From the NCBI GenBank assembly GCA_016180525.1, contig JACPBB010000001.1, positions 169,180-233,179 of the forward strand: a DNA stretch of 64,000 nt, given 5' to 3'. The stretch is from Parcubacteria group bacterium (lineage in GTDB: Bacteria > Patescibacteriota > Minisyncoccia > Phycocordibacterales > UBA2135). Positions 1-64,000 of the stretch are shown here, one piece after another (positions within the stretch are counted from its first letter, which is position 1; every line of letters starts with the position of its first letter). The position numbers and the translations under genes were made by a program. The notes beneath the pieces were generated by a model. That model had not been told where the DNA came from and ran no database searches. It saw only the letters and a program-made list of their open reading frames with translations.

Positions 1-3000
1 GAAACAACAAGCGTTCTTCCGTAGGGAATCGCGTACTCAATGCGTTCCCCTTTTTTCTTTCCAGCTCCCGCTTCCTCGGTTAATACCACGAGCACCTGCT
101 CATTCCCCTTGTTTTGAATTTCAAGAACCTCTCCGTCGGTACGAGAAACAACTGCGGGGTTTTTGGGAATGCGGCGTTCAAATACCTCTTCAACACGCGG
201 AAGACCTTTTGTAATATCAGATCCGGTAACACCTCCTTGGTGAAAAGTTCTCATGGTCAACTGCGTTCCCGGCTCTCCAATAGCTTGAGCCGCAATAACG
301 CCCACCGCCTCTCCTTGCTCAATTAATTTATGACGTCCCATATCAAGGCCGTAACAATTTCTGCAAAGACCATATACTGTCTTACAAGAAAGCGGGCTCC
401 GAATGAATACTTCTTCTGTACCCGCGTCTGTAATTTTTTTAATCTCTGCCCGTTTCAGAAGAGTCTTTTTAGGGACAATGACAACTCCGTCCGCACCGAC
501 AATATCTTTTACGATAATACGGCCTCCAATCACTTTTGTGAGAGAAACACCGATACCTGAAATATTTTCCTTTAAACTGACCCGACGCCCAACTTTATCT
601 CCGCAATCATCCTCCGTGATAATGACATCCTGGGCGACATCAACAAGCCGCCGCGTTAAATATCCGGCTTTCGCGGTTTGCAGTGCCGTGTCGGTAAGCC
701 CCTTTCTTGACCCGTGAGTAGTAATAAAATATTCAATAGGAGTAAGCCCTTCTTTGTAGGAGGAAACTATAGGGAAGTCAATTGGCACGCCAACGGTATT
801 CATCACAATCCCCTTCATGCCGGTCATCTGCGTAATGGGACCGAGAGAACCTCGGGCGCCTGATTTCCACATATCATGTACCGAGCCGTTAAGCGAAAGT
901 GTTCCGGGAATTGCCTTGGCAACTTCCTCTTTTGCTTTTTCCCAGACTTCAATAACCATTCTGTATCGCTCGACATCAGAGAGAAGCCCGCCGCTCCATT
1001 GTTCCATAATCTCCTTTTCTTTCTTTCTCGCCTCGGCAACAATGCGCTCTTTTTCTTTTGGAACCGCTAAGTCTTCCATGCCCCAGGTAATTCCCGACTT
1101 CGTCGCAAATTTGAATCCAAAATCTTTAATTTTATCGAGAATTGTCGTGATTCGTTCTACGGGATATTTCTCAATAATATTATCCATAATTTCGGAGAGA
1201 GCGCTTTTGTCCACCTCCGCGTTTATATATGGATAATCACTCGGGAGTACGCTGTTAAATAAAAGACGGCCAACAGAAGTTTCAAAAACACCACCCTTAA
1301 GTTGGGCATATTTTTCGGTTTCGGTCGCCATGACTTTTATTTTTGCCCGCAAACTCAAGATGCCGAAATCGTGCGCGGTGATAGCGAGGTTTGGGCTTCC
1401 AAAAACTTTACCCTCTCCTTTCTCACCAGGAAGTATTTTTGTAACCCAGTATGTTCCGAGCGTAATATCAAGCATTTTTGAAATAACTACCGGATATCCC
1501 GTTCCCGGTTTAAATATATTTTTATCCGCCGCCATTATTTCTCGGGCCTCTCCTTGCGCCTCTTTTGAGAGCGGCACGTGAACGGCCATCTGGTCTCCGT
1601 CAAAGTCAGCGTTAAATGCGGGACAAACAAGCGGATGCAATTCAATAGCGTTTCCTTCAATAAGAATTGGTTTAAACGCCTGCACGCCAAGCCGGTGAAG
1701 CGTCGGGGCCCTGTTTAAAAGAACGTATTTATCTTTGATAACATCTTCAAGAATAGCCCAGACTTCCGGTAGCCCTTCTTCAATAAGACGTCCGGCCCCC
1801 CTGATGTTGTACGCCAGTTCCTGTTTTAAAATTTCCGAAATAACAAATGGCCTAAACAGTTCAAGCGCCATGTGTTTTGGAAGGCCGCACTGGTCAAGCC
1901 TTAAGCTCGGGCCGACAACAATGACTGATCGCCCCGAATAATCAACCCGTTTACCCAATAAGTTTTGTCTAAAAAGCCCCTGTTTTCCTTTAAGGTTCTC
2001 CGACAGTGATTTTAAAACTTTTTTCCGGGCATGCGCGGCCTGCTGGGACGTAGAGCGACGCATTGAATTATCAAGAAGCGAGTCAACGGCTTCTTGAAGA
2101 ATTCTTTTTTCGTTACGCAAAATAACATCCGGAGCATTAATTTCCTTAAGTTTTTTAAGACGATTATTCCGATTTATAACACGTCGATACAAGTCATTCA
2201 CGTCGGAGGTGGCATGTCTTCCTCCGTCAAGAGCGACCATCGGCCGAAGCTGGGGAGGCATGACAGGTATCACCGTAAGAAACATCCATTCAGGACAAAC
2301 ATCGGCCTCTACAAGAGATTTAACCAAGGCGAGACGTTTTCGTATTTTAGTTTTTTCCGCGGCCGACGCTTCTTCAAAATCTGCTTCAAGCTGTGTCGCT
2401 AATTTTTCCAGATTTACTTTTTTCAGAAGATTATAGAGAGCCTCTGCGCCAATTTCCGCATGAAAAACACTTCCGTACTTCAGAGAAAAACGGTGATACG
2501 AAACCTCGTCAAGCACGGAACCTGCCCGCAGGTCTTCAATTTCTTTTCTTACTTCGGTAAAACGTTTCTTCAGAATTTCCTTTTCTTTCACGCTCTCGGC
2601 AATTTTTTGCTTTGATTTAAATTCTGATTCAAGGTCTTTTAAAATTTTATTTCGTTCGCCTTCGTATACCTCCGTCACCATGTAGCCGGCAAAATACACA
2701 ACTTTTTCAACATCGGAAAGAGAGAGGTTCAGTAAAAGTCCAATGCGTGAAGGCACTCCCCGCAAAAACCAAATATGAGAAACCGGCGAGGCAAGTTCTA
2801 TGTGGCCCATCCGCTCACGGCGCACGATTGATCGCGTTACCTCAACGCCGCACCGTTCGCAAATAATATTTTTGTAACGAATGCGGCGATATTTACCGCA
2901 ATAGCACTCGTAGTCTTTTGTGGGACCGAATATTCGCTCGTCAAAAAGTCCGTTACGCTCGCTTCTTCCGGTACGATAGTTTATGGTTTCTGCTTTCGTT

Positions 3001-3087
3001 ACCTCTCCGCGCGACCATTCCCGCATACGCTCGGGGGATGCGAGTTTGATAATGATTGAATTAAAGTCTTTTGTTTGTGGATTCATA
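1..3087 (-). CDS. rpoC: DNA-directed RNA polymerase subunit beta' (partial; 3' end beyond window start)
   Basis: Minus-strand reading frame starts at ATG 3087..3085 and translates [83 protein letters not shown]..., the canonical beta' N-terminus with its Zn-binding Cys motif. The frame stays open to position 1, so it is absent from the ORF track. It lies directly downstream of rpoB. Confidence 0.92.
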
Positions 3088-3091
3088 ATGC

Positions 3092-3170
3092 TAGGCTTTA
3101 GGCTTTAGGCTTTAGGCTTTAGGAATATCGTTTTTTCCTAGCGCCTAGTGCCTAATAACCTAGAGCCTCA
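3092..3170. repeat. Intergenic imperfect-palindrome element, copy 1: (TAGGCTT)x4-TAGG / 14-nt loop / CCTAGCGCCTAGTGCCTAA. It lies between the rpoB stop and the rpoC start, ending 4 nt before the rpoC ATG.
   Basis: Tandem 7-mer TAGGCTT x4 at 3092-3119. The downstream half (3137-3170) is its imperfect reverse complement in 5-bp modules separated by 2-nt mismatches. Two further copies with the same architecture are at 36887-36964 and 43202-43287. Confidence 0.8.
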
Positions 3171-3174
3171 ATAA

Positions 3175-6100
3175 TTACTTTTCATTGCTTAGCTCCACAT
3201 CAAGCGCAAGCGCTTTTAAATGATGCATGAGCACATTAAAAGATTCGGGTAAGTTCGGCTCTCGTAATTCCTCTCCTTTTATAATTGAATCAAACGTCGC
3301 CGCACGACCTAAAATATCGTCTGATTTCACGGTGAGCATCTCACGAAGTGTGTGCGCCGCGCCGTATCCTTCAAGCGCCCAGACTTCCATCTCTCCAAAC
3401 CTCTGCCCACCCCCTTGCGCCTTTCCTCCAAGTGGCTGCTGATGAATGAGCGAATACGGACCGATAGAGCGCATGTGGATTTTATCTTCAACCATGTGAT
3501 GCAATTTCATAATGTACATGTATCCGATGGCAATTTCTTGCTCAAACTGTTCTCCTGTGCGCCCGTCATAAAGTTTTACCTTTCCATTTTCATTGAAGCC
3601 GGCTTTTTTGAGTTCCTGTTTAATTTCCTCTTCTGTCGCGCCCAAAAACGGAGGAGTAATCGCCTGATAATTAAGCGTGTGCGCGGCAAGTCCGAGATGC
3701 AGCTCTAAAATCTGCCCCAAGTTCATACGAGACGGAACTCCAAGCGGAGTTAAAATAACGTCAATCGGGGTGCCGTCAGCGAGGTATGGCATTTCTTCTG
3801 TGGGAAGAATTTTTGAAATAACTCCCTTGTTGCCGTGTCGCCCCGCAAGCTTGTCTCCCACCGTTACGGTGCGCAGCTGTGCAACTTCCACATGAATGCG
3901 CTTGATGGTTCCTGAATCAAGCTCGTCGCCGTTGTCGCGAGAAAATACCTTAACCCGTATGACACGCCCCCGCTTTCCGTGCTCCATTCTTTTTGAAGTA
4001 TCTTTTACGTCACGCGCTTTTTCTCCGAAAATTGAACGCAGGAGCCGCTCTTCGGGAGTGAGCTCCGCTTCTCCTTTGGGGGTAATTTTCCCGACTAAAA
4101 TATCGTTCGGCCCCACTTCAGCGCCGACCATCACAATCCCGTCTTCATCAAGATTTTTCAGCTTTGCTTCTCCGACATTTGGTATGTCGTGGGTTGTAAT
4201 TTCAGGACCAAGTTTCGTATCTCGGACGTTTACCTGAAACTCATCAACATAAAGAGACGTAAAGACATGGTCGCGCACAAGCCGCTCCGATAAAATAATG
4301 GCGTCTTCATAGTTCGCCCCGCTCCATGACATAAACGCGACAAGAACGCTCTGCCCGAGAGAAATTTCTCCGTCAACAGTTGAAGCATTATCGGCAAGGG
4401 GCGTCCCCTTTTTAACTTTTTGCCCAAGCTCCACTATCGGACGCTGCCTGAACGCGGTGACTTCGTTTGTTTTTACGAAATTTACCAGTTTATATTCTTT
4501 CTCTTTGTTCTTTTTTGCTTTAGAATTTTTAGTAATAATTTTATTTCCATCAACGGCAATAACAGTTCCCTCTTCTTCGGCAACAACAATTCTACCGGAG
4601 TCGGCGGCCGCTTTCCCTTCAATGCCTGTAGCAACACGCGGTCTCTGCGGAATAATGCACGGCACCGCCTGCTTTTGCATGTTTGAACCCATGAGCGCCC
4701 TGTTCGCGTCATCATGTTCAAGAAATGGAATAAGAGATGTCGCGACAGAAAACGGCTGGTTTGAGGCAACGTCAATAAAATGAACGTCCTTGGTGCTCAC
4801 AAGCCGAACCTGACCTTCTTTGCCTTTCGCGCGAACTTCCACGAACTTCTCCACAAAAACACCATCGTCGTTATAGGCGGTTGCCGCGTGCGCAATATTA
4901 TAATTTTCCTCTTCAATGGCGTTTAAATAGACGATTTCTTTTGTCACGATGCCATCTACAACTTTAAGATACGGGGTTTCAATAATCCCAAACTCATTTA
5001 CACGGGCAAACATCGAAAGACGAAGGATGAGCCCGATACTCTGTCCTTCAGGGGTGTGAATGGGACAGACACGTCCATAGTGAGACGGGTGCACGTCTCG
5101 CACTTCAAAACCGGCTCTCTCGCGAGTAAGTCCACCCGGGCCAAGCGCGGAGAGCGTGCGCAAGTGTTCAAGCTCGTCAAGCGCGTTTTTTTGGTTCATG
5201 TATTGAGTAAGTTGGTGCGTGTTGAAAAATTCTTTAATAGATGTCTGCAACGGTCTTGGGTTTATAAGTTGCACGGGAAGCATTGTTTCGGGATCCGTTG
5301 TCGACATTCTGTCTTGAATATTGCGCTTCATGCGGGAAAGCCCGACCCGAATGCGCTGTTCAAGCATTTCCCCCATAAAGCGAACGCGCCGGACGCCTAG
5401 GTGATCAATATCGTCACCTTCCGCTCCGGGAGTGTGGTTGAGCGTAATAATATGAGAAATAATGGTCACTAAGTCGTCCGCGGAGATAGTGCGTCTGTCC
5501 ACCTCTTTCTTATCCATGCTTTTATTGAACATTTTGTTAAATCGGTAACGTCCGACCGGAGAGAGGTCATAGCGCTCAGCGCCGAATATCCCGTCAATGA
5601 ATTCCTTCGCGTTTTCAGCAGAAGCCAATGTGCCGTCACGAAGCCGTTTATATATTTCAATATATGATTCATCCACCGTGTGCGCGGCGTCTTTCGCGAT
5701 TGATGTTTTAATGTATTGAACTGCGTGCTCATTGCCTTTAAAAAGATTCAGCAATTCTGCTTCAGTTTTGGCACCGCTGAATATTCGGAGAAGTGCCGTA
5801 GCGGAAATTTTTCGTTTTTTATCTATACGGACGTAAATCGCCCCGTCTGCTTCTGATTCAATTTCAATCCACGCGCCACGGGAAGGAATTATTTTTGCTC
5901 CAAAATATTTTACTCCACGTGTTTCCTGTTCGTTGAAGAACACTCCGAATGAACGAGCAAGCTGAGAGACCACAACGCGCTCGTTACCGTTAATGATAAA
6001 CGTGCCGTGCGGAGTCATAATCGGGAAATCCACAAGGAAAATTTCCTGTTCTTTTTCTTTACCAAGATTTTTGTTTTTTAGTTTGACGATTGCCCGAAGC

Positions 6101-6345
6101 GGAGCCTGAAGCGTCAGTTTATTTTCCTTCGCATAAAATTCGTCAAATAGAGGCTCCGCGAGTTCAAACGAGATAAATTCCAAATCAAACTTTTTTCCGG
6201 AATAGTCGGAAATAGGAGAAAATTCTTTAAACAAACCTTTGAGATCTTCGGTGACAAGTTTTTTATATGAACGAACCTGTGGCTCCACCAAGTCAGGCGG
6301 AGTAAGAATCGGTTTTTTATATTTTGAAAAATATTTTTTTTGCAT
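3175..6345 (-). CDS. rpoB: DNA-directed RNA polymerase subunit beta
   Basis: 1056-aa ORF with hallmark rpoB motifs (…GEMEVWALEGYGAAHTLREMLTVKSDD…, …RFGEMEVWAL…) and full-length collinearity with bacterial beta subunits. Confidence 0.97.
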   Translation of the reverse strand: MQKKYFSKYKKPILTPPDLVEPQVRSYKKLVTEDLKGLFKEFSPISDYSGKKFDLEFISFELAEPLFDEFYAKENKLTLQAPLRAIVKLKNKNLGKEKEQEIFLVDFPIMTPHGTFIINGNERVVVSQLARSFGVFFNEQETRGVKYFGAKIIPSRGAWIEIESEADGAIYVRIDKKRKISATALLRIFSGAKTEAELLNLFKGNEHAVQYIKTSIAKDAAHTVDESYIEIYKRLRDGTLASAENAKEFIDGIFGAERYDLSPVGRYRFNKMFNKSMDKKEVDRRTISADDLVTIISHIITLNHTPGAEGDDIDHLGVRRVRFMGEMLEQRIRVGLSRMKRNIQDRMSTTDPETMLPVQLINPRPLQTSIKEFFNTHQLTQYMNQKNALDELEHLRTLSALGPGGLTRERAGFEVRDVHPSHYGRVCPIHTPEGQSIGLILRLSMFARVNEFGIIETPYLKVVDGIVTKEIVYLNAIEEENYNIAHAATAYNDDGVFVEKFVEVRAKGKEGQVRLVSTKDVHFIDVASNQPFSVATSLIPFLEHDDANRALMGSNMQKQAVPCIIPQRPRVATGIEGKAAADSGRIVVAEEEGTVIAVDGNKIITKNSKAKKNKEKEYKLVNFVKTNEVTAFRQRPIVELGQKVKKGTPLADNASTVDGEISLGQSVLVAFMSWSGANYEDAIILSERLVRDHVFTSLYVDEFQVNVRDTKLGPEITTHDIPNVGEAKLKNLDEDGIVMVGAEVGPNDILVGKITPKGEAELTPEERLLRSIFGEKARDVKDTSKRMEHGKRGRVIRVKVFSRDNGDELDSGTIKRIHVEVAQLRTVTVGDKLAGRHGNKGVISKILPTEEMPYLADGTPIDVILTPLGVPSRMNLGQILELHLGLAAHTLNYQAITPPFLGATEEEIKQELKKAGFNENGKVKLYDGRTGEQFEQEIAIGYMYIMKLHHMVEDKIHMRSIGPYSLIHQQPLGGKAQGGGQRFGEMEVWALEGYGAAHTLREMLTVKSDDILGRAATFDSIIKGEELREPNLPESFNVLMHHLKALALDVELSNEK

Positions 6346-6751
6346 AATAGATTTTAAACGAGTAAAACGAATATTAAAATCATTACCCTGTGAAAGAAAA
6401 ATCTAAAAGATTTTTATTTCGTGGGGTTAGAAAAAACAAAAGAAGAACTATGCACATGAAAAAGCCCCGATTGTGGTCGGTAAGATCAAAAAGGGGTTTT
6501 AAGAAAAAAGCATAGAGCTGTATTTTTCTATCGTTTAATATGTTTGCCTGCTTTTTTGAGGCGTGAAAGATTGCCGAATTCACGCTTTAAGCGGCAAAAA
6601 GCCCGATAAATATGTAGATTTTTGAGAGTCCCCCCGCAACTCAATCAGAACAGTTATTAATAGCCATTATATATATCCCCAAAACAATGTCAAGAGTTTT
6701 CCACACCCCCAACACAAAACGCCGCCGCCCCTCGCATTTTAACCTCGCACA

Positions 6752-6782
6752 ACAAAACACACCCTTACAAACTAGTTTGTAA
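6752..6782. promoter_or_regulatory. Perfect 14-bp-arm palindrome (CACCCTTACAAACT/AGTTTGTAAGGGTG) inside a long non-coding region upstream of rpoB
   Basis: Seen directly: acacccttacaaactagtttgtaagggtgt. It is flanked by a CA-rich low-complexity tract at 6690-6760. No convincing ORF in 6346-7252. Confidence 0.4.
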
Positions 6783-7297
6783 GGGTGTTGTGTGTAAAAA
6801 CTATGTACTTTTTCTTTTTTGCTCACGCAAACTTTTTTTGTGTTTTTTTGTCACTAACACGCAAAACTGCGCAATTTCTCGCAGACATGTTTCTTCATAT
6901 ATTGTCTGCTCGCGCGGATGAAAGACATATGTATTCCAGCGAGGAAACCAAGAAATATATCCAAGAAACGCACGTTCTTTTGTATTTCTTACCTCGTAAT
7001 GAGAAATATCTCGAGTATCATTGGATTCAATTTCTTGAAAATAAATATAGGTGCCGAATGTTTCTCTGTCGTCACTTCCTGCTCTAAGTGCCACAAACCC
7101 ACCGTTTTTAAATACTGCGTTTCAGTATAACAAAAAGTACTATACACGCAACGACAGCCAAAATTCTCCACATTTCAACCCAAACTAAAAACACCCCAAG
7201 TAATTTGAGTGTAATGTTGACTCATTTTAAAATTGTGCTAAAACAAAGCTAGTTGCCGACCCCCGTAACTGCTTCAACCACACAAGGAGGACCCACG

Positions 7298-7846
7298 ATG
7301 CGGAGAATGTTGCAGATCGCTCTTTTAGCAGTCTGCTTTGCGGTTCTCTCTCCTATCGTAGAGGCAAGCATCATCGGCCTGTACTATTACGTACAGAACG
7401 ACAAAGTAAGCGTTGTCTTAAAAGATGGCCGACCATTCCTTATAGTTGAAGTCTCGAAATTTCCCGATTTGCCGGCATGCACCGGTTTCCAAGTCTACCG
7501 CACCAAACCGTTTACCAGAAAAGAACTCAATCTCATAAGCGGGCCTCAAGGAAAAGGCACCGGTTTCGGTCTCTGGAAATCTAAAAAATGTCTTGATGCA
7601 TATTATGAAAAAACGGGCAAGAATGAACGCGTCCCCGTTAAAAAACTCGTTCAGGAAATAGACGTATATAACGATTTCTTCGGATATTTCACAAATAAAG
7701 AACAATTGATTCGTGACTTTGAAGCAGGGAATTTTTTCCTCGCCGTCATGTATCAGAAAAACTATGACGGGTACGAATCAGATATGTATGAAGAGCTCTA
7801 TTCGTACAAAGATGTAGTAAACGGAAAAGTGCTCCTCGGCCAATAA
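7298..7846 (+). CDS. hypothetical secreted protein (signal peptide)
   Basis: ORF 7253..7846. The internal ATG at 7298 is preceded by aaggagg and opens MRRMLQIALLAVCFAVLSPIVEA, a predicted signal peptide. No recognisable family. Confidence 0.55.
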   Translation: MRRMLQIALLAVCFAVLSPIVEASIIGLYYYVQNDKVSVVLKDGRPFLIVEVSKFPDLPACTGFQVYRTKPFTRKELNLISGPQGKGTGFGLWKSKKCLDAYYEKTGKNERVPVKKLVQEIDVYNDFFGYFTNKEQLIRDFEAGNFFLAVMYQKNYDGYESDMYEELYSYKDVVNGKVLLGQ

Positions 7847-7872
7847 TTAATAATACGTTTTCACCAATGCAC

Positions 7873-7904
7873 GCGGCTACTTTTAGTAGCCGTTTTTATT
7901 TTCC
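7873..7904 (+). terminator. Rho-independent terminator (GCGGCTAC-TTTT-AGTAGCCG + T-run)
   Basis: Perfect 8-bp stem followed by tttttatttt, immediately downstream of the 7846 stop. Confidence 0.75.
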
Positions 7905-7979
7905 CTCACCTATTTTGAATGTATAAAAAAAGACCCTTTGATGTTATCGCAGGGTCTTAGTTCTGGTTGGTTCGTGTGG

Positions 7980-8498
7980 CTAGGCGGGGTTAATCTGTTT
8001 CCAGCCCTCACCCTCGGTGTACCACCTTTCTGCATCCGACGGGGTGTCGGAGAGATGCGGAGGATGGCAGACTTCACCAAATTCACGCTTGGCAACGAGC
8101 CGCTCGAGCATCGGCGAGCCGTCGTCATGAAAATCGTTGTAGACGAGCGAATGCCCTTTGTAGAGATAGAATGAACGCCCGCCGATGCGAACACCGAGCT
8201 CGCCGATATCGTTGACGACCCACTCGACCTCCTCAGCGGAGAGAGGACCTGCAAGCCGGCGGATTCTTGCCTTCATCGCATCAATTAGTCGTGTGAAAAC
8301 GTTGGGCGGATTCTCCAGCATGATGCGTTCGGATCTTATCCTCATCTCTCTGCCCGAAGACAAAGCCACGAGGATACGCCCTCCTGCCTGTCTGATGACC
8401 GAAGCAACGGTGCCTGCTGATGCGCGCACCTTACCACTTCGTGAATCTTCCACAAAGACAATCTTGTCGCCCGTGTGGAACTGGGGTTTGGATAGCAT
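7980..8498 (-). CDS. hypothetical protein, compositionally GC-rich (possible horizontally acquired gene)
   Basis: ORF 7980..8543. The internal ATG (MLSKPQFHTGDKIVFVEDSRSGKV…) is preceded by GGAAGAAGGAGAG. GC content by eye is well above the flanking genes. No recognisable domain. Confidence 0.5.
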   Translation of the reverse strand: MLSKPQFHTGDKIVFVEDSRSGKVRASAGTVASVIRQAGGRILVALSSGREMRIRSERIMLENPPNVFTRLIDAMKARIRRLAGPLSAEEVEWVVNDIGELGVRIGGRSFYLYKGHSLVYNDFHDDGSPMLERLVAKREFGEVCHPPHLSDTPSDAERWYTEGEGWKQINPA

Positions 8499-8592
8499 TG
8501 CGCTCTCCTTCTTCCTTAGGGTTAAGTTAAGCAGAACGGACATTCGATTACTCGAACTCCAACTTAATTATACCATACTAAATGAGTATTTG

Positions 8593-9234
8593 TCAATAGA
8601 GCTTCCTCTTCCTCCATTCCGCTATTTTTTTGTGGTCGCCGGAGAGAAGAATTTTGGGGACTGCGTATTTTCTTTTTTTATGAACTATTATTTCCGGACG
8701 AGTGTAGACTTCCGAAGATGTCTCGCGTGACTCTTCAAGCGACTCATGTGTGCCGAGCACCCCTTTCATCTGCCGCGCTGTCGCGTCAATGACAATCATC
8801 GCGGGAAGCTCCCCTCCCGTGAGAATATAGGGACCGATAGAGATTTTTTCCGCCTTTAAAATTTTTGCCACGCGCTCATCAACCCCTTCGTAGTGTCCCG
8901 CGATTAAAATGATATCGGCATATGTTTTGGAAATTTTTTTTGCGTAGACATTCGTGAATTGCTTGCCGTCTGCGGCAAAAAGAATGACTTTGGCATTCTT
9001 TTTGCCGCGCCTGATTTTATCAACTATTTTTACAATCGGCTCAACTTTAAGCACCATACCGGGGCCTCCGCCATATGGCTTGTCATCTGCAACTTTGTGT
9101 TTCCCTTTCGCGAAATCGCGTATATCGTAAATTTTTACAGCGATTTTTCTGTTTTTCACCGCGCGCTTCAGCATTGACTCATTGAGATATGAGAAACTGT
9201 TTGGAAATAATGTGAGAATGTGAAACCGAACCAT
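8593..9234 (-). CDS. trmD: tRNA (guanine37-N1)-methyltransferase
   Basis: 213 aa; signature …DDKPYGGGPGMVLKVEPI… and SPOUT-fold collinearity. Downstream of rpsP and the KH-protein gene, as in canonical operons. Confidence 0.92.
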   Translation of the reverse strand: MVRFHILTLFPNSFSYLNESMLKRAVKNRKIAVKIYDIRDFAKGKHKVADDKPYGGGPGMVLKVEPIVKIVDKIRRGKKNAKVILFAADGKQFTNVYAKKISKTYADIILIAGHYEGVDERVAKILKAEKISIGPYILTGGELPAMIVIDATARQMKGVLGTHESLEESRETSSEVYTRPEIIVHKKRKYAVPKILLSGDHKKIAEWRKRKLY

Positions 9235-9328
9235 AAAATTAGAATATAGAATTACGAATTATGAATCAAGGAAAACAAAAACTCCCCGAAAAATAATTGA
9301 GGGGAGTTTTTGTTTTTAGAATCGCAGA

Positions 9329-9646
9329 TTAGAGCTTGAGATCATCCATTGCTCTGTCTACGTCGCTTGAAGCTCGAGATCGTTTTCCGCCCTCGGGCTC
9401 GCTAATTTTCAAATTAACCCGCGCGTTGTTTTTGATGCCGACCACTCGCAGAAGCGTGCGGATAGCTTTCGCTGTCGCACCCATTCGGCCAATGACTGTT
9501 CCCATATCTTCGGGAGCAACATCAAGCGTCATAAGGACGCCCATTTCGTCAACTTCTCGTTTGACTTTAACCGCGCTCGGGTTGCTTACTAATGCCTTCA
9601 CTACTACTTCAAGAAAATCTTGGTCTTTTAATTCTTTAGAAGCCAT
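9329..9646 (-). CDS. KH-domain RNA-binding protein (UPF0109/KhpA-like)
   Basis: 105 aa with a …VIGRMGATAKAIRTLLRV… KH core. Conserved position between rpsP and trmD. Confidence 0.8.
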   Translation of the reverse strand: MASKELKDQDFLEVVVKALVSNPSAVKVKREVDEMGVLMTLDVAPEDMGTVIGRMGATAKAIRTLLRVVGIKNNARVNLKISEPEGGKRSRASSDVDRAMDDLKL

Positions 9647-9759
9647 AAAGCAAATATATTATCTTTTAATCATTAATATCAAGCAGAAACCGACCTTGTT
9701 TTAATTCTGCGGGTTACCTATATTATATATTATTATTTTAAAATGTCAAGTACTTTTTA

Positions 9760-10209
9760 TTACGCCTTCGTTTCAGGGGCTGCGGGCTCTTCCTTCTTTT
9801 CTTCTTTTACCTGTTCCTCTTTTTTTACTTCATCTTTTGCCGTTTCGGATTTTGGTTCAATTGTTTTTTCCTCTACTTTTTTCTCGGCACTTACCGAAGG
9901 CGTTGCAACCCCCGCTTCTGTCTCGCCCTTCTTCAGTTTTTTCTTTGCCGAGACATCAATCTTTGCTCCTTTTATAATCCCTTTTTTTATGAGAAGGTTG
10001 TGGACTGTCGCGGTCGGCTGTGCCCCTTTTGACACAAGCTCCGCAATTCTGTCTTTCTTCAAGGCACCTTCCCGCCCACCTCGCGGGTCATAATTTCCGA
10101 GGACTTCCAAATACCGCCCGCTTTTCGTGCTGTTTCTGGAATCGGTCAAAACCACCCGAAACGCAGGCTCATGAATTCTTCCCACTCGCTGTAATCTGAT
10201 TTTTAACAT
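9760..10209 (-). CDS. rpsP: 30S ribosomal protein S16 with Lys/Glu-rich C-terminal extension
   Basis: The internal start MLKIRLQRVGRIHEPAFRVVLTDSRNSTKSGRYLEVLGNYDPR matches the bS16 N-terminus. ORF-track start 10248 is probably an upstream artefact. The C-terminal ~60 aa are a KE/A-rich low-complexity tail. Confidence 0.88.
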   Translation of the reverse strand: MLKIRLQRVGRIHEPAFRVVLTDSRNSTKSGRYLEVLGNYDPRGGREGALKKDRIAELVSKGAQPTATVHNLLIKKGIIKGAKIDVSAKKKLKKGETEAGVATPSVSAEKKVEEKTIEPKSETAKDEVKKEEQVKEEKKEEPAAPETKA

Positions 10210-10275
10210 AATGAAGAATATACTATCAAAAGAACATAGACCCCGCAAGCGTGCATAAAAAATGCTTTTTTAAGC

Positions 10276-11628
10276 TTAAAAATTTTCAAGAAGTTTAACC
10301 AAAAATCTGATAGGTGCGCCGGCGGAGCCTTTTGCCAAATGGTCGCTTGAAATTGCAACCATGCGCGGGGCCATATCAATGTGCGCCCATTTATACCCCT
10401 CCGCAAACTGCGAAAGAAACATTGCCGCGTGAATGGCATCCCCATACCGGGTGCCGCTTACTGCCGAATTCGCCACATCAGCAAAGTTGCCTTTCACTTC
10501 GTCTTCATACTCATCCCAAAGCGGCAAGGGCCAAAGGTATTCACCCGACTCCTCACCAAGCTTCATGCATGTTTCAATAAGTTTTTCGTCTTTGCTTAAA
10601 ATCGCACTTGCTCTCTGTCCTAGCGCCGCGACTGCCGCTCCAGTCAAGGTAGCCACGTCAACAACAAGCCGCGGTTTATATTTTTTAGCATGTGTTAGAG
10701 CATCCGCAAGTATAAGCCGCCCCTCCGCATCCGTATTTAATACTTCTATCGTTTTCCCAGACATTGATTTTAAAATATCTCCTGGGCGATAACTTGAACC
10801 CGATGGCATATTTTCAACCGCCGGAATAAGTCCCACGATATTCTTTTTTACTTTGAGTTTTGCTGCCGCGATAATCGCGTGCGCAACAGCCGCGCCACCC
10901 GACATGTCTAAATGCATATCCAAAATTCCTCCGGTCGGCTTCAAATTAAGCCCGCCCGTATCAAACGTAACTCCTTTCCCCACAAGCACAATCGGAGCCT
11001 CCCCCTTCTTTCCTTTTTTATATTCAAGAATGATAAACTGGGCCTCTTCTTCTGACCCGCGAGCAACTCCTAATACCGCGCCCATTTTAAGCCGCTTCAT
11101 CTCATTCTCTCCGAGAATTTTCACAATGATGCCAGTACCACGACACGCTTCTTTTATTTTCCGCGCGAGAAGCTTCGGAGTCATATCCCCTCCCGGTGTA
11201 TTTGAAAGAATTCGTGATTTATTTACCTCTTCCCCAACAACAACTCCGCGGGCAGCGCCTTTTTTAAATTGACTATCTGCTCCATATATAAAAACTTCCT
11301 CCACCTCGCCCCATCCTTCTTTGGGGCGAGTTTTAAAGGAGTTAAATTCAAAATTCGCCATGAGCGCGTTCTCCGCAAAAAGCGAGCCAAGTTCATATGG
11401 AGAAATATCTTTCGGCGTGGGAATGTCGGAAAGCGCAAGAGCAATTTTTTTTATTTTATGCTTTCTGGCGGTAGTAATTATTTTTCGCACAAGAATAATG
11501 AGGAGCCGCCGAGTAATGGGCTTTGTGCCAATGCTTATGTGGAGAAATTTTGTTTTTCCATCCTTCACGATTTCTGCATCCGGCTTTTTTTCAAAAACAA
11601 CACGAACAACAACTCCGTCTTGAGACAT
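10276..11628 (-). CDS. pepA: leucyl aminopeptidase (M17 family)
   Basis: Motifs VGKGVTFDTGG and NTDAEGRL; start taken at MSQDGVVVRV (ATG 11628). ORF-track start 11703 adds 25 unlikely residues. Confidence 0.9.
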   Translation of the reverse strand: MSQDGVVVRVVFEKKPDAEIVKDGKTKFLHISIGTKPITRRLLIILVRKIITTARKHKIKKIALALSDIPTPKDISPYELGSLFAENALMANFEFNSFKTRPKEGWGEVEEVFIYGADSQFKKGAARGVVVGEEVNKSRILSNTPGGDMTPKLLARKIKEACRGTGIIVKILGENEMKRLKMGAVLGVARGSEEEAQFIILEYKKGKKGEAPIVLVGKGVTFDTGGLNLKPTGGILDMHLDMSGGAAVAHAIIAAAKLKVKKNIVGLIPAVENMPSGSSYRPGDILKSMSGKTIEVLNTDAEGRLILADALTHAKKYKPRLVVDVATLTGAAVAALGQRASAILSKDEKLIETCMKLGEESGEYLWPLPLWDEYEDEVKGNFADVANSAVSGTRYGDAIHAAMFLSQFAEGYKWAHIDMAPRMVAISSDHLAKGSAGAPIRFLVKLLENF

Positions 11629-11724
11629 TTTTTCCTCTGTTTTAAATATAAAGTGCATAGACATCATTAAACCATAAAAAAACAAAAAAGAAAACTCGCC
11701 CAAAGAAGCGGGCGAGGTGCTGTT

Positions 11725-12180
11725 CTACACAATTTTTGTATCTAAGTGCTCGTGAAGAGGCGTATTTATTTTTTCAATATTGTTTCCAATAAACATCCTG
11801 CCCCATATCATGCCTAGACGCATGCAATAAAATCCCGCAGCTGCATAGACTGCCAAAGTAATAATATTTATTTGTCCGCCAACCAAGAAAAAAGAGGCTA
11901 GGGTTAGAAAAAAAACATTCGCTAGATTACGATACGCCATCCACATGTTTAATGAAGAATGCGGATTCAGTCTCGTTGCCATAACCTCCAATAACACCAC
12001 AATCCCAAGCAAAAGTTCTGCATAAGCGGGGCTATAGAACCTGCTCAGCGGAGCGGCCAATATTAACACTCCGGTAAGGGAGACATACGATCTCACTTTC
12101 ATGGAATCAACCCATCGCCATAGCGGAATAAATACTGGACGAGCAAGGAACTTTTTAAGCCACAAAAGACTTGAGTTCAT
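11725..12180 (-). CDS. hypothetical integral membrane protein
   Basis: 151 aa with 4 predicted hydrophobic helices; no recognised family. Confidence 0.5.
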   Translation of the reverse strand: MNSSLLWLKKFLARPVFIPLWRWVDSMKVRSYVSLTGVLILAAPLSRFYSPAYAELLLGIVVLLEVMATRLNPHSSLNMWMAYRNLANVFFLTLASFFLVGGQINIITLAVYAAAGFYCMRLGMIWGRMFIGNNIEKINTPLHEHLDTKIV

Positions 12181-12292
12181 GTATGCCTATTTCCTCAATA
12201 CTTCTGATTCCAGTAAATCAGGAAGAAGGGCGTGTGTCAAAGAAAAAGAAGAGCTATTTATTAAAAGAAAAAACATCTATAATTAGGAAACA

Positions 12293-14230
12293 ATGACCCA
12301 AAAGCAAAAAGGCGCGTCGCAATATATTGAGGATGTTATATTTATCACGCGAACCGGAGTTGGTTTCGTTGCATTTCCGGATAAAAAAGACGGCGAAGTG
12401 CGCATAGAAAACCGGCTTTTAAACACGGCGCTCAACGGCGATTTTGTCCGTGTGCTCGTGTATCCCAAAAAAGATGAGAAACAAAGAAGCGGAGAGATTG
12501 AGAAAATAATCGCCCGAGCTAAAGAAACATTTGTAGGAACTCTTTATAGCGAGCGCGGAGTGGTTACCGTGCGGCCTCAGGATTCACGTTTCTACACCCA
12601 TATCGTCATTCCACGCGAGGAGAGCAAGGGGGCCAAAGAAGGAGAAAAAGTGCTTGTTAAGATAGTGGAATGGAAAACGGGAAAAGATATTCCGCTCGGC
12701 TCAATTATAGAAGTCCTCGGTAAAAAGGGCGAGCACGAGACAGAAATTCAGGCAATTCTCCGTGACCGTGGAATTATTGATGAATTCCCTAATGCAGTGG
12801 AGGAAGAGACAAGAATGATCGTTTCAAAATATACGGAGCGCCTCATAAAAGAATTGCCGACACGAAGAGATATGCGCAAGACCCTCACGTGCACCATTGA
12901 CCCTGAAGATGCGAAAGATTTTGATGACGCGCTTTCAATTCAAAAACTTTCAAACGGAAACTATGAAGTGGGTGTGCATATCGCGGATGTTTCTTTTTTT
13001 GTACGAAAGGGAATGGCGCTTGATATTGAGGCGGCGCGCAGGAGTAATTCTTTGTATCTCGTTGACAGGACGATTCCCATGCTACCTTCCGCGCTTTCAA
13101 ACGACCTCTGCAGTTTAAAGCCGAATGAAGACCGTCTCACATTTGGGGCGGTATTTGAAATGACGCCCCTCGGAATTGTAAAAAATCGATGGTTTGGAAA
13201 AACAATTATTCATTCTAACAAACGATTTACTTATGAAGAAGCGCAAGGGGTGCTTCTCGGGAAGTCGGGTAATTGGCATGCTGAGCTTTCAGTGTTAAAC
13301 ACAATGGCAAAACATATTCGCGCAAAACGTGAAGACGAAGGGGCGCTCTCGTTTGACCATGACGAAGTCAAGTTTGAACTTGATGCAAAAGGCGTTCCGC
13401 TTCGGGTGTTCCGCAAAAAAAGTTTTGATACCAATAAATTAATTGAGGAATTCATGATTCTTGCGAACAGAGAGGTGGCGCAGTATATGTCAGCAAAAAA
13501 CCCTCATATACAGCAATCATTTATTTACCGGGTTCACGATTTACCTGACGCTGATAAAATAAAAGAACTAGAGCGGGTTATGCGGGCGCTTGGTTACGAA
13601 ATTACGCTGCGCAAAAAAAATATTACCTCAAAAGACATCGCGAATCTTTTAAAACAAGTTAAAGGAGCTCCGCACGAGGAAATGGTGCACATGCTCACCG
13701 TACGCGCGCTTGCGAAAGCAATATACACCACAAAAAATATCGGGCATTTCGGACTCTCTTTGAAACATTACACTCATTTTACCTCTCCCATTAGGCGATA
13801 CCCTGACCTTGTTGTGCATAGACTTCTTCTTAAAAATTTACAAAAAGAGAAAGTCAGCCTAGAGGATTTGAGACGCTATGAGGCCGTCTCGCGATACGCC
13901 ACGCAAGCAGAAATTTCGGCACAAGAAGCAGAGCGCGCCTCTGTGAAATATAAGCAGTCGGAATATATGGCAGCACGCGTAGGACACACATTTGACGGAA
14001 TCATTACCGGATTAACCGAGCGCGGCATATTTGTATCTGAAGCAGAAACACTTTCGGAAGGAATGGTGTCGCTCCGCGATATAGGAGACGACTATTACAT
14101 GTATGATGAAAAAAAAGTTGCCATTATTGGCCGTAAAACCAAGAAAAAATATTCACTCGGTGACAAAGTTAGAATAAAGGTTAAAAAAGTTGATGTTGAG
14201 GCCCGTTTGATTGATTATATATTCACATAA
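12293..14230 (+). CDS. rnr: ribonuclease R (RNB-family 3'-5' exoribonuclease with C-terminal S1 domain)
   Basis: 645 aa; RNB catalytic motif …TIDPEDAKDFDDALSI…, cold-shock-like N-terminus and C-terminal S1-like segment. Confidence 0.9.
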   Translation: MTQKQKGASQYIEDVIFITRTGVGFVAFPDKKDGEVRIENRLLNTALNGDFVRVLVYPKKDEKQRSGEIEKIIARAKETFVGTLYSERGVVTVRPQDSRFYTHIVIPREESKGAKEGEKVLVKIVEWKTGKDIPLGSIIEVLGKKGEHETEIQAILRDRGIIDEFPNAVEEETRMIVSKYTERLIKELPTRRDMRKTLTCTIDPEDAKDFDDALSIQKLSNGNYEVGVHIADVSFFVRKGMALDIEAARRSNSLYLVDRTIPMLPSALSNDLCSLKPNEDRLTFGAVFEMTPLGIVKNRWFGKTIIHSNKRFTYEEAQGVLLGKSGNWHAELSVLNTMAKHIRAKREDEGALSFDHDEVKFELDAKGVPLRVFRKKSFDTNKLIEEFMILANREVAQYMSAKNPHIQQSFIYRVHDLPDADKIKELERVMRALGYEITLRKKNITSKDIANLLKQVKGAPHEEMVHMLTVRALAKAIYTTKNIGHFGLSLKHYTHFTSPIRRYPDLVVHRLLLKNLQKEKVSLEDLRRYEAVSRYATQAEISAQEAERASVKYKQSEYMAARVGHTFDGIITGLTERGIFVSEAETLSEGMVSLRDIGDDYYMYDEKKVAIIGRKTKKKYSLGDKVRIKVKKVDVEARLIDYIFT

Positions 14231-14237
14231 AAAAATA

Positions 14238-14268
14238 AGAGTTCTCTTTAGAGAACTCTTATTTTTGC
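14238..14268. terminator. Bidirectional intrinsic terminator (AAGAGTTCTC-TTTA-GAGAACTCTT) shared by rnr (+) and rplU (-)
   Basis: Perfect 10-bp stem. A-run upstream and T-run downstream serve both strands. The rplU stop codon lies in the loop. Confidence 0.75.
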
Positions 14269-14670
14269 GTATGTTTGCCGATGTCCATACCGCCTCGTCC
14301 ATCTGCTTTTTGATTTAAATTTGAGCACATTGATTTTTTTGCCGCGCACCTTGTCTTCGAACACAGCACCTACTGTTTCTCCGACAAGATACGGAGTTCC
14401 AATTTTTATCTCTTTCCCATCAGAGACAAGAAGCACTTTATCAAAGACAATAGCATCCCCTTTTTTGTGGATATCAGAAAGTTTCTCAATTAAAAGCGTA
14501 TCGCCCGAAGAGACTTTGTATTGTTTCCCCCCTGTTTCAATAATCGCAAAACCGGACCCCAGTTTTGATGCTAATTTTGAAGTAGCTGGTGCGGTTTTTT
14601 TTGAAACAGCGGCCTTTGTTTTTTTTGCTGCCAGTTTCACCGCTTTTTTGACTGTTTTTGTTTCTGCCAT
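14248..14670 (-). CDS. rplU: 50S ribosomal protein L21 with Lys/Ala-rich N-terminal extension
   Basis: Core …FAIIETGGKQYKVSSGDTLLIEKL… is the bL21 signature. The N-terminal ~40 aa are KKTKAAVSKK-type low complexity. Confidence 0.85.
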   Translation of the reverse strand: MAETKTVKKAVKLAAKKTKAAVSKKTAPATSKLASKLGSGFAIIETGGKQYKVSSGDTLLIEKLSDIHKKGDAIVFDKVLLVSDGKEIKIGTPYLVGETVGAVFEDKVRGKKINVLKFKSKSRWTRRYGHRQTYAKIRVL

Positions 14671-14673
14671 AAT

Positions 14674-14944
14674 TTATCCCGTTCCAGAAAGGAAGCGCTT
14701 TAGTCTCTTTTTAAGATAGAGCCTGCCCTTTCCTGATTTAAGATACTTTTCTCTCGACCGAGCATCGTGCTCGTTAATACATGCTTCATAATATATAAGT
14801 TGAAATGGTCCCCGTCCTTTTGTCCATGCTCGCTCTTCTGTATCCCTCTCGTGCTCTTTAAAGCGCTTCCGTAGGTCTTTTGTCCTTCCAGTATACCATC
14901 TTCCGCTTTATCTTGCTTTGTAGCATATAAACATAAAACATCAT
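14674..14944 (-). pseudogene. GIY-YIG nuclease superfamily gene (UPF0213-like) interrupted by a +1 frameshift/in-frame TAA
   Basis: Reading from ATG 14944: MMFYVYMLQSKI in one frame, then after skipping one nt in a gatAAAg tract, SGRWYTGRTKDLRKRFKEHERDTEERAWTKGRGPFQLIYYEACINEHDARSREKYLKSGKGRLYLKKRL in the +1 frame. Together these match the GIY-YIG consensus (YVYIL.S.DG.LYTG.T.DL.RRL.EHN…). The ORF-track frame (14700..14984) has no such similarity. The gene ends 4 nt before the rplU start. Confidence 0.6.
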
Positions 14945-15045
14945 ATTCTGGAACGGGATTAACTGTAAATAATATAGAATTCATTTAAAAAAGCAACTAT
15001 TTAAAAAGGCCGCTATATTTTATGAACGGCCATATTTATATAAAA

Positions 15046-15657
15046 CTAATTAATTACCCTCGCCTTTTTACACGCATCGGTAAATTCACGAAGGAGTGAC
15101 TCCCTCAGTATTTTTTCTGCCTCTGCTTCAAAATCTATTTCCCACAAAATAGCATGGTTAAAAATCTCATTGAGACCGCAAATAATGTCAGGAAGGTCTT
15201 TGCATAATTTTGGATCCCCTTGTTTTACGGTAGAAAATCCATGTTCCCGACTATAATATGCAAATGTCTCCAGAGAAAGATCAATCCTGAAAAAATCAAG
15301 AATCCCCACTCCATCATCATTTCTTTTCCAGCCTTCATGAAATACGGGATATTGAAGCCCTTCTCGTGGAAATACCGGAGGCTGCACAAAAATCATCTTC
15401 CCTATAATCATAACGACCCGATTTTCCTTTGCCCTCCACGTAGCAACCCGTGGATGCTCTGGGATCCAGCATAAATGCGTAAAAAATGATTCGTCTTTGG
15501 CTTTAAAAATAGAGGCTCCGTGTTCCCCTAAATCATCACGGCAACACATGAAATCTCCAACTAAAAGATGTGAAGTATCAGGCCCATATTTGGGAAGGCA
15601 TTTGTTTGTCATAAATAGTAAATCCTGTATTTCATCCCAAACAGTTTTTGAGCTCAT
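15046..15657 (-). CDS. hypothetical protein (Cys/His-rich, 203 aa)
   Basis: Single long ORF; no family recognised. Confidence 0.5.
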   Translation of the reverse strand: MSSKTVWDEIQDLLFMTNKCLPKYGPDTSHLLVGDFMCCRDDLGEHGASIFKAKDESFFTHLCWIPEHPRVATWRAKENRVVMIIGKMIFVQPPVFPREGLQYPVFHEGWKRNDDGVGILDFFRIDLSLETFAYYSREHGFSTVKQGDPKLCKDLPDIICGLNEIFNHAILWEIDFEAEAEKILRESLLREFTDACKKARVIN

Positions 15658-15811
15658 GTAAAATAGCTCTTTCTTGCATCTGTGTATAATGTTATACCGT
15701 AACGGCTTTTAGTCAACGGTAACGCGTACTGTTCATGGCAAATATAATACTTTTTGATTTAAGGCTTGATGTCGTGTAATATTCTTAAAGATACACACTA
15801 GAGAGCCGTTC

Positions 15812-16219
15812 ATGCGAATATTAAAATCTTCGTGGGGTCTTGTCATTGCGATTGCGTTACTCAGTATTTTAAAAATCTCTCCAGCATTAGGAAGCCATGA
15901 AGGCCCCTATGTAATTGGAGAAACAAAACATATTAAAAATGTGTGGGTCTGTACGGAAGAGAAGCCTCTGCAAGATGCCGTTGCCGCCTTGCCAGACTGG
16001 GATATAATGCTAGAAACTATTTCAGAAAGCGTAGAGTGTTTTTACTTAAGTATCACCTTGGAAGTAAGGGTTCTGGGTCAAATTGGTAAAGACAAGGTGG
16101 ATGAAAATGGTGTGTTGTATCGTATTGTGAGTGTTAAAAACCCGATACACAATTCCAACTTGTATCTTCTAGTAATGGGAAGTGAAACAAAAGTTATTTC
16201 ACCAAGCCGCACCCTATAA
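15812..16219 (+). CDS. hypothetical secreted protein
   Basis: 135 aa with N-terminal signal-like segment MRILKSSWGLVIAIALLSILKISPALG. Confidence 0.5.
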   Translation: MRILKSSWGLVIAIALLSILKISPALGSHEGPYVIGETKHIKNVWVCTEEKPLQDAVAALPDWDIMLETISESVECFYLSITLEVRVLGQIGKDKVDENGVLYRIVSVKNPIHNSNLYLLVMGSETKVISPSRTL

Positions 16220-16236
16220 GTTATTTTAATATAAAA

Positions 16237-16266
16237 AACTCCCTTCATCGGGAGTTTTATTTTAAA
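16237..16266. terminator. Bidirectional intrinsic terminator (AACTCCC-TTCATC-GGGAGTT + T-run)
   Basis: Sits between the 16219 stop (+) and the rmuC stop at 16283 (-). Confidence 0.7.
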
Positions 16267-16282
16267 ATTACAAGCGCGAAAC

Positions 16283-17335
16283 TTACTCTTCCTCAAAAAT
16301 CGGTTTTTCGAGAGTAAGCGGCTCAATGCTTGACTCTTTGCCCGTGATACGAACCACGTCTTTATCAATTTTTTTAAACTCTTTGTACGCCGAGCTGTAG
16401 TGCGACACGGTGGTTTTCAATGAAACTCCAAGTTTTTTTAAAAATGAATCATAGCTGTCAATATGCCGTCCCAGCTCTCCTACCCGTTTAATGATTTCAG
16501 TTGCCTGCTCTTCTATCTGTAAAGCCTTGAGACCTTGCAGCACCGTCTGTAAATACGCGAGAAATGACGTGGGAGAGACAATAATAACTTTTTTGTCCCG
16601 AAACGCATATTCAACGAGATCCCTCGTGTTTATTTTTACCGCTCCGACTTGAGAGATGAGGAGGTCATAGTAAATCGCTTCATGTGGAATAAACATAAAC
16701 GCAAAGTCTAATGTCCCCTCTGTAGGTTTCACATACTGCGCTGTTTCGTCAATCCTGTTTTTTAAATCTTGTTTAAATGCTTTTTCAAGCCGCTCTCTCT
16801 CCATGGCATCTTTCGCTTCAACAAGACGAGTATAATTTTCAAGTGAAAATTTTGAATCTATCGGAATTATTTTATCTTTCACAAAGACAACGGCGTCCAC
16901 GATGCTGCCGTCTTTAAATGCGTACTGCATTTGAAAACTTCCAGGCGGCAGTACATTTTTAAGCACTGCTTCCAAATAGTATTCACCCAAAATTCCTCGC
17001 TGTTTTGGATTTTTTAAAATATCCTGCAATTCCTGCAATTTTTCCATTGAGCCCACCATCTGCCGTCCCGTTTCTTTCATTAAAGTAAGTTCTTCGGTCA
17101 CTTCTTTAACCAATTTTTGTGATTCAGAAAATTGTCGGCCCATTGATTCACTGATGTGCTTGTGTGACTGCCCGAGACGCTCGTCCAGAGTTTTTGTAAG
17201 CATGTTGAGCTGCTGTTGAAGCAGTAAAAATCCCTGTGCATCTCCTCCTGCCTCTCTCTTGCGCACGAAAAAGAAGGCAACCGCTGCGCCCGCTATAATA
17301 CCGAGGATAATAAAAATAATTGAAATGTTGTCCAT
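16283..17335 (-). CDS. rmuC: DNA recombination protein RmuC
   Basis: 350 aa with N-terminal TM helix, long coiled-coil and C-terminal RmuC nuclease-like domain (…NPKQRGILGEYYLEAVL…IPHEAIYYD…). Confidence 0.8.
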   Translation of the reverse strand: MDNISIIFIILGIIAGAAVAFFFVRKREAGGDAQGFLLLQQQLNMLTKTLDERLGQSHKHISESMGRQFSESQKLVKEVTEELTLMKETGRQMVGSMEKLQELQDILKNPKQRGILGEYYLEAVLKNVLPPGSFQMQYAFKDGSIVDAVVFVKDKIIPIDSKFSLENYTRLVEAKDAMERERLEKAFKQDLKNRIDETAQYVKPTEGTLDFAFMFIPHEAIYYDLLISQVGAVKINTRDLVEYAFRDKKVIIVSPTSFLAYLQTVLQGLKALQIEEQATEIIKRVGELGRHIDSYDSFLKKLGVSLKTTVSHYSSAYKEFKKIDKDVVRITGKESSIEPLTLEKPIFEEE

Positions 17336-17339
17336 CAGA

Positions 17340-18314
17340 TTAGTTTAGAACGCACTTGATACATTCTGGAATCGTAAGTCCAAGAAACAGAATATACACC
17401 AATAATAACACGCTTGCTTCAAGGCGGGTAATTTTACGCTTTGTATACACAAAGAAATGAAACATGAGAAACGCGACAAAAAGAAAGAAAGCGATTACAA
17501 AAAAATTTCCGTTTGAGTCAATTTCAATCGGATTTAAAACAGCCACAAGGCCGACAATCGCCGTTGCATTGTACGCGATTGAGCCCAAAGTATTTCCGAG
17601 CATCGCCGCTCCCTGCCCCATCCGTGAGGCACGCACGCCAAAGATAAATTCCGGAATCGTTGTGCCGAGGGCAAGAAAAATAATCCCAAAGAGGAAAAAA
17701 TTTTCGTCAAAATATGCTCCCACAATTTCTTTTGATGACCAAATAAGCAAAAAAGATGATACGAGCAAAAGCACGGAGCCTCCAAGAAACACTCCAAAAT
17801 GCCGCATCACGTTTGAAACAGAGCGTAGGTCAGGCGGCTCATGAATGGGTATGTGTTTGTGATAATATTCTTCATCCTTAAAAATTTTAATAATATAGAG
17901 TGCGAAAGCGAGAAGGAGAATAACACCGTCACCGCGGGAAATAACCCCATCCACGCCAAGGAGCGTTGGCAAAACCCCGAGAAAAAACACGAGCCAGAAA
18001 TTCTGATTGGAAATTTTCCCCTCTCCTGTTAGGGCGCCGACAATTAAAACGATAATTCCTACCTTTAATGTAATGTTCACCAAATTTCCTCCAAGGATAT
18101 TGCCGAGCGATATATCCGGAATATTCTGAAATGCCGATGAGATACCGATAAACAATTCCGGAATTGAAGTCGCAAGAGACACCAAGAAAAAGGCGGTTAC
18201 AAATTGGGATAAGCGTAAAATAAGCGCGATGCCGCCGAGCGCGCGGGGCAATATTCCCCCCGCCCACACGGTAAGCGCGAGAGAAAGCATAAAGACAAAA
18301 AATGGAAACAGCAT
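17340..18314 (-). CDS. Ca2+/Na+ antiporter (CaCA/YrbG family)
   Basis: 324 aa, about 10 TM segments, two alpha-repeat signatures (GNILGGNLVNITL… and GNTLGSIAYNATAIVGL…). Confidence 0.8.
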   Translation of the reverse strand: MLFPFFVFMLSLALTVWAGGILPRALGGIALILRLSQFVTAFFLVSLATSIPELFIGISSAFQNIPDISLGNILGGNLVNITLKVGIIVLIVGALTGEGKISNQNFWLVFFLGVLPTLLGVDGVISRGDGVILLLAFALYIIKIFKDEEYYHKHIPIHEPPDLRSVSNVMRHFGVFLGGSVLLLVSSFLLIWSSKEIVGAYFDENFFLFGIIFLALGTTIPEFIFGVRASRMGQGAAMLGNTLGSIAYNATAIVGLVAVLNPIEIDSNGNFFVIAFFLFVAFLMFHFFVYTKRKITRLEASVLLLVYILFLGLTIPECIKCVLN

Positions 18315-18544
18315 ACAGTATGTATATTATAGCGGGAGTGCGCCGAATTTTAAAATTACAGAGGAGTCGTGTACAATAATAAAGGTTCCTCGGGGCTTAC
18401 CCCGAAGAATTCGTCGGTACTCGCTTCGCTCGCTCTTGCGCACGGCAGAGCCGCGCGGTATTAACCTATATTTCATCTTCGCTCGGACGAAATAAAAATT
18501 TGATATTTTCATTTCGCTCCTCACTAGCCGAAATAAGAACCATT

Positions 18545-18997
18545 ATGCTACATGAACAAATAAAAAAAGAAGCGCAAGTAGCACTTAAAACAAAAAATGC
18601 CTCTTTACTTAAGGCGTTGCGTAATATTATAGCGGCTCTTTCCAATGAAGCGACTGCAAAAGGGAAAACACCAAGCGGCATATTGACTGATGAGGAAACT
18701 GTCGCGGTTATCACGCGACTTGCGAAACAGAGAAAAGAATCAATTGAACAGTTTGAAAAAGGTGGGCGTCCAGAACTTGCGGCAGAAGAGAGAGAAGAAT
18801 TGGAACATTTGCAGAAATACCTCCCTGAAATGATGAGTGAAGACGAGGTGCGAAAAATTATTTTTTCTAAAAAAGAAGCGTTGGGGATACCAGATAAGTC
18901 AAAAATGGGAACGTTAATAGGGGTGGTAATGAAGGAGCTCAAAGGAAAAGCAGATGGCGCTATGGTAAAAAAGATCGTTGAGAAATCTTTTGAATAA
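18545..18997 (+). CDS. GatB/YqeY domain protein
   Basis: Start moved to ATG 18545 (MLHEQIKKEAQVALK…), which matches YqeY N-termini. Confidence 0.8.
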   Translation: MLHEQIKKEAQVALKTKNASLLKALRNIIAALSNEATAKGKTPSGILTDEETVAVITRLAKQRKESIEQFEKGGRPELAAEEREELEHLQKYLPEMMSEDEVRKIIFSKKEALGIPDKSKMGTLIGVVMKELKGKADGAMVKKIVEKSFE

Positions 18998-19028
18998 ATG
19001 ACTAGTATAATGTCACCTATAAAATGAA

Positions 19029-19066
19029 ACAGCGGATATTACATGTCCGCTGTTTTGTGTTATTTG
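19029..19066. terminator. Intrinsic terminator (ACAGCGG-loop-CCGCTGT + TTTTGTGTTATTTG)
   Basis: Downstream of the yqeY-like gene; it overlaps the stop of the convergent minus gene. Confidence 0.65.
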
Positions 19067-19371
19067 CTAGATTTTCGTCTGTGTCGAGAGGCTATTGAAA
19101 GTAATTTTAGAAATGCGCGCAGTTGACCAGCAATGATTTGAGCAGTTGGTTCTATGTCAACCAAATCATTTTGAATAACCGTGAAAGTATACGTTTTCTC
19201 GACCAAATCATTGGCATGAGCAATATCATCATCCCGACCCTCTACAAGGGCTTCAACAATCTCCTCTGCAAAAGCATCAAAGTCTGGGCCTAATGAACTC
19301 AAACGCCCTTCTTTTATTGATATATTAATGTCTTTTAATAAGTCAGTAATAAATTGTGCTCGTTCAGACAT
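19060..19371 (-). CDS. hypothetical protein (103 aa, acidic)
   Basis: ORF with no recognised family, transcribed divergently from 19516. Confidence 0.45.
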   Translation of the reverse strand: MSERAQFITDLLKDINISIKEGRLSSLGPDFDAFAEEIVEALVEGRDDDIAHANDLVEKTYTFTVIQNDLVDIEPTAQIIAGQLRAFLKLLSIASRHRRKSSK

Positions 19372-19436
19372 TCGAGGTTTCCAACTGACAAAATCTATAA
19401 AATAGATTACAGCACGATTTAATTTTTGTCAAAATT

Positions 19437-19473
19437 GACTTTTATATTGAAATATGATATAATGTAAAAATAA
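19437..19473 (+). promoter_or_regulatory. Consensus sigma-70 promoter TTGACT-N17-TATAAT driving the 19516 gene
   Basis: ttgacttttatattgaaatatgatataat is read directly. It is followed by the RBS acaaggaggg 6 nt before the ATG at 19516. Confidence 0.65.
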
Positions 19474-19515
19474 GTTCTTGCTTGAAATTCTGCTGACAAT
19501 AACAAGGAGGGATCG

Positions 19516-19815
19516 ATGGCGGACATCAAGTTGCTCGCCGATAAGGCGGCTCGCCTGCGACGAGAAAAAAATCTCACGGTCCCCGGGGCGGTACAGAGAG
19601 TTCTGCGCGAAAACGGATTTAGAAATCGCTCGGACTTTAAAGAAATCATGAGCGATGTCTGCGCGGAACTCCAAAGGCGTGCCACGGCGCGCCGTAAGAA
19701 AAATAAGCGGCTCGGACGAAAATCAGAAAAAATGCCCGAGCAGCTAGAATTAAGGTACGAGGAAGCGCGTCAGATGGCGGATGAGCGCCGCGATGATTTG
19801 CTTCCCGACCTATAG
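19516..19815 (+). CDS. hypothetical basic protein, GC-rich relative to neighbours
   Basis: 99 aa, Arg/Lys-rich (MADIKLLADKAARLRREKNLTVPGAVQRVLRENGFRNRSDFKEIM…). It has a perfect promoter, a strong RBS and its own terminator, with elevated GC. Confidence 0.55.
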   Translation: MADIKLLADKAARLRREKNLTVPGAVQRVLRENGFRNRSDFKEIMSDVCAELQRRATARRKKNKRLGRKSEKMPEQLELRYEEARQMADERRDDLLPDL

Positions 19816-19844
19816 GGTAGCCTTCAGGCTACCCTTCTTTTTTA
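19815..19844 (+). terminator. Intrinsic terminator (GGGTAGCC-TTCA-GGCTACCC + TTCTTTTTT)
   Basis: Perfect 8-bp stem immediately after the 19815 stop. Confidence 0.75.
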
Positions 19845-19880
19845 TAACCAAACTCTGAACGTCGGATATCCGTCGTTTGG

Positions 19881-20513
19881 TTATCTATTTTTTGTTACAA
19901 ACGGAACAAATGCAAATCCGAGAAACGCTTGTTCGTCAAACGAGCCGCCTTTCTTCTTTATAAACAAGTGAATGGAACCCCCTATCGGCATGACGATTCG
20001 GCCTCCAATTTTGAGCTGTTTTTTCCATGCTTTGGGCACCTCTTCCCCCGATGCTCCCGCGATAATCCTGTCAAACGGCGCCTCCTGCGGAATGCCATTC
20101 TCCGCATTCATTTCCAAATTAACGACAATTCCTTTTTTAATGAAATTGTATTTCCCGATATTTTCATCCCCCATTTTTTTAACTTCCGAAATTCTCTCTA
20201 TGCCAAATACTTTTCCTTTGGGGCCCACAATGTGAGCAAGAAGCGCGCTCTGCCAACCGGAGCCAGATCCAACATCCATAATTTTATTCCCCTTCTCCGG
20301 CTGTAGTAGTTCAAGCATAAACGCAACGGTGTATGGCTGTGAAATTGTTTGTCCTTCGCCTGTTGGAAGTGCGGTGTCAATATACGCCTCATTTTTGTAT
20401 TCCTCCGGAACAAAATCTTTTCTGTCTATCGCCTTAAACGCCTCTATGATGTGAGGTGTTTTTAAAATATTTTGTTTTATGAGAGATTGAACAAGTTGAT
20501 CCATACTTGACAT
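19881..20513 (-). CDS. pcm: protein-L-isoaspartate O-methyltransferase
   Basis: 210 aa; SAM-binding …VLDVGSGSGWQSALLAH… and the PIMT family pattern. Confidence 0.88.
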   Translation of the reverse strand: MSSMDQLVQSLIKQNILKTPHIIEAFKAIDRKDFVPEEYKNEAYIDTALPTGEGQTISQPYTVAFMLELLQPEKGNKIMDVGSGSGWQSALLAHIVGPKGKVFGIERISEVKKMGDENIGKYNFIKKGIVVNLEMNAENGIPQEAPFDRIIAGASGEEVPKAWKKQLKIGGRIVMPIGGSIHLFIKKKGGSFDEQAFLGFAFVPFVTKNR

Positions 20514-20833
20514 ATTACTCTATATACTATATGATACAAATAGTTACAATTACGGAGGAAATGATGCTCGGTTTTACGAAACCAGTACGTAGCCCTCAAG
20601 TAAAGGAGACGACCATAAAAATTTCTCAATTATGCGATGCTGCAATTGAAGCGCAGTTAGTATTTCTCAAAGAGGAACATGCGCAACAGAGAAAGGTGGT
20701 GACTGCTGCTGCGGGTATTTCTGGGCGTGTTTACGAAAACGAGCTAGAGCTTGAAGCGGCTATTGAAGCAGATATATCTTTTTTCCAAACAGAATTGACA
20801 AAGAGAAACAGGCAAAAAAAATCAGCAGCATAA
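20507..20833 (+). CDS. hypothetical protein (start uncertain; possibly ATG 20561)
   Basis: ORF only; it overlaps the pcm start by 7 nt and the mpg stop by 12 nt. Confidence 0.3.
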   Translation: MTYYSIYYMIQIVTITEEMMLGFTKPVRSPQVKETTIKISQLCDAAIEAQLVFLKEEHAQQRKVVTAAAGISGRVYENELELEAAIEADISFFQTELTKRNRQKKSAA

Positions 20834-21403
20834 CACAAACCTCATTTTCTTTTTAGACCACACTGGTCCAGCATAGCCGACACCCACTCTGGGTGTCTTT
20901 TTTATGTCGCGCTTCTTTATTTTTACCCCCCTATCCTCAAACCAAAGCCCTGCTTTAGGAGACGCGCGAAGCGCGTTTAGTTTTTTATCTATCTTTAAAA
21001 ACTTCGTCAACTTCCCCGGCCCGTCGCAAAGCGAGGCTCGCCAATCTTTAATTGGCGCTCCATCCAAACTCTGGACATCCGATGTCCAGAGTTTGGCAGC
21101 ACGGATTAAGACAGCGGCAGGATATTCTTTGGGGCCTGTTACCACATTGAGCATATAGTACATGCCATAGCAGAGATAGATATATAAATGCCCCGCGGGG
21201 CCAAACATTATTTCTGTGCGAGCAGTTTTACCTTTGTGAGCGTGACTTGCTTTATCATGTGACCCGTCATACGCCTCTGTTTCAGTAATCATAAGGACAA
21301 TTTCTTTTCTTCCCATTTTCCGCACCAAAAACTTTCCAAGTAAATCCCTCGCGACAATACTTGCGTTTCTATTAAAAAATTCTTGCTTTAAAATTTTTCG
21401 CAT
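20822..21403 (-). CDS. mpg: DNA-3-methyladenine glycosylase (Mpg/AAG family)
   Basis: 193 aa; …ETEAYDGSHDKASHAHKGKTARTEIMFGPAGHLYIYLCYGMYYMLNV… and …AVLIRA…DGPGKL… match the MPG fold. Confidence 0.85.
   Translation of the reverse strand: MRKILKQEFFNRNASIVARDLLGKFLVRKMGRKEIVLMITETEAYDGSHDKASHAHKGKTARTEIMFGPAGHLYIYLCYGMYYMLNVVTGPKEYPAAVLIRAAKLWTSDVQSLDGAPIKDWRASLCDGPGKLTKFLKIDKKLNALRASPKAGLWFEDRGVKIKKRDIKKTPRVGVGYAGPVWSKKKMRFVLCC
21064..21096. repeat. 33-nt perfect palindrome (16-bp arms) inside the mpg coding sequence, with an adjacent 7-bp-arm palindrome at 21041-21059
   Basis: ccaaactctggacatc c gatgtccagagtttgg and cgccaat cttta attggcg. Both strands therefore encode LWTSDVQSL. Confidence 0.8.
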
Positions 21404-21407
21404 AAGT

Positions 21408-22115
21408 TTAAACTTCTTCTAATGTTTGCGCTTCAGTTACTTTAAAATCCCCAATTCTTGTCCGGCGCAACTCTTTGACTGTTGCGGGCACATTAAGCCG
21501 CCTGCCAACCTCCTCGGCAATAGAGCGCACATACGCCCCGCTTCCCACATCCATCTCGACAAAAAGAATAATTTTCCCGTCTTTTTTTATTATTCCCAAA
21601 AGTTCAATCTTGAAAATATTCATTTTCTTTTTGGGCAGGATAACAGATTCACCTCGTCGCGCTTTTTTATAGAGCGGCTCGCCACTTTGTTTTATCGCAG
21701 AATATGCGGGAACCGGAAGTTCAATTTCCCCAATAAGGCCCTCAAAAACTTTTTTAATCTCTTTCTCGTCAACAAAATTGACTTCTTTTTCTTCTAATAC
21801 TCGTCCTTCCATATCCCCAGTATCCGTTCGTACTCCCAAGAGAATGTGAGCTTCATACGTTTTAGGCAGTTTCAAAAATTCTCCCATCTTTTTGGTTCCA
21901 TCCCCTATTCCTAAAATTAAAAGTCCTGTTGCGAGCGGATCAAGCGTCCCGGCATGCCCAATTTTCAATTCGCCATATCGTCTTTTGAGCTCACGGATAA
22001 CATCATATGAGGTCACGCCTTTCGGTTTATCAACAAGAAGAATTTCGGGTAATTCCTTTTTTTGTTTTTTCCTAAAAAATGTCTTTAAAAAATGCATGGT
22101 GTTATACAACATCAT
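21408..22115 (-). CDS. truB: tRNA pseudouridine55 synthase
   Basis: Catalytic motif …GHAGTLDPLATGLLILGIG…; N-terminal start ambiguous. Confidence 0.9.
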   Translation of the reverse strand: MMLYNTMHFLKTFFRKKQKKELPEILLVDKPKGVTSYDVIRELKRRYGELKIGHAGTLDPLATGLLILGIGDGTKKMGEFLKLPKTYEAHILLGVRTDTGDMEGRVLEEKEVNFVDEKEIKKVFEGLIGEIELPVPAYSAIKQSGEPLYKKARRGESVILPKKKMNIFKIELLGIIKKDGKIILFVEMDVGSGAYVRSIAEEVGRRLNVPATVKELRRTRIGDFKVTEAQTLEEV

Positions 22116-22201
22116 ACGACATTTTTCAATACCTGCAAGGTTGAGAAATCGAGGGGAAAAAGGCTACAATGGGACCAGAAGCTTTTTGAAAGGTATTACT
22201 C

Positions 22202-24244
22202 ATGGCCGACGAAAAACAGAAGCGTCTGTGCGATGAAGTTCGTATTGCGCTTCTTTCACGCATAGATTATTGCGGAGACGGATATCGCAAACGCCTCATG
22301 GAATGTGGATTTAATCTCGCAAAGCTGGAACAAGTCGCTTTCCTTGTGTTGGTGGGTGGGCTTGTCCACAATGAAGGTCTTAAGGAACGAATTCAGGAAG
22401 AGCTTGCGGAAGAGAAGGTGAAGCCAAAGAAAAAGCGACGCAGTCGCGCAGATGTCATTGACCGTGTTTTAAGTGAGGTCGCGGAAGAACTTGCAAAACA
22501 AATTCCAAGTATCACTCTACCCGGTACCGAAAAGAAAATTCGTCTGTATATCATGACCTCCCCAGCCTATGATGGAAAATATGGGGCAGCAATTGCCGAA
22601 AGACTCGCTGTTCTCCGCCCAGACGATATTCGCCACTGGGCAAAGGCAAGCGAGCATTTGCCACTTGAGCCGGCACCGCATGAAAAATTCAAAGAAATTG
22701 CCTGTCTCGTACCGAGGACAACTTCATTCCGTTCAAAATATGACTCCACTGCAGTAGACCGAGTTGTTGAAGACTATCTGAATACTGCGAAAAAGGCGTA
22801 CGCACCTGTCGTTATTGTCGGTTGCTTTAATGTAAATTTTCACAAGCCGGCAGGCGGTGAAAGCTCGATTCATATCATTGGACTTCCCGGATCAAGCCGT
22901 ATTGAAGAGAACCGCGCTTCAGAAAACCAAGTTGGTTTGACAATACTTAGAATCACTAATGACGGAAACCTGTTCGTAAAATCTCACAACTTCAATGACC
23001 TAGTGGTCAGAGAGCGTGAGTCAATCAATATTTCGCCGAAGTATAACAAGACAACACAGCGCGTGCTTGAACAGTTCAAGCACCGGACATGGTGGACGCT
23101 GGGTCTTCTTTCGGAAAAACTTGGCGTACCCCGCGACGAACTCAAGAAAACGCTTAACAGTATTGTAAAGCGACCGAGGCTCAATCCTCCGCTTAAATAT
23201 GACGAATCTTCGCAGCGATATTTTATTCCTCGTCCGTGGATCCAGAAAAATGTTACATATCCCTATCCGTGGCCGACGAAAGAATTTATTGAAGAGCGGT
23301 TTTTGTCTTTTGGCTGCTTGCACGCTCTGTGCCGACATACCGCGCACGAGTTCATGCTTGATGAAATGCCAAAACTTATGCTCAAATATAACATTCATCA
23401 CCTCATTGGTGGTGGAGACTTCATTGAAGGCCGTTCACACGGTCTTCCGGAAAATGGAGAATTGCTTTTTGGCGCCACGTATGACGCGCAAGAGAAGTTT
23501 GCCGCATGGCTTGTGGCAGAAGTCCTTCTCCGAGTCTTTAAAGAGCGTATTCAAAAATTGACGCAAACTGCGGACAAGAAACTGTTTACCGATGAAGCTG
23601 CCGTTCTTAACTTCATCAAAGCGACCCTTCCTGATTTTTGGTACATTCCTGGAAATCATGACGAATGGACTGAAAGAGTCGCGTTTGAAGCTCTGACGGT
23701 GTTCCGTTATGAACTGTTTCAACTCGTTCGTAGGGGTGTAACAGAGACGCTGAAAAACACAGGTCTTGTTGTACCGGCAATCCTTGAACAATTCATTGAA
23801 AGCACTATGGTGAAAATGAGCCCTCTGGACGCCGCTATGCATTCGTCAGGCGTTTCTCTGTCGCTGAACCATCTTCACATGGGCAGAACGCAGACAAAAA
23901 CGATTCGGAGTCAAGCGCTCTTGGGCGCAACGACTGCCGTTATCAACATTCACGCGAATTTTCACACCGCTCTTTCTATGTCTCGCTTTGACCCGAACAT
24001 TGGCCAGCGCGTCGTTCAGCAGATTGGAACACTCAAGCTTCGCTCAGGATTTGAAGACCGAAAAGGAAAAAAAGTTGACTTTGGAGTCGGATATCTCCGA
24101 GTCGGACTAGAGCAGCGTGGTAATGAAAAAGTTATCCTGATGCACGAGGTCGCGCTTTTCGGAGATCCGGCAAAATATCAGAGTATCGAAAATAGAGGTT
24201 TTATTGAATCTTTCAAAAAGAAAATTTTCGGAAAAAAAATCTAA
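22202..24244 (+). CDS. large hypothetical protein with C-terminal calcineurin-like metallophosphoesterase motifs (GD-x2-[DE]…GNHDE…H-x-N-F-H)
   Basis: 680 aa; …HHLIGGGDFIEG… about 65 aa …IPGNHDEW… then …INIHANFH…. The N-terminal ~400 aa have no recognisable family. Preceded by a TTGAGA-N18-TACAAT promoter-like sequence; followed by a strong terminator. Confidence 0.55.
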   Translation: MADEKQKRLCDEVRIALLSRIDYCGDGYRKRLMECGFNLAKLEQVAFLVLVGGLVHNEGLKERIQEELAEEKVKPKKKRRSRADVIDRVLSEVAEELAKQIPSITLPGTEKKIRLYIMTSPAYDGKYGAAIAERLAVLRPDDIRHWAKASEHLPLEPAPHEKFKEIACLVPRTTSFRSKYDSTAVDRVVEDYLNTAKKAYAPVVIVGCFNVNFHKPAGGESSIHIIGLPGSSRIEENRASENQVGLTILRITNDGNLFVKSHNFNDLVVRERESINISPKYNKTTQRVLEQFKHRTWWTLGLLSEKLGVPRDELKKTLNSIVKRPRLNPPLKYDESSQRYFIPRPWIQKNVTYPYPWPTKEFIEERFLSFGCLHALCRHTAHEFMLDEMPKLMLKYNIHHLIGGGDFIEGRSHGLPENGELLFGATYDAQEKFAAWLVAEVLLRVFKERIQKLTQTADKKLFTDEAAVLNFIKATLPDFWYIPGNHDEWTERVAFEALTVFRYELFQLVRRGVTETLKNTGLVVPAILEQFIESTMVKMSPLDAAMHSSGVSLSLNHLHMGRTQTKTIRSQALLGATTAVINIHANFHTALSMSRFDPNIGQRVVQQIGTLKLRSGFEDRKGKKVDFGVGYLRVGLEQRGNEKVILMHEVALFGDPAKYQSIENRGFIESFKKKIFGKKI

Positions 24245-24256
24245 ATAACGTATATT

Positions 24257-24288
24257 AAAGGAGTTCACCTGAACTCCTTTTTTTAATT
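24257..24288 (+). terminator. Intrinsic terminator (AAAGGAGTTCA-CC-TGAACTCCTTT + T-run)
   Basis: Perfect 11-bp stem. Confidence 0.8.
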
Positions 24289-24401
24289 CACAAATGTATT
24301 TTATATGGTGGATGTTTTAAAAAATCATTTTATCTTATCGTCAAGGTTTTTTATTTTTTTGGGATGTTATTATGAACACAGATTAAAAAAAGGGGTGTTT
24401 C

Positions 24402-25190
24402 ATGGCGACAAAATTCGCACTGCATAAAATAAAAGTAATAATGCCAGATGATACGGTGTTTACCTTCTGGTTTGACGGCAACGGAAAAATTACTGCAGGA
24501 AACGGAACATTTGATTCCCCCGTTCCAAATGCCTTCTCGCTCGTACAAGTCAAAGACTGTCCGTCGGCAACACCGACATGCACCAGCGTTTGCTATGTGC
24601 ACAACCTTGAAAAAGCGGAGGCTGAGGTGCACGGCAAATATGCCCACAACAGCGTCACCATTCGTAAGATTCTTCAGAATGCCATTTATCGGCAAGCAAC
24701 TGAATTTGAATTTGTTCATTGGATAAAGAAAAACAATATCCGAGAATTCAGATGGCACGTCTCCGGTGATGTCTTTTCAAAAGAATACGCAAAATTTGTT
24801 GTATCGGTGTGTAATTTAGCTCCGGATGTTTTATTTTGGATTTATACGCGCTCATTTAATTTTGTTGAAACACTGCAAGAAGCACCCAATTTGGTTGTAA
24901 ATCTCTCGGCAGACAGAGACAATTATAAAAAAGCACTTGAAATAAACAGAAAATACGGAGTCCGTATCTGCTATCTTTCTCTTGAAGGAGAGATTCCTAA
25001 GGATTTGCCAAAAGGGTCCGTCATTTTCCCAAACTACACGCTTCGCGGAAGAGATTTGCCCGTTCCTACAGAAGCTCCATTTTGGAAACAGCTTACGCTG
25101 AAACAAAAAAAGATGGTGTGCCCGCCGGATTTCTTCGGCCAAAGCGAAAAACTCCGCTGCGGCCCGTGCCGGAAGTGCATGGTTCATTAA
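24402..25190 (+). CDS. phage Gp37/Gp68 (DUF5131)-like Cys-cluster protein
   Basis: 262 aa; N-terminal C-x6-C-x3-C-Y (…DCPSATPTCTSVCYVHN…), then …WHVSGDVF… and …VLFWIYTRSFN…, resembling the DUF5131 layout W.NP..GC…S.GC..CYA … GDLF … W.ILTKRP. C-terminal CPPD…C-x2-C-x2-C. Assignment from memory of the family pattern. Confidence 0.45.
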   Translation: MATKFALHKIKVIMPDDTVFTFWFDGNGKITAGNGTFDSPVPNAFSLVQVKDCPSATPTCTSVCYVHNLEKAEAEVHGKYAHNSVTIRKILQNAIYRQATEFEFVHWIKKNNIREFRWHVSGDVFSKEYAKFVVSVCNLAPDVLFWIYTRSFNFVETLQEAPNLVVNLSADRDNYKKALEINRKYGVRICYLSLEGEIPKDLPKGSVIFPNYTLRGRDLPVPTEAPFWKQLTLKQKKMVCPPDFFGQSEKLRCGPCRKCMVH

Positions 25191-25214
25191 CCCCGCAATA
25201 GCGGGGTTTTTTCT
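25191..25214 (+). terminator. Intrinsic terminator (CCCCGC-AATA-GCGGGG + TTTTTT)
   Basis: Perfect 6-bp GC stem right after the stop. Confidence 0.8.
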
Positions 25215-25273
25215 TGCATTTATTTCTTATTTACCTATACTCCTAAACAGAACTTGAAATTCGGAAGCATCAG

Positions 25274-26152
25274 GTGTCTGAGACAATATCGCAAGAAAAA
25301 TTTCTTACATTAATGCGTTTGTGCTGCACAAAAGAGACAAGCGCGAGTCCCGATACGTGGACTCCTAAAAATCCCCTGTGGGGGCATTGTGCCGCTGTTT
25401 CCCTTGTCGCTCAAAACATGTTTGGAGGTACACTTCTGCGTGTCTCTCTTACAGATACCCCGTTTAAAGCTATGCGGTCACACTACTTCAATAAATTACC
25501 CGATGGAACCGTCATCGATTTTACCAAAGAACAGTTTGGGAAATTATATCCAAGTGGTTTAAAAACAAAGACACGAACCTGCGGAAGCATTCTTGAACAT
25601 GAAAGCACCAGAAACCGCTATAAAAAACTTGCTCTCCGTTTTGCCTATGAAATGACTCAAAATGTGCTCCTTTTGCACCCTTTATATGGGGCATGTTTTG
25701 AAGCCGCACTTGATTCCGGATGCCAAAAACTATGGGTTGGCTCCGTACTCGTGCATAATGGAGTTGTTGTCTCTTCGGGTAATAACCATCCTGTAGAAGA
25801 GCTCGCGCATGTCTGCAAACCAAAGTGTATTCGCTTCAATATTCAATCAAGAACTGAATCAATGATTGGTGCGTGTGGGCACGCGGAAGAATACGCCATG
25901 TGGGAGGCTATCCAAAAAGGAATCCCGCTTTCTGAGTGCGATATGTATGTCGCTATGGTCGGCACAGACGGATTGCCGCGGTTTAGAAGCGACCCTTCTG
26001 TTGGATATACTTGCCTACGATGCGCAACAGCAATGCGTTTGGCTGGTATCAAAAATGTATATATTGATATTGTTGACCATTGGGAAAAAATCAGTATTAA
26101 GGATGCACTACAAAGCGCATTGCAATATGCTCTTGGTGAAAAGAAACTATAA
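25274..26152 (+). CDS. two-domain protein: unknown N-terminal domain + C-terminal dCMP/cytidine-deaminase-like zinc-binding domain
   Basis: The C-terminal half reads …SGCQKLWVGSVLVHNGVVVSSGNN…ACGHAEEYAMWEAI…YTCLRCATAMRLAGIKNVYI…. These are the CDA-fold H-A-E and C-x2-C zinc motifs plus the dCMP-deaminase AGIK.V tail. The N-terminal ~140 aa (…NPLWGHCAAVSLVAQNMFGG…) are unassigned. Confidence 0.6.
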   Translation: MSETISQEKFLTLMRLCCTKETSASPDTWTPKNPLWGHCAAVSLVAQNMFGGTLLRVSLTDTPFKAMRSHYFNKLPDGTVIDFTKEQFGKLYPSGLKTKTRTCGSILEHESTRNRYKKLALRFAYEMTQNVLLLHPLYGACFEAALDSGCQKLWVGSVLVHNGVVVSSGNNHPVEELAHVCKPKCIRFNIQSRTESMIGACGHAEEYAMWEAIQKGIPLSECDMYVAMVGTDGLPRFRSDPSVGYTCLRCATAMRLAGIKNVYIDIVDHWEKISIKDALQSALQYALGEKKL

Positions 26153-26249
26153 GTAATATGTGTTAAAATTCCAGCGTTTGCTGGATTTTTTTGCAAAAAC
26201 ATTTTTTCCCTATATACTATTCACAGATTATTCAAACGAGGCACCAGAG

Positions 26250-27245
26250 ATGATACAGGACGATGTGTGTATTGACCACGAACGTATACAGGCTATTGCC
26301 CGAACTATTGCTTCCATTCCTGAGCATGGTGGAACATTAAATTTCCACAGCATTGAAACACCGCAAGGTGCACGAGTGCTTTCCGATATGTATCCAGACG
26401 TTGATGACGCTCATGCGATTGATTTCTTTTTCTTTGCCATTCTTCATGATCATGGATTCTGGTTTGGAGATGATGCGGGATATGTCAGCCCTCTGTATGG
26501 AACCATTCTTGGGAAAAACAAGGTAAAGGGTTCTGATTTATTGTGGAAGTCATTAAAACGATCGTTTGATAAAAACCCAACCATCGTAACCATAGAGCGC
26601 CTTTTAAAAATAACTCCGGAGGAATTTGCCGATGTGTTTTCAGATGATAACGGACCAATTCCGTTTCCCGACTGGGAGGCTCGGTATATGCTTACAAAAC
26701 AATACGCGCAGTGGTTTCTAGCCGCGCGCATAAAACCCAAAGACATGCTTTTAAAAGTACGCGCCACGCCCAAACCACTCTTGGAATTTAGAAATCTTAT
26801 GCGAGTTGTACCGGGCTATACAGATCCTTTCAATAAAAAAACACTACTCCTTGCTATGGTGCTTTCATTGCGCCCAGAAAAATTTTTATCCGTCACGGAT
26901 ACAGAGTCATGGGACCCAATTATTGATTACCACCTTATGCGTCTTGCGTTACGGATGGGAATAGTGGCTATTCCGAATTCTAACCCACTCTACAAAAGGC
27001 TGACAAAACGAAATTGGGTAAATGCGGATGAAGAATTATTTATACGACAAGAAGTATATCAGGCAATGAAGAAAGTATTGCAGTACTCACGTAAGCCGCT
27101 TGCGTTTGTAGATTATGCATTCTGGTCTGGAAGAAAATTTTGCCCAGAAATGACGGAACCGAATTGCAGAGAGTGTCCATTTCAGAGTGTGTGCGCAAAA
27201 AAAACTGAGTTATTTCAACCGATATTTAGAACGCTCAATTATTAA
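26250..27245 (+). CDS. HhH-GPD superfamily N-glycosylase-like protein with endonuclease-III-type [4Fe-4S] cluster loop and ~190-aa N-terminal extension (possible Qng1/DUF2419-like or divergent DNA glycosylase)
   Basis: Start taken at ATG 26250 (MIQDDVCIDHERIQ…); promoter-like ttgcaa…tatact lies inside the ORF-track 5' extension. HhH-like …VPGYTDPFNKKTLLLAMVL…. …IDYHLMRLALRMGIV… resembles the EndoIII VDTHIFRVCNR segment with the catalytic Asp. C-terminal C-x7-C-x2-C-x5-C (FCPEMTEPNCRECPFQSVC). Confidence 0.5.
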   Translation: MIQDDVCIDHERIQAIARTIASIPEHGGTLNFHSIETPQGARVLSDMYPDVDDAHAIDFFFFAILHDHGFWFGDDAGYVSPLYGTILGKNKVKGSDLLWKSLKRSFDKNPTIVTIERLLKITPEEFADVFSDDNGPIPFPDWEARYMLTKQYAQWFLAARIKPKDMLLKVRATPKPLLEFRNLMRVVPGYTDPFNKKTLLLAMVLSLRPEKFLSVTDTESWDPIIDYHLMRLALRMGIVAIPNSNPLYKRLTKRNWVNADEELFIRQEVYQAMKKVLQYSRKPLAFVDYAFWSGRKFCPEMTEPNCRECPFQSVCAKKTELFQPIFRTLNY

Positions 27246-27258
27246 AGCGAGATAAAAT

Positions 27259-27287
27259 AAAGCCCAACTGTTTTGGTTGGGTTTTTC
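27259..27287. terminator. Bidirectional terminator (AGCCCAAC-TGTTTTG-GTTGGG + TTTTT) between convergent genes
   Basis: Between the 27245 stop (+) and the 27300 stop (-). Confidence 0.65.
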
Positions 27288-27299
27288 TAAAAATTAAGA

Positions 27300-27671
27300 T
27301 TACTTTTCTGCCATATGCTTCATCACTAAAAAGAAGCTTTTGTCGGGTCCATTTTTTATTTCCACTTCATTCGCAACAACAACTCGCTTTCTAATGCCGA
27401 GCATTTCCGTAAGCATAAATACTCCTCCCATATCAAATTTTGAACCATAACTTTTCTCGTCATACCAAATATGCACCTCATCGGCATCTAAAATTGCCTG
27501 AAAATTTGTCCTACAGATATTCACTCCGCCCGTCGGGTCATCTTGTTCCGTATCCAGAGTCGGCCAGTGAACACGGTGTCCTTGTTTTTCAAGCTGCTTT
27601 ACGTACTTTGCAATTTTAGCGTTCGTTTTTTTACTTGCGTTCGTGACCGGACAAACAAGAAATATTTTCAT
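27300..27671 (-). CDS. nucleoside 2-deoxyribosyltransferase-like / DNPH1(Rcl)-like protein
   Basis: 123 aa; MKIFLVCPVT… Rossmann-like N-terminus typical of the family, and a …D…SYGSKFDMGGVFML… segment at the expected position. Family-level only. Confidence 0.45.
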   Translation of the reverse strand: MKIFLVCPVTNASKKTNAKIAKYVKQLEKQGHRVHWPTLDTEQDDPTGGVNICRTNFQAILDADEVHIWYDEKSYGSKFDMGGVFMLTEMLGIRKRVVVANEVEIKNGPDKSFFLVMKHMAEK

Positions 27672-28345
27672 GCGCTCATTCCTACCGAAAAGTACTTTTT
27701 CAATCGCTCCACCGTTTCAGACCAGAGTTTTCTATCAATTTTAGGGTCCATGTCGCGCCAATTAGCACGCTCGGGCCTACCAAGCGCTTCGGCAAGACGA
27801 GTACGGAAATATTGTGCCGGAACACCTTTCGGATCCCATATAATGTCAGTTTTTTGGTCAACACCGGGAGGCCTGGAGAGAAGATATCCATCTCCAATCT
27901 TTCCAACTCCTTCGGGAATTCCATTCGTTACAAAATTAAATTGCTCATATAAAGTTTCGGGAAAGTCCTGCAGCATTTTTGTAGTGAGGTCTACATGAGC
28001 GGGAACTATGTGTAAGTGCGCATGCTTCACTGTCTGTCCGACTATTCCATGTTCAAACAATATTACAGACCGTTCGCCAACAGTAGAACCATTATATGCT
28101 CCATATTCATCGTGAACCAAATCCTCTACGTACAACAACAAATGAGTTAATTTTACTTGCTCTTTTTCTGTAAGTAAATTCATACAGATTACATGACGTT
28201 TCGGGAATACAAGCACATGTCCACCGTCAGTAATCTGCCCCAGTGTCGCGATAACAAAAAATTCATTGGTTTCTGTAATAATACGCTCTTTAAATGTTTC
28301 GCGATTGCAGAACGGACAATCTTTTTCCATACATTTCTTCTCCAA
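27668..28345 (-). CDS. HIT-family nucleotide hydrolase/transferase
   Basis: Histidine triad HAHLHIVP; N-terminal CPFC; overlaps the downstream gene by 4 nt (operon). Confidence 0.75.
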   Translation of the reverse strand: MEKKCMEKDCPFCNRETFKERIITETNEFFVIATLGQITDGGHVLVFPKRHVICMNLLTEKEQVKLTHLLLYVEDLVHDEYGAYNGSTVGERSVILFEHGIVGQTVKHAHLHIVPAHVDLTTKMLQDFPETLYEQFNFVTNGIPEGVGKIGDGYLLSRPPGVDQKTDIIWDPKGVPAQYFRTRLAEALGRPERANWRDMDPKIDRKLWSETVERLKKYFSVGMSA

Positions 28346-28448
28346 TTCAATCTGTAACTAGGTTAGCATACAAAAAACACAAAAAACTTGACGGTCAAAA
28401 AAATAAATGTTAAAGTTAAACAAGTAAACAAAGAGGAGTTGCATTGTT

Positions 28449-29201
28449 GTGGATGTTTTTTTGACAGCAGTTTTAACAATCACCCTAATCCTGTTATCCT
28501 CTCCATGTCATGAATTAGGACACATATACGCAATGCGTAAGTTTAATATTCCCATTAAAAAAATTGGATGGAGTTTTGTTCGGGTTGAGCGGGAGGGGGA
28601 CATAGAAAAGCTTGATTTAAAAGACCAAATATACATCTCTGGCGCAGGGCCCTTGTCCAGTATAATCTTTGGGACGATACTTCTTACCATTGCGGGAATA
28701 CGAGTGAATCCTCTTGCAATAGGAGATTTTCAAATCAACTTGCTATTGTGGGCGCCCGTTGTAGCATTGACCATAATTATTTTCGCCCGTTGGTGTTGCC
28801 AATATATTATTCCTCTTGTGGGGCTCTTAGAAATAATTCTCTTGTCCGACTTTCTTTTTTGGCTTTTTACTCATTCGCTTAATGATATTATAGGTGAGCC
28901 AATATCAGCTTCTACTATAAGAATAACTGCACAGCAAACAGTAGAAAACGTGGGTATCGTGTTTACGGCGACGTTCATAGCCGGTTTCTGTTCTCTATTT
29001 TCGGGTGCATTGAATATGTTGCCATTTTACCCAATAGACGGTGGACGCATCGTTCGAGCATATATAAAGACATTCAGTGTTAGTATTGCCGACTGGTTCG
29101 CAATTGTAGGATACTTGCTATACATTGTAATTCGCTTGGTATTGGCAATAGGTTTTGTCGTGTTTCTTTTGTCATCAGATTTAGAAGCTTTTATGAAGTA
29201 A
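28449..29201 (+). CDS. site-2 protease family (M50) membrane metalloprotease
   Basis: HELGH zinc motif at the N-terminus and conserved …LNMLPFYPIDGGRIVRA… (the LDG motif) in a polytopic membrane protein. Confidence 0.8.
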   Translation: MDVFLTAVLTITLILLSSPCHELGHIYAMRKFNIPIKKIGWSFVRVEREGDIEKLDLKDQIYISGAGPLSSIIFGTILLTIAGIRVNPLAIGDFQINLLLWAPVVALTIIIFARWCCQYIIPLVGLLEIILLSDFLFWLFTHSLNDIIGEPISASTIRITAQQTVENVGIVFTATFIAGFCSLFSGALNMLPFYPIDGGRIVRAYIKTFSVSIADWFAIVGYLLYIVIRLVLAIGFVVFLLSSDLEAFMK

Positions 29202-29207
29202 GAATTA

Positions 29208-29240
29208 GGCCCCGATGTTTTCATCGGGGCCCTTTAATTA
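29208..29240 (+). terminator. Intrinsic terminator (GGCCCCGATG-TTTT-CATCGGGGCC + CTTTAATT)
   Basis: Perfect 10-bp stem after the stop. Confidence 0.8.
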
Positions 29241-29317
29241 ACCATTAACGCTTTTAAATACTGTACAAAGAGCCGTATTTTTTGAAATAAAAAGCAATAA
29301 GTTTAAAATCCTGACAA

Positions 29318-29345
29318 AAAACTGTACAGTGTGTCGTACAGTTTT
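29318..29345. terminator. Bidirectional hairpin (AAAACTGTAC-8 nt-GTACAGTTTT)
   Basis: Perfect 10-bp stem whose arms include the A/T runs. On the minus strand it lies about 90 nt downstream of repeat copy A1. Confidence 0.6.
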
Positions 29346-29430
29346 TTGTTGCTACTGTTTGTGCTGAACCCTTAGATCGTAGTCTAAAAGTTAAGTACAA
29401 AAAAATCTATCAGCCCCAGATTAACAGATA

Positions 29431-29616
29431 TTATTTTCTGCTTTTTTTATTGCGAGGAGGTCCTCCTACAACCCCAAGAGTCGCGAGACCAAGAAGAAAA
29501 TCAAGCCCCTCACCAGCGCCACCGCTACCAGGAGATCCCCCGCCAGATTTACTCTTTTTCTTTTTTTTCTCCGACTTATTGCCGGAAGAGAATGATTCAA
29601 ATTTAGGCATATATTT
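29431..29616. repeat. Direct repeat A, copy 1 (conserved ends ttattttctgcttttttattgcgAggagg … ttgccggaagagaatgattcaaatttaggCatatat)
   Basis: The 30-nt left block and 37-nt right block are near-identical to those at 31671-31700 and 31856-31894. The middle is diverged. The minus-strand ORFs over the two copies (29431..29757 and 31650..31880) share no protein similarity, so the element is probably non-coding. Confidence 0.75.
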
Positions 29617-29775
29617 ATAATATTGATAATACTCTCTTTTGTTTAAAAAAACAAGAATACATCTTGTGCGGCAAAATACGGCATTATTTCTCAAAAAACG
29701 ACTCCTCTCCAACCCAAAAAGCGAGTACTGATTATAAGAAAAAGGCTCGTATTTCATATACGAGCCGTTATAATT

Positions 29776-31428
29776 TTACCCGATAGATAGACATGGGTCA
29801 GAATCAGACTGTTTTGCTTTTTTCTGAAGCGCGACAATAATCTCTCTTGCCGAATTAAACCCGCATGCTCCCGTAACTCCTCCGCCTGGATGAGTGCCGG
29901 CACCGCATAAAAAAAGATTCTTAATTGGTGTCCGATAATCTGCGTATCCCCTAAGCGGACGAAGCGAGAATATTTGAGATAAACTCATTGCCCCATGAAA
30001 AATATTTCCTTCGGTAATGCCGAATCTATTTTCAAGGTCAATGGGAGACAAAATTTCAACACCTTCAATAATCTCTGACATGTTGCTGATATACGGCATC
30101 ATGGCCCCCAAAATATTTTTTTCAAAATATTCTTTTTTAGTGACATCATCCCAAAATTTTCCATCAGCTCGATGGTACGGAACATATTGAACAAAAATAC
30201 CCATGACATGCCTGCCGTGAGGCGCGAGGGTGTTGTCAATTGACGATGGTATAGTGATTTCCAAAATAGGCTTCTCAGACGGGTGCCCATGTTTAAAATC
30301 TTCGTGAGCTCGCTGTATGTAATCAGTACTCGGCGCAATATGAATTGACCCCCTGTGTTCGGGTCCGATTCTCATTTTGTGAGACGCGTCATCCGGCATA
30401 CAACGGAAATGTGGCAGTCCGGAAAGAATAAGATTTACTTTCATCACGGGACTTCCAAAATCAAGCAACCGAACATTATGCACAAAATTTTTCAATTTTT
30501 TATTTTTCCCGGCAATGGATACCAATTTTGTAAATGTATTTTTTGGGTCTGCGTTTGAAATAACAATATCGGCATATATACATCTTCCATCTTTCAAAGA
30601 AATTCCTACCGCTCTGCTCTCATCCGGAGAAAGGATGATTTTTTCCACCTTGCAATCCGTATGTATCCTGACGCCAAGATTACGGGCGGAAGCTGCTAAC
30701 GCATTGCTAATTGCCCCCATGCCACCCCGCTGGTAACCCCACACGCCTCGGGATCCGCCGGCCTCTCCCATAACATGATGCAAAAGCACATAACCTGAAA
30801 AGTCCGTAGCCCCAATGGTGCTATCGGTTAAAAGTGTTGCTTTTAACACTTCGCTTTCAAACCAAGAGTTAAGAAATTTTCTTGCATCTTGAGTGAGAAG
30901 CTTGCATAAGCGGATATTTGTAGCCACCCCTCGCTTAACAAGTTCTTTTAAAATTTGTGTGTATTTTTTAATATCACTCATCGTGCGCGGCGGAAAGTAC
31001 GGCGGGGTCATCGTGAGCATGAAATCGGCGATTGAAGCAATTTCTATCAATGCTTTTTCATATTTTGGATATGCTTCTTCGTCTTTGCTCGAAAATTTCC
31101 TTATTTGTCGCATGTTCTCTTCTATGTCATTACCAAGTAGGAGATATTCTCCGCTTTCAAGAGGAGTAAAAGACGCCGGGTCGCGCTTCAAGACTTCGTA
31201 GCCGTATTTTTTTAACTCAAGGTCATTTACAATTCTGGGGAGAAATAAGCTATTTACATATGATGCTGAGGAAATTTTAAACCCGGGAAATGTTGTTTCA
31301 TCCGTAGTGGCACATCCACCGACAACTCTTAACCGTTCAAATATTTCAACATTGTGGCCCGCTTTCGCTAAATAGCATGCCGCAACAAGCCCATTATGAC
31401 CAGCGCCTATAACGACTATTTTCGCCAT
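29776..31428 (-). CDS. phytoene-desaturase (CrtI)-family FAD-dependent oxidoreductase
   Basis: Start at MAKIVVIGAGHNGLVAACYLAKAGHNVEIFE (FAD dinucleotide-binding motif); C-terminal …LFLCGAGTHPGGGVTGA… is typical of CrtI-like amine-oxidase-fold enzymes. Confidence 0.8.
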   Translation of the reverse strand: MAKIVVIGAGHNGLVAACYLAKAGHNVEIFERLRVVGGCATTDETTFPGFKISSASYVNSLFLPRIVNDLELKKYGYEVLKRDPASFTPLESGEYLLLGNDIEENMRQIRKFSSKDEEAYPKYEKALIEIASIADFMLTMTPPYFPPRTMSDIKKYTQILKELVKRGVATNIRLCKLLTQDARKFLNSWFESEVLKATLLTDSTIGATDFSGYVLLHHVMGEAGGSRGVWGYQRGGMGAISNALAASARNLGVRIHTDCKVEKIILSPDESRAVGISLKDGRCIYADIVISNADPKNTFTKLVSIAGKNKKLKNFVHNVRLLDFGSPVMKVNLILSGLPHFRCMPDDASHKMRIGPEHRGSIHIAPSTDYIQRAHEDFKHGHPSEKPILEITIPSSIDNTLAPHGRHVMGIFVQYVPYHRADGKFWDDVTKKEYFEKNILGAMMPYISNMSEIIEGVEILSPIDLENRFGITEGNIFHGAMSLSQIFSLRPLRGYADYRTPIKNLFLCGAGTHPGGGVTGACGFNSAREIIVALQKKAKQSDSDPCLSIG

Positions 31429-31670
31429 GTATTTGCTACCCCCTTCTTTCAAGATACAAAAAATTTAATTTCTAGACCACAGAATATAGGAAAAGGCAAA
31501 TAAAGTCAACCTGAATTCAAAAACTAATTTTTTGAATTCAGCGCTCCTTGTGATAAATAAATAACCGCGCTGCCTACCTGAGACAGGCATACGGGCGGGA
31601 ATCTCCCGAGTGGATAATAAAAAATACCTAGATAAATTCCGGTTATTTTTTACCCCGCATATGCTGGGTT

Positions 31671-31896
31671 TATTTTCTGCTTTTTTATTGCGCGGAGGTT
31701 GTACGATTCGAAGCGTTGCAAAGCAGAGCAAAAAATCAAGTCCTTCAGGCGAGTCACTAGGTCCTCCACAGGATTTATTCTTTTTTCACGACGCCTGCCT
31801 GTGACGAGGTCAGGACTCCGACCAGCGCGGGTGGTCGGATCTTCTTTTTTCCGGCTTTTTGCCGGAAGAGAATGATTCAAATTTAGGTATATATAA
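31671..31896. repeat. Direct repeat A, copy 2
   Basis: See copy 1. Lies between the ABC-transporter stop (31911) and the oxidoreductase start. Confidence 0.75.
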
Positions 31897-31910
31897 ATAA
31901 TACGTAAATC

Positions 31911-33701
31911 TTATGACTGATGTAAGCCGCCGATTTGATATTCATACAAATGGCGATAGGTCCCGTTTTTGATTGCAATAAGCTCATCGTGCGTCCCCTC
32001 CTCAACAATACCTCCTTTCTCAAATACAAAGATTCTATCTGCGCGGCGGGTGGTGCTTAAACGATGGGCGATAATAAATGTTGTTCGCCCCTTCATAAGT
32101 TTTTGAAGCGATTCAGAAATTGTATGCTCAATTTTTGCGTCCAGAGCACTTGTCGGCTCATCTAAAATCAAAATTTTCGGGTCGCGCAACATGGCGCGGG
32201 CAATCGCAATTCGCTGTTTTTGTCCCACGGAAAGTTTAATACCTCTCTCGCCAACGATTGTTTCGTAGCCGAGTGGAAGCTTTTTAATAAAAGCGTCAAT
32301 ATGAGCTTCTTTTGCAACACGCTCCACTGCGGCATCTGTCGCATTAAATACCCCGTACTTAATGTTTTCTTTTATGGTGTTATTGAATAGCGCGACTTCT
32401 TGCGGAACAACGCCGATATTTTTTCGTAAATCAATAAGGTTAATTGCTCGTGTATCAATGCCATCAATAAGTACGCTCCCTTTGGTTGGAAAATAATATC
32501 CGGAAATGAGCGCGATGGCCGTACTTTTTCCCACTCCGGACTCTCCGACAAAGGCCACGACTTCTCCTTCTTTTACCTTAAGATTCATGTTCTGAAGAAC
32601 GTCCGATTCACCCTTTCCGTATCTAAATGTAACCGAATTAAATTCTACGGCCCCAGACATAGCAGAGAGATTGCGCGCATTCTTCGGCGCATATTCTTCT
32701 TCTGGTTTAGAATAAATTTCTTCAGCAAGCACGGCTGAGGTGAGTCCGTTTTGGATCGTCTGCCAGCTATGCCCCAGTGAAACAAAGGGGCCAAAGAACA
32801 TAAGCGCGTACCCGTTAAGTGCTACAAGTTCACCAACTGTAATAATTCCGTTTTTAATAAAATATACCGACACAATAAATACGGCAAGCTGCGTGAAAAA
32901 CACGATAATGCGCTGGAAAAAGTTTACATTGCTCCATATTCGCTCCAATCTATACCACAAAGTATAAGTTTTTTCTAAAAGATTTGTTTGTGTTTTTTTT
33001 ATTTCATACGCTTCAGCAACAGCCTGTTTTACGGTTTCTATTTGATGCACCGCTTCAGCCGCATCTCCCCACGATTCATTCCACGTGCGATGGGCTACCT
33101 CGTCTATAGCCGCAACGGGCCTTAAAATACGAACAAGTAGCACAATATATAAGACCACACCAGCGGTAAGAATTCCCGCAAGTGTTATGTTAATCGTCGC
33201 GGCAAGAACAATGCCGATGAGAATACTTAGAAATTGCGGAGCGATGCTAATAGCTGTCTGAAGAATAGCGGATGACCGCCAACCAGCTTTATGAAAACGT
33301 TCTATGGTTTCATTTATCTTTGTATTTTTATGAAAAGAAAGCGGAAGATGAAGCAAGTGAATAAATCCGCTTGTTTGCACAGAAAGATGCAGCCTTGTGT
33401 CCACACTCCGACGAATACGATCAATAACCCAATCTATGTTATTGGCAATAAATTGTATTATTGCCCACAATCCCAAGAAAAAAATCCATGGCTGAATTTC
33501 TGAAACACCACTATCGCCTTGTGAAACATTAATGAGCGTGTCAAAAAAACGTCCAGTAATATAAGGCACAAATCCGTTTGCGGCGGCAGAGATAAGCCCA
33601 AGAAACGAAAGTATTATTAACTGCCGTTTAAATGGGCGCATATGACGCCACAGGGCTTTAATGCCAGTCTGTATTTTTGTTTTTTGTTTTTTATTATCCA
33701 T
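31911..33701 (-). CDS. ABC transporter, fused permease/ATP-binding (MsbA-like exporter)
   Basis: Walker A GESGVGKST, signature LSVGQKQRIAIARAML, Walker B ILILDEPTSALD, six N-terminal TM helices. Start taken at MDNKKQKTKIQ (33701); ORF-track start 33833 adds an unlikely 44 aa. Confidence 0.88.
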   Translation of the reverse strand: MDNKKQKTKIQTGIKALWRHMRPFKRQLIILSFLGLISAAANGFVPYITGRFFDTLINVSQGDSGVSEIQPWIFFLGLWAIIQFIANNIDWVIDRIRRSVDTRLHLSVQTSGFIHLLHLPLSFHKNTKINETIERFHKAGWRSSAILQTAISIAPQFLSILIGIVLAATINITLAGILTAGVVLYIVLLVRILRPVAAIDEVAHRTWNESWGDAAEAVHQIETVKQAVAEAYEIKKTQTNLLEKTYTLWYRLERIWSNVNFFQRIIVFFTQLAVFIVSVYFIKNGIITVGELVALNGYALMFFGPFVSLGHSWQTIQNGLTSAVLAEEIYSKPEEEYAPKNARNLSAMSGAVEFNSVTFRYGKGESDVLQNMNLKVKEGEVVAFVGESGVGKSTAIALISGYYFPTKGSVLIDGIDTRAINLIDLRKNIGVVPQEVALFNNTIKENIKYGVFNATDAAVERVAKEAHIDAFIKKLPLGYETIVGERGIKLSVGQKQRIAIARAMLRDPKILILDEPTSALDAKIEHTISESLQKLMKGRTTFIIAHRLSTTRRADRIFVFEKGGIVEEGTHDELIAIKNGTYRHLYEYQIGGLHQS

Positions 33702-33897
33702 AACAATGTTAATAACCGCACATTCACGGCCTTTAATGGTGACTTCACCGGGATAAGAACAACTGGGAAACCCACGGTTTTCCCAATCCTTCCTCCACGG
33801 GGAACTACCGTTCCCCGACCTCCTCCCGTTCAAATCCAGGAGAAAGATTCATTAAGTAAAATTAAATCTATTTTCAACAGATTTAATTTTACTTATG

Positions 33898-33972
33898 TGA
33901 CCTCACCGGGATTTGAACCCGGGTTTCAGCGTTGAGAACGCCGCGTCCTGGACCAGGCTAGACGATGAGGCC
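33898..33972 (-). tRNA. tRNA-Glu (anticodon CUC)
   Basis: Minus-strand GGCCTCATCGTCTAGCCTGGTCCAGGACGCGGCGTTCTCAACGCTGAAACCCGGGTTCAAATCCCGGTGAGGTCA. Cloverleaf with 7-bp acceptor (one G-U), anticodon stem CGGCG/CGCTG, loop TTCTCAA (anticodon CTC), T-arm CCGGG-TTCAAAT-CCCGG. No encoded CCA. Confidence 0.85.
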
Positions 33973-34139
33973 AGCAAGTGCTTCGCACTAAAAATTCTAA
34001 ATCCTAATTTCTAAACATTAAGAAATAGACTTTAAAATCATACCATATTTTGAGAAAAAATCTATTGGATTATATATGAATATGCGGCAAATTTATTTTA
34101 TACTGTATAATAGAAGTAATGAAAAAAGGAGAACTACGC

Positions 34140-35447
34140 ATGTCTACAGGAATTCTGGCTAAAAAAATTGAAGAATTTGAACGTATCGGAAAGCTTATCA
34201 ATGCTCCCGGCTGGTTTTACGATGAAATGCTCACGCCTAAACGCGTTTTGAAAATGCAAATTCGCGCAAACGTCGGCGGCAAACCAACGTCCCTTACAGC
34301 AATTCGAGTTTTGCATAGAAACCCGCACCCAACCGGCGCGCGCCCGTTTAAGGGCGGAACTCGCTTTCATCCAGCCGTTACTGAGGAGTTGCTTACCGTT
34401 CTTGCTATGGATATGACAGAAAAATGTGCGCTTGCGGGTCTCCCGTTTGGCGGAGCAAAAGGTGGAATTGCTTTTGATCCATCTGTATGCAGTGAAGCTG
34501 AATTGCGAAATATTACGGAACAAATGATCATAGAGATGCTTCAAGATAATATTCCACACCCCGATATTGATGTACCCGGTCCAGATGTTGGAACCAATCC
34601 AACAGTAATGTACTGGATGTATATTAAACTTGCCGACATGAATCGTTTCAGAAATATTCCAAACGTGCCAGCAATGGTTACTGGAAAGCCAATTGAAAAC
34701 GACGGAATCCCGGGAAGAGAGGACGCAACATCACACGGTCTTTTGATACAGCTCAAAGAATTCATCCGTCTCGCGCGCCCAGCATTTTCTGACTCTGCGC
34801 ATCCGAGTTTAGTCATTCAAGGATTTGGAAACGTTGGGTATAACACTGCTCGACTTGCAGGCAAAAAAGAGTTTGATTTCCGCGTACAGGCGGTCAGCGA
34901 CAAAGATGGCGGTATTTACAACCCAAACGGTCTTAACATAGCTCACGTAAAAAAGTGGTATGACGAGCGCGGCACACTTGCCGAATTTCCCGAAGGAGAT
35001 GTTGTTACAAACAAAGAACTTTTAGAGCTGAAAACCGACATCCTTATTCCTGCTGCTATTGAAAATCAGATAACAAAAGAAAACGCCGACAATATTAAGG
35101 CGATCATGATTTCAGAGGGCGGAAACGAAACTATTACCCCGGAAGCTCATCAGATTTTATACGCGCGCGGAATTCCCGCCATTCCGGGAATTGCGGCAAA
35201 CGTCGGAGGCGTGGTAGTTTCCTATTTTGAATGGCGGAGGAATCGAGGAGATAGAAAACACCGAGTTGATTTTGACGACGAAAAAGAGTGGGTTTATTCA
35301 GAACTCTCAAAAATTATGCACAATGTTATTCAAAACGTGTGGACAAAAAGCCAGGAACTTTCATGTTCGCTTTCTGATGCGGCACATATACTTGCTATGG
35401 AAACAATACGAGACCAATTGCGCAAAAAACACAGTTATATGGATTAG
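34140..35447 (+). CDS. gdhA: glutamate dehydrogenase (Glu/Leu/Phe/Val dehydrogenase family)
   Basis: Catalytic-lysine motif LPFGGAKGGIAFDP and a Rossmann GFGNVG. Start ATG 34140 preceded by AAAGGAG and a tataat box. Confidence 0.88.
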   Translation: MSTGILAKKIEEFERIGKLINAPGWFYDEMLTPKRVLKMQIRANVGGKPTSLTAIRVLHRNPHPTGARPFKGGTRFHPAVTEELLTVLAMDMTEKCALAGLPFGGAKGGIAFDPSVCSEAELRNITEQMIIEMLQDNIPHPDIDVPGPDVGTNPTVMYWMYIKLADMNRFRNIPNVPAMVTGKPIENDGIPGREDATSHGLLIQLKEFIRLARPAFSDSAHPSLVIQGFGNVGYNTARLAGKKEFDFRVQAVSDKDGGIYNPNGLNIAHVKKWYDERGTLAEFPEGDVVTNKELLELKTDILIPAAIENQITKENADNIKAIMISEGGNETITPEAHQILYARGIPAIPGIAANVGGVVVSYFEWRRNRGDRKHRVDFDDEKEWVYSELSKIMHNVIQNVWTKSQELSCSLSDAAHILAMETIRDQLRKKHSYMD

Positions 35448-35475
35448 TATAAAGAACGATACAATACAAAAAGCG

Positions 35476-35516
35476 CCACTCCGATATTCGTTGGGGTGGT
35501 TTTTTTATTTTTTATT
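35476..35516. terminator. Bidirectional intrinsic terminator (CCACTCC-loop-GGGGTGG + long T-run)
   Basis: After the gdh stop; the T-run is 7+6 T. Confidence 0.65.
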
Positions 35517-35715
35517 TACTTCCCAAATACCCAGTTACGACAAAACCAGAGTATGACAAGTATCCGGCAAGTACAAGAACGATCCACGAAGTCCACATCG
35601 GCATTTCCCATCCACCAAGCATAACGTCCCATCCAAGAAAAAGGCGAAGTCCATGCAAGACAAAAATGACTAAAAAAATAACCGAACTAACAACTACGTG
35701 ATCTTTTAAACTCAT
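35512..35715 (-). CDS. hypothetical small membrane protein (2 TM)
   Basis: 67 aa, two hydrophobic helices. Confidence 0.4.
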   Translation of the reverse strand: MSLKDHVVVSSVIFLVIFVLHGLRLFLGWDVMLGGWEMPMWTSWIVLVLAGYLSYSGFVVTGYLGSK

Positions 35716-35806
35716 AAAAATAATGCGAAATTACGAAATTTTAATATATTGTTTTCGTGTGTTTCGAATGTTTTTTCGTGCTTTCGTGTTACATTAAAAC
35801 GACCAA

Positions 35807-36412
35807 TTATATATTTTTTAAAACTAAAAAATCTTTTTTTAATGTATCAAGAAGCGTTCTATTGTACACGGCGGCCGCGGGATGATAGAGGGCCACGATT
35901 TTAATTGCTCCATGTGATGCGTTTGCTTCAAATACTTTTCCGTGTAATTTACTGATGGGCGCCAATTCTTCCCATAAATTAAATGTTTCAAGAATAAAAT
36001 TCATGGAGTATCTTCCAAGCGTTGCTAAAACAGAGGGTTGAATAATTTCAATTTGGCGAGTCAGAAACGGGGCATAAGCCCTTATTTCTTCAGGAAGCGG
36101 GTCACGGTTACGAGGCGGCCTGTCTTTTACAATATTTGTAATATATACTTCTTCTCGCTTAAGTCCCGCGGAAATAAGGAGCTCGTCTAAAATTTTTCCC
36201 GCTGTACCGCAAAACGGCCTTCCGGTTGCCGCCTCATTTCTTCCGGGCGCCTCCCCGATAAACATAATACGTGCGTCGTGACTCCCCTCGCCAATCACCG
36301 GATACACTTTGTTTTTTGTTCTTTCTTCAAACAGGGGTAAGTCATTTCCATCCAACACCTCATCTCGTATTTCTTTAAGGAGGTCGTGTTTTGTTTTATT
36401 AGATTTCTCCAT
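35807..36412 (-). CDS. uracil-DNA glycosylase, family 4-type
   Basis: Motif A GEGSHDARIMFIGEAPGRNEAATGRPFCGTAGKIL and the UDG-superfamily fold pattern. Start taken at MEKSNKTKHD; it overlaps the upstream mgtC-like gene by 14 nt. Confidence 0.8.
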   Translation of the reverse strand: MEKSNKTKHDLLKEIRDEVLDGNDLPLFEERTKNKVYPVIGEGSHDARIMFIGEAPGRNEAATGRPFCGTAGKILDELLISAGLKREEVYITNIVKDRPPRNRDPLPEEIRAYAPFLTRQIEIIQPSVLATLGRYSMNFILETFNLWEELAPISKLHGKVFEANASHGAIKIVALYHPAAAVYNRTLLDTLKKDFLVLKNI

Positions 36413-36881
36413 TACTCCATTTTCCCGATACTTTTTTAATTCGCGTTTCAAAAAACCAGAGTATCGTGAAAATAAACAAAGTAACAATTGTCGCGAAGGT
36501 AGCAATCGCATAAAGGCCAAACCCAGAGGCCATACCGATGCCCGCGGCAACCCATAATCCTGCGGCAGTCGTTATCCCCTCAACATGGCTGCCCCGAAAA
36601 ATAATAACCCCAGCGCCTAAAAATCCGATACCGGTTACAATCTGCGCCGCAACACGAAGTGGGTCAAAATTTGTAACGCCGACAAACTGGCTTGAAATAA
36701 TAACTGATACTGCAACAAAAAGTGCCGAGCCCATTGATACAAGAGCATAGGTACGCAGACCCGCTGTTTTATGAGCACGCTCGCGCTCAAGACCAAGAAT
36801 CCCGCCAAGAACAGCCGCCACAAGTAAGTGCGCAAATATAGACAATGTCTCCGCGTCAATAAAAAAACCAAATAAGTCCAT
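36399..36881 (-). CDS. MgtC/SapB family membrane protein
   Basis: 160 aa, …LGGILGLERERAHKTAGLRTYALVSMGSALF…; family signature. Confidence 0.85.
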   Translation of the reverse strand: MDLFGFFIDAETLSIFAHLLVAAVLGGILGLERERAHKTAGLRTYALVSMGSALFVAVSVIISSQFVGVTNFDPLRVAAQIVTGIGFLGAGVIIFRGSHVEGITTAAGLWVAAGIGMASGFGLYAIATFATIVTLFIFTILWFFETRIKKVSGKWSNGEI

Positions 36882-36886
36882 AGTAC

Positions 36887-36964
36887 TAGGCTTTAGGATT
36901 TAGGCTTTAGGCTTTAGGAGTTTCTGTTTTCCTAATGCCTAGCGCCTAACGCCTAGTGCCTTAA
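36887..36964. repeat. Intergenic imperfect-palindrome element, copy 2 (TAGGCTT-TAGGATT-TAGGCTT-TAGGCTT-TAGG / loop / TAATGCC-TAGCGCC-TAACGCC-TAGTGCC)
   Basis: Starts 6 nt upstream of the mgtC-like ATG (36881) and ends about 27 nt after the Cas4-like gene stop (36991). Confidence 0.8.
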
Positions 36965-36990
36965 TTTATTAATTGTACCAAACCCTATTC

Positions 36991-37806
36991 CTAAAACAAT
37001 GTGTCTTTCTTTTTTGTTTTTGAAGAAGGCAACTGTTTGTTGAATTTTGCCGCTCTTTGTATTATTTCCACTGCTGCGTTTCTATATGAGCAAAAATCAC
37101 AGTCAGGAGATGCTTTTGGAACCTCATCACCCATAAGACAGTTTCGTGCCTTAACGAGAGTGTCGGAAACCCAGTCGTCTTTTCCTGTGTAAGGAATCAC
37201 TGTCACGTCAAATTCAAGTTTGCCATCAAACGCTTCTCTGTCACGGAGGGCATTTGCATAAACAAAATATCCCGTGGAAGAAACTTTAAAATCGTTTTGT
37301 CTGAAAAGCCACTGATATATTTCCATCTGCCGCTTGTAGCCGTCTTGCCATTTCGCATCAAGCGTAATCTCATCATTTTTACTTGTCGCTTTGTAATCAA
37401 CGATGTGTAACTCCTCTTTGGGCGTAACCCAAACATCATCAATTGCTCCGAACACAAAAAAATTGCTCTCTGTATGAAGATACGAAACCCCTTTAAACGT
37501 GTCTCGCCATTTTTCTATATCTCTATGCTCAAAAGGAATTGCATCAATCTTATAAACTTTCATAAGTGGATGCGCTTCATTTTTTGCTCGATGCGCGTCA
37601 AACTCTTTTTTAAGAAGCGTATCAACCGCGCTGTTTAAAGTAAACGGGAATCCTGGAGGTCTTCCAACTCCCAATCGTCGGTCAATATAAAAACAACGCG
37701 GACATTCTAAAAACAGGTCTATTTTGGAGCGGCTTAATTTAAATGGCTCCGTACTATCGGGGTCAAATAAATTTCTTGAACGTTTGGGATTATAATATTG
37801 GCTCAT
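36991..37806 (-). CDS. Cas4/RecB-like PD-(D/E)XK nuclease with Fe-S cysteines (standalone)
   Basis: N-terminal …LECPRCFY…, core …GAIDDVWV…IVDYKAT… (D/E-x-K), RecB-family QhxxY (QMEIYQWLF), C-terminal C-x11-C-x2-C. Confidence 0.65.
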   Translation of the reverse strand: MSQYYNPKRSRNLFDPDSTEPFKLSRSKIDLFLECPRCFYIDRRLGVGRPPGFPFTLNSAVDTLLKKEFDAHRAKNEAHPLMKVYKIDAIPFEHRDIEKWRDTFKGVSYLHTESNFFVFGAIDDVWVTPKEELHIVDYKATSKNDEITLDAKWQDGYKRQMEIYQWLFRQNDFKVSSTGYFVYANALRDREAFDGKLEFDVTVIPYTGKDDWVSDTLVKARNCLMGDEVPKASPDCDFCSYRNAAVEIIQRAAKFNKQLPSSKTKKKDTLF

Positions 37807-37897
37807 AACTCATATCACGCAAATCGTGTAATTTGCAACACAAGATTTACGATTATTCTTTTGAGTATAACACGAGGAAAATTTTAAATGAAGAAAA

Positions 37898-37928
37898 ATG
37901 AAAAAAGCGCCCACCGGAGGTGGGCGCC
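37898..37928 (-). terminator. Intrinsic terminator of rpmF (9-bp GC-rich stem + T7 on minus strand)
   Basis: aaaaaagcgcccaccggaggtgggcgcc on the plus strand. Confidence 0.75.
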
Positions 37929-37946
37929 AAGAAAATGAACGGGCTA

Positions 37947-38075
37947 CTACTTTTTTTTGCTCTTGCCCTTGGACGTGATGTGACCCCGGAATTCGTGTTT
38001 CCGGTGCTTTTGGCCCCGGTATCGCGGATCCTGCCGGGCCTTGCGGCGACTCGCCTTACACTGTTGCGCGGTCAT
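37947..38075 (-). CDS. rpmF: 50S ribosomal protein L32 (short form), not in ORF track (<60 aa)
   Basis: Minus-strand 42-aa ORF MTAQQCKASRRKARQDPRYRGQKHRKHEFRGHITSKGKSKKK. Compare bL32 MAVQQNK.SRSKR…GEKHLRHHIT. AGGA sits 8 nt upstream. A strong terminator follows (GCGCCCACC-GGA-GGTGGGCGC + T-run on the minus strand at 37898-37928). Confidence 0.5.
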   Translation of the reverse strand: MTAQQCKASRRKARQDPRYRGQKHRKHEFRGHITSKGKSKKK

Positions 38076-38240
38076 GGGAGTATCCTTTCTTCTTTTCCAA
38101 GTAATTGTTGAACCAAGTTAAATTATATCAAATATAATTAAAAAGTCAAGCACACTTGACTTTTTAGAGAAAATATGCTATTTTAGATAAAGTTCTTTTT
38201 GTGGGATTCGCGAAGGGTAAAATAAGGAGGAGCCAGAGTC

Positions 38241-38786
38241 ATGAGTGTCATTTTAACTCTTCTTCGGTGGAATCAGCCCCTTCACCGATGCAAAGAATTC
38301 AAAACAGAAGAAGACCTCGTAAAAGAATTCGGTCGGCGCAGTGGCGGGGTCTCATTTTCAGAGCGTGAAGTCCGAAATGTAGCACGCCGCATTGTCAGCG
38401 CCTTGAGTCAGACTTGCGTTGCTGAGCAGGTTGCGAAAGAATGGGGTTCGCTCCCCTCCATGCTCCAGCGCTACATTATGCAGATCGGAAACGAGGGCGG
38501 ACATTCTGGCAATGTTGGAAAGGGGTTCGCCTATCTTGACCAACTGCTTGGCGGAACAATCCGCCGTGCGCCGGATACCGACGTCACTGAACGGCGACTT
38601 CGCGTGTACGACGGAGTGCTCATCTCGGAGCGCCATCGCATAGATCCGGCACGGGCTCGCGCTCAAGCCCTCTACGCAAATACGGAACGGCCGGCAAATT
38701 ACGACTCTCTGTCAAAGCGAGAAAAGAAACAGATTGACCGAGAGTTGACACTAGCGCGAAAAGAAATGCGCCAACAAAAACGATAA
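38241..38786 (+). CDS. hypothetical protein, GC-rich
   Basis: 181 aa; strong RBS AAGGAGG 8 nt upstream; TTGACT-N17-TATTTT promoter-like upstream; no recognised family. Confidence 0.5.
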   Translation: MSVILTLLRWNQPLHRCKEFKTEEDLVKEFGRRSGGVSFSEREVRNVARRIVSALSQTCVAEQVAKEWGSLPSMLQRYIMQIGNEGGHSGNVGKGFAYLDQLLGGTIRRAPDTDVTERRLRVYDGVLISERHRIDPARARAQALYANTERPANYDSLSKREKKQIDRELTLARKEMRQQKR

Positions 38787-38820
38787 GTTTCTTCCATACG
38801 ACCAGCCAAGGAGAAACACT

Positions 38821-39054
38821 ATGACGTGCATCTACTGCGACCATCCCGTACGGAGTGGCGGTGACCGCCACAAGAAAGGGCACTGCCCGGCAAAAGCAGG
38901 ACCATGGGGCAACCGCCACGCAAGACGAGGAGAACGGCGAAAGCGTCAAGGCCTTCCAAATAAGGTCAACCGCGTCGTCGAGCGAGGCAGCGCTCCCGTC
39001 ACCGTCACCCTCGGAAGTAAGGGTGATAGGCGGAGAAGGAAGCAGAAGAAGTAA
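38821..39054 (+). CDS. hypothetical small basic Cys/His-containing protein, GC-rich
   Basis: 77 aa MTCIYCDHPVRSGGDRHKKGHCPAK…RRRRKQKK; RBS AAGGAG; followed by a terminator. Confidence 0.45.
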   Translation: MTCIYCDHPVRSGGDRHKKGHCPAKAGPWGNRHARRGERRKRQGLPNKVNRVVERGSAPVTVTLGSKGDRRRRKQKK

Positions 39055-39071
39055 TCAACTGCTCCTCACTT

Positions 39072-39102
39072 AAAAGGCGATCCTGTCGGATCGCCTTTTT
39101 CC
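39072..39102. terminator. Bidirectional intrinsic terminator (AAAAGGCGATCC-TGTC-GGATCGCCTTTT)
   Basis: Perfect 12-bp stem between convergent genes. Confidence 0.8.
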
Positions 39103-39111
39103 TTAGTTACT

Positions 39112-39684
39112 TTAGCGAGAATATAAACCGATCAATTCTGCCTTCTCCAACACATGCCCCATCATTGCCTCCTCAAGGGCCCCTTTATCTGTCTCTTTAG
39201 AAAGATTAAGTTCCGCATCAAGCGCGTAGAGTTTAAAGAAATAACGATGCTCTCCATCTGGAGGGCACGGCCCACCGTATCCGGGTTTTCCGAAATTCGT
39301 CATTCCCTCTACCGCACCCTTAGGCACGCTGTTTTCTTTTATTTCTTTTGTGCCAGGAGATATGTTCCATAGAGTCCAATGCACCCAAAGTCCCACAGGA
39401 GCATCTGGATCATCCATAATAAGCGCGAGTGTTTTTGTCCCATTTGGAATATTAGAAAACGAAAGAGGCAGACTCACATTTTCCCCATCACACGTATATT
39501 TTTGAGGAATAATTTCGTTGTGTTTAAACGCCGAGCTTTCAATTTTCATATTTCCTAATTTAGTATTCGTAATGAGTGCACTATTAAATATAACATACAA
39601 TAAAGTAAGTGTAAGTACAATGCTACTTAAAATGACAGCTGCTCGCATATCATCTGTTAGTTTAACATAATTCTTTACAAGCAA
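39112..39684 (-). CDS. YbhB/YbcL-family phosphatidylethanolamine-binding (PEBP) protein, membrane-anchored
   Basis: …LALIMDDPDAPVGLWVHWTLWNI… and …GYGGPCPPDGEHRYFFKLYALD… are PEBP signatures. Confidence 0.85.
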   Translation of the reverse strand: MLVKNYVKLTDDMRAAVILSSIVLTLTLLYVIFNSALITNTKLGNMKIESSAFKHNEIIPQKYTCDGENVSLPLSFSNIPNGTKTLALIMDDPDAPVGLWVHWTLWNISPGTKEIKENSVPKGAVEGMTNFGKPGYGGPCPPDGEHRYFFKLYALDAELNLSKETDKGALEEAMMGHVLEKAELIGLYSR

Positions 39685-39700
39685 TCATGTTTTTGTTTAA

Positions 39701-39883
39701 ATGCAGGTAGTATCCACAAGGATGGTCTCTATGAATATCCGGGAGTTTGGTTGTGCTATGTTACGCATGTGGAGAGTCGTGCGTGGACCGCTTGCCACAT
39801 TCTGTTTCCTTATATTTGTATTATTTATAGTCGTTCTGGTAATGCAGTTTGCCGGAGCCGTAAGGCCTTCAATCCCTCTATAA
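39701..39883 (+). CDS. possible small hydrophobic protein (60 aa)
   Basis: ORF followed at once by a plus-strand hairpin + T-run (39889-39925) that overlaps the 3' end of ogt. Confidence 0.25.
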   Translation: MQVVSTRMVSMNIREFGCAMLRMWRVVRGPLATFCFLIFVLFIVVLVMQFAGAVRPSIPL

Positions 39884-40141
39884 CAGTAAAGCGCCTTCTT
39901 TTTTGAGAAGCGCTTTTTTCTTTTGTATTCCCCTATTGTAGCCACCAAGCGTGCCATTTGATTTAATAACCCGATGGCACGGAATAGCGGGGTCGTAATT
40001 TTTTGAAAGAATCCGACCGACAGCGCGATACGCAAGTGGCGCGCCAGCACGGCGCGCCACTTCTTTATAGGTAAGTATTTCCCCTCTCGGAATTTTTTTC
40101 ACCACCTCAAAAACACATCTGGTAAATCGTGTTTTGTTCAT
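39878..40141 (-). CDS. ogt: methylated-DNA--protein-cysteine methyltransferase, short single-domain form
   Basis: 87 aa; active-site IPCHRVI and the HTH …YKEVARRAGAPLAYRAVGRIL…. Confidence 0.85.
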   Translation of the reverse strand: MNKTRFTRCVFEVVKKIPRGEILTYKEVARRAGAPLAYRAVGRILSKNYDPAIPCHRVIKSNGTLGGYNRGIQKKKALLKKEGALLL

Positions 40142-40403
40142 ATTCCGTGAGTGCGTATTCTATTGCCGTGCTGATTTAAATGCCGAGAGAATATTCGCAA
40201 AGAAATTGTTCCTCTCGCGAGATGATATAGGCGAAGCACTCTGCGCTTTGCATCGCGTGCAGAGATTGTAGTTTTGAGAATCGGGTGACCCCACATAAGA
40301 ACATTCTGGAACAGTAGTAAAGTTAGCACACAACTCCGGCGTAACAGGAATATACCTATGGCTAATAATTTTCTATTTGTGGTTATTAAGATGCTCATAT
40401 TTT

Positions 40404-40646
40404 TTATCTTAACGGATTGTTATATTTAAATGGATTTGCCCGGTCAAGAGGATTTATTTCCGGTACGTCTTCTCCGGGATTAGTTTGAATTTGGGGAACT
40501 GATTCGCTTACATCTTTTGCTGTTTCAACGACACCAACAGGAGGCTTTTCTTTTTGAAATACATACCAAAGACCTACAGCTATAATAAGAAGAACGATAA
40601 CGCCGCCTGCGATTATTTTTGGATCTGTTTTTGATTGTGATTCCAT
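40404..40646 (-). CDS. small single-pass membrane protein with C-terminal NPxx/NPF motifs (paralogue of 43291..43554)
   Basis: 80 aa: charged N-terminus, TM helix IIAGGVIVLLIIAVGLWYVF, tail …TNPGEDVPEINPLDRANPFKYNNPLR. Confidence 0.55.
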   Translation of the reverse strand: MESQSKTDPKIIAGGVIVLLIIAVGLWYVFQKEKPPVGVVETAKDVSESVPQIQTNPGEDVPEINPLDRANPFKYNNPLR

Positions 40647-40701
40647 AATTAAATTAGATATTTATTCTATTAAACAATCTACCTTTCATGCAACCTTCCC
40701 A

Positions 40702-43197
40702 TCAACGAAACAATGGATTAAAAGCGGAGAGAATATTGGCAAATATAGTTAATACGTCGAGAGATGATGTGGGCGGAGGTGGGGGTGGCTGTGAGAAATC
40801 TCCTGGGGGAGACGTGAAACTGCCGCTTGTCCCCCCATCAAAACTGCCTGTTGGCGGAGGCGGCACAAACGAACTGCTTCCTTCAAAGCTTCCGCTTGGT
40901 GGCGGTGGTACAAAAGTTCCTTCCTGATGAAATTCTCCACTTGGAGAACCTCCCGGTGGTGGAGGAGTAAACCCAGCATCGGGCTGAGTAAAGCTTCCTT
41001 CTGGAGGATGCGAAAAGTCTCCTGGTGGCGAAGCAAATGAACCGGGGTTAAAACTACCGCTCGTCCCGCCGCCAAAACTTCCCGGTGGCGGAGGAGCAAA
41101 CCTATCATCAGGCTGGGTAAAGCTTCCTGAGTGGTCTTCAAAACTTCCCGTTGGTGAAAAAGTATTCGGTTGGGGAGCAAAGTTACCAGTTGCGGGTGGC
41201 TGAGTAAAACTTCCTCCAGGGGGATGCGGAAAATTGCCATCAGGCGGAGTAAAACTTCCGGGTTGAGGAAAGCCATGAAACTTACCACGGTCCTCACCGC
41301 TTCCGTCAAATCCATCACGCCCGCCGGGGAAACCACCTGGCTGAAAACCTGGAAATTCACTCGATTCAAATTCATCACCTTCGTTGCCTTCCCTTCTCGG
41401 AAATCCAAAGCCTGGCGGTGGAGGAAGACCGCGGAATTGACCATCTTCGCCATCTCTTTGAAATCTATCCTGATCAAGAAATTGTTCTGGAAGTGGAGCG
41501 GAGTGTCCTTCTCGTTCAAACTGCGCTCGCTGTTCGTCCGAAATTTGAAATTCTTCTCCTTCATGAAAGCCTTCACGAAATCCTTGACCCTGAATGAAAT
41601 CACCTTGTTGTGGAATTCTGCCCTGCTCAAATTCCCCTCTCAGTTGCTTAAATTGCTCAAATCGCGACTTAAACTGCTCCTCAACCTTACTTCGCTCTTC
41701 CGGAGGAATATTTTCAAACCCTGGTGGAAATCCACCCTCACCCGAGGGACCAAAACCCTGTCCAGGAAACCCTTGAGGACCACCACCCGAAAAGCCAGAA
41801 GGACCAAATCCTTGTGGGCTGCCAGGTCCAAATCCTTGAGGGTTAAAACCTCCCGGACCGGGTGGGCCAAAACCTCCTTGAGGCCCACGTGGTCCAAAAT
41901 GCTCAACTTCAATAAATTGACGGAGCGACTGTTCGGCTTCGTCAGGAGAAAGAAATCCTTCATTGACTGCAAATGCGGCGCACTCATCAAAATGTGAAGT
42001 GTCCGTGCAATATGTCCGACATTCCCTCTCTCCGCGACACCCACCAGGTCCGCCTTGCTCCTCTACTTTCTTTTCAATATTCTTAAACTTTTCAATGCGC
42101 TCTAACTCTCCCGGCGGCAACAGATTGTTGTTTTTTGCAAATTCAAAACATTGCTCGCGATTGTCGGGATTATTGCAAAATGCCTCACATTCTCTTCCTT
42201 TACACCCACCAGGACCGCCATGTTCCTCAACGACACTTACAAAGCGATTAATTTCTTCAAACTCCTCATCATTCATAAAACCTTGTGCATGCGCAAAATT
42301 AAGACACTCCCGTTCATGCCCAGGCGCTTCACAGTATGCCTCACATGCTCTCCCACGACATCCGCCAGGGCCTTCAGCGCTTGACAGTCGTTTAAATTTT
42401 TCGGCTTCCGCGGGGTCCATGAGCCCGTGCTCTATTGCGAAATTGAAACAGACCTCTTCGTTTCCTGCCGTTGAGCAAAACTCTTCACATGCGTCAAAAT
42501 CTTCACAACCACCAGGTCCACCGCCTAATTCAGCAAGAACTTGTGCGGCCCTTGATTCATCTATTCGTGGCCCTCCAGGACCAGGACCTCCTCTTCGCGA
42601 AGCCTGTGGACCAAACTCACCTGCTCCTCTAAACCCTCCTGCTTCATTGTTTAAAAATGATTTTATTTGCCGAGCTTGTTCAGCAGTCATGTGTCCTTCA
42701 GCAACGGCAAAATCAATACATTCAATTTGATTTCCCGGCTCACTGCAAAAATCCCGACATTCCTCTTCGCCACGACATCCGCCAGGGCCACCTCGCGCTT
42801 GTTGTTCTCTAATTCTAGCTGCTTCCTCGGATGATATATGACCGTGTTCTACGCCATATTGAAGACATTCGTCCGAGTGAGCCGGGTCGTTGCAATATGA
42901 AAAACATTCGTTTTCATCCGAGCACCCACCAGGACCTTCTCTAACTTCAACATCCCGGGGCTCCTCTACCTCAATGCCATGTTCATTTGCCCAAGTGATG
43001 CATACATTTTCGTTGTCAGGATTATCACAAAACGTGTGACATTCTTCTAGATTGGTGCAGTTGCCAAGTTCGGCAATTGGAAATTCTATATCAAATGGAT
43101 TTTGCGCGTGCGCAGCAAACGCGAATGCAAAAAGAAAGACAACAACAGGAACGGCTATAAAAAATAAAATAGTGAGTTTGTGTTTAAAAGAATTCAT
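40702..43197 (-). CDS. large secreted protein: signal peptide + seven tandem about 45-aa 4-Cys repeats (GGPGGC-x5-C-x3-C-x7-C-x2-FA…G…EA) + about 450-aa Gly/Pro/Phe/Gln/Glu-rich disordered tail
   Basis: 831 aa; signal MNSFKHKLTILFFIAVPVVVFLFAFAFAAHA; repeats such as PGGCRGEEECRDFCSEPGNQIECIDFAVAEGHMTAEQARQIKSF. Tail holds GSFTQP and PPPPxGSF repeats and ends hydrophobic (…LDVLTIFANILSAFNPLFR). Confidence 0.8.
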   Translation of the reverse strand: MNSFKHKLTILFFIAVPVVVFLFAFAFAAHAQNPFDIEFPIAELGNCTNLEECHTFCDNPDNENVCITWANEHGIEVEEPRDVEVREGPGGCSDENECFSYCNDPAHSDECLQYGVEHGHISSEEAARIREQQARGGPGGCRGEEECRDFCSEPGNQIECIDFAVAEGHMTAEQARQIKSFLNNEAGGFRGAGEFGPQASRRGGPGPGGPRIDESRAAQVLAELGGGPGGCEDFDACEEFCSTAGNEEVCFNFAIEHGLMDPAEAEKFKRLSSAEGPGGCRGRACEAYCEAPGHERECLNFAHAQGFMNDEEFEEINRFVSVVEEHGGPGGCKGRECEAFCNNPDNREQCFEFAKNNNLLPPGELERIEKFKNIEKKVEEQGGPGGCRGERECRTYCTDTSHFDECAAFAVNEGFLSPDEAEQSLRQFIEVEHFGPRGPQGGFGPPGPGGFNPQGFGPGSPQGFGPSGFSGGGPQGFPGQGFGPSGEGGFPPGFENIPPEERSKVEEQFKSRFEQFKQLRGEFEQGRIPQQGDFIQGQGFREGFHEGEEFQISDEQRAQFEREGHSAPLPEQFLDQDRFQRDGEDGQFRGLPPPPGFGFPRREGNEGDEFESSEFPGFQPGGFPGGRDGFDGSGEDRGKFHGFPQPGSFTPPDGNFPHPPGGSFTQPPATGNFAPQPNTFSPTGSFEDHSGSFTQPDDRFAPPPPGSFGGGTSGSFNPGSFASPPGDFSHPPEGSFTQPDAGFTPPPPGGSPSGEFHQEGTFVPPPPSGSFEGSSSFVPPPPTGSFDGGTSGSFTSPPGDFSQPPPPPPTSSLDVLTIFANILSAFNPLFR

Positions 43198-43201
43198 GTG
43201 T

Positions 43202-43287
43202 TTAGGCTCTAGGTGGTTAGGCCTTAGGCTTTAGGAATATTAGAAGTTTTTATTTTTCTAATGCCTAGTGCCTAGCGCCCAATGCCT
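43202..43287. repeat. Intergenic imperfect-palindrome element, copy 3
   Basis: TTAGGCTC-TAGGTGG-TTAGGCC-TTAGGCT-TTAGG / AT-rich loop / TAATGCC-TAGTGCC-TAGCGCC-CAATGCC. Starts 5 nt upstream of the 43197 ATG. Confidence 0.8.
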
Positions 43288-43290
43288 CAT

Positions 43291-43554
43291 TTACTGTTGA
43301 AACGGATTAGTTACGGCTCCTTCAAAAGGGTTTTTGTATCCTTCTTCAAAGGGATTCACTGTTTCCGCAAACGGGTTTGCCGCCTCCGCAATCGCCTCTT
43401 GCGCGGCTTTTTTTTCTGCCTCAACGGCTGCTGCCTGTTCTGCCACATATGCCTTTTTCCCTTGCAAAACTCCAATAAAATAACCGCCCCCCGCACCAAC
43501 AAGAAGCGCGACAATCGCTGCGATAATTAATTTGTTTTGTGGATGGTCTTCCAT
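43291..43554 (-). CDS. small single-pass membrane protein with four C-terminal NPF motifs
   Basis: 87 aa; TM LIIAAIVALLVGAGGGYFIGVL, an Ala/Glu-rich helix, tail …ANPFAETVNPFEEGYKNPFEGAVTNPFQQ. Confidence 0.55.
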   Translation of the reverse strand: MEDHPQNKLIIAAIVALLVGAGGGYFIGVLQGKKAYVAEQAAAVEAEKKAAQEAIAEAANPFAETVNPFEEGYKNPFEGAVTNPFQQ

Positions 43555-43751
43555 AATAAAAAAGAAATCTAAGCGATTTTATGCTTAAAATCACACAGAA
43601 TTAATAAAAATAATAATAGATTTATACCTTATATCATTATACCCCCTATGTATTATTATTAACAACATTATCCACAGATATAATCTAAAAAATAAAGAAA
43701 AAGAAGCCGCATAAGGCTTCTTTGACTACGCAATATTACATGTGCGTCCTA

Positions 43752-43982
43752 TTATCGTGAATATACAGGAACAGGGCCGGCGCCGGTGACTTCCGGCTGT
43801 CCGCGAAACGCGTTTGCCCAGCGCACTTCCGTGCCTTTGGGGACAGTAATAAAATAAAAATCTCCTGAAACGCACACCTTGCCGAACTCAAGGCCAAAAT
43901 CTTTCACTATTTGCTCCACCACTTTGCCGGCAACGTTTGTTTTGCAAGTTACCACAATTTTTCCAGAACCGCTCTTCGCCAT
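43752..43982 (-). CDS. hypothetical small protein downstream of mnmA
   Basis: 76 aa; no confident family. Confidence 0.4.
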   Translation of the reverse strand: MAKSGSGKIVVTCKTNVAGKVVEQIVKDFGLEFGKVCVSGDFYFITVPKGTEVRWANAFRGQPEVTGAGPVPVYSR

Positions 43983-44036
43983 TCCCTTTTTACCCCGTGT
44001 TACATATCTGCCGGCATTCTAGCAAGAGTTATCATG

Positions 44037-45152
44037 TTACACAATAATACCTCCGCCGAGACATTCTTCTCCGCTATAGAGCACCAGCGATTGGCCCGGG
44101 GTCACCGCTTCCTGCCCATTTTCAAAAAGTATCTTGTATCTTGCCTGCCCCGCACCGAGCTTTGCTCTGGTGTCTGGGGTATCTTGTATCTTGTATCTTA
44201 CTTTTTGCAATGGCTGTCGGTACCGAGTCCGTGCCATATATGTTTTATTAGTATTGGGCGAGTTTCCGGAAACCCAATTAACATCCTGTAAGACAACTTC
44301 TTTCGCGGCGCTTTCTTCAATTTTTTTATGAGAAACGGTAATGATATTTTTTCCAATATCTTTTCCAACAATGTAATATGGTTTATCGTGTGGTGTTTTT
44401 TTGGTAATCGTAAACCCATGCCGCTGTCCGATTGTTAAGAAAAATACCCCGTCGTGATGCCCGATTATTTCCCCTTTTTCATTTACCACATCACCTCTTT
44501 TTTCTTTTATATAATGTTTCAAAAACTCTTTCATGTCCATTTTGCCGACAAAACAAAGCCCTTGACTTTCTTTTCGCTCCGCATTGGGAAGTTCAAATTT
44601 TCTCGCCAACTCCCGCACTTCTGGTTTATTGTATATTCCAACCGGAAAAAGAGTCCGATTTAACTGATCTTGAGTAAGAGTCCAGAGAAAATAACTCTGA
44701 TCTTTATTTAAATCAATGCCCGTCAAGAGTTTATATTGCCCATCTATACCTTCCTCTGTCCGTGCATAATGCCCCGTTGCAATCATATCTGCTCCCATAT
44801 CTTTTGCCTTTTTTAAAAACGCCCCAAATTTAATTGTTTTGTTGCACATAACATCAGGATTCGGCGTTCTTCCTTTTTTGTATTCAGAAATCATATAATC
44901 AATCACTTCTTCTTTGTATTCTTTTTCAAAATCAAATGTAAGAAATGGAATACCGATGTGCGCGGCAGCACGCATCGCATCCAATCTATCATCCCCTCTT
45001 TCGCACTCCAAAAAGTCCGGTTGCCAAACCTTCATAAAAACTCCCGTCACATCATAGCCTTCTTTTTTGAGTAATGCCACAGAGACAGAAGAATCCACAC
45101 CTCCGCTCATCGCTACAAATACCTTTTTCTTTTGCTTATTCATACCAAACAT
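44037..45152 (-). CDS. mnmA: tRNA-specific 2-thiouridylase
   Basis: PP-loop SGGVDSS, catalytic Cys context and C-terminal barrel; full-length collinearity. Two short 7-mer tandem repeats (AAGATAC)x3 and x2 lie in the 3' coding region at 44136-44200. Confidence 0.9.
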   Translation of the reverse strand: MFGMNKQKKKVFVAMSGGVDSSVSVALLKKEGYDVTGVFMKVWQPDFLECERGDDRLDAMRAAAHIGIPFLTFDFEKEYKEEVIDYMISEYKKGRTPNPDVMCNKTIKFGAFLKKAKDMGADMIATGHYARTEEGIDGQYKLLTGIDLNKDQSYFLWTLTQDQLNRTLFPVGIYNKPEVRELARKFELPNAERKESQGLCFVGKMDMKEFLKHYIKEKRGDVVNEKGEIIGHHDGVFFLTIGQRHGFTITKKTPHDKPYYIVGKDIGKNIITVSHKKIEESAAKEVVLQDVNWVSGNSPNTNKTYMARTRYRQPLQKVRYKIQDTPDTRAKLGAGQARYKILFENGQEAVTPGQSLVLYSGEECLGGGIIV

Positions 45153-45187
45153 GATACATATATTATAGAAAAGAAAAAGAGATTTTT

Positions 45188-45517
45188 GTGATGAGCCTTA
45201 AAGAACTCCTGTGGGCTAAACCAGTACCTATAAAAGAAATTTTAAATCTTTGGGAAGAAGTCCGTTACAAAAAAACTGAAGGAGAATTTAAAAAATTGCA
45301 CATTACTTTTCGCTTGTATGAAGTGTTGTGTTTCTTATGCCTTGGATACGCGGCCTATGCATTGATGCTGATTGTAGCGGGATTTATATACATTCCATTT
45401 GAAAAAATGCCGTGGTGGGACGTTGCGTTTGATGGTTTTCAAATGTTCTGCGCATATCGCGTTATGGTCTATGGGATAAATAGAACCGCGGAAATGCTCG
45501 GCTACAAAAAAGAATAA
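45188..45517 (+). CDS. hypothetical membrane protein
   Basis: 109 aa with a central hydrophobic segment. Confidence 0.4.
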   Translation: MMSLKELLWAKPVPIKEILNLWEEVRYKKTEGEFKKLHITFRLYEVLCFLCLGYAAYALMLIVAGFIYIPFEKMPWWDVAFDGFQMFCAYRVMVYGINRTAEMLGYKKE

Positions 45518-45528
45518 ATAAAAACTCG

Positions 45529-46536
45529 CTACTTAAGATAGCGGGCTTTTTTTGCAACATGTTCGTGAAATGTGCGGCTGTAATAAATATTTCCTTCTTT
45601 GTCAGAGAGATAGTAGAAGTATGGTGACTCTATGGGGGTAAGGGCCGCGCGAATGGAATCAAGTCCGGGGTTTGCAATCGGCCCTACGGGCAACCCCTTA
45701 TATTTATATGTGTTATACGGGGAATCAATTTGTAAATCCTCTGTGGTAAGTGTATATGTGTTTTTGTCGATAATATATTCAAACACCGCATCAACCTGAA
45801 GTGGCATATCAAGTTCTAGCCGCTTCCATAAAATACCGGCAATAGTGCGACGCGTCTCCATGGTTCGCGCCTCTTTTTCCAAAAGGGATGCCATAATGAT
45901 TATATCTTTGAGACTTTTTCCTGACTGAAGAAGATTTTGTTCCACTGCTTTAATTTTTTCATCAAAATTTTCTCTTAATGTCCGATACGCTTTCAATTCT
46001 CCGTCGTTTGGAAAAAACTTGTATGTATCGGGGAATAAATATCCTTCATCTTTTTTTGCAATACGTATAAAAACATCTTTATTAAAGGCAGTGAGGTGTG
46101 TTGCGAAAATATCGGCCATTCCTACAACCGTTGTCCCCTCCGGAATAACAATTGAAACAGGAATGATTCTGAAGTCAGCCGAAGTGATTCTTCTTGCGAT
46201 ACTCCACGCGCTTTCTGGTTTTTTAAAGAGATATTCCCCATGCCGCACCCCACCCTCCCCTTCAAGTGTTATGACTATAATTTCAAACAGTGTTTGCGAT
46301 TTAATTAATCCTCTGTCATATAGCTTTTTTGAAACCTGTGAAAGCGTGAGGCCTTCTTCAACAGTAAAACGAGTATCGGCTCCAAAAGACACGGGCGGGC
46401 TTACAAAAATAAAATATAAAACAATAATTATTATTGCGAACAAAAGAAGTAGCTGCCAAATAATGGGGTATCGTTTTAATATCCGAACAGTAGCTATGTC
46501 TTTTTTTTCTAGCCAGGAAATAATATCTGGGGGCAT
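45529..46536 (-). CDS. mltG: endolytic murein transglycosylase
   Basis: YceG-family signature …YKGLPVGPIANPGLDSIRAALTP…YFYYLSDKEGN… and an N-terminal TM anchor. Confidence 0.85.
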   Translation of the reverse strand: MPPDIISWLEKKDIATVRILKRYPIIWQLLLLFAIIIIVLYFIFVSPPVSFGADTRFTVEEGLTLSQVSKKLYDRGLIKSQTLFEIIVITLEGEGGVRHGEYLFKKPESAWSIARRITSADFRIIPVSIVIPEGTTVVGMADIFATHLTAFNKDVFIRIAKKDEGYLFPDTYKFFPNDGELKAYRTLRENFDEKIKAVEQNLLQSGKSLKDIIIMASLLEKEARTMETRRTIAGILWKRLELDMPLQVDAVFEYIIDKNTYTLTTEDLQIDSPYNTYKYKGLPVGPIANPGLDSIRAALTPIESPYFYYLSDKEGNIYYSRTFHEHVAKKARYLK

Positions 46537-46538
46537 AA

Positions 46539-47831
46539 TTATACGGGAAGATTCGCTGGAGGCTCTGCTTTTTGTGATTCAATTCGTTTGAAAGTCGGCG
46601 TTTCGGAAACTTGACCCGGAAAGTGATAAATAGTTGCAAGTTCTTCTGTATTTAAAACATACGGTTGCCGTTCATACGGGGGGAAAAACCATGAGCGCCT
46701 TCGATATGCGTCAAAAAATTTCCATTTTTTATATAGCAAGCGTCTTCCTTTAGGTGAAAAAAACGGAACCTGAGTTGGCGGATCAAAAAAAGGAATATTT
46801 ATATATTTCTGCCAAGGATAATCATAAGCAGCATAATCTCGTGGTTTAAAGCCGTTTAAATCATTTGAACTGTATTGCTTCATCGTTCCGAATAATCCGG
46901 CAACGTTTGCAGGATTGTATATACTTTTCTTCGCAAGATACAGCCCTCTGATACCACAATCAAGCCCGTGTTTTCCCGTGCTTCTGTCTATGGCCTTAAT
47001 AACATTTCGCTCGCCCTCCGTAAGCATTGAGAACCGAAAATCACTTGTCGCATCTTCAGGAAGCGGACCAGAACGTTCTTTTGCCTCATCCATAATTTTT
47101 TTAGTAAGCTCCTTTCCTTCTTCTTGCCAATTACGTTTACGCCACATTGTTGTAAAATCTTTTTCTCCCTTATTGGCGCGAACAAGAATTTGCACCCACG
47201 CCTGCTCTCCACGCCCCAAATCCCCGAGCCATTCAATAACCGAAAGCATCGGGTCAACCTTGAATTCCTCTTTCGGATCTTTTTCAAGACCATAATCAAC
47301 ATATGTTTTTATTGGATATGGATCGGGCTTGGTTAACTTCCATTCAACAGCAAAAAGATCCCAATCGGAACCTTCTTTTGCGTAGGGAACATCAGCGGTA
47401 TAGTCGGAAACTTCTTTAATTTCCGCTGTTGGATATTGTGAATATATCTGGGTTTCAATAAACTTTTTATACCCCTCACGAGTCCATATTAAAAAACGAA
47501 CATCGCCTTCAACGGAAATCATTTCAAGCGAAAAATCAGCGCGTACTTTTCCTAAAATATATCGGTCATACCAGTTTGACTCCCCGATAGTTTGATGAAA
47601 CGTTCCGAGCACAATTTCCATCGCAAGGGGTGATTTCGGAACATCCCGTGGAACTTTTATCTGGAGTAAAATATATTTTTGTTTGGCGAAAAATTGCTCC
47701 CTCCGAGCAAGCACCCACAGATGCCGAAAAATAAAAACAAGAACTACCGGGAGCGCGTAAATAAAAAATGAAGACGCGTACGCTACAAAAAATGTAAAAT
47801 TTTCTCCTAAAAAATTAAGGGATGCTTCCAT
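46539..47831 (-). CDS. hypothetical membrane-anchored protein (430 aa), translationally coupled to mltG
   Basis: Its stop abuts the mltG start; N-terminal TM helix; no recognised family. Confidence 0.5.
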   Translation of the reverse strand: MEASLNFLGENFTFFVAYASSFFIYALPVVLVFIFRHLWVLARREQFFAKQKYILLQIKVPRDVPKSPLAMEIVLGTFHQTIGESNWYDRYILGKVRADFSLEMISVEGDVRFLIWTREGYKKFIETQIYSQYPTAEIKEVSDYTADVPYAKEGSDWDLFAVEWKLTKPDPYPIKTYVDYGLEKDPKEEFKVDPMLSVIEWLGDLGRGEQAWVQILVRANKGEKDFTTMWRKRNWQEEGKELTKKIMDEAKERSGPLPEDATSDFRFSMLTEGERNVIKAIDRSTGKHGLDCGIRGLYLAKKSIYNPANVAGLFGTMKQYSSNDLNGFKPRDYAAYDYPWQKYINIPFFDPPTQVPFFSPKGRRLLYKKWKFFDAYRRRSWFFPPYERQPYVLNTEELATIYHFPGQVSETPTFKRIESQKAEPPANLPV

Positions 47832-47862
47832 TGTTTAAATATACCGTAAAAGGATATTATTG

Positions 47863-47900
47863 AAAACCCAGCCCCGCCGAGGGGCGGGGCTGGGTTTTTT
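47863..47900. terminator. Very strong bidirectional terminator (16-bp perfect GC-rich stem AAAACCCAGCCCCGCC-GAGG-GGCGGGGCTGGGTTTT)
   Basis: Read directly. Confidence 0.85.
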
Positions 47901-47907
47901 GAAATCT

Positions 47908-48945
47908 TTACGCAACTGTATACATATCGTTATCGTCTTTTTTGAAATACTTTTTGTTCTGTAGATTAACTAAAACAGTGTTTTCTTTCACGTATCGTTC
48001 TTTAAGCACTTTTTCAACGAGATCATCTTTGTGAAGCGAGCCATGCTCTTGTAAAATATCCCGAATTACATCTCGCACAATTCCGTTTGTGTACCCCCAT
48101 TCAGCAAGACCATAAATGCCACGGCCTACAAGCACGAATCGGTCTTTGTCTTTTATAAGTTCATTGTGACAAGTGGCAGTGTGCGCTGATTTTCCAAAAA
48201 GTTTTGTGATTTCTTTGGCAACTTCAGTAAAGTGAAGTGGTGAGCCGTGTCGTCTAATGACCAGATACGCGTAGTCCCGTGCACCACGAGCTCGAATATT
48301 CGGGGAAGACGCAAGCCCCCATTCTCCAAGAGGATTCCTCTGGATCACTTTTGAAATATTGAGCCAACGCCGAAGGGTTTCTTCGTCTTTTCTGTGACGT
48401 TCTTCAACCTCTTTCAGCCGGCTTACGAACATGTCAATAATTTCATTTTCAGCAACAAGATCGTCTTCTTTTAAATTTTTATATAAATCATGGAGTGCCC
48501 GATGAACATGCTGACTTGTCTCTTCATTCTGTACCCAGCGATGTTTAAAATGAGCGTCTTCCCGCTTTTTCTCAAATGGCTCACCAAGCACTAGCAAAAG
48601 ATGGAAATGATTTTGAAGTCCTCTATTTTCTGGAGCAAGGTGCTCAAGCAAATCTTCTTCGGCAACAACGCCTCCAAGCGCGTCAAGCAGATTATGAAGC
48701 TCGGTAAAAGCGTCTTGCTCATTTTTATACGCATCTGATTTCCGAATGCTGTTTAAAGCAAAATTTTCTATTTGGCGAACCCTCTCCCGTGTAATATTGT
48801 ATGTATCTCCGATTGACTCAAGGGTTCTTTTCTTTGGGTCTTTACCCAATCCGAAACGACTCTCTACAACGTCTTGTGCCCGCTCGGGCAACACCAAAAG
48901 TAGGTTTTTGGTGACTTGTTTAGGCTTAAAAGTAAGCGTTTTCAT
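47908..48945 (-). CDS. sigma-70 region-4-like HTH domain protein (putative transcription factor)
   Basis: N-terminal …LPERAQDVVESRFGL…LESIGDTYNITRERVRQIENFALNSI… matches sigma-70 region 4.2. The remaining about 260 aa are unassigned. Confidence 0.55.
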   Translation of the reverse strand: MKTLTFKPKQVTKNLLLVLPERAQDVVESRFGLGKDPKKRTLESIGDTYNITRERVRQIENFALNSIRKSDAYKNEQDAFTELHNLLDALGGVVAEEDLLEHLAPENRGLQNHFHLLLVLGEPFEKKREDAHFKHRWVQNEETSQHVHRALHDLYKNLKEDDLVAENEIIDMFVSRLKEVEERHRKDEETLRRWLNISKVIQRNPLGEWGLASSPNIRARGARDYAYLVIRRHGSPLHFTEVAKEITKLFGKSAHTATCHNELIKDKDRFVLVGRGIYGLAEWGYTNGIVRDVIRDILQEHGSLHKDDLVEKVLKERYVKENTVLVNLQNKKYFKKDDNDMYTVA

Positions 48946-49061
48946 GATTGTTTATATTTTTAGCACCTATAGGTTTTATAGTCAAGTCCTATGAGTGTTT
49001 TAGTAAAAATACCCCGTTGATGTATATTATGCAAATAATCGTTATCGTGTCAAGCGCTCAG

Positions 49062-51863
49062 CTACTCATGCTTTCTTTTTGTCACAATGCTGACCAGTTT
49101 CCCCTGTACATATAATATCTTTTGTATATCCTTACCCTCTACCCATCTCAAAACTTTGTCAAGTACCTGTGCCTTTTTCTTAATTTCTTCTTCAGTCGTT
49201 TCTTTTGAGATAGTAAATTCATCTCTTACCTTTCCATCCACTTGCACAACAATGGTCATCGTCGCTTTCTCCATTTTTTTCTCGTCATATGGTGGCCATG
49301 TTTCGGTATGAATGGAAGATGTGTGAAGAAGCCCCTTCCACAACTCTTCGGTAACATGCGGCGCAAACGGAGCAAGCAGGCATAATAGCAACTCATACTG
49401 TGTTTTTAAAATTACAGGTTCTTTTTCTAGCGCATTTGCAAAAATCATAAGCGCGGAGACGGCGGTATTAAATTTAAAATTTTCTATATCTTCTCCCACT
49501 TTTTTAATTGTCTGATGAGTGAGTGTTTCCAGTTCCGGATTCAGTGTATCATTTTCTGTCTTGGCAATTTTTTCTTGCAGTTTCCACACACGTTCAAGAA
49601 ATCTTCGCGTACCCGCGATACCTCCCGTGTCCCACGGATAGTGTCCGACGGTATTGTACGGGCCGATGAAGGCAAGGTAGAGACGCACGGAATCTGCCCC
49701 AACCATCTTTACTTGAGTGTCCGGATCAATCACGTTTCCCCAACGCTTACTCATTTTGCGTCCGTCAGTTCCTAAAATAATTCCGCGGTTCATTCGTGAA
49801 AGATACGGTTCTTTTTCTGTCACAATTCCCAGATCAAAAAGTGCTTTGTGGAAAAAACGGGAATACAACAAATGCATTGTCGTATGCTCCGCTCCGCCCG
49901 AATAACGCTTCACCGGCATCCATTGTTTGAGAAGCTTTTTTGAAGCCGGTTCTTTGTCGTTTTTGGGGTCCGTATAGCGCAAAAAGTACCATGAAGAATC
50001 TATAAACGTATCCATAGTGTCATATTCAGAACGCCAGCCTTTTCCGAATATCTTTTCCGTCCTTTTTTTAAGCTCTTTTGAAGACGCGAGCGGCGGCTCC
50101 CCCGTAGGGGTAAAATCAACGTCTGTGGGCAATGTCCATGGCAAGTGCTCCTCTGGAATAGGGTACGCTTTTCCATTTGGGTCATAGACAATAGGTATGG
50201 GACAGCCCCAATATCTCTGGCGGGAGATAAGCCAGTCACGGAGTTTATACGTCGTCTCTTTTTTCCCTTTAACAAACGCTGTTATTTTTTCTTTTGCTTC
50301 CTCGCTTTCCATACCATCAAATTTTCCTGAATTAATCATTGTTCCTTCACCGATAAATAAACGGGTTCCTAAAAGATAAGCGTTGATCGCATCTTTCACC
50401 CTAGGATTCATTCTAGGATGTACAATTGCTTCTTCAAGTGTCAGGGGTACAATTGCTTTTCCTTCGTGCAGGCGAAGTGAGCTCTCATCAATATCACGAA
50501 TATGAGCCGCCCAAATATGGCGATCCGATTCATTCGCCTCAAATGCGCATGTAGAAACTATTTTCTGCTCTCCTAATTTAAGTTCCAGTTCTTCTTCTAG
50601 TTCTCGTGCAAGACTTTGTAAAAAAATAGTTTCTCCCACTTCAATGGCGCCACCAAAGAGCCCTATGCCTCCAGGATTCGTGGGCATACCCTTATCTCTC
50701 TGTTGAAATAGAAACGTCCCAGGACGTTGCTTCGATTCCAAAAATGCCACTACGTGAGTTACTGGTTTTTGTGCCACAACGGTACGAACTGGTAATTTAT
50801 TTTTTTTTGCAAACGCAAAATCACGTTCATCATGCGCAGGTACTGCCATAATCGCTCCCGTTCCATACCCACCGAGAACGTAGTCGGCAACCCATATCGG
50901 AATCTCCTCATTGTTGGCGGGATTTATTGCTTTTATTCCCTTGAGCTCAACTCCTGTCTTTTCTCCCTTTTCAGCAATTCTATCTATATCTTTTTTTGCC
51001 AAAGCATGTTTTATATAACGCTCTACTTCGTTCCAATTTGAAATCTGCAATCTTAAATCTGAAATTATCTTGTGCTCTGGCGCCAATACTAAATATGTTG
51101 CCCCAAATAAAGTATCCGGCCGTGTTGTAAATACCTCAATTTGAAATTTGAGACTTGAGATTTGAAATTTAATCAGAGCACCTTCGCTCTTCCCAATCCA
51201 CGCGCGCTGGGATTGCTTGATTTCTTCCAGCCAGGAAAGTTCCCCGAGGTCTTTAAGAAGCCGTTCGGCATAATCGGTGATTTTTAAAAACCACTGCTCA
51301 AGCTCTTTTTTTTCAACGACTGCTCCGGAGCGCTCTGCTGTTCCATCAGGAAGCACTTGTTCGTTCGCGAGCACCGTTTTATCAATCGGGTCCCAGTTTA
51401 CGACCGCTTTTCCGCGGTACGCAAGTCCTTTCTTATATAGTTGTAAAAAAAGCCACTGTGTCCATTTATAATATTCTGGATCTGACGTAATAACCTGCCG
51501 AGACCAGTCAAACGAAGCACCGATGCTTTTTAACTGTTCCGTCATCCGTGAAATATTCTCGTACGTCCATTTCTTCGGGTCTACTTTGTTTTTTATCGCC
51601 GCGTTTTCCGCAGGCAGACCAAACGCGTCAAATCCGATGGGGAAAAGGACGTTATGCCCTTGCATCCGCTTATAGCGGGCAAAAATATCAGGCACTGCAA
51701 AAGCATACCAGTGGCCGATATGGAGGTTCCCTGACGGGTACGGAAACTCTACAAGTGTGTAGTAATTTTCTTTTTTAGCCGCCGTATCAGGTGTTTTATA
51801 GAGCCCGTCTTTCTCCCACTGTTTTTGCCATTTTTTTTCTATTTTGTGGTTATATTTCTGCAT
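49062..51863 (-). CDS. leuS: leucyl-tRNA synthetase with inserted Nudix hydrolase domain
   Basis: HIGH (…PYPSGNLHIGH…), KMSKS (…KMSKRWGN…) and the editing-domain …AVPAHDERDFAFAKK…. Between …KLPVRTVV… and …GTMINSGKFDG… lies about 145 aa with a Nudix box (GGAIEVGETIFLQSLARELEEELEL), absent from canonical LeuRS. Confidence 0.9.
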   Translation of the reverse strand: MQKYNHKIEKKWQKQWEKDGLYKTPDTAAKKENYYTLVEFPYPSGNLHIGHWYAFAVPDIFARYKRMQGHNVLFPIGFDAFGLPAENAAIKNKVDPKKWTYENISRMTEQLKSIGASFDWSRQVITSDPEYYKWTQWLFLQLYKKGLAYRGKAVVNWDPIDKTVLANEQVLPDGTAERSGAVVEKKELEQWFLKITDYAERLLKDLGELSWLEEIKQSQRAWIGKSEGALIKFQISSLKFQIEVFTTRPDTLFGATYLVLAPEHKIISDLRLQISNWNEVERYIKHALAKKDIDRIAEKGEKTGVELKGIKAINPANNEEIPIWVADYVLGGYGTGAIMAVPAHDERDFAFAKKNKLPVRTVVAQKPVTHVVAFLESKQRPGTFLFQQRDKGMPTNPGGIGLFGGAIEVGETIFLQSLARELEEELELKLGEQKIVSTCAFEANESDRHIWAAHIRDIDESSLRLHEGKAIVPLTLEEAIVHPRMNPRVKDAINAYLLGTRLFIGEGTMINSGKFDGMESEEAKEKITAFVKGKKETTYKLRDWLISRQRYWGCPIPIVYDPNGKAYPIPEEHLPWTLPTDVDFTPTGEPPLASSKELKKRTEKIFGKGWRSEYDTMDTFIDSSWYFLRYTDPKNDKEPASKKLLKQWMPVKRYSGGAEHTTMHLLYSRFFHKALFDLGIVTEKEPYLSRMNRGIILGTDGRKMSKRWGNVIDPDTQVKMVGADSVRLYLAFIGPYNTVGHYPWDTGGIAGTRRFLERVWKLQEKIAKTENDTLNPELETLTHQTIKKVGEDIENFKFNTAVSALMIFANALEKEPVILKTQYELLLCLLAPFAPHVTEELWKGLLHTSSIHTETWPPYDEKKMEKATMTIVVQVDGKVRDEFTISKETTEEEIKKKAQVLDKVLRWVEGKDIQKILYVQGKLVSIVTKRKHE

Positions 51864-51883
51864 ATTTTATTCTTCAGAAAAAA

Positions 51884-52492
51884 TTAGTTAAGTACGGCAC
51901 CCAGATTACTTCGCATATTCTCAAACATTTTTTTATGGCCAATACTATTTGGATGAATGCCGTCAATTAAATCATTTTTTGAAAGAAGATTAAAAATTGA
52001 GATAAAAGTTATTTCCTTCGCATGACAAAATTCTTTAATCGCAGCATCGTATTGTTTTATGTTTTCATTATGATAATAAGCGCCCCATGCAGTAGGAGTT
52101 GTCTTTAATTCATCAACGGGAGTAAGCCCGACAAAAATTATTTTTGGGGTAAACCTTCTAGCTGTTTTAAAGATATTTCCAATATTTTTAACAAACATAG
52201 AAAACGGCACGAGAAATGTTTCCTTAGTATCAATAATTTGCGAGTCATTAATTCCTACTGAAACAATAATTATGTCAGGTTTTCGAGCAGTACATTCTGC
52301 CGGAAGCCGCCCTAAAACATCCTGTGTTGTTTCCCCACGAATACCGAGAGCATATATACGAACATCCAATTCATTATTTGCTTGTAATTCAAAATAATTT
52401 CTTAAGCGAGTCGCCCACCCACCCTTTTGGGCGTCTCCTTGTCCATAGACAATACTATCTCCAAAAATACAAACGTTTATTTTCCCTTTCAT
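51884..52492 (-). CDS. SGNH/GDSL-family hydrolase
   Basis: Block I …VCIFGDSIVYG… and block V …DGIHPN…. Confidence 0.8.
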   Translation of the reverse strand: MKGKINVCIFGDSIVYGQGDAQKGGWATRLRNYFELQANNELDVRIYALGIRGETTQDVLGRLPAECTARKPDIIIVSVGINDSQIIDTKETFLVPFSMFVKNIGNIFKTARRFTPKIIFVGLTPVDELKTTPTAWGAYYHNENIKQYDAAIKEFCHAKEITFISIFNLLSKNDLIDGIHPNSIGHKKMFENMRSNLGAVLN

Positions 52493-52568
52493 TGTATGAT
52501 TATCACGCGGACCGAGCACTCAATGCGTTGAGTGCTTGGTTCTCAAAAATACTGGTCGCTAACGCTCC

Positions 52569-53147
52569 CTAATTTTTGGAAAATTTTTTTACTCCCGCCC
52601 AGAGGAGCGCGACGAGCGCGATACCGAGAATAATAACGCGCAGGTAGTCTTGCATTTCAGACCAGTAGCGGACTGACGCGATAAAGAGCGTAATGACTCC
52701 GCCTGCGGCAAGCGCGGGTGCCACAACCGCAATCGCGCGAAGGAGGAAGCTCGCGACAAGCGTAAGCGTGCCGAGTACTACAAGCGCGATAAATACATTT
52801 CGTTGGTATAGTTTCCACGCTTCATTATAGTCTGCGCTACAGGTAAAATCTTCGTTGCAATATCCTTTTTGTTCCTCTGTAATAACCGGCGGTTCAATAT
52901 ATTGCGCACGTGGAAGTCCTTTTTGAACATAAATGCCCTCAACCCATTGGCCTCCAACAAGGACACACTCATCTTGCGTTTGGGGAATAATGTGAACCTG
53001 CTCTTTGGCACAAAATGTATCATACGTGGGCTGCTCATACACGAGCTGAATACTAAAAATAAAGAACAAGTTAAGAACAATAATAATGGCCGCGGCAAGC
53101 GCGAGTTTCAAAATATTTGCTTTCGTAAAAAAATGGTTTCTTTCCAT
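52569..53147 (-). CDS. hypothetical membrane protein
   Basis: 192 aa, N- and C-terminal TM segments, Cys-containing periplasmic middle. Confidence 0.5.
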   Translation of the reverse strand: MERNHFFTKANILKLALAAAIIIVLNLFFIFSIQLVYEQPTYDTFCAKEQVHIIPQTQDECVLVGGQWVEGIYVQKGLPRAQYIEPPVITEEQKGYCNEDFTCSADYNEAWKLYQRNVFIALVVLGTLTLVASFLLRAIAVVAPALAAGGVITLFIASVRYWSEMQDYLRVIILGIALVALLWAGVKKFSKN

Positions 53148-53282
53148 AATGTTTTAAATATTAATTAACAGGTAGTAATAGAGCAATTATACAACGTACA
53201 TTGTATGAGCGCAAAAGCCACTTGTCATGCTCTTGTGGAGGGAGTAATATGCGGATAGATATATACCGTTGAGGCAAGCGGC

Positions 53283-53471
53283 ATGATAGAAAGTAATCCG
53301 TCAGCTCTTCATCCACTAAAATCTCGTGATAGTTGGAGACTTTTCTGGATTGGTTTTGCGGGCGGTATTATGCTCACGCCATTCATACTTTTATTCGGAG
53401 CGTCATGGATTGTTATTGAACTACTCGAGTCCCTCCTTGTTTTTATACAACTTATTTCAGCCATTTTGTAA
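53283..53471 (+). CDS. possible small membrane protein
   Basis: 62-aa hydrophobic ORF followed by a terminator. Confidence 0.25.
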   Translation: MIESNPSALHPLKSRDSWRLFWIGFAGGIMLTPFILLFGASWIVIELLESLLVFIQLISAIL

Positions 53472-53504
53472 AACCCCAAAACTTACATTGGGGTTTTAAA
53501 TTTT
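53470..53504. terminator. Bidirectional terminator (AAAACCCC-loop-GGGGTTTT)
   Basis: Lies between the 53471 stop and the ychF stop. Confidence 0.65.
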
Positions 53505-54566
53505 AAATTCAATTACGTCACCGTCTTTGACTATATATTCCTTACCTTCAGTACGCACAAGTCCCTTTTCACGCGCTTTTGCGTAAGAGCCGACTTCCAG
53601 CAGGTCACTGCATCCAATTACTTCGGCGCGGATAAATTTGTCTTTGAAATCGGTGTGAATGGCGGCGCCCGCCTCCGGTGCGGACGAGCCTCGCTTAATA
53701 GTCCACCCCCGCGTTTCATCCTCGCCTGTCGTAAAAAAAGTTATAAGGTCAAGAATCTGGTATCCTTTTTTAATAATCATCTCTATTCCCACTTCTGCCA
53801 TTCCCAATTCTTTTCGTATGCCCATGCCCTCCTCCGCGGAAAGATCGTTAAGCTCGCGCTCTGTTTTAATATCAAGTATCGCATACTCTGCTTTTTCTTT
53901 TTCAAAAAAATCAGCCAGTTCTTTTGGCAGTTGCGTCTCGCCTTTGGTATTTAAAATATAGAGGATTGGTTTTGCGGAAAGCAAATGAAGTCCTTTTATA
54001 ATTTTTTGTTCATCCGTATTGTAATCTTCCATTCGCACAAGTTTTCCCGTAGTAAGCATGGCTTCAATTTTTTTTAAAACATCATACTCTTTTGCTGTTT
54101 TTTCATCCCCTCGTTTTAATTCTTTTTGAATGTTGTTAATTCGTTTTGTTACTGTTTCCAAGTCGGCAAGAATAAGCTCTAAGTTTATAACCTCAATGTC
54201 ATGAAGCGGATTAATGGCATTATGCACATGAATAATATCTTTGTCCTCAAACACTCGCACGACTTCGGCTATCGCCTCCACCTCTCGTATATGAGAGAGA
54301 AATTTATTTCCGAGCCCCTCGCCGAGAGATGCCCCCTTCACAAGCCCCGCAATGTCGGTAAACTGTACGACCGCCGGAATTGTCTTTGCTGATTTTGAAA
54401 AGTCGGTAAGTTTTTGTAGCCGCGAGTCAGGCACGGGAACAATGCCCACAGAAGGGTCAATAGTGCAAAACGGATAATTCTCCGCAGGCACGGATTGTTT
54501 CGTAAGCGCGTTAAATAACGTGGACTTTCCGACATTTGGGAGCCCTACAATTCCAACAGATAACAT
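53496..54566 (-). CDS. ychF: ribosome-binding ATPase YchF
   Basis: G1 GLPNVGKST, …NAINPLHDIE… and a C-terminal TGS domain. Start at MLSVGIVG. Confidence 0.9.
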   Translation of the reverse strand: MLSVGIVGLPNVGKSTLFNALTKQSVPAENYPFCTIDPSVGIVPVPDSRLQKLTDFSKSAKTIPAVVQFTDIAGLVKGASLGEGLGNKFLSHIREVEAIAEVVRVFEDKDIIHVHNAINPLHDIEVINLELILADLETVTKRINNIQKELKRGDEKTAKEYDVLKKIEAMLTTGKLVRMEDYNTDEQKIIKGLHLLSAKPILYILNTKGETQLPKELADFFEKEKAEYAILDIKTERELNDLSAEEGMGIRKELGMAEVGIEMIIKKGYQILDLITFFTTGEDETRGWTIKRGSSAPEAGAAIHTDFKDKFIRAEVIGCSDLLEVGSYAKAREKGLVRTEGKEYIVKDGDVIEFKI

Positions 54567-54699
54567 GGAGAGACTGTAGCACAAAAAATTACTTTAGAAA
54601 AACTTAAAAAGAAGGTCTTATTTTAAAATTGACATAATTAATTCTTAATGTTAAAATAAAATTAGTATTTGAAACCACAGAGATACGGAGCACGTGAAA

Positions 54700-55692
54700 A
54701 TGAAAACAGTCACAATACTCCCCGGAGACGGCATTGGCCCTGAGGTTGTCTCAGCAACGCTTAGAGTGCTTGAGGCACTTGATATCGGACTCTCGTTTGA
54801 AATTCATGATTTTGGCGAAGCAGTAGGCGGAGTGTTGCCAGAGACGGTCCTTGAGTCAATCAGGCGCAACAAGGTCGCGCTTAAAGGTCCAACCATGACA
54901 CCCTCCGGAGGAGGATACACAAGTGTAAACGTAAGACTTCGGCAGGAACTTGAATTGTACGCAAATGTTCGACCCTTTGCGTCCATGCCGAACGTACGGA
55001 CACGCTGGAGCGATGTGCCCCTTGACCTTATCGTCGTTCGTGAAAACACCGAGGGTGAATACGCGGTGAAAGAAGAGAAGCGGGAAGGCCGCGTCGTCGC
55101 GACATTTGAATTTACCAATAAGGGCTGTAGCCGCATTGCCGAATTCACTTTTAAATATGCCGATAGGCTGGGAAGGAAAAAGGTCTGCGTAAGCCACAAA
55201 GCGAATATTATTAAACTCTCTCACGGTATGTTCCGTGACGCGGCATATAAAGCCGCGCAGAAATATCCGCACATTGCCTGCACGGATCTCATTATTGATA
55301 ATTACGGAATGCAGCTGGTACGCAATCCATCACAGTTTGACGTAATGCTTCATACAAATTTGTTTGGAGACATTTTCTCCGATGTCTGCGCGGGGCTTGT
55401 GCACGGCTCACTCGGATTTGCCTCTGGCGCAAATATTGGAGATGAGTACGCGGTGTTTGAAGCGGTACACGGAACAGCTCCGGATATTGCCGGCAAAGGT
55501 GTCGCAAACCCCGCCGCGCTCATGCTTTCGTCTGTCCTCATGCTTGAGCACCTCGGTATGAAAGATGCCGCCCTTTCTGTGCGCAATGGAATCATGAAAA
55601 CGCTAGAAGACGGGATCGTAACAAAAGACGTAGATCGCGCCGCTGGAGTTACTACCAATGAGTGGACAAACGCCGTTATCACACGAATGTAA
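54700..55692 (+). CDS. icd: isocitrate/homoisocitrate dehydrogenase family (beta-decarboxylating dehydrogenase)
   Basis: …KGPTMTPSGGGYTSVNVRLRQELELYANVRP… resembles the IDH substrate-binding segment; the metal site is …NLFGDIFSD…. GC is visibly higher than neighbours. Confidence 0.8.
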   Translation: MKTVTILPGDGIGPEVVSATLRVLEALDIGLSFEIHDFGEAVGGVLPETVLESIRRNKVALKGPTMTPSGGGYTSVNVRLRQELELYANVRPFASMPNVRTRWSDVPLDLIVVRENTEGEYAVKEEKREGRVVATFEFTNKGCSRIAEFTFKYADRLGRKKVCVSHKANIIKLSHGMFRDAAYKAAQKYPHIACTDLIIDNYGMQLVRNPSQFDVMLHTNLFGDIFSDVCAGLVHGSLGFASGANIGDEYAVFEAVHGTAPDIAGKGVANPAALMLSSVLMLEHLGMKDAALSVRNGIMKTLEDGIVTKDVDRAAGVTTNEWTNAVITRM

Positions 55693-55821
55693 AAAATTAA
55701 ATAGAACCCTACAACCACACGGAAGAATCGTGTGGTTTTTTGTACGACAAAAAAATTGACTTAGATACTATTTAATGGTAAAATTAATTTAGAACAAATA
55801 AACGGATGGACAGAGAATAAA

Positions 55822-57111
55822 ATGCCTTCGCATGAGTATGATGTGGTGATTGTCGGTGGCGGAGTTACCGGCACTGCCCTTCTCTATGTGCTAAGCCTCT
55901 ATTCCGATATCAGAAACATCGCGCTTATTGAAAAAAATGCTTCTGTTGGAGAGGTCAATTCTCATCCTTTAAATAACGCGCAAACATCACACGATGGAGG
56001 AACTGAAACAAACTATCCCTTGGAACATGCGCTTCTAGTGCAAAAGGCAGCAAAGCTTCTGCGCGCGTATGTTGAAGCACGTAAGACAGAGGGTCTTTTC
56101 AAAAAGACACACAGAATGGTGCTTGGGGTTGGCGAAGATGAGACACGGGACCTGCGAGAAGAACGGTTCCCTAAATTCAAGCCACACTATCCTGACCTGC
56201 ATCTTGCGGAAAAAGATGAACTGCGTGTTATTGAGCCGAATGTCGTTCTCGGCAGAGATGAGAATGAAGCCATCTGTGCCATGGTAAGCTCGGAAGGATA
56301 TGCGGTTAATTACCAGCGTCTGTCGGAGTGTTTCCTTGAAGATGTGCGCGTTCATAACCCGTACGCGAAAGTGTTCTTTAACACGAAAATCAAACACATC
56401 AGGAAGGAAAACGGCGTGTTTACGCTTGAGACAAACACGGGGGTTTACAGAGCTTCCGTCGTGGTATGTGCCGCGGGAGCGTATTCGCTTCTCTTTGCAC
56501 AGGAGCTCGGCTATGGAATGCATTTGGGCATTTTGCCCGTTGCGGGCAGTTTCTACTCTTCAGGGCCCTTGCTCAAAGGAAAGGTGTATCGCGTACAGAT
56601 AGAAGGTATGCCATTTGCCGCAATCCACGGAGACCCCGATGTTTTAAATCAGGCTGACACGCGTTTTGGCCCAACGACAAAACCACTTCCGTTTATGGAA
56701 CGGCATCGTCCAAAAACATTTTTTGATTACGTGAAGCTTCCGATCGTCTCTTTGCGAGGGTTGTGGGTCCTCACAAAGCTTCTCATGAATAAAAAATTGT
56801 TGGGATATGTCTTTAAAAACGCTCTCTACGATCTGCCTGTCATTGGCCCATATCTTTTCTTGCGCGAGGCGCGGGTCATTGTACCCACGCTTACATATCA
56901 GAATTTGAAATTACGGAAGGGAGCCGGCGGTATCCGCCCGCAAATCGTAAATCTAGAAACGGGAGAGCTTGAGATGGGCGACAAAACGCTTGTAGGAGAA
57001 AATTGTATCTTCAATACTACCCCCTCACCCGGCGCATCCGTCTGTCTTGCAAACGCGCACCGCGACGCGAAACAGGTGGCAGCGTTTCTCGGTAAAAAAT
57101 ATTCTGCGTAA
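55822..57111 (+). CDS. mqo: malate:quinone oxidoreductase-like FAD-dependent oxidoreductase
   Basis: …YDVVIVGGGVTGTALL…NNAQTSHDGGTETNYP… and …FNTTPSPGAS… match the Mqo family, although the protein is short (429 aa). Confidence 0.65.
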   Translation: MPSHEYDVVIVGGGVTGTALLYVLSLYSDIRNIALIEKNASVGEVNSHPLNNAQTSHDGGTETNYPLEHALLVQKAAKLLRAYVEARKTEGLFKKTHRMVLGVGEDETRDLREERFPKFKPHYPDLHLAEKDELRVIEPNVVLGRDENEAICAMVSSEGYAVNYQRLSECFLEDVRVHNPYAKVFFNTKIKHIRKENGVFTLETNTGVYRASVVVCAAGAYSLLFAQELGYGMHLGILPVAGSFYSSGPLLKGKVYRVQIEGMPFAAIHGDPDVLNQADTRFGPTTKPLPFMERHRPKTFFDYVKLPIVSLRGLWVLTKLLMNKKLLGYVFKNALYDLPVIGPYLFLREARVIVPTLTYQNLKLRKGAGGIRPQIVNLETGELEMGDKTLVGENCIFNTTPSPGASVCLANAHRDAKQVAAFLGKKYSA

Positions 57112-57117
57112 AAAACT

Positions 57118-57153
57118 ACCCCGCTTTCGGCATAGCCGAGACGGGGTTTTTAT
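57118..57153 (+). terminator. Intrinsic terminator (nested hairpin ACCCCG…CGGGGT + TTTTTAT)
   Basis: Directly after the mqo-like stop. Confidence 0.65.
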
Positions 57154-57204
57154 ATTTTATACATAACATATAAAAAAGATCGGCGAAGCCGATCTAAACT
57201 ATGC

Positions 57205-57795
57205 TTATTTGGTTGAAAAATCTGGTTCAATGCTCGCGAAAACCCGCTTCTTAATACTCTCGTATAACCCTCGAATATAATAGAAGATTTTATTAAAGAC
57301 CTTAAATACAAAATCATCAATCAGCGTCCACAGAACGCTCCACGGCCAAAATGTCATCCATGTCACGATTTTCTCTTTATAGTCAAAAATGCTTGAACGA
57401 ATGAGGCGCTTCATTTCACTGTGCGTATTGGTTCTCTTCCAATTCTCAAGATTTTTCTCGTCCATATCACTATCCGAGAAGTGTTGTTTCTTTAATTCTT
57501 CATATTCTTCCTTCTTGTTCAAGAGATAAAAATACCATTTCAGCACCGACCAGACGGTGCCACACACCAGATAGCCACCAAAATACATAAAGATTGCGAA
57601 CGGATGATTTTTCAGATACGTAAACAGATGAAGGTCGCCCAAAAACTGCAAGAGCAAAAAGGTGCCAAGGAGAACAAAGATGCCGAGAAACGGCCGCTCG
57701 TTTTCGGTACACGCAAACAGTGCAATATTGGCAATAACGACTAGCGTCCAAAACCCAAACGACCCGAGCACAAACAAACCAAAAAACCATTCCAT
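57205..57795 (-). CDS. hypothetical membrane protein
   Basis: 196 aa, 4 TM helices. Confidence 0.5.
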   Translation of the reverse strand: MEWFFGLFVLGSFGFWTLVVIANIALFACTENERPFLGIFVLLGTFLLLQFLGDLHLFTYLKNHPFAIFMYFGGYLVCGTVWSVLKWYFYLLNKKEEYEELKKQHFSDSDMDEKNLENWKRTNTHSEMKRLIRSSIFDYKEKIVTWMTFWPWSVLWTLIDDFVFKVFNKIFYYIRGLYESIKKRVFASIEPDFSTK

Positions 57796-57917
57796 TCGCG
57801 CGCACTCCGACTGTGATGTCTAAGGAGACAGATTAATACTATAGATAAAAAAGACAACTTGCAAAATATTTTATTTATTGTATAAGATGTAGAGATACAA
57901 AACTGAGGCGGAGAATC

Positions 57918-58493
57918 GTGGGAGAAAAAATAAAGTCATTCTTTTTTCGTTTAGGATTATGTATTGTGGGAGCTGCCCTATTCGCCGCAGCCGGTATGTT
58001 TATTGGATACCGCCTATGGCACAAACCGCCCACCCCGCTTGAAAGAGGGGTAAGTCTTTTTATTGAGGAGGTCACCGACGGCGATACGATGGTTGTACGA
58101 ATGAGCGGTGAACGCATTAAAGTGCGCCTCATGGGGGTGGACACGCCGGAGACAGTGGATAAGCGAAAAGCGGAGCAGTGTTTTGGAAAACGAGCAAGTA
58201 TAGAAACAAAAAAATTTGAAGGACAAACGCTGCAATTTGAGTTCATTCCCCCTGAATGGCCAGCTGTAAAGAGAGACACTTATGGTCGTCCGCTTGTATA
58301 TCTCTACCTGCCAAACGGAGAGCTTTATAACGAAAAGCTCATTCGCGAAGGCCTTGCCCACGAGTATACCTACAAGGGCGGATATAAATATCGTCCGCAA
58401 TTGCAAGATGCTGAAAAAGACGCTCGCACACATAAGCGCGGAATGTGGAAAAGCACATCATGCGCAGAAGAATCTTCGCGAAAAAAGAAGTAA
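57918..58493 (+). CDS. thermonuclease (staphylococcal-nuclease family), membrane-anchored
   Basis: N-terminal TM helix, then …VTDGDTMVVRMSGERIKVRLMGVDTPE…DTYGRPLVYLYL…REGLA…, the SNase catalytic pattern. Confidence 0.85.
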   Translation: MGEKIKSFFFRLGLCIVGAALFAAAGMFIGYRLWHKPPTPLERGVSLFIEEVTDGDTMVVRMSGERIKVRLMGVDTPETVDKRKAEQCFGKRASIETKKFEGQTLQFEFIPPEWPAVKRDTYGRPLVYLYLPNGELYNEKLIREGLAHEYTYKGGYKYRPQLQDAEKDARTHKRGMWKSTSCAEESSRKKK

Positions 58494-58726
58494 TTAAGAA
58501 AAAATTCAAACCATCCTGAGCAGGTGGTTTTTCATTTGCCGAAAAAACCAATAAAATGAAAGTGTTTTTGGCAAACGAAAAGCCCCCCGAAGGGGGATTT
58601 TCGCAGACATTTGCGGTGTTCGGAAGAACTCCGGACACTCATGCCTCTATATTAGCAAAAGGGGTTCCAAATGTCAAGCGATTTGGGGACAACCAAAAAC
58701 TATACGTCCAAATCCCTAAATATACG

Positions 58727-61030
58727 CTACGGATTACGCCCTGCTCTAATTTCCCGTATAAAATACTCCCCCTGCTCTTTAAATTCCGGAAACAGCTCTA
58801 TTGCCATTTCAATTTGAGCTACCGCCTTATTTCGCTCACCCAACTCAAGATACGCAGCCGAGAGTGAAACATACGCTTCCAGATTTTGCGGTTCATTTTT
58901 AATTTGTTCCTCTCGAAATGTGATTAATTTATCAAATCTGCCAATACTTACATACGCATTTACGATGTCAGGATTTAATGAATAATCATCGCCGATAAAA
59001 CCTTTTAGCATCTCTTCCGCTTCTGTTGTTCGTCCTACTCGTATAAGCAGGGAAGCATATATTTTGAGGGCACGGTCATTATTTGGCTCAAGATCAAGAG
59101 CGCGCTTCGCCACCTCAAGCGCTTTTCCTGTGTTTCCCGTATTTAAATACGTGTTCGCGAGAAGATAATATATGTCTTGTTTTTTATCTGAAACAGTGAG
59201 TGCTTTTTCAAGTTCTATAATCGCTTCATCAAAAAGCCGATAGCGTATAAGAAGGGTTCCCAGAAAAATCCGCGGACGAAGATTCTCCGGAGTTTCTTCT
59301 ATTTGTTTTTTCATTTCGGTATTCGCAAGTGTAAAAAATTCCTGTCGCACTACCTGGGAAATGGGCGCATCAACCAGGTTGCCTGTAATCTGGGATAATT
59401 GCTCCCGTGTTTCTGCCCTCCCCAAAAAACCGCTTTCTATAGATTTTTGAAACGATTGGAAATTCCCTCGGAGAAGCATCTCTCTGCTCTCTGGCGCCCC
59501 AGCTTCTTGAGCGGCGCGCAAATCAATACCATGAAGTAACGCGCGATTTCCTAACATATGTTTAATGTTTCCAACATACAAAGATAAGACAAGCATAATT
59601 ACCGTAATCGGCCCCACGAAGCGATTCATGAATTCATTTCCGCTCAAATTCATTTTTACCCAGCTAAAATGATGAAGTGCAGATGGTTTAACGCCGGCAG
59701 AAGCCTGATGCACAAACGCAAGCATAGAGAAGAAAAATATGTAGCTGATCACATTATCAAATACGAAAAAATTGTGAAAAAGATACGCCCCGAATAACCC
59801 CGTAAGAATACTTTTTTCAAAGACAGAAAAATATTCCCCCTCTCCCGTTCTTTTTTGTTCTTCAATCTTTCTCAAACCCAAAGGATAAAACCAGAGCCCG
59901 TATATGAGGACAATAAAAATAGACAAATATGAGAGGAGCGCGAGGGCTCCGCCGGCAACAAGCCAGTCAACAAAAACATTATGAGCGCGGTCAAACCATG
60001 GCTCTTCGGTATACATTTTTGGATCATAGTGCTTGCCAAACGCTACAATAAAATTATCCTGCCCCCACCCGAGTAATGGATGCTCTTTTATCCCCTCCCA
60101 CGCAACGCCCCAAACCAAAAACCGCGATTTGCCCGCGTCAAGAGAGATCCCGGCAAGACGGTCAAGCGCCTGATTTTGTCTTACAAAATTAGTGTCTTTA
60201 ATTGCTATAAAAATACCCATGAGAAGAACAATGCCTCCCAAAACTCCTGCCGCATATTTTTTAAGCGTGGGAGCATGTTTCCCAAAAAAGATAAAAAGAA
60301 GCGCAGTCAATATCGTGCCGCCAATAAGAGCAAGAATCGCTCCGCGCGTCATTGTGTTGAAAAGCATAAACACATGAAGTGCGATTATTGCTCCATAAAG
60401 TCCTTTCAACCAATTCGGAATATTTTTTTGAGCAAGTAAAAATGCCGCGAAAAAAATGTGAAGCAAAAGATAGCCGGCAAGATACGTGGCGTTGCCAAGC
60501 GTTCCGTCAACCCGCACCCCGCCTTGGTTAATCACAATTTTCCCCGCAAGTTGCAAGATGCCGTAGAAAGACATAATGGCGCTTGCTCCAAGTGATGTTT
60601 GCAAAAACCGAGTCCAGAGCTGTTTCGTATTCATTACCGGGGCGGCGACAATAAAAAGCACAAACAAATGCAGAGTGGTAATGAACCCATCCATTCGCTC
60701 ATAATTTGACCAAAAACTGCGCAAAAAATCTTGTCCAAAAATATCAGCAACGAAGACTACGCCCACAAATGTCGCAAGCGCTGCGAAAATCCATGAAAAT
60801 TTTAAACGGTATTGAACATCACGAAACGCAAGCACGATCCAGCTTGCAAATATGATTTCAATAATAATTCTAAAAGCAAAATTCTTTCCGACAATAAACG
60901 GAAAGAACATTGATTTCGTAACGATAAACGGAATAAACGGAAGCAAAAAAATGCCGCCGATAATGACAGCCCTTAACCACCATTCTATGCCATATTTTGA
61001 ACGCATCTCACTACTATACAAAAAAGACAT
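58727..61030 (-). CDS. O-antigen ligase/polymerase (Wzy_C)-like polytopic membrane protein with C-terminal TPR repeats
   Basis: Start taken at MSFLYSSEMRSKYGIEWW (61030); ORF-track start 61213 would overlap ald. About 12 TM helices including …LGNATYLAGYLLLH…, C-terminal TPR-like repeats (…YYLLANTYLNTGNTGKALEVAKRALDLEPNN…). Confidence 0.7.
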   Translation of the reverse strand: MSFLYSSEMRSKYGIEWWLRAVIIGGIFLLPFIPFIVTKSMFFPFIVGKNFAFRIIIEIIFASWIVLAFRDVQYRLKFSWIFAALATFVGVVFVADIFGQDFLRSFWSNYERMDGFITTLHLFVLFIVAAPVMNTKQLWTRFLQTSLGASAIMSFYGILQLAGKIVINQGGVRVDGTLGNATYLAGYLLLHIFFAAFLLAQKNIPNWLKGLYGAIIALHVFMLFNTMTRGAILALIGGTILTALLFIFFGKHAPTLKKYAAGVLGGIVLLMGIFIAIKDTNFVRQNQALDRLAGISLDAGKSRFLVWGVAWEGIKEHPLLGWGQDNFIVAFGKHYDPKMYTEEPWFDRAHNVFVDWLVAGGALALLSYLSIFIVLIYGLWFYPLGLRKIEEQKRTGEGEYFSVFEKSILTGLFGAYLFHNFFVFDNVISYIFFFSMLAFVHQASAGVKPSALHHFSWVKMNLSGNEFMNRFVGPITVIMLVLSLYVGNIKHMLGNRALLHGIDLRAAQEAGAPESREMLLRGNFQSFQKSIESGFLGRAETREQLSQITGNLVDAPISQVVRQEFFTLANTEMKKQIEETPENLRPRIFLGTLLIRYRLFDEAIIELEKALTVSDKKQDIYYLLANTYLNTGNTGKALEVAKRALDLEPNNDRALKIYASLLIRVGRTTEAEEMLKGFIGDDYSLNPDIVNAYVSIGRFDKLITFREEQIKNEPQNLEAYVSLSAAYLELGERNKAVAQIEMAIELFPEFKEQGEYFIREIRAGRNP

Positions 61031-61118
61031 GAGTTGCGCAACGGAAATAGATTGACTTTCAGCATTTTTTTTCTTATACCTAATGTAGAAATGTTTTTTG
61101 TTGTTAAAGGAACCGCAG

Positions 61119-62276
61119 ATGATTATCGGCGTTTTGAAAGAGGTAAAAAAGGGAGAGCACCGAGTGGGACTTACTCCTGCGGGTGCGTCACTTTTAAAGC
61201 ATGGGGGGCACACGGTGCTTGTAGAAACTGGAGCCGGGGTTGGTTCTGGGTTTGAAGATATTCATTATAAAAATGCCGGGGCTTCCATATGTTTAAAGCC
61301 GATAGAGGTGGTGCACCGCGCTGATATGGTCATAAAGATAAAGGAGCCGATTCCTCAGGAATACAAGCTCCTAAAAATGTTGCGTGGGAAAATACTATTT
61401 ACTTATTTCCATCTTTCTGGGTCTCCGAAGCTGTTGACTAAAAAACTTTTGGAGCACAAAGTTACAGCGCTTGCATATGAAACAATTGAGGACGAAAGCG
61501 GCCACCTTCCGCTTCTTGCGCCCATGAGCTCTGTTGCTGGAGTGGCGGCAATTCAATACGCCACAGAGTATTTACAGAAAAAGTACGGCGGATGTGGAAT
61601 AACTCTGGGTAAAATCCCCAATACCGAACCTGCGCAGGTTGTAGTTGTAGGAGGAGGTGTCGCCGGAGTATCTGCTGCAAAAACCGCAGTAGGCATGGGA
61701 ACACAGGTAACGATTATTGAGCAACGGCAACAGAGGATATTTGAACTTAAAGAAATGTTTCAAGGGCGTGCCAAGATTTTTGACTCCCAAAAACATGGCA
61801 TAAACGAGTGTCTTCGAGACGCACACGTGCTTATTGGAGCAACACTCTCTTCTGGAGCTAAAGCGGAGTGTGTAATATCAAAAGAGCAAGTTCTTTTGAC
61901 AACGCCGGGAGCTGTTATTGTTGACATCTCAATTGACCAGGGCGGATGTATTTGGGGCTCATCTCCAACAACTCACGAAAAACCAACTTTTGTAAAGGAA
62001 GGACGAGTCTATTGCTGTGTTGCAAATATTCCCGGACAGTTCCCACGGCAATCAACGCCGGCGCTTACCGCAAAAACAATTTCATATATACAGACATTGG
62101 CAAACAATGATTTTTTGTTTTCTCTCAGAAAAGACCGTGGGCTTGCGAAGGGGTTGAGTACATTTGCCGGCTTTATTACAAACAAAGCGGTTGCGAGAGA
62201 CCTTAAGATGGAAAAAAATTACAAGGACCTGTGGTTTTTGTTGGAGGAAAGCCTCAGAAAGAGTATTGTTTCCTAG
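61119..62276 (+). CDS. ald: alanine dehydrogenase
   Basis: MIIGVLKEVKKGEHRVGLTPAGASLLKHGGHTVLVETGAG… and NAD-binding VVVVGGGVAGVSAA. Confidence 0.88.
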   Translation: MIIGVLKEVKKGEHRVGLTPAGASLLKHGGHTVLVETGAGVGSGFEDIHYKNAGASICLKPIEVVHRADMVIKIKEPIPQEYKLLKMLRGKILFTYFHLSGSPKLLTKKLLEHKVTALAYETIEDESGHLPLLAPMSSVAGVAAIQYATEYLQKKYGGCGITLGKIPNTEPAQVVVVGGGVAGVSAAKTAVGMGTQVTIIEQRQQRIFELKEMFQGRAKIFDSQKHGINECLRDAHVLIGATLSSGAKAECVISKEQVLLTTPGAVIVDISIDQGGCIWGSSPTTHEKPTFVKEGRVYCCVANIPGQFPRQSTPALTAKTISYIQTLANNDFLFSLRKDRGLAKGLSTFAGFITNKAVARDLKMEKNYKDLWFLLEESLRKSIVS

Positions 62277-62281
62277 CATAT

Positions 62282-62313
62282 AATCCGCGTATTTTCAAAA
62301 CGCGGATTTTTTT
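62282..62313. terminator. Bidirectional terminator (AATCCGCGT-loop-ACGCGGATT + TTTTT)
   Basis: Sits between the ald stop and the convergent cytidylyltransferase stop. Confidence 0.75.
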
Positions 62314-62740
62314 ATGCGTGATAATTTTTAAGTAACTCAGAGCTTGAGCGGATTTTTCCCCCGCCGACATTAAATATCATCTCTACTCCGAGTTTTTTAC
62401 AGATATCCGCCTCAGGTATGTCTTTTTCTTCTTTTCGATCTCCCCCGTTCGCAAAAATATGGGGGCGGAATTTTTCAATCGCCTCCACTACATCGTTGCG
62501 GTCGCTCTCCAATATAAAGACCTCGTCAACACATGAAAAGCCCGCTATAAGCTCCGCGCGCTCGTTTTGGTTCATAAACGCTTTACCCTTTTTTCGCATA
62601 AGCCACGCGTCACAGTTAAGCACGACGATGAGTTTCGTGCCCAATTTTTTCGCCGCATCGAACATGCGCAGGTGTCCAACGTGCACGGGGTCAAAACCCC
62701 CGCTTACCATCACCACTTTTCCTTTTTTTTGTACAGCCAT
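62312..62740 (-). CDS. cytidylyl/adenylyltransferase (RfaE domain II / HldE-C-like nucleotidyltransferase)
   Basis: HxGH motif VSGGFDPVHVGHLRM in a 142-aa cytidylyltransferase fold. Confidence 0.8.
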   Translation of the reverse strand: MAVQKKGKVVMVSGGFDPVHVGHLRMFDAAKKLGTKLIVVLNCDAWLMRKKGKAFMNQNERAELIAGFSCVDEVFILESDRNDVVEAIEKFRPHIFANGGDRKEEKDIPEADICKKLGVEMIFNVGGGKIRSSSELLKNYHA

Positions 62741-62749
62741 AGAAATGTA

Positions 62750-63817
62750 TTATTTATGTTTACGAAATTCTGCCGGCACGTTGTTCTCATAACGTCCATT
62801 TGTATATTCAAACGCGTCAGCAGAATTATATTTATATGTATAGTGAAGCATACGAGTAATTTTTGACCCATCCATCACAATTGGATATGAATAAAAACGC
62901 CATACACCACGAGAAGTTGGTACTTTGCCACGGGAAATATGCCAAAAAATGAAATATACCAATCTTACCATCCATGGATATACCCTTAAAACCCGCTTCC
63001 CCACCGCGCGAGCCATTTGTGGTGCCAAAACTGGGTCTCCGGGTGGTGTAATGTTAAAAATAGCATATCCGATAGGTGTATTCACTTCAAATGCAAAAAA
63101 AGAAATAATGTCTGTTACATCGTCTTCGTGTATAAATTGCCGCACCCACCATGGCGTTGCCGGCACAAATGAAACCATAAGTGAAATAATCTTATACAAT
63201 GAATCTCCTTTTAACTGACCGGAGAGCGCTGATTGCAGACCAAAACGCACCCGCATAAACCTTCCCCGCGGACCGGTAATCGCGGCTGGGCGAACAATAA
63301 AAACAGATTTATTTTTCTGACTTTCCTCCCAAGCATTTTTTAAAATCTCTTCAGCCTGTTTTTTTTCATACCCATAAGAATATTCCTCTTCCCGCATTCC
63401 ATCTTTTTCCATAAATCGATACTCTAGAGAGTTTGTATAATATGCGCCGTACACAGCTGCCGATGAAAAATAAATTAATTTTTTAACTGATGGTAGTTTT
63501 AGGGCAACATCAAATACATTGTGAGACCCCTCAACATTCCACCTGTATTGTTCACGCCTGTTTCCATATAATTCACGAATTTGCCATGCTGTATGAATCA
63601 CAACATCTGGATGTAACTCCTTTACTTTTTCTTGCCAATCCATGTCCGCAGTATTTGTTTGCATCCATATAATTTTTTTATTCTCTACAAGAAACTCTGG
63701 CCTCTTCTCTTTGTCAAGAGCAATAATTTTCTCTACATCGGTACGTTTTGAAAATTGGTCACACAGCATTGCGCCTACATAACCCGCAGCTCCCGTAATA
63801 AAAATTGTGTATTTCAT
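62750..63817 (-). CDS. NAD-dependent epimerase/dehydratase (extended SDR)
   Basis: ITGAAGYVG glycine motif, YxxxK …YGYEKKQAE…; start at MKYTIFITGAAGYVG. Confidence 0.8.
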   Translation of the reverse strand: MKYTIFITGAAGYVGAMLCDQFSKRTDVEKIIALDKEKRPEFLVENKKIIWMQTNTADMDWQEKVKELHPDVVIHTAWQIRELYGNRREQYRWNVEGSHNVFDVALKLPSVKKLIYFSSAAVYGAYYTNSLEYRFMEKDGMREEEYSYGYEKKQAEEILKNAWEESQKNKSVFIVRPAAITGPRGRFMRVRFGLQSALSGQLKGDSLYKIISLMVSFVPATPWWVRQFIHEDDVTDIISFFAFEVNTPIGYAIFNITPPGDPVLAPQMARAVGKRVLRVYPWMVRLVYFIFWHISRGKVPTSRGVWRFYSYPIVMDGSKITRMLHYTYKYNSADAFEYTNGRYENNVPAEFRKHK

Positions 63818-63841
63818 AATAACAATAACCCGAACAATCAA

Positions 63842-63960
63842 AATTATTTACTCGAAAATCCCGAATCAAATTGCAGTTTTATAATTCTTTTTAATGTCAT
63901 AATATTATTCGAGATTTTCGGGTGTATTTGTAGATTCGGGTTATTATTTGTTATCTTCCC
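63842..63960. promoter_or_regulatory. Nested imperfect inverted repeats upstream of the epimerase/cytidylyltransferase operon
   Basis: aataacaataacccgaa…ttcgggttattatttgttat (outer) and tcgaaaatcccgaa…ttcgagattttcggg (inner) bracket AT-rich -10-like boxes (tataat-like ttataattc, tcataatat). Confidence 0.35.
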
Positions 63961-64000
63961 GATCGCGAGAGAAGTGTTTTTATGGTTTTTAGAGCAATCA

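What the first reader, a model, noticed from the sequence alone, without database searches (positions are those of the whole stretch)
27300..28345. Operon of a deoxyribosyltransferase/DNPH1-like protein and a HIT hydrolase
The two genes overlap by 4 nt. Both families cleave or transfer at nucleotide phosphate/glycosidic positions (DNPH1 hydrolyses dNMP N-glycosidic bonds; HIT enzymes hydrolyse NMP-adducts/Ap4A). The deoxyribosyltransferase-like fold is also the SLOG/LOG fold used in antiviral signalling proteins. They are convergent with the deaminase/glycosylase block.
Basis: partly seen in the sequence, partly recalled or inferred. Interest (0 to 1): 0.5.

Follow-up and report, generated by a model that had tools for sequence, protein, structure and literature searches.

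The report
Divergent deoxyribosyltransferase-fold gene plus CwfJ-like HIT
Two overlapping genes of an uncultured Parcubacteria genome encode a remodelled member of the deoxyribosyltransferase/DNPH1 enzyme superfamily and a two-domain histidine-triad nucleotide hydrolase shaped like the eukaryotic CWF19/Drn1 module. Both are tied by gene order and gene fusions to neighbouring cytosine-nucleotide and phosphoesterase genes, which suggests nucleotide salvage or clean-up rather than antiviral signalling.

Summary
Two minus-strand genes, 27300-27671 (123 aa, "famA") and 27668-28330 (220 aa HIT; the ORF extends to TTG 28345), overlap by ATGA and end at a hairpin terminator, convergent with the plus-strand block.

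The operon itself is poorly conserved: a HIT gene is adjacent in 4 of 37 distinct famA loci. Both genes nevertheless recur, rearranged, with the neighbouring block (metallophosphoesterase p680, GP88, YunG–dCMP deaminase). Elsewhere famA is fused to dCMP deaminase, YunG or ASCH, and sits beside NUDIX, MazG and HD genes.

Best reading is a nucleotide (probably cytosine-derived NMP/dNMP) salvage or sanitation module; the chemistry is inferred. I found no support for a defence role. Verdict: new variant of known kinds, moderate interest.

The parts
27300..27671 (-). famA: a 123-aa protein of an uncharacterised CPR-wide branch of the nucleoside 2-deoxyribosyltransferase/DNPH1 superfamily. Its motif is S74-x-G-S-x-F-D80-x-G, with Phe4 and Asn56 in place of the catalytic Tyr and Asp.
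27668..28330 (-). HIT/CwfJ-like gene encoding 220 aa. The N-terminal Fhit-like histidine-triad domain has C5-x-x-C8 and H103-A-H105-L-H107. A conserved C-terminal domain (about residues 115-215) follows. The ORF is open up to TTG 28345.
27668..27671 (-). ATGA overlap: the stop codon of the HIT gene and the start codon of famA share these 4 bases.
   Evidence: Read directly from the sequence.
27679..27683 (-). Shine-Dalgarno-like AGGAA, 7 nt upstream of the famA ATG and inside the HIT coding sequence.
   Evidence: Read directly from the sequence.
28340..28343 (-). Shine-Dalgarno-like GGAG, 9 nt upstream of ATG 28330, the probable true start of the HIT gene.
   Evidence: Sequence. The 220-aa NCBI model P0069 matches at 100%.
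27263..27281 (-). Terminator-like hairpin (CCCAAC...GTTGGG followed by a T-run) between the two convergent transcription units.
   Evidence: Consensus scan and sequence.
22202..24244 (+). p680: a CPR-specific 680-aa protein with an N-terminal domain, a winged-helix-like segment and a C-terminal metallophosphoesterase domain. Invariant residues are C372-x-H374, G405-D406, G484-N485-H486, H557 and N586-x-H588. It is genomically linked to both the HIT gene and famA.
   Evidence: 80 homologues. Invariant residues. 12 of 33 members hit PF00149. wHTH-like hits. A homologue lies directly upstream of a famB-type HIT in L046 and directly upstream of famA in L004.
24402..25190 (+). GP88-family (PF17338) Cys-rich protein. 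It lies next to famA in two other genomes.
   Evidence: Pfam E 1.8e-33. L004 and L025 neighbourhoods. L004/L016 contig join.
25274..26152 (+). Fusion of a YunG domain with a dCMP/cytidine deaminase; the HAE and C-x-x-C zinc motifs are present.
   Evidence: Pfam YunG 73.6 bits and dCMP_cyt_deam_1 37.9 bits. The orthologue is directly convergent with HIT→famA in L011. famA is fused to YunG (P0191) and to dCMP deaminase (P0209, P0335) in other organisms.
26160..27245 (+). 361-aa protein with a weak queuosine-salvage (Qng1/DUF2419) match and a C-terminal C-x7-C-x2-C-x5-C cluster. It is the last gene of the plus-strand block, convergent with famA.
   Evidence: Pfam PF10343 E 0.0027, 17.7 bits, below the cutoff of 25. 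Cys motif read from the translation.

Best explanation
The two genes are co-transcribed members of a loosely organised nucleotide salvage or sanitation module in a Parcubacteria (CPR) bacterium. CPR organisms must live on scavenged nucleic-acid breakdown products.

Shown. The upstream gene encodes a Fhit-type histidine-triad enzyme with an intact triad. By analogy with Fhit, H105 is the expected nucleotidyl-accepting histidine. It also has a second CwfJ_C_2-like domain. The downstream gene, famA, is a true homologue of nucleoside 2-deoxyribosyltransferases. It keeps the Ser that binds the 5'-phosphate in DNPH1/MilB-type nucleotide N-glycosidases. The nucleophile is an invariant Asp instead of Glu, and the Tyr and general-acid Asp are replaced by Phe and Asn. 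Both genes recur, in changing order, with a metallophosphoesterase (p680), a GP88 protein and a YunG–dCMP deaminase. In other organisms famA is fused to dCMP deaminase, YunG or ASCH, and neighbours NUDIX, MazG-like and HD hydrolases.

Inferred. Phosphoesterase and HIT steps release nucleoside 5'-monophosphates from nucleotide conjugates or oligonucleotide ends. Deaminase-type enzymes convert cytosine-derived (possibly modified) nucleotides. famA binds a (d)NMP through Ser74 and the glycine loop and acts on its glycosidic bond with Asp80, a DNPH1/MilB-like hydrolysis. Loss of the general acid suggests either a substrate with a good leaving group or altered chemistry.
For: - famA active-site mapping: F4↔Tyr, N56↔Asp, S74↔Asp (Ser98 in DNPH1), D80↔Glu (DNPH1 residues from PMC10603095). 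Conservation is D80 218/218, S74 215/218, N56 202/218, F4 195/218.
- HIT: Pfam hits above cutoff, invariant triad, CWF19-like two-domain fold.
- Gene linkage: L011 has HIT→famA convergent with YunG-deaminase. MAG CAYZKP01 has TruB|p680|famA|GP88|PF06189-like|←HIT after joining two abutting contigs. L046 has p680→HIT. L025 has famA next to GP88. L001-3 and L029 have NUDIX→famA→a different HIT.
- Fusions: famA+YunG, famA+ASCH, famA+dCMP deaminase, DUF1937/DUF4406+famA.
- Neighbours: NUDIX, MazG-like, HD_4, ASCH, DUF4406.
- ASCH proteins of the YqfB type hydrolyse N4-acylcytosine compounds (PMC6972931). DNPH1 is a nucleotide-pool sanitiser (PMC10603095).
Against: - No activity is shown. All three canonical catalytic residues of NDT/DNPH1 are substituted, so glycosidase activity is not assured.
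- The HIT–famA operon is absent from most famA loci (33 of 37). Most famB HIT genes examined stand alone.
- The commonest famA neighbour is SecA (14 loci), which says nothing about function.
- The Qng1-like assignment of the adjacent gene is below threshold.
- The substrate class (cytosine-derived, deoxy or ribo) rests only on fusion and neighbour identity.
Confidence: 0.4

Rival explanations
1. famA is a non-catalytic nucleotide-binding module of the NDT/SLOG/TIR fold. It would sense an NMP or dNMP and regulate partner enzymes, for example as an allosteric domain for dCMP deaminase-type enzymes or the HIT enzyme, rather than cleaving a glycosidic bond.
Against: A carboxylate sits at the nucleophile position in 218 of 218 sequences, and the S-x-G-x-x-x-D-x-G loop is nearly invariant. 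That pattern is more typical of catalysis. In most genomes famA is a free-standing 120-130-aa protein with no fixed partner.
Confidence: 0.25
2. The module works on nucleic-acid ends or branches rather than on free nucleotides. A CwfJ-type HIT would cooperate with the Cys-type metallophosphoesterase p680, in the way Drn1/CWF19L1 cooperates with Dbr1, or as an aprataxin-like de-adenylylase with a phosphatase. famA and the deaminase and glycosylase-like proteins would then handle damaged or modified residues.
For: - The HIT protein matches CWF19L1/L2/Cwf19 over both domains.
- A p680 homologue is adjacent to the HIT in L046 and lies in the same cluster in two other genomes.
- p680 has an invariant Cys in metallophosphoesterase motif I, a feature described as a Dbr1 hallmark (PMC4176325).
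- Drn1 combines a Dbr1-like domain with CwfJ domains (PMC4105757).
- p680 has a wHTH-like segment.
- DNA glycosylase genes (AAG, UDG) lie near the cluster in L046 and L016.
Against: hhalign of the p680 family against E. histolytica Dbr1 finds only the GNH motif (probability 0.7%). CwfJ_C_2 is not detectable by sequence. p680 was not modelled. Other p680 and HIT homologues lie in unrelated housekeeping contexts. famA fusions point to free-nucleotide enzymes.
Confidence: 0.15
3. The adjacency is incidental. These would be two unrelated housekeeping genes packed together in a compact genome, with the ATGA overlap being ordinary gene packing.
For: 33 of 37 distinct famA loci have no adjacent HIT gene. 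Four of the seven famB HIT loci examined lack both famA and p680 (L014, L015, L047, L048). 4-nt overlaps are common in bacteria (general knowledge).
Against: HIT genes are adjacent to famA in two phylogenetically separate arrangements with different gene order and different HIT subfamilies (window/L011 versus L001-3/L029). My own assumption is about 2 HIT genes per 800-gene genome and two neighbour slots, giving about 0.19 expected adjacencies in 37 loci; the Poisson P for ≥2 independent events is about 0.015. The same gene set reappears rearranged in MAG CAYZKP01.
Confidence: 0.1
4. It is an antiviral signalling or defence pair: a TIR/SLOG-like protein that makes or senses a nucleotide signal, plus a HIT effector or signal-degrading enzyme (Thoeris-like).
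Against: - famA has no PADLOC hit.
- Sequence homology is to NDTs, not TIRs.
- The Glu catalytic in TIR domains (structurally equivalent to the NDT nucleophile, from my own knowledge) is Asp here.
- famA is highly conserved (50-70% identity) across many CPR lineages and syntenic with SecA, H+-PPase/Pth and RecA-type housekeeping genes, not in variable islands.
- No close homologues were found in 2.9 million viral contigs.
Confidence: 0.05

Closest known systems
Nucleoside 2-deoxyribosyltransferases (PF05014; e.g. Chroococcidiopsis thermalis NDT 8pqp/8rh3, Bacillus psychrosaccharolyticus NDT 6evs)
   Different: Tyr→Phe4, general-acid Asp→Asn56, nucleophile Glu→Asp80, and the 5'-OH-binding Asp→Ser74. 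famA is shorter (123 aa against 135-165). The window protein is below the Pfam threshold.
DNPH1/Rcl and MilB/BcmB-type nucleotide N-glycosidases (dNMP, hmdUMP, CMP/hmCMP hydrolases)
   Different: The catalytic triad Y24/D80/E104 of DNPH1 is F4/N56/D80 here. Sequence similarity to DNPH1 is not significant on its own (E about 1). No activity is known.
Fhit/Hint-type HIT hydrolases
   Same: The HIT domain passes Pfam thresholds. The motif GQTVKHAHLHIVP is close to that of Fhit, with 24-26% identity in Foldseek alignments to Fhit. A CxxC zinc-type motif is present.
   Different: It carries an extra, highly conserved C-terminal domain of about 100 aa that single-domain HITs lack.
CwfJ C-terminal module of eukaryotic CWF19L1/Drn1, CWF19L2 and S. 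pombe Cwf19
   Different: It is bacterial, free-standing and 220 aa long. The C-terminal domain is not recognised by PF04676 or by any PDB sequence. There is no spliceosome context. About 14-16% identity.
TIR / SLOG / LOG domains
   Different: No significant sequence match. The context is housekeeping rather than defence.

Membership tests
Nucleoside 2-deoxyribosyltransferase superfamily (PF05014) | Three-layer α/β NDT fold | tested here: met
Nucleoside 2-deoxyribosyltransferase superfamily (PF05014) | Sequence match to the family model above the curated threshold | tested here: not met
   The window protein scores 16.2 bits against a gathering score of 28.8. Homology is still supported transitively. 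Relatives with E about 1e-25 to the famA profile pass the threshold (41.6, 37.1 and 33.1 bits), and the famA profile hits solved NDTs at E 2.9e-6.
Nucleoside 2-deoxyribosyltransferase / DNPH1 / MilB enzymes | Catalytic Glu nucleophile in the G-[ST]-x-x-E-x-G loop | tested here: not met
   The position is Asp80 in 218 of 218 family sequences. It aligns to the NDT Glu and to DNPH1 E104.
Nucleoside 2-deoxyribosyltransferase / DNPH1 / MilB enzymes | Catalytic Tyr (β1) and general-acid Asp (α3) | tested here: not met
   Phe4 (195 F and 17 Y of 218) aligns to the NDT Tyr. Asn56 (202 N, 13 H and 1 D of 218) aligns to the NDT Asp and to DNPH1 D80.
DNPH1/MilB-type nucleotide (5'-phosphate) N-glycosidases | Ser in place of the NDT 5'-OH-binding Asp, six residues before the nucleophile; this Ser binds the phosphate | tested here: met
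   Ser74 is present in 215 of 218 sequences. It aligns to DNPH1 S98 (role of the residue from PMC10603095) and to the Asp of C. thermalis NDT.
DNPH1/MilB-type nucleotide N-glycosidases | Hydrolysis of the N-glycosidic bond of a (d)NMP | not testable with these tools
   Needs an enzyme assay.
HIT superfamily (PF01230) | H-φ-H-φ-H-φ-φ motif and a family model match above threshold | tested here: met
   H103-A-H105-L-H107-I-V is invariant in 41 sequences. PF01230 scores 25.8 against 21.5, and PF11969 scores 30.4 against 24.
HIT superfamily (PF01230) | HIT α/β fold | tested here: met
CwfJ C-terminal module (PF04677 + PF04676; CWF19L1/L2, Drn1) | Two-domain fold: a HIT-like C_1 followed by C_2 | tested here: met
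CwfJ C-terminal module (PF04677 + PF04676) | Sequence match to CwfJ_C_1 | tested here: inconclusive
   The window protein scores 19.6-20.5 bits against a cutoff of 21. 23 of 41 family members match at E<1, best 3.6e-7.
CwfJ C-terminal module (PF04677 + PF04676) | Sequence match to CwfJ_C_2 | tested here: not met
   Only 1 of 41 members matches, at E 0.11. The C-terminal-domain profile A4 finds no CWF19 chain in the PDB.
Dbr1-type metallophosphoesterase (asked only of the neighbouring p680) | MPE motifs with Cys replacing the first Asp of motif I; a lariat-recognition loop; a Dbr1 C-terminal domain | tested here: inconclusive
   C372-x-H374 is invariant and the other MPE motifs are present. 12 of 33 members hit PF00149. 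hhalign against E. histolytica Dbr1 aligns only the GNH motif.
TIR/SLOG-based defence systems (e.g. Thoeris) | Match to defence-system models, and a defence-island or variable context | tested here: not met
   famA has no PADLOC hit, and the HIT gives only a generic 23-bit ThsC match. Synteny is with housekeeping genes. No close viral homologues were found.

The most novel reading that the evidence does not exclude
The pair would belong to a CPR-specific four-part module: the Cys-type metallophosphoesterase p680, the GP88 Cys-rich protein, the CwfJ-type two-domain HIT, and famA. In this reading the HIT/p680 couple is a prokaryotic counterpart of the eukaryotic Drn1(CWF19L1)–Dbr1 partnership. 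It would act on unusual phosphodiester linkages, such as 2'-5' branched or adenylylated nucleic-acid ends. famA, an NDT-fold protein with a re-invented active site (Phe/Asn/Asp plus a phosphate-binding Ser), would carry out a new reaction on the released, possibly modified, nucleotide.
Probability: 0.1. Interest if true: 0.8.

Novelty: new variant of a known kind. Interest (0 to 1): 0.5.

Why it matters
CPR/Patescibacteria cannot make nucleotides and depend on scavenging, yet the enzymes involved are poorly known.

- famA defines a large family (about 900 clusters at 50% identity) with no Pfam model of its own. It is a clear homologue of deoxyribosyltransferases in which every classical catalytic residue has changed while a DNPH1-like phosphate site is kept. 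That means either a new catalytic solution for nucleotide glycosidic-bond chemistry or a new nucleotide-sensing domain.
- Its repeated fusion to dCMP deaminase, YunG and ASCH gives a concrete, testable substrate hypothesis: cytosine-derived, possibly modified, nucleotides.
- The HIT partner shows that the CwfJ two-domain architecture, known from spliceosome-associated eukaryotic proteins of unclear biochemistry, exists in bacteria with an intact histidine triad, next to a metallophosphoesterase. A tractable bacterial homologue could help establish what CwfJ domains do.

Tried and rejected
- A single-sequence search and a narrow-profile search of the PDB with famA found nothing. Only the broadened profile A5 reached NDTs.
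- hhalign of famA against human DNPH1 was not significant (probability 0.17%), although the gap-free alignment agrees with the NDT mapping.
- PHROGs and NCBIfam gave nothing for famA. PADLOC gave only a generic HIT match.
- A riboswitch or other RNA element upstream of the operon was rejected. Rfam gives no hit with E<0.2, and the leader folds no better than shuffles (z +1.16).
- A phage origin was rejected. No famA relatives appear in the viral contigs, and only generic HIT-domain matches (26-32% identity, N-terminal domain only) appear for the HIT.
- The N-terminal CX3CX2C domain fused to famA in P0280 is not detectably a GP88 domain (BLASTP E 0.22).
- Assigning p680 to Dbr1 by profile comparison failed. 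A profile search of the PDB with p680 found only wHTH-like segments.
- Sequence detection of CwfJ_C_2 failed.
- The afdb50 fold library was unavailable.
- Literature searches for PF17338, PF24585, 'CwfJ + histidine triad' and 'Patescibacteria + deoxyribosyltransferase' found no prior description. The 'YunG' search returned only author names.
Full report
**Observation.** They share the four bases ATGA. The HIT gene most probably starts at ATG 28330 (220 aa). That start has a GGAG 9 nt upstream, equals the NCBI protein model (P0069, 220 aa, 100% identity and coverage) and fits the N-termini of homologues. An AGGAA precedes the famA start by 7 nt. A hairpin plus T-run (27281-27263) follows the famA stop and sits between the two convergent units. 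No Rfam element and no unusually stable leader structure precede the operon. The window comes from a Parcubacteria-group (CPR/Patescibacteria) MAG (names attached to P0001 and P0069).

**The 123-aa protein (famA).**
- Homologues: it has 68 close homologues (50-70% identity), all from CPR metagenomes and none with a Pfam domain. A profile search of 1.84 billion cluster representatives finds 903 clusters at E≤1e-3 and 711 at E≤1e-10.
- Pfam: the window protein scores only 16.2 bits on PF05014, against a cutoff of 28.8.
- Homology: this goes beyond fold resemblance. Several relatives that match the famA profile at about 1e-25 pass the PF05014 threshold (P0329 41.6, P0219 37.1, P0332 33.1 bits). 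A broadened family profile (A5) hits solved Chroococcidiopsis NDT chains at E 2.9e-6 to 5.6e-5 over about 95 residues. Weaker hits are a CMP N-glycosidase (0.07), T. brucei NDT (0.1) and DNPH1 (about 1).

**Active site of famA.** The alignment to NDT, a gap-free though non-significant hhalign alignment to verified human DNPH1 and a short match to purine deoxyribosyltransferase all agree on the following mapping.
- Phe4 takes the place of the catalytic Tyr (DNPH1 Y24).
- Asn56 takes the place of the general-acid Asp (DNPH1 D80).
- Asp80 takes the place of the Glu nucleophile (DNPH1 E104).
- Ser74 takes the place of the NDT 5'-OH-binding Asp. That position is Ser98, a phosphate ligand, in DNPH1 (residue roles from PMC10603095).

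The best-scoring PDB chain (8pqp) differs from the other NDT chains by carrying Asn where they have the general-acid Asp; it is presumably a D→N mutant, and it matches the family's Asn56. Over 218 family sequences the counts are Asp80 218/218, Ser74 215, Gly76 215, Gly82 216, Asn56 202 (13 His, 1 Asp) and Phe4 195 (17 Tyr). famA is thus an NDT homologue with a DNPH1/MilB-like phosphate site but a remodelled catalytic apparatus. Membership in the enzyme families as currently defined fails on the catalytic triad.

**The HIT protein (famB).**
- Sequence: PF01230 and PF11969 are above threshold and CwfJ_C_1 is just below (20.5 vs 21 bits). The 226 homologues share C5-x-x-C8, H46, E93-H94-G95 and the triad H103-A-H105-L-H107. 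They also share a strongly conserved C-terminal region (PYLLW…QYLR…GRPERANWR…D…LWSETV) with no Pfam match.
- Pfam across the family: 23 of 41 members match CwfJ_C_1 (best E 3.6e-7), but CwfJ_C_2 is not detectable by sequence.
- Conclusion: the protein is a bacterial, catalytically intact-looking version of the two-domain CwfJ module. Its conserved Cys/His pattern is of the kind reported for Drn1 (CxxC plus His residues, PMC4105757). The active-site segment GQTVKHAHLHIVP is Fhit-like (24-26% identity to Fhit in Foldseek alignments).

**Is the pair conserved?** Only partly. I collected 37 distinct famA loci at <95% identity. A HIT gene is adjacent in four.
- The window and L011 (its 70%-identical relative) have HIT→famA with a famB-type HIT.
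- L001-3 and L029 have NUDIX→famA→HIT. There the order is reversed and the HIT shares only the N-terminal domain with famB.

These are two independent arrangements. My own rough assumption is 2 HIT genes per 800 genes and two neighbour slots, which gives 0.19 expected adjacencies in 37 loci; the Poisson P for ≥2 events is about 0.015. The most frequent famA neighbour is SecA, upstream in 14 loci. Small nucleotide-hydrolase genes are often inserted between SecA and famA: NUDIX, MazG-like, HD_4 and ASCH. A DUF4406 gene lies convergent in L008. Other loci place famA by H+-PPase/Pth or RecA-type genes. Of seven famB HIT loci examined, four lack both famA and p680.

**Link to the plus-strand block.**
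- In L011 the HIT→famA pair is directly convergent with the YunG–dCMP deaminase orthologue.
- In L025 famA is convergent with GP88.
- In MAG CAYZKP01 two contigs abut inside GP88, with a 9-nt overlap and a continuous reading frame. Joined, they give TruB(-) | p680 homologue | famA | GP88 | PF06189-like protein | ←famB HIT. This is the same gene set as the window, with famA moved into the block.
- In L046 a p680 homologue is followed directly by a famB HIT.
- Domain fusions in the wider famA family point the same way: famA+YunG (P0191), famA+dCMP deaminase (P0209, P0335), famA+ASCH (P0200) and DUF1937/DUF4406+famA (P0310).
- ASCH proteins of the YqfB type hydrolyse N4-acylcytosine compounds (PMC6972931). 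The recurrent partners are therefore enzymes of cytosine-type nucleotides and NTP/NMP hydrolases.

**p680.** This is a CPR-only family. Its C-terminal half carries metallophosphoesterase motifs with an invariant Cys in place of the first Asp (C372-x-H374; GD 405-406; GNH 484-486; H557; N586-x-H588). 12 of 33 members hit PF00149, and a central segment resembles winged-helix domains. A Cys at that position is described as a hallmark of Dbr1 (PMC4176325), and Drn1/CWF19L1 combines a Dbr1-like domain with CwfJ domains (PMC4105757). The parallel is intriguing. However, profile comparison with E. histolytica Dbr1 (sequence verified) aligns only the GNH motif. I treat this as a lead, not a result.

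**Mechanism.**
- Shown: the folds, the homologies, the residue substitutions, the gene linkages and the fusions.
- Inferred: the module processes nucleotides from scavenged nucleic acids. HIT and phosphoesterase steps would yield 5'-monophosphates. Deaminase/ASCH/YunG-type enzymes would convert cytosine-derived, possibly modified, nucleotides. famA would bind a (d)NMP through Ser74 and the glycine loop and use Asp80 on the glycosidic bond in a DNPH1/MilB-like reaction.
- The missing general acid suggests a good leaving group or altered chemistry. It equally leaves room for a non-catalytic, nucleotide-sensing role, which is the main rival.
- A nucleic-acid end- or branch-processing reading centred on CwfJ-HIT plus p680 is possible but weakly tested.
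- Chance adjacency is unlikely given the rearranged recurrences.
- A defence or antiviral-signalling role has no support.

**Novelty and verdict.** Both proteins belong to known superfamilies, and neither subfamily appears in the literature I could search. famA is a new variant of the NDT/DNPH1 kind. The HIT is a bacterial variant of the CwfJ module. Interest is moderate (0.5). It would rise if famA shows new chemistry, or if the CwfJ-HIT/p680 couple proves functionally analogous to Drn1–Dbr1.

Noticed in passing
window 22202-24244 (+): A CPR-specific 680-aa protein (p680) with a C-terminal metallophosphoesterase domain. Motif I has an invariant Cys instead of Asp (C372-x-H374), a feature otherwise described as a Dbr1 hallmark. 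It also has a central winged-helix-like segment (~279-320). Homologues sit directly upstream of a CwfJ-like HIT (L046) and of famA (L004).
   Followed up: partly
window 24402-25190 (+); L004 6303-6590; L025 392-1279; L016 7712-8245: A GP88-family (PF17338, E 1.8e-33) Cys-rich protein (CPSATPTCTSVCY…CGPCRKC) of unknown function. It lies next to famA in two other genomes, and I found no literature on the family.
   Followed up: partly
window 25274-26152 (+): A fusion of a YunG domain (PF24585, motif WGHCAAV) with a dCMP/cytidine deaminase that keeps its HAE and CxxC motifs. In other organisms YunG and dCMP deaminase are each found fused to famA (P0191, P0209, P0335).
   Followed up: partly
window 26160-27245 (+): A 361-aa protein with only a sub-threshold queuosine-salvage (Qng1/DUF2419) match (E 0.0027). 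It has a C-terminal C-x7-C-x2-C-x5-C cluster reminiscent of the Fe-S loop of HhH glycosylases. The 'glycosylase' label is not established.
   Followed up: no
L004 (CAYZKP010000041.1) and L016 (CAYZKP010000026.1): Two contigs of one MAG abut inside the GP88 gene, with a 9-nt overlap (GTGACCATT) and a continuous reading frame. Joined, they give TruB|p680|famA|GP88|PF06189-like|←HIT.
   Followed up: yes
protein P0280 (381 aa): A famA domain fused behind a ~240-aa domain carrying a canonical radical-SAM-type CX3CX2C motif (CPLHCPDC). That domain has no Pfam hit and is not detectably related to GP88.
   Followed up: partly
L001 8377-9078; L029 ~1958-2731: A second HIT subfamily (233-257 aa) lies immediately downstream of famA. 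It shares only the N-terminal HIT domain with the window's HIT and has a different, unassigned C-terminal ~125 aa.
   Followed up: partly
L015, L048, L049, L050: p680 and famB-HIT homologues recur near the same housekeeping landmarks in different genomes: IMPDH, a PCMT-like methyltransferase, YceG and the RpoA-L17-L13-S9 operon. This hints at an older shared neighbourhood.
   Followed up: no
window 29522-29660 (-): A sub-threshold Rfam match to the lysM-TM7 RNA motif (24.5 bits vs gathering 61.5, E 0.47) in the region of a small Gly/Lys-rich ORF (29431-29757). Probably chance.
   Followed up: no
window 28449-29201 (+): A site-2-protease-like M50 peptidase (PF02163, E 2e-16) is divergently transcribed from the HIT gene across a 118-nt intergenic region. 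I saw no link to the pair.
   Followed up: no

What the first reader, a model, noticed from the sequence alone, without database searches (positions are those of the whole stretch)
29431..31896. Diverged direct repeats (about 190 and 225 nt) bracketing a CrtI-family oxidoreductase gene
Two elements share near-identical 30-nt and 37-nt terminal blocks (ttattttctgcttttttattgcgNggagg … ttgccggaagagaatgattcaaatttaggYatatat) but have diverged interiors. They sit immediately downstream of the ABC-transporter gene and downstream of the oxidoreductase gene, so together they flank the oxidoreductase gene. ORFs predicted across them are not conserved between copies, so they are probably RNA or regulatory elements, or the recombination scar of a cassette insertion. 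Copy 1 is followed by a terminator hairpin (29318-29345).
Basis: seen in the sequence. Interest (0 to 1): 0.55.

Follow-up and report, generated by a model that had tools for sequence, protein, structure and literature searches.

The report
Duplicated small gene flanking inserted oxidoreductase
The two repeats are copies of a tiny lineage-specific protein gene, read on the opposite strand: one copy is intact and the other is broken, and they sit on either side of an oxidoreductase gene that a related bacterium lacks, which makes this an ordinary trace of gene gain rather than a new RNA or regulatory element.

Summary
The repeats are real: 29431-29615 and 31670-31895, the only two copies in the window, sharing an identical 29-mer that no shuffle reproduced.

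They are not RNA or regulatory elements. On the minus strand, copy 1 is a 59-aa ORF (29431-29610), annotated at NCBI as a hypothetical protein of a Parcubacteria MAG. Copy 2 is its paralogue with three disabling lesions:
- the start codon ATG has become ATA;
- a 54-nt G+C-rich insert carries two in-frame TGA codons;
- a 1-nt deletion lies just before the stop codon.

The case for a coding sequence:
- the indels between the copies are 54, 9 and 3 nt;
- dN/dS is about 0.27;
- synonymous changes are in excess only in this frame;
- a 66-aa orthologue with the same start, the same stop and the same position exists in a related Parcubacteria genome.

That relative keeps ten flanking genes and a tRNA-Glu in the same order. 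It has one small gene between the ABC exporter and the M50 protease, and no oxidoreductase. The CrtO/CrtI-like oxidoreductase has no relative above 50% identity, and almost all of its best matches are outside the CPR.

So a gene-gain event left the small gene duplicated on both sides, and the redundant copy decayed. The small protein's function is unknown. I infer that it is a partner of the ABC exporter. Interest is low to moderate.

The parts
29431..29610 (-). Copy 1: intact small gene of 59 aa (MPKFESFSSGNKSEKKKKKSKSGGGSPGSGGAGEGLDFLLGLATLGVVGGPPRNKKSRK), ATG at 29610-29608 and TAA at 29433-29431.
   Evidence: Translation. An identical protein is annotated as hypothetical protein HYT93_01065, Parcubacteria group bacterium. 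A 66-aa orthologue sits in the same position in L084/L086. dN/dS to the orthologue is about 0.23.
29617..29645 (-). Promoter-like site TAAACA-17-TATTAT. Its -10 hexamer ends 6 nt before the ATG of copy 1 and there is no Shine-Dalgarno sequence, so the mRNA is probably leaderless (inferred).
   Evidence: Consensus scan. The same geometry, a -10-like hexamer then 6 nt then the start codon, appears in copy 2 and in L084. Many genes in the window have a TATAAT-like box 6-10 nt before the ATG.
29312..29351 (.). Palindromic A/T-flanked hairpin downstream of copy 1 in its coding direction. It is a probable bidirectional terminator between copy 1 and the convergent M50 gene.
   Evidence: (I8).
29744..29766 (-). 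Intrinsic terminator of the oxidoreductase gene (GGCTCGTAT..ATACGAGCC followed by TTTTT).
29776..31428 (-). FAD-dependent oxidoreductase of 550 aa, CrtO/CrtI-like. This is the gene lying between the repeats, and it is absent from the syntenic relative.
   Evidence: Pfam Amino_oxidase and NAD_binding_8. NCBIfam CrtO 294 bits and crtI_fam 134 bits, both below their cut-offs. Best GTDB relatives are at most 50% identical and mostly non-CPR. No counterpart in L086.
31481..31541 (-). A 13-bp hairpin (31541-31511) followed by the promoter-like site TTGACT-17-TATTCT (31509-31481), which gives the oxidoreductase its own expression signals. An SD-like GAAGGGGG lies further on, outside these coordinates, shortly before the ATG at 31428.
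31670..31890 (-). Copy 2: decayed paralogue of the small gene, 20 nt downstream of the ABC gene stop, which is the ancestral position. ATA replaces ATG at 31890-31888. The terminal T run (31681-31686) is one base shorter than in copy 1, which puts the aligned TAA out of frame.
   Evidence: The lesions are reproduced in three independent assemblies.
31786..31841 (-). The 54-nt G+C-rich insertion specific to copy 2 (about 64% G+C measured over a 61-nt stretch containing it, against about 43% for the window). It carries in-frame TGA codons at 31812-31810 and 31788-31786 and a 7-8 bp hairpin. It is absent from copy 1 and from the orthologue. The boundaries are uncertain by a few nt because A runs flank it.
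   Evidence: No other copy of the insert in the window. On the plus strand it looks like a terminator.
31911..33701 (-). MsbA-like ABC exporter half-transporter, upstream and co-directional with the small gene. It is 81% identical to the relative's ABC gene, which is likewise followed by the small gene.
28449..29201 (+). M50 (site-2) protease gene, convergent with copy 1. It marks the other ancestral flank.

Best explanation
The repeats are two paralogous copies of a small protein-coding gene on the minus strand. The gene is specific to a narrow Parcubacteria (CPR) lineage.

The ancestral locus was ABC exporter -> small gene -> terminator <- M50 protease. In this lineage a self-contained oxidoreductase unit (promoter, SD, CrtO/CrtI-like FAD enzyme, terminator) was gained at the small gene, and the small gene ended up on both sides of it. 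The copy next to M50 (copy 1, 59 aa) remains intact. It is probably made from a leaderless mRNA with its own -10 box and ended by the hairpin at 29312-29351. The copy next to the ABC gene (copy 2) became redundant and is now a pseudogene: it has lost its start codon, gained a 54-nt insertion with two TGA stops, and has a 1-nt deletion just before the stop.

Shown by the data: the coding signature, the orthologue, the synteny, the absence of the oxidoreductase in the relative, and the three lesions.

Inferred, not shown:
- that the oxidoreductase was gained horizontally;
- how the duplication arose (single-crossover integration of a circle carrying a homologous copy, or tandem duplication followed by insertion);
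- that gene conversion or recombination explains the near-identical ends;
- that the 59-aa protein is a partner of the ABC exporter it always follows. The protein has a basic, disordered N-terminal half and one short amphipathic helix.
For: - **ORF.** Copy 1 is a 59-aa ATG..TAA ORF annotated at NCBI.
- **Indels.** The internal indels between the copies are 54, 9 and 3 nt. The only non-triplet indel is the 1-nt change in the terminal A run.
- **Substitution pattern.** Differing codons are 10 synonymous and 16 non-synonymous in the ORF frame, against 3/25 and 2/26 in the other two frames of that strand. Fisher p=0.004; for copy 1 vs the orthologue p=0.0004.
- **dN/dS.** Nei-Gojobori dN/dS is 0.20/0.74 between the copies and 0.31/1.39 between copy 1 and the orthologue.
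- **Orthologue.** L084/L086 encode a 66-aa protein, MPKFESFSPSGKKPEQ...ATLGLVSPPSEKRKKSRK, with the same start and stop, 25 nt after the ABC gene and convergent with M50.
- **Synteny.** Ten gene pairs at 41-89% identity plus tRNA-Glu(CTC) are in the same order. Only the oxidoreductase and orf361 lack counterparts.
- **Timing.** The copies are closer to each other (67% nt) than either is to the orthologue (57-59%), so the duplication came after the lineages split.
- **Oxidoreductase.** Its best matches among 185,579 species genomes are at most 50% identical and come from Planctomycetota, Gammaproteobacteria and Acidobacteriota; only one of the best 80 is labelled CPR, a Saccharibacteria MAG. 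None of those loci carries the small gene.
- **Genetic code.** TGA is a genuine stop here.
- **Reproducibility.** The copy 2 lesions appear in three independent assemblies.
- **No RNA signal.** Fold z-scores are -0.40 for copy 1 and 0.04 for the orthologue.
Against: - Only two lineages carry the gene, so the family rests on three sequences. There is no expression or proteomic evidence.
- The antisense frame that shares wobble positions is also open in copy 1 and in the orthologue. For the copy 1 vs copy 2 pair alone it gives a similar synonymous/non-synonymous ratio, 11/16. It is rejected only by the orthologue comparison (7/29 against 15/24), by the lack of a conserved start, and by gene orientation.
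- At 4-6-fold degenerate codons the terminal blocks are more alike than the interior, 1/10 against 7/10 differing, p=0.02. Simple pseudogene decay does not predict this. It needs gene conversion or some constraint at the nucleotide level.
- Amino-acid changes unique to copy 2 do not significantly outnumber those unique to copy 1, 6 against 3. Relaxed selection on copy 2 is therefore shown by the lesions, not by rates.
- Whether the oxidoreductase was gained or lost rests on one outgroup plus its scattered distribution.
Confidence: 0.8

Rival explanations
1. Both repeats are genes for a small non-coding RNA, or cis-regulatory RNA elements, with conserved 5' and 3' ends and a variable middle.
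For: The ends are nearly identical while the interiors have diverged. A CCGGC..GNCGG hairpin in the 5' part can form in copy 1, copy 2 and the orthologue. Copy 2 folds better than its shuffles, z=-2.44. There is a weak hit to lysM-TM7 RNA, a CPR motif, at 29522-29660.
Against: The indels are multiples of three, and there is a frame-specific excess of synonymous changes with dN/dS of 0.2-0.3. ATG and TAA are conserved at the exact limits of the homology in the orthologue. Fold z-scores are -0.40 and 0.04 for the two intact sequences, and the z of copy 2 comes from its private 54-nt insert. The Rfam hit scores 24.5 bits against a gathering score of 61.5, with several non-canonical pairs. No compensatory double changes were seen in the hairpin.
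Confidence: 0.06
2. The repeats are the ends or recombination sites of a mobile cassette (MITE-like, attC/att-like, or a long target duplication), and their function is to mobilise the oxidoreductase gene.
For: Direct repeats flank a single self-contained gene that the syntenic relative lacks. Identical blocks of 29-37 nt could support RecA-dependent loop-out.
Against: The single copy at the same site in the relative is an intact gene, not an empty att site. The repeats have no terminal inverted repeats. There are only two copies in 64 kb, and real matches outside this genome were found only in the one related lineage (L084/L086), nowhere else in the genome, metagenome or viral collections. 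No integrase or transposase was found among the flanking genes tested. The copies are old, with dS about 0.74. All eight independent assemblies show the occupied state, and no excised variant was seen.
Confidence: 0.07
3. Copy 2 is not dead. It has been retained as a functional derivative: for example a decoy or competitor RNA sharing the 5' and 3' ends of the copy 1 mRNA, a leader that modulates read-through from the ABC gene into the oxidoreductase, or a recoded ORF.
For: The terminal blocks of copy 2 are better conserved than its interior at degenerate codons, p=0.02. Copy 2 keeps the -10-like box and its spacing. The overall dN/dS between the copies is low, 0.27.
Against: There are three independent disabling lesions. 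TGA is a stop in this genome. There is no in-frame alternative start. Identity at the ends is equally explained by gene conversion between paralogues. Between copy 1 and the orthologue the same 5' block shows synonymous differences at roughly the interior rate (read from the alignment, not counted by a script), which argues against a nucleotide-level function.
Confidence: 0.07
4. The two-copy arrangement with the oxidoreductase is ancestral, and the relative lost the oxidoreductase by recombination between the repeats. That makes the event a deletion in the relative rather than an insertion here.
For: Direct repeats are the natural substrate for such a deletion. With one outgroup, gain and loss each cost one event. 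The orthologue shares some residues with copy 2 (GKKPE, F before ATL) and others with copy 1.
Against: The copies resemble each other more than either resembles the orthologue. The oxidoreductase has almost no CPR relatives among its best 80 hits.
Confidence: 0.1

Closest known systems
Gene duplicates flanking integrated DNA (Campbell-type single-crossover integration, or duplication followed by insertion), with the redundant paralogue decaying
   Same: Direct repeats of a host gene bracket a gene absent from a syntenic relative. One copy keeps the upstream ancestral flank and the other keeps the downstream ancestral flank. One copy is intact and the other carries several disabling lesions.
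   Different: No integrase, plasmid or phage remnant is present. The copies are old and diverged (dS about 0.74), so the mechanism cannot be read from the junctions. The repeated unit is almost exactly the ORF plus about 30 nt upstream.
Small accessory proteins encoded beside transporters (AcrZ with AcrB, KdpF with KdpABC, CydX with CydAB). The comparison comes from general knowledge and was not tested here.
   Same: A protein under 70 aa is encoded immediately downstream of, and co-directional with, a membrane transporter gene. That position is conserved in two lineages whose other genes are only 41-89% identical.
   Different: There is no sequence or family match. The hydrophobic stretch is only about 11-13 residues long and is interrupted by Asp or Glu, so it is not a canonical transmembrane helix. 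AF2 predicts one helix (residues 33-45) and disorder elsewhere. No interaction has been shown.
lysM-TM7 RNA (Rfam RF03005)
   Same: It is a CPR-associated motif, and it gives a weak full-length match over the copy 1 promoter and 5' coding region.
   Different: The score is 24.5 bits against a gathering score of 61.5, and several pairs are non-canonical. The region is protein-coding. I treat it as a chance match.
CrtI/CrtO phytoene-desaturase-type flavoenzymes (for the bracketed gene)
   Same: It has an FAD/NAD(P)-binding Rossmann N-terminus and an Amino_oxidase domain, and it aligns end to end with the CrtO model.
   Different: It falls below the curated cut-offs of both models (294 against 1000 bits, 134 against 238 bits). 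No carotenoid genes were found among the flanking genes examined. The substrate is unknown.

Membership tests
Protein-coding small ORF (copy 1) | An open frame whose start and stop are conserved in an orthologue | tested here: met
   ATG..TAA of 59 aa in the window and 66 aa in L084/L086. Homology ends at the stop codon.
Protein-coding small ORF (copy 1) | Frame-specific excess of synonymous change (dN/dS below 1) and indels in multiples of three | tested here: met
   Synonymous/non-synonymous counts of 10/16 and 15/24 in frame, against 2-5 synonymous per 24-34 non-synonymous in the other two frames of the coding strand. dN/dS is 0.23-0.27. Indels are 54, 9 and 3 nt.
Protein-coding small ORF (copy 1) | Evidence of translation (peptides, ribosome footprints) | not testable with these tools
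   No expression data are available.
Pseudogene (copy 2) | Disabling lesions relative to the intact paralogue and the orthologue | tested here: met
   ATG has become ATA. Two in-frame TGA codons lie in a private 54-nt insert. One base is missing from the terminal A run. TGA is a stop in this genome. The lesions are identical in three assemblies.
Structured non-coding RNA / Rfam family | A match at or above a family's gathering score | tested here: not met
   The only family above its gathering score in the window is tRNA. The best match in the region is lysM-TM7, 24.5 bits against 61.5.
Structured non-coding RNA / Rfam family | Folding energy better than shuffled controls, in all homologues | tested here: not met
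   z = -0.40 for copy 1 and 0.04 for the orthologue. Only copy 2 reaches -2.44, because of its insert.
Structured non-coding RNA / Rfam family | Compensatory base-pair changes | tested here: inconclusive
   There are only three sequences. The 5' hairpin shows one-sided changes only (by inspection).
MITE / IS-type mobile element | Terminal inverted repeats and several dispersed copies | tested here: not met
   No inverted pair joins the ends of a copy. There are two copies in 64 kb. Outside this genome, real matches were found only in the one related lineage.
Site-specific recombination cassette (integron or att type) | An integrase or recombinase nearby, and an empty site in relatives that is a short att sequence | tested here: not met
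   The flanking genes tested encode a YunG/deaminase protein, a HIT-like protein, an M50 protease, an ABC exporter, GDH and UDG, plus one ORF with no Pfam match. The 'empty' site in the relative is a full small gene.
CrtI family (TIGR02734) / CrtO (NF045689), for the bracketed gene | A score above the curated NCBIfam cut-off | tested here: not met
   crtI_fam scores 134.2 against 238.1 and CrtO scores 294.4 against 1000. Pfam Amino_oxidase is met, 63.4 against 19.8.
Transporter-associated small membrane protein (AcrZ/KdpF/CydX type) | A transmembrane helix and physical association with the transporter | not testable with these tools
   Only conserved adjacency to the ABC gene and one predicted 13-residue helix. 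The hydrophobic stretch is too short for a canonical TM helix; this was judged by hand, with no predictor run.

The most novel reading that the evidence does not exclude
The 59-66-aa protein (an MPKFESFS N-terminus, a Lys-rich disordered segment, one short amphipathic helix and a KKSRK tail) is a previously unrecognised, dedicated micro-subunit or regulator of an MsbA-like ABC exporter in a Parcubacteria clade. In addition, the decayed copy 2 is retained because its conserved ends still act at the RNA or DNA level, either as a decoy for the copy 1 mRNA or as a recombination handle that allows reversible loss of the oxidoreductase gene.
Probability: 0.12. Interest if true: 0.5.

Novelty: new member of a known kind. 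Interest (0 to 1): 0.25.

Why it matters
- **Annotation.** It corrects an attractive but wrong reading (a new RNA or regulatory repeat) to a well-supported ordinary one: a duplicated small gene with one pseudogene copy.
- **Gene gain in CPR bacteria.** It documents a dated gene gain in a reduced CPR genome, with the ancestral empty state preserved in a relative. Few such cases have been traced in these uncultured bacteria.
- **An orphan small protein.** It flags a fast-evolving small protein that is consistently coupled to an ABC exporter, which could be tested as a transporter partner.
- **A caution for scanning.** It shows that judging ORF conservation on one strand can miss small genes on the other strand.

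Tried and rejected
- **Alternative genetic code (TGA as sense) to rescue copy 2.** Rejected. TGA ends 6 of 40 long ORFs, and it ends the HIT-like gene close to where its orthologue ends.
- **Antisense (plus-strand) ORF.** It is open in copy 1 and in the orthologue, but it is poorly conserved, has no conserved start and is broken in copy 2.
- **Remnant of an ABC gene 3' end upstream of copy 1, as evidence for a larger duplicated unit.** None found.
- **More family members.** The word-index search, the profile search of 1.84 billion representatives, and the genome, metagenome and viral scans returned only the two known proteins. The five metagenome pattern hits are chance N-terminal matches. One of them, L091, is a 392-aa CPR-like protein that also begins MPKFESFS.
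- **Small-gene homologues beside the oxidoreductase in other phyla.** None.
- **Other copies of the 54-nt insert.** None in the window.
- **Pfam, NCBIfam and PDB matches for the small protein.** None meaningful.
- **An empty-site or excised variant in the same population.** Eight assemblies are all identical to the window. Look-ups with the ABC protein and with the 222-aa form of M50 found no record.
- **Literature searches.** Nothing relevant.
Full report
**Observation**

The region was read directly and scanned for repeats. Two direct repeats exist at 29431-29615 and 31670-31895, with a start-to-start spacing of 2280 nt. The 29-mer TTGCCGGAAGAGAATGATTCAAATTTAGG occurs exactly twice in the 64-kb window and in none of 100 shuffles. 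The other terminal block differs by one mismatch and one base of a T run. The interiors align end to end at about 67% identity, with gaps of 54, 9, 3 and 1 nt. There are only two copies in the window.

**Strand and coding potential**

The three neighbouring genes are:
- an M50 protease (28449-29201, plus strand);
- an FAD oxidoreductase (29776-31428, minus strand);
- an MsbA-like ABC exporter (31911-33701 or 33833, minus strand).

Read on the minus strand, copy 1 is an ATG..TAA ORF of 59 aa at 29431-29610. Exactly this protein is annotated at NCBI as hypothetical protein HYT93_01065 of a Parcubacteria group MAG.

Copy 2 aligns to it in the same frame but is broken in three ways:
- it starts with ATA instead of ATG;
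- it carries a private 54-nt G+C-rich insertion with two in-frame TGA codons;
- it lacks one A in the terminal A run, so the aligned TAA is out of frame.

TGA is a genuine stop in this genome. It ends 6 of 40 long ORFs, including the HIT-like gene, which stops six codons past the point where its orthologue ends.

**Coding signature**

The internal gaps between the copies are 54, 9 and 3 nt.

| Comparison | Frame | Synonymous / non-synonymous differing codons |
|---|---|---|
| copy 1 vs copy 2 | ORF frame | 10 / 16 |
| copy 1 vs copy 2 | other two minus-strand frames | 3 / 25 and 2 / 26 |
| copy 1 vs copy 2 | plus-strand frame sharing wobble positions | 11 / 16 |
| copy 1 vs orthologue | ORF frame | 15 / 24 |
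| copy 1 vs orthologue | plus-strand frame sharing wobble positions | 7 / 29 |

Fisher p is 0.004 for the copy pair and 0.0004 for copy 1 against the orthologue. Nei-Gojobori estimates give dN 0.20 and dS 0.74 between the copies, and dN 0.31 and dS 1.39 between copy 1 and the orthologue.

The plus-strand frame that shares wobble positions is also open. It gives a similar ratio for the copy pair, but it fails in the orthologue comparison, has no conserved start, and is interrupted in copy 2.

RNA folding gives no support for a structured RNA. The z-score is -0.40 for copy 1 and 0.04 for the orthologue. Only copy 2 reaches -2.44, and that is due to the hairpin in its private insert. Rfam finds only a tRNA above threshold in the window. 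In the region itself the best match is lysM-TM7 at 24.5 bits against a gathering score of 61.5.

**Comparative evidence**

The closest M50 homologue (41% identity) lies on a contig of another Parcubacteria MAG (L084, GCA_016181775.1). There the order is M50 (+), a 66-aa gene (-), the ABC exporter (-), GDH (+), UDG (-). The 66-aa protein, MPKFESFSPSGKKPEQKKRKNRSPSKKSGGSGLSGSGAGPALGGLIEFATLGLVSPPSEKRKKSRK, is a clear orthologue of copy 1.

A longer contig (L086, GCA_964653905.1) extends the synteny. Ten gene pairs at 41-89% identity (ABC 81%, UDG 89%) and tRNA-Glu(CTC) are in the same order. Only the oxidoreductase and a 361-aa ORF (26160-27245) lack counterparts.

Copy 2 keeps the ancestral upstream flank, 20 nt after the ABC stop against 25 nt in the relative. 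Copy 1 keeps the ancestral downstream flank, the terminators and the convergent M50 gene. The copies are closer to each other than either is to the orthologue (67% against 57-59% nt), which places the duplication after the lineages split.

**The bracketed gene**

The oxidoreductase is CrtO/CrtI-like but falls below both curated cut-offs. It has its own promoter-like site, SD and terminator. Among one genome for each of 185,579 species, its best relatives are at most 50% identical. They come from Planctomycetota, Gammaproteobacteria, Acidobacteriota and others, with a single Saccharibacteria MAG among the best 80. None of these loci carries the small gene. Its G+C content matches the surrounding genome. 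Horizontal gain that is not recent is the most economical inference, but it remains an inference.

**Mechanism**

Shown by the data: a small protein gene was duplicated around a gene that the relative lacks, and one copy is now disabled.

Inferred:
- How the duplication arose. The candidates are single-crossover integration of a circular molecule carrying a homologous copy, or tandem duplication followed by insertion. No ABC-gene remnant lies upstream of copy 1. The flanks beyond about 30 nt upstream and beyond the stop codon no longer align, so the junctions give no information.
- Why the ends are so alike. At 4-6-fold degenerate codons, 1 of 10 differ in the terminal blocks against 7 of 10 in the interior, p=0.02. 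The same 5' block shows ordinary synonymous differences between copy 1 and the orthologue (read from the alignment, not counted by a script). I therefore attribute the identity to gene conversion or recombination between the paralogues rather than to a nucleotide-level function.
- How copy 1 is expressed. It probably has its own promoter and a leaderless mRNA. A -10-like hexamer ends 6 nt before the start codon in copy 1, in copy 2 and in the orthologue, with no SD. Many other genes in the window show the same layout.

**The small protein**

It has no Pfam, NCBIfam or PDB relative. No homologue beyond the two lineages was found among 5.8 billion clusters or 1.84 billion representatives. AF2 predicts a single helix at residues 33-45 and disorder elsewhere, with mean pLDDT 68. 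Its constant position directly after an MsbA-like exporter suggests a transporter partner. That is a hypothesis only.

**Robustness**

Eight independent assemblies from the same study are 100% identical to the window, and three of them span copy 2. The lesions are therefore not assembly errors, and no excised variant was seen.

**Verdict**

The repeat is real. It is a duplicated small gene plus its pseudogene, marking a gene-gain site. It is not a new RNA or regulatory element. This is of modest interest as a documented gene acquisition in a CPR genome and as a pointer to an orphan small protein associated with an ABC exporter.

Noticed in passing
window 26160-27245 (+): A 361-aa ORF with no Pfam or NCBIfam match lies between the YunG/dCMP-deaminase gene and the 123-aa gene. 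It has no counterpart in the otherwise syntenic relative L086, so it is a second lineage-specific indel within about 3 kb of the first.
   Followed up: partly
window-wide, e.g. upstream of 34119, 17340-18314(-), 44037-45152(-), 45529-46536(-), 12293: Many ATG-start genes have a TATAAT-like hexamer only about 1-10 nt upstream of the start codon. Only 8 of 28 starts checked have an SD-like motif. This suggests that leaderless mRNAs are common in this Parcubacteria genome.
   Followed up: partly
window 29566-29586 (-), 31846-31866 (-); L084 about 2030-2050 (-): A short palindromic hairpin inside the coding sequence (UUCCGGC-AAUAA-GUCGGAG in copy 1, UUCCGGC-AAAAA-GCCGGAA in copy 2, UCCGG-GAAAAAG-CCGGA in the orthologue) can form in all three sequences. 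Only one-sided changes were seen. It may be a chance by-product of the S-S-G-K-K-P-E codons or an element of the mRNA.
   Followed up: partly
window 31817-31839 (+): Read on the plus strand, the private 54-nt insert of copy 2 together with the adjacent T run (the antisense of the Lys codons) scores as an intrinsic terminator. It could block antisense transcription, or it could be coincidental. The origin of the insert is unknown, and there is no other copy in the window.
   Followed up: partly
window 29522-29660 (-): A weak full-length match to Rfam lysM-TM7 RNA, a motif described from CPR/TM7 bacteria: 24.5 bits against a gathering score of 61.5, E=0.15 for the 2.8-kb search. I judge it a chance match in A-rich sequence.
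   Followed up: yes
L091 3235-4413 (-) (metagenome contig OBEQ010290164.1): A 392-aa protein in a CPR-like gene context also begins MPKFESFS, followed by a Lys/Pro-rich segment and a hydrophobic stretch. This is either a chance match or a shared N-terminal motif. It was not resolved.
   Followed up: no
window 33897-33972 (-) and L086 6073-6146: tRNA-Glu(CTC) is conserved between the GDH and ABC genes in both genomes, which confirms the synteny. It plays no evident part in the insertion.
   Followed up: yes
window 29208-29231 and L084 about 1700-1728: The G+C-rich terminator hairpin of the M50 gene (GGCCCCGATG..CATCGGGGCC) is conserved at the nucleotide level in the relative, although the M50 proteins are only 41% identical.
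   Followed up: no

Follow-up and report, generated by a model that had tools for sequence, protein, structure and literature searches.

Do the three genes at this locus build one surface structure, and if so, which of them belong together? Parcubacteria/Paceibacteria are among the most abundant uncultured bacteria of groundwater and their surface biology is mostly unknown, while it is the cell surface that decides feeding, attachment and phage resistance of such minimal cells. The stretch of Parcubacteria DNA analyzed here (64,000 nucleotides, referred to as the window) had been described in an earlier note as carrying three co-oriented ORFs, a giant secreted protein flanked by two small membrane peptides. 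All three ORFs are present where they had been placed, all on the minus strand, and the features of the locus are listed below in the direction of reading.

43700-43723: terminator-like hairpin of the preceding gene
43636-43665, minus strand: promoter-like site TTGTTA-18-TATAAT 5′ of the 87-aa gene, from a consensus scan in which such sites were no more numerous in the region than in shuffled sequence
43291-43554, minus strand: type-A NPF peptide, 87 aa (ORF), with one hydrophobic helix and the tail ANPFAETVNPFEEGYKNPFEGAVTNPFQQ
43198-43290, minus strand: intercistronic spacer of 93 nt between the 87-aa and 831-aa genes, forming one long imperfect hairpin
40702-43197, minus strand: Sec-exported Cys-repeat protein, 831 aa (ORF)
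43105-43197, minus strand: its signal peptide, residues 1-31 (sequence read directly; modelled N-terminal helix; equivalent N-termini in homologues)
41893-43104, minus strand: seven helical 4-Cys units, residues 32-435, opening with the conserved NPFDIEFPIAELGNC
40762-41892, minus strand: G/P/F/S/Q-rich disordered tail, residues 436-812 minus an internal helix (pLDDT <50; GFGP, PPPPGSF and GSFTQP motifs)
41596-41736, minus strand: helical stretch conserved within the tail, residues 488-534, EERSKVEEQFKSRFEQFKQLRGEFEQGR
40705-40761, minus strand: C-terminal amphipathic/hydrophobic helix, residues 813-831, LDVLTIFANILSAFNPLFR (modelled as a helix with low pLDDT; no docking)
40404-40646, minus strand: type-B NPF peptide, 80 aa (ORF), with one hydrophobic helix and a tail ending in INPLDRANPFKYNNPLR
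40138-40398, minus strand: type-B Cys-repeat pseudogene, a deletion remnant of ~260 nt recognized by similarity to type-B genes

About 4.2 kb of the locus is 100% identical between two assemblies built from independent read sets. The 93-nt spacer folds into its hairpin at −30 kcal/mol (z = −4.1), which none of 200 shuffled sequences equalled, and other loci with long spacers form similar hairpins from unrelated sequences. An Rfam search of the locus returned nothing credible.

To see which genes travel together, related loci were searched with alignment A2, a closer set than the alignment A1 used below. In 62/62 of these loci the ORF immediately upstream of the Cys-repeat gene encodes a co-oriented NPF peptide, and in none of them does one lie downstream, where the 62 comprise 58 found by the strict rule, three in which the start of the large ORF had been over-called, and one cut at a contig end. 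The gap between peptide and large gene is ≤40 nt in most loci, and no other neighbour is common to more than 5 of the 62. The pairing was also recovered from the opposite direction: a metagenome scan for DNA encoding NPF-x5-NPF-x5-NPF gave 15 genuine ORFs with a TM helix and C-terminal NPF motifs, and in all 12 that had at least 600 nt of sequence downstream a Cys-repeat ORF came next. No natural fusion of peptide and rod was seen among 245 retrieved proteins. The NPF peptide and the Cys-repeat gene are a real, undescribed pair found across Parcubacteria/Paceibacteria, and our search of the literature on cysteine-rich surface proteins of CPR/Parcubacteria and on NPF found no description of the family. 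The suggestion that the genes belong together is borne out, and conservation of the small ORFs in relatives, which the note had made a test of its idea, holds for the upstream peptide, whereas the three-gene unit with flanking peptides has to be replaced by a conserved unit of two, peptide then large gene. From a single unusual locus a family is thereby defined that follows a simple, checkable rule: an NPF peptide always precedes a Cys-repeat protein.

The family is large (about 1,860 clusters at 50% identity), with loci spread over many candidate phyla of the Parcubacteria group, among them Azam-, Wildermuth-, Lloyd-, Yanofsky-, Jorgensen-, Kaiser-, Uhr- and Doudnabacteria. We define its large member by a signal peptide, the motif [FY]P[IV]xELGNC and at least four units of GPGGC-x4/5-C-x3-C-x8-C-x2-FA; the window protein has these with seven units, a layout it shares with 120 database homologues and 62 genome loci. 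The small member is defined as a protein of <150 aa with one N-terminal TM helix, a Cys-repeat gene directly 3′, and at least two NP[FLY] motifs in its last 45 residues, the last of them 0-2 residues from the end. All of this is found in the 87-aa ORF, and all but the downstream Cys-repeat gene in the 80-aa ORF, because there that gene is a remnant only. Together the definitions give annotators two signatures by which to recognize genes whose present label is uniformly 'hypothetical'. Searching with the 87-aa peptide alone found 8 close relatives, a low yield because the query is too short, and synteny is far more informative.

The two small proteins are indeed relatives within one family, as had been proposed, both consisting of an N-terminal TM helix and C-terminal NPF/NPL motifs. 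In the 87-aa peptide a short N-terminus leads into a Gly-rich TM helix LIIAAIVALLVGAGGGYFI; an Ala/Glu/Lys helical stalk follows, and then four NPF motifs, of which the final one stops 2 residues short of the C-terminus. The 80-aa peptide has a TM helix and a tail ending in VPEINPLDRANPFKYNNPLR with the motifs NPL/NPF/NPL. Across the family the peptides are single-pass membrane proteins with 2-5 C-terminal NPF motifs, the last being 0-2 residues from the C-terminus in 62/63 peptides. Comparison with L003 showed 31 synonymous and 18 non-synonymous codon changes in the 87-aa ORF, and comparison with L039 showed 23 synonymous and 28 non-synonymous changes in the 80-aa ORF. By these codon counts the synonymous share is above the neutral-drift expectation in both, which indicates purifying selection on the 87-aa ORF and is consistent with selection on the intact 80-aa ORF. 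Chance ORFs were rejected on this codon evidence together with conservation. Charge distribution favours an N-in, C-out topology for the peptides as a group: among the 63, the N-flank of the helix is more positive in 40, equal in 17 and less positive in 6, and in 48 the N side has the higher net charge. The positive-inside signal of the window's own 87-aa peptide reads as ambiguous, with 2 positive charges per flank, where the N-flank figure includes +1 for the N-terminal amine, and net charges of 0 (N side) and +1 (C side). The NPF tails of the two window peptides carry net charges of −5 and −2.

The large protein begins with a Sec-type signal peptide that has neither a twin-arginine motif nor a lipobox Cys and is likely cleaved after AHA (AHA-QNPF, read by eye); Sec-type signal peptides occur across the family. 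Exactly 28 Cys fall in seven units, as previously counted. The spacing is C-x5(or x4)-C-x3-C-x8-C-x2-[FWY][AG], so that of the pattern first proposed, C-x5-C-x3-C-x7-C-x2-FA, the x5, x3 and x2 intervals hold, with x4 occurring as well, and x7 is corrected to x8. An invariant GGPGGC start to every unit does not describe the array, as unit 1 begins ELGNC, and the repeats are not evenly tandem: first Cys residues lie at 47, 92, 141, 231, 280, 332 and 387, and a disordered insert of ~40 aa separates units 3 and 4. The predicted structure of the array is helical (pLDDT 86), and in the secondary-structure assignment of the model Cys 2 and Cys 3 are one helical turn apart with Cys 4 on the next helix. 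A His/Asn is conserved between Cys 3 and Cys 4, acidic residues stand beside the Cys, and the rod as a whole is strongly acidic (net −50). The unit was counted 1391 times in 182 family proteins, in arrays of 5-12 units per protein, and 1379 units (99%) keep all four Cys. Such recurrence places the pattern far beyond chance, and for the same reason units that have lost a Cys are uninformative about disulfide pairing.

We found no recognizable Pfam domain in the 831-aa protein, and an NCBIfam scan returned 0 families at E ≤ 1. The repeat unit gave no significant match to EGF-like, metallothionein, Kazal, zinc-finger or Fe-S profiles or to any solved structure. The idea of a secreted Cys-repeat protein with unrecognized domains therefore survives the profile and structure searches made against it, and what results is a confidently modelled repeat unit for which Pfam, NCBIfam and PDB yielded no match.

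The tail was put at about 450 aa before; we measure ~395 aa (436-831) with one confidently modelled helix inside. Residues 436-812 are 20% G, 19% P, 13.5% F and 10% S, and no tandem repeats were found at the DNA level under this low-complexity region. The internal helix (499-524, pLDDT 73-94 in the full-length model) has the pattern F..RF..FE.FR..FE conserved in alignment A1 (27 sequences) and matches Pfam Metal_resist below threshold, at 17 bits with a cut-off of 29. Across the family the part that follows the Cys array is disordered, Pro/Gly-rich and fast-evolving. The tail is otherwise poorly conserved, with other members Q-, M- or E-rich, and some relatives have a LamG-lectin (ConA-like) or Kazal domain in the C-terminal half. 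These accessory LamG and Kazal domains are typically extracellular, an observation in favour of export. The short hydrophobic segment noted earlier at the C-terminus is there, following a poly-Pro run and TSS and ending in Arg. A comparable segment occurs in 78/183 family proteins, a count that depends on the hydrophobicity cut-off used, and 56 of the 78 have K/R in the last 3 residues.

If the conserved unit is a peptide followed by a large gene, the 80-aa peptide, which stands downstream, needs another explanation. Its tail differs very little from the tails of peptides heading type-B large genes in L039, L040, L046 and L048, where this subtype leads a large gene of its own. Directly 3′ of it in the window, ~19 signal-peptide codons run, out of frame, straight into approximately the final 60 codons of such a gene. 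The piece MSILITTNRKLLAIGIFLL aligns with MKTLITVNRKLLLAILFLV of L048, and for CANFTTVPECSYVGSPDSQNYNLCTRC the match is to the C-terminal ends of L030, L039 and L048 (59% over 32 aa, tblastn E 1e-7). By these alignments, the 80-aa peptide leads a second cassette, of type B, whose large gene is nearly all lost, next to an intact cassette A of the 87-aa and 831-aa genes. An assembly artefact was rejected because the two independent assemblies are identical. L005 and L040 hold both cassette types in one genome, on separate contigs and each with its own peptide subtype, and the family as a whole shows cassettes being acquired, diversifying (LamG, Kazal) and disappearing within lineages.

What the pair does can be proposed from sequence and predicted structure. 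We tentatively favour, at a little less than an even chance, a module of the cell envelope (extracytoplasmic) with two components, restricted to Parcubacteria/Paceibacteria, which in the window has a decayed second copy after it. The NPF peptide would insert N-in, C-out, leaving its acidic tail outside the cell, where each Cys unit may be stabilized either by a pair of disulfides or by a Cys4 metal site. CPR bacteria are reportedly enriched in an MdbA-like oxidoreductase and VKOR, which make extracytoplasmic disulfides (preprint 10.1101/335083). Peptide and rod would bind physically, the repeated NPF serving as short linear motifs that hold or organize the multi-unit rod at the membrane surface, and the C-terminal helix could add a second, weaker membrane contact, with the disordered region as a flexible spacer or a matrix. 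Since the rod and the NPF tails are both acidic, simple electrostatic docking is argued against unless cations bridge them. In favour of the module, NPF motif number is correlated with Cys unit number (Spearman 0.34, p 0.007). Standing against it, this correlation is weak and the C-terminal helix is missing from many family members.

It is possible, though we consider it doubtful, that the NPF tail is a short linear motif and the 4-Cys unit its receptor domain, a bacterial pairing not known before, in which a multivalent NPF 'strap' at the membrane would bind successive Cys units, possibly via bridging cations. This is a concrete binding hypothesis that can be addressed with two small recombinant proteins. 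If true, the pair would build an envelope layer or tether peculiar to this lineage and central to the surface of Paceibacteria, with swappable C-terminal payloads (disordered matrix, LamG lectin, Kazal inhibitor) setting the role of each cassette.

The earlier note had leaned towards an adhesin or fibre for host attachment with small anchoring subunits; on such a reading, rod and tail would project from the cell and adhere to a host or to particles. A secreted, elongated, repeat-built protein suits this, as do the ConA-like/LamG lectin or Kazal domains of some family members and a fast-evolving tail, expected of a surface exposed to selection. However, the window protein has no recognizable binding domain, the most conserved part is the rod and not a tip, and pilus, sortase and secretion genes are absent from the neighbourhood, and we regard an adhesin as unlikely. 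The peptide could instead be no stable structural partner at all, acting as a dedicated transient helper in export, folding or Cys oxidation, or as a membrane-bound regulator. The pairing is strict and the genes closely adjacent, 28 Cys need correct pairing or loading after Sec export, and the stable hairpin in long spacers could uncouple the expression levels of the two genes. Yet known folding helpers are folded domains, not disordered tripeptide repeats at an extreme C-terminus, and the window's type-B peptide is intact, with codon changes consistent with selection, after loss of its large gene, which would be odd for a dedicated chaperone, leaving this explanation improbable as well. Tight operon pairing as such also fits a transient helper or regulator, a point against the two-part module.

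The remaining two explanations concern the large protein itself. An extracellular metal-binding or redox protein, with Cys4 units that coordinate Zn, Fe or Cu or switch between thiol and disulfide states, might serve to buffer or take up metal, or to exchange electrons in anoxic groundwater. The four invariant Cys of each unit, the His/Asn and acidic residues near them and a very acidic, and so cation-attracting, rod all agree with such a role, and in the model the helix placement of Cys 2, 3 and 4 could bring all four close. This is quite unlikely in our view, as the protein is exported by Sec, unfolded and with no Tat motif, from bacteria that own disulfide-forming machinery; C-x5-C-x3-C-x8-C is no known metal-site or Fe-S signature, with metallothionein, zinc-finger and ferredoxin models unmatched; and the sub-threshold Metal_resist match sits in the tail helix, not in the Cys units. 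An envelope matrix or S-layer-like coat, meshed through cohesive Phe/Gly/Pro-rich tails with the small peptide as membrane anchor, would account for the composition of the window's tail and its GFGP and GSF motifs, which resemble FG-repeat or elastomeric proteins, for the layout of large protein plus small anchor, and for a spread across the lineage such as a housekeeping envelope part would have. Set against this, tail composition is not conserved, with other members rich in Q, M or E, and lattice-forming beta domains are absent, making a coat very unlikely. A RiPP precursor with its modifying enzyme was rejected because no enzymes are linked, and a type IV pilin because there is no pilin-like N-terminus.

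Among known systems, the wall-spanning surface proteins of Gram-positives (LPXTG/sortase substrates) resemble the large protein in their Sec signal peptide, in the folded repeats of the N-terminal part and in a low-complexity, Pro-rich spacer, and perhaps in a hydrophobic C-terminal segment that ends basic. The window protein, however, has no LPXTG-like motif (regex LP.[TSA][GASN]), and its segment is short (16-18 aa), amphipathic and followed by a single Arg, weaker than the canonical TM helix with a K/R cluster. There is no linked sortase gene, and sortase substrates have no counterpart to the obligatory NPF partner. Sorting signals of the PEP-CTERM, PGF-CTERM and GlyGly-CTERM types are not matched either (0 NCBIfam families at E ≤ 1), with no PEP motif and PGF only inside the tail. 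In Sulfolobales, the large outer S-layer protein SlaA is held by the smaller membrane-anchored stalk SlaB, and the two genes are co-transcribed. The likeness lies in a gene pair for a membrane-anchored small protein and a large exported one, but the two systems are alike in neither sequence nor fold. The anchor here has only ~80-110 aa and a motif tail that is disordered, and the partner is a helical Cys-repeat rod with a disordered tail in place of a beta-domain lattice.

NPF recognition by EH domains is eukaryotic (Eps15, epsin), and resembles the proposed pair in having several acidic-flanked NPF in a disordered tail and a candidate receptor of small helical units. The pair would, however, be set outside the cell, and its last NPF sits 0-2 residues from the C-terminus (62/63 peptides), which is not a feature of EH ligands; none of the three window proteins has an EH or EF-hand domain, and there is no conserved third gene nearby. 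Family member P0080 is named a Kazal-type inhibitor protein by NCBI, and a true Kazal domain does occur in the C-terminal half of some members, but as an accessory insertion only; the window protein is without it and the 4-Cys unit is not Kazal. Helical mini-domains stabilized by cysteines (twin CX3C/CX9C CHCH hairpins, alpha-hairpinins and scorpion CS-alpha/beta toxins) likewise carry a CX3C pair on one helix that could be pinned to a neighbouring element, and the sole PDB sequence match of the unit profile was a scorpion toxin, which has the C-x5-C-x3-C part in common with the unit.

All three ORFs of the locus are present and, as the earlier note had claimed, co-oriented; they lie on the minus strand, and both the ORF listing and the sequence support the following coordinates:

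43291-43554, minus strand: NPF peptide gene, 87 aa
40702-43197, minus strand: Cys-repeat protein gene, 831 aa
40404-40646, minus strand: NPF/NPL peptide gene, 80 aa

Over ~4.2 kb of the locus, two independent read-set assemblies match the window at 100% identity. In each of the small proteins a short polar N-terminus precedes a single hydrophobic helix and an acidic tail with terminal Asn-Pro-Phe/Leu motifs (four NPF in the 87-aa protein; NPL, NPF and NPL in the 80-aa protein), and the numerous synonymous changes that a codon comparison showed in both mark them as real coding genes. A promoter-like site and the terminator-like hairpin of the preceding gene lie directly upstream of the 87-aa gene.

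To place the locus among its relatives, one genome per species was scanned, giving 65 loci from many Parcubacteria-group candidate phyla; the large ORF could be delimited in 62, on which all pairing counts are based. In 58 of these, a small ORF in the same orientation, encoding a TM helix and two or more NP[FLY…] motifs, ends no more than 400 nt upstream, and in most of them the gap does not exceed 40 nt. Three further loci have the peptide next to a large ORF whose start was over-called, and in the last the peptide is cut at the contig end, bringing the total to 62/62. No NPF-type ORF was found downstream in any of the 62 loci, and all-against-all clustering of neighbouring ORFs revealed no other family common to more than five. 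In the reverse test, metagenome contigs were searched for DNA that encodes NPF-x5-NPF-x5-NPF. Matches were mostly simple-repeat noise; the genuine ones were 15 small ORFs whose products combine a TM helix with an NPF tail at the C-terminus, and the 12 with 600 nt or more of sequence downstream all had a Cys-repeat ORF 118–210 nt past the stop. The association is therefore bidirectional in the samples examined. Conservation of the small ORFs in relatives is thus borne out for the upstream peptide, while the proposed three-gene unit with flanking peptides is not what these loci show. At one locus (L017), a lone Cys-repeat gene is preceded by two successive genes for peptides with a TM helix and NP-motif tail (4286-4630 and 4662-4958), so the number of peptide genes is variable.

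The third gene belongs to a different subtype. In type-A peptides, such as the 87-aa protein, a GGGY-type TM helix is followed by an AEQ…AEKKAAQE stalk and then by an NPFxxxxNPF tail. The 80-aa peptide is unlike these, and its tail is near-identical to those of peptides leading the type-B large genes of related loci L039, L040, L046 and L048 (…VPEINPLDRANPFKYKNPLR), whose large proteins have an additional N-terminal domain. Searching the window with type-B proteins (tblastn) gave a match at 40250-40345 (59% identity over 32 aa, E 1e-7) corresponding to their extreme C-terminus and, in a different frame, an ATG at 40398 starts MSILITTNRKLLAIGIFLL, matching the type-B signal peptide of L048.

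40138-40398, minus strand: type-B large-gene deletion remnant (C-terminal tblastn match and signal-peptide match)

The two matches lie in different frames, with about 19 signal-peptide codons joined out of frame to roughly the last 60 codons. This stretch is therefore the leftover of a type-B large gene that has undergone an internal, frame-breaking deletion. The locus thus consists of two tandem cassettes, the 87-aa and 831-aa genes (cassette A) followed by the 80-aa gene and its decayed partner, rather than a single three-gene unit. In L003, L005 and L009, the closest relatives, cassette A is followed by the PEBP-family gene with no type-B peptide between, an MGMT-like gene preceding the PEBP-family gene in L003 and L005. 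Both cassette types occur in one genome on separate contigs (L005 and L040). At its end the remnant reading frame also has NNFFANILSAF, the helix motif found at the C-terminus of the 831-aa protein.

The 831-aa protein begins with a Sec-type signal peptide (…FAFAAHA|QNPF) and has exactly 28 Cys in seven units, whose first Cys fall at residues 47, 92, 141, 231, 280, 332 and 387. The claimed number of seven repeats is correct; the array is interrupted, with a disordered stretch of ~40 aa inserted between units 3 and 4. The claimed spacing was near, with x7 being wrong (C-x5/4-C-x3-C-x8-C is the actual pattern), and the supposedly invariant GPGGC start is ELGNC in unit 1. Beyond the units lie ~395 disordered aa (G 20%, P 19%, F 13.5%, S 10%) containing a conserved helix at residues 499-524 and ending in LDVLTIFANILSAFNPLFR. 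Net charge is −50 for the Cys-repeat rod (residues 32-435) and −27 for the disordered tail, and the NPF tails are acidic too; this composition points to possible cation binding (Ca2+ or Mg2+) or to contacts bridged by cations.

None of the searches matched the repeat to a known domain. Pfam gave just a sub-threshold Metal_resist match located in the tail helix, NCBIfam gave none, and neither the rod sequence nor a seven-unit profile matched the PDB, the top profile hit being a scorpion toxin (E 1.5) with the same C-x5-C-x3-C. An AlphaFold2 model of residues 30-440, built from 121 sequences, predicts an all-helical repeat array (mean pLDDT 86.4). In each unit Cys 1 sits in the GPGG loop ahead of a short helix bearing Cys 2 and Cys 3; a second helix holds Cys 4, and a longer helix serves as the connector. 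The full-length model retains the rod and gains a confident helix 499-524, with residues 436-487 and 535-812 disordered and the C-terminal helix of low confidence and undocked. CPR bacteria are reported to be enriched in an MdbA-like oxidoreductase and VKOR (preprint 10.1101/335083); given this and Sec export, two disulfides per unit is our default reading, and each unit may alternatively be a Cys4 metal site.

At least 759 homologues turned up in a word-indexed search, every one labelled hypothetical and, where a source is given, from Parcubacteria or Patescibacteria. When the unit profile was run exhaustively with HMMER against 1.84 billion representatives, it returned 1,859 clusters at 50% identity (E <= 1e-3), 959 of them reaching E <= 1e-30. 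All homologues share a signal peptide, [NS]PFDIxFPIxELGNC, 5–12 Cys units and a variable Pro-rich tail, often ending with a hydrophobic or amphipathic segment and a final R/K. The unit consensus is GGPGGC[RK][GS]xEEC-x-A-[YF]-C-x-D-P-x-[HN]-x-x-E-C-x-x-F-A-x3-G[LF], and all four Cys are present in 1379 of 1391 units from 182 family proteins. In their C-terminal half some members carry either a Laminin_G_3 (ConA-like lectin) domain or a Kazal domain (L040 residues 694-842, L046 778-932, and database homologues P0178, P0080 and P0013), sometimes with extra Cys units after it, which suggests a scaffold role for the rod, kept constant, and an exchangeable payload in the C-terminal half. Pfam confirms the LamG domain in type-B L040 and L046, and L048 aligns across the same region; the 831-aa protein has neither domain. 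Several subfamilies that otherwise differ have, instead of the amphipathic helix, an alternative conserved C-terminus with four more Cys (C-x-x-F-x-x-VPSCSYVGPxGSQNYNYCKQCFPDK; large genes of L030, L039, L048 and L059, and window 40250-40345). Many genome records with this Parcubacteria-type cassette (L003, L009, L010 and other 'binchicken' records) are titled 'uncultured Candidatus Saccharibacteria bacterium', and this title looks like a generic placeholder rather than taxonomy.

Across 63 peptides the N-terminal flank of the TM helix is more positive in 40, equal in 17 and reversed in 6, and in 48 the N side has the higher net charge. This favours an N-in, C-out orientation that would put the NPF tail outside the cell, with the signal for the 87-aa peptide itself being ambiguous. 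The last NPF lies 0–2 residues from the C-terminus in 62/63, and the commonest motif-to-motif spacing is 8 residues.

Since the pairing is strict, bidirectional and closely adjacent, the most economical reading is that the two products cooperate physically: a membrane peptide with repeated motifs and a secreted repeat-unit protein would meet at the outer face of the membrane, where the NPF tail may tether or organise the rod. The matched subtypes of peptide and large protein are consistent with a tether, as is the weak correlation between NPF motif and Cys unit number (rho 0.34, p 0.007). Counting against it, the rod (−50) and the peptide tails (−5 and −2) are all acidic, and the genetics fit equally well with a peptide that is a transient helper. 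Host-adhesin, metal-binding and matrix readings are further rivals to the tether. The anatomy and conservation of the locus are solid, and it is its function that we infer.

Secreted repeat surface proteins with a small membrane partner are a familiar kind of system. The unfamiliar elements are the repeat domain and its NPF partner, together with the invariable pairing of the two; neither component was recognised in the protein-family libraries, solved structures and literature searched.

Several neighbouring ORFs of 76–430 aa have no Pfam match (43752-43982 on the minus strand, 38241-38786, 46539-47831, 52569-53147 and 57205-57795). Other features of the surroundings are:

39112-39684: PEBP-family protein
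39878-40141: MGMT-type DNA-binding-domain protein, just 87 aa
57918-58493: membrane-anchored staphylococcal-nuclease homologue
43198-43290, minus strand: spacer between the 87-aa and 831-aa genes, long hairpin (−30 kcal/mol, z −4.1)

Long spacers between peptide and large gene (about 80–230 nt) fold as a single long stable hairpin in the window and in L004, L035, L011, L046 and L048 (z −6.9 for L004 at 4881-4988, −5.7 for L035, −6.2 for L048). From locus to locus the hairpins share no sequence relationship, and none has a U-tract; they could be mRNA processing or stability elements that set how much peptide is made relative to large protein or, alternatively, independent insertions of palindromic elements.
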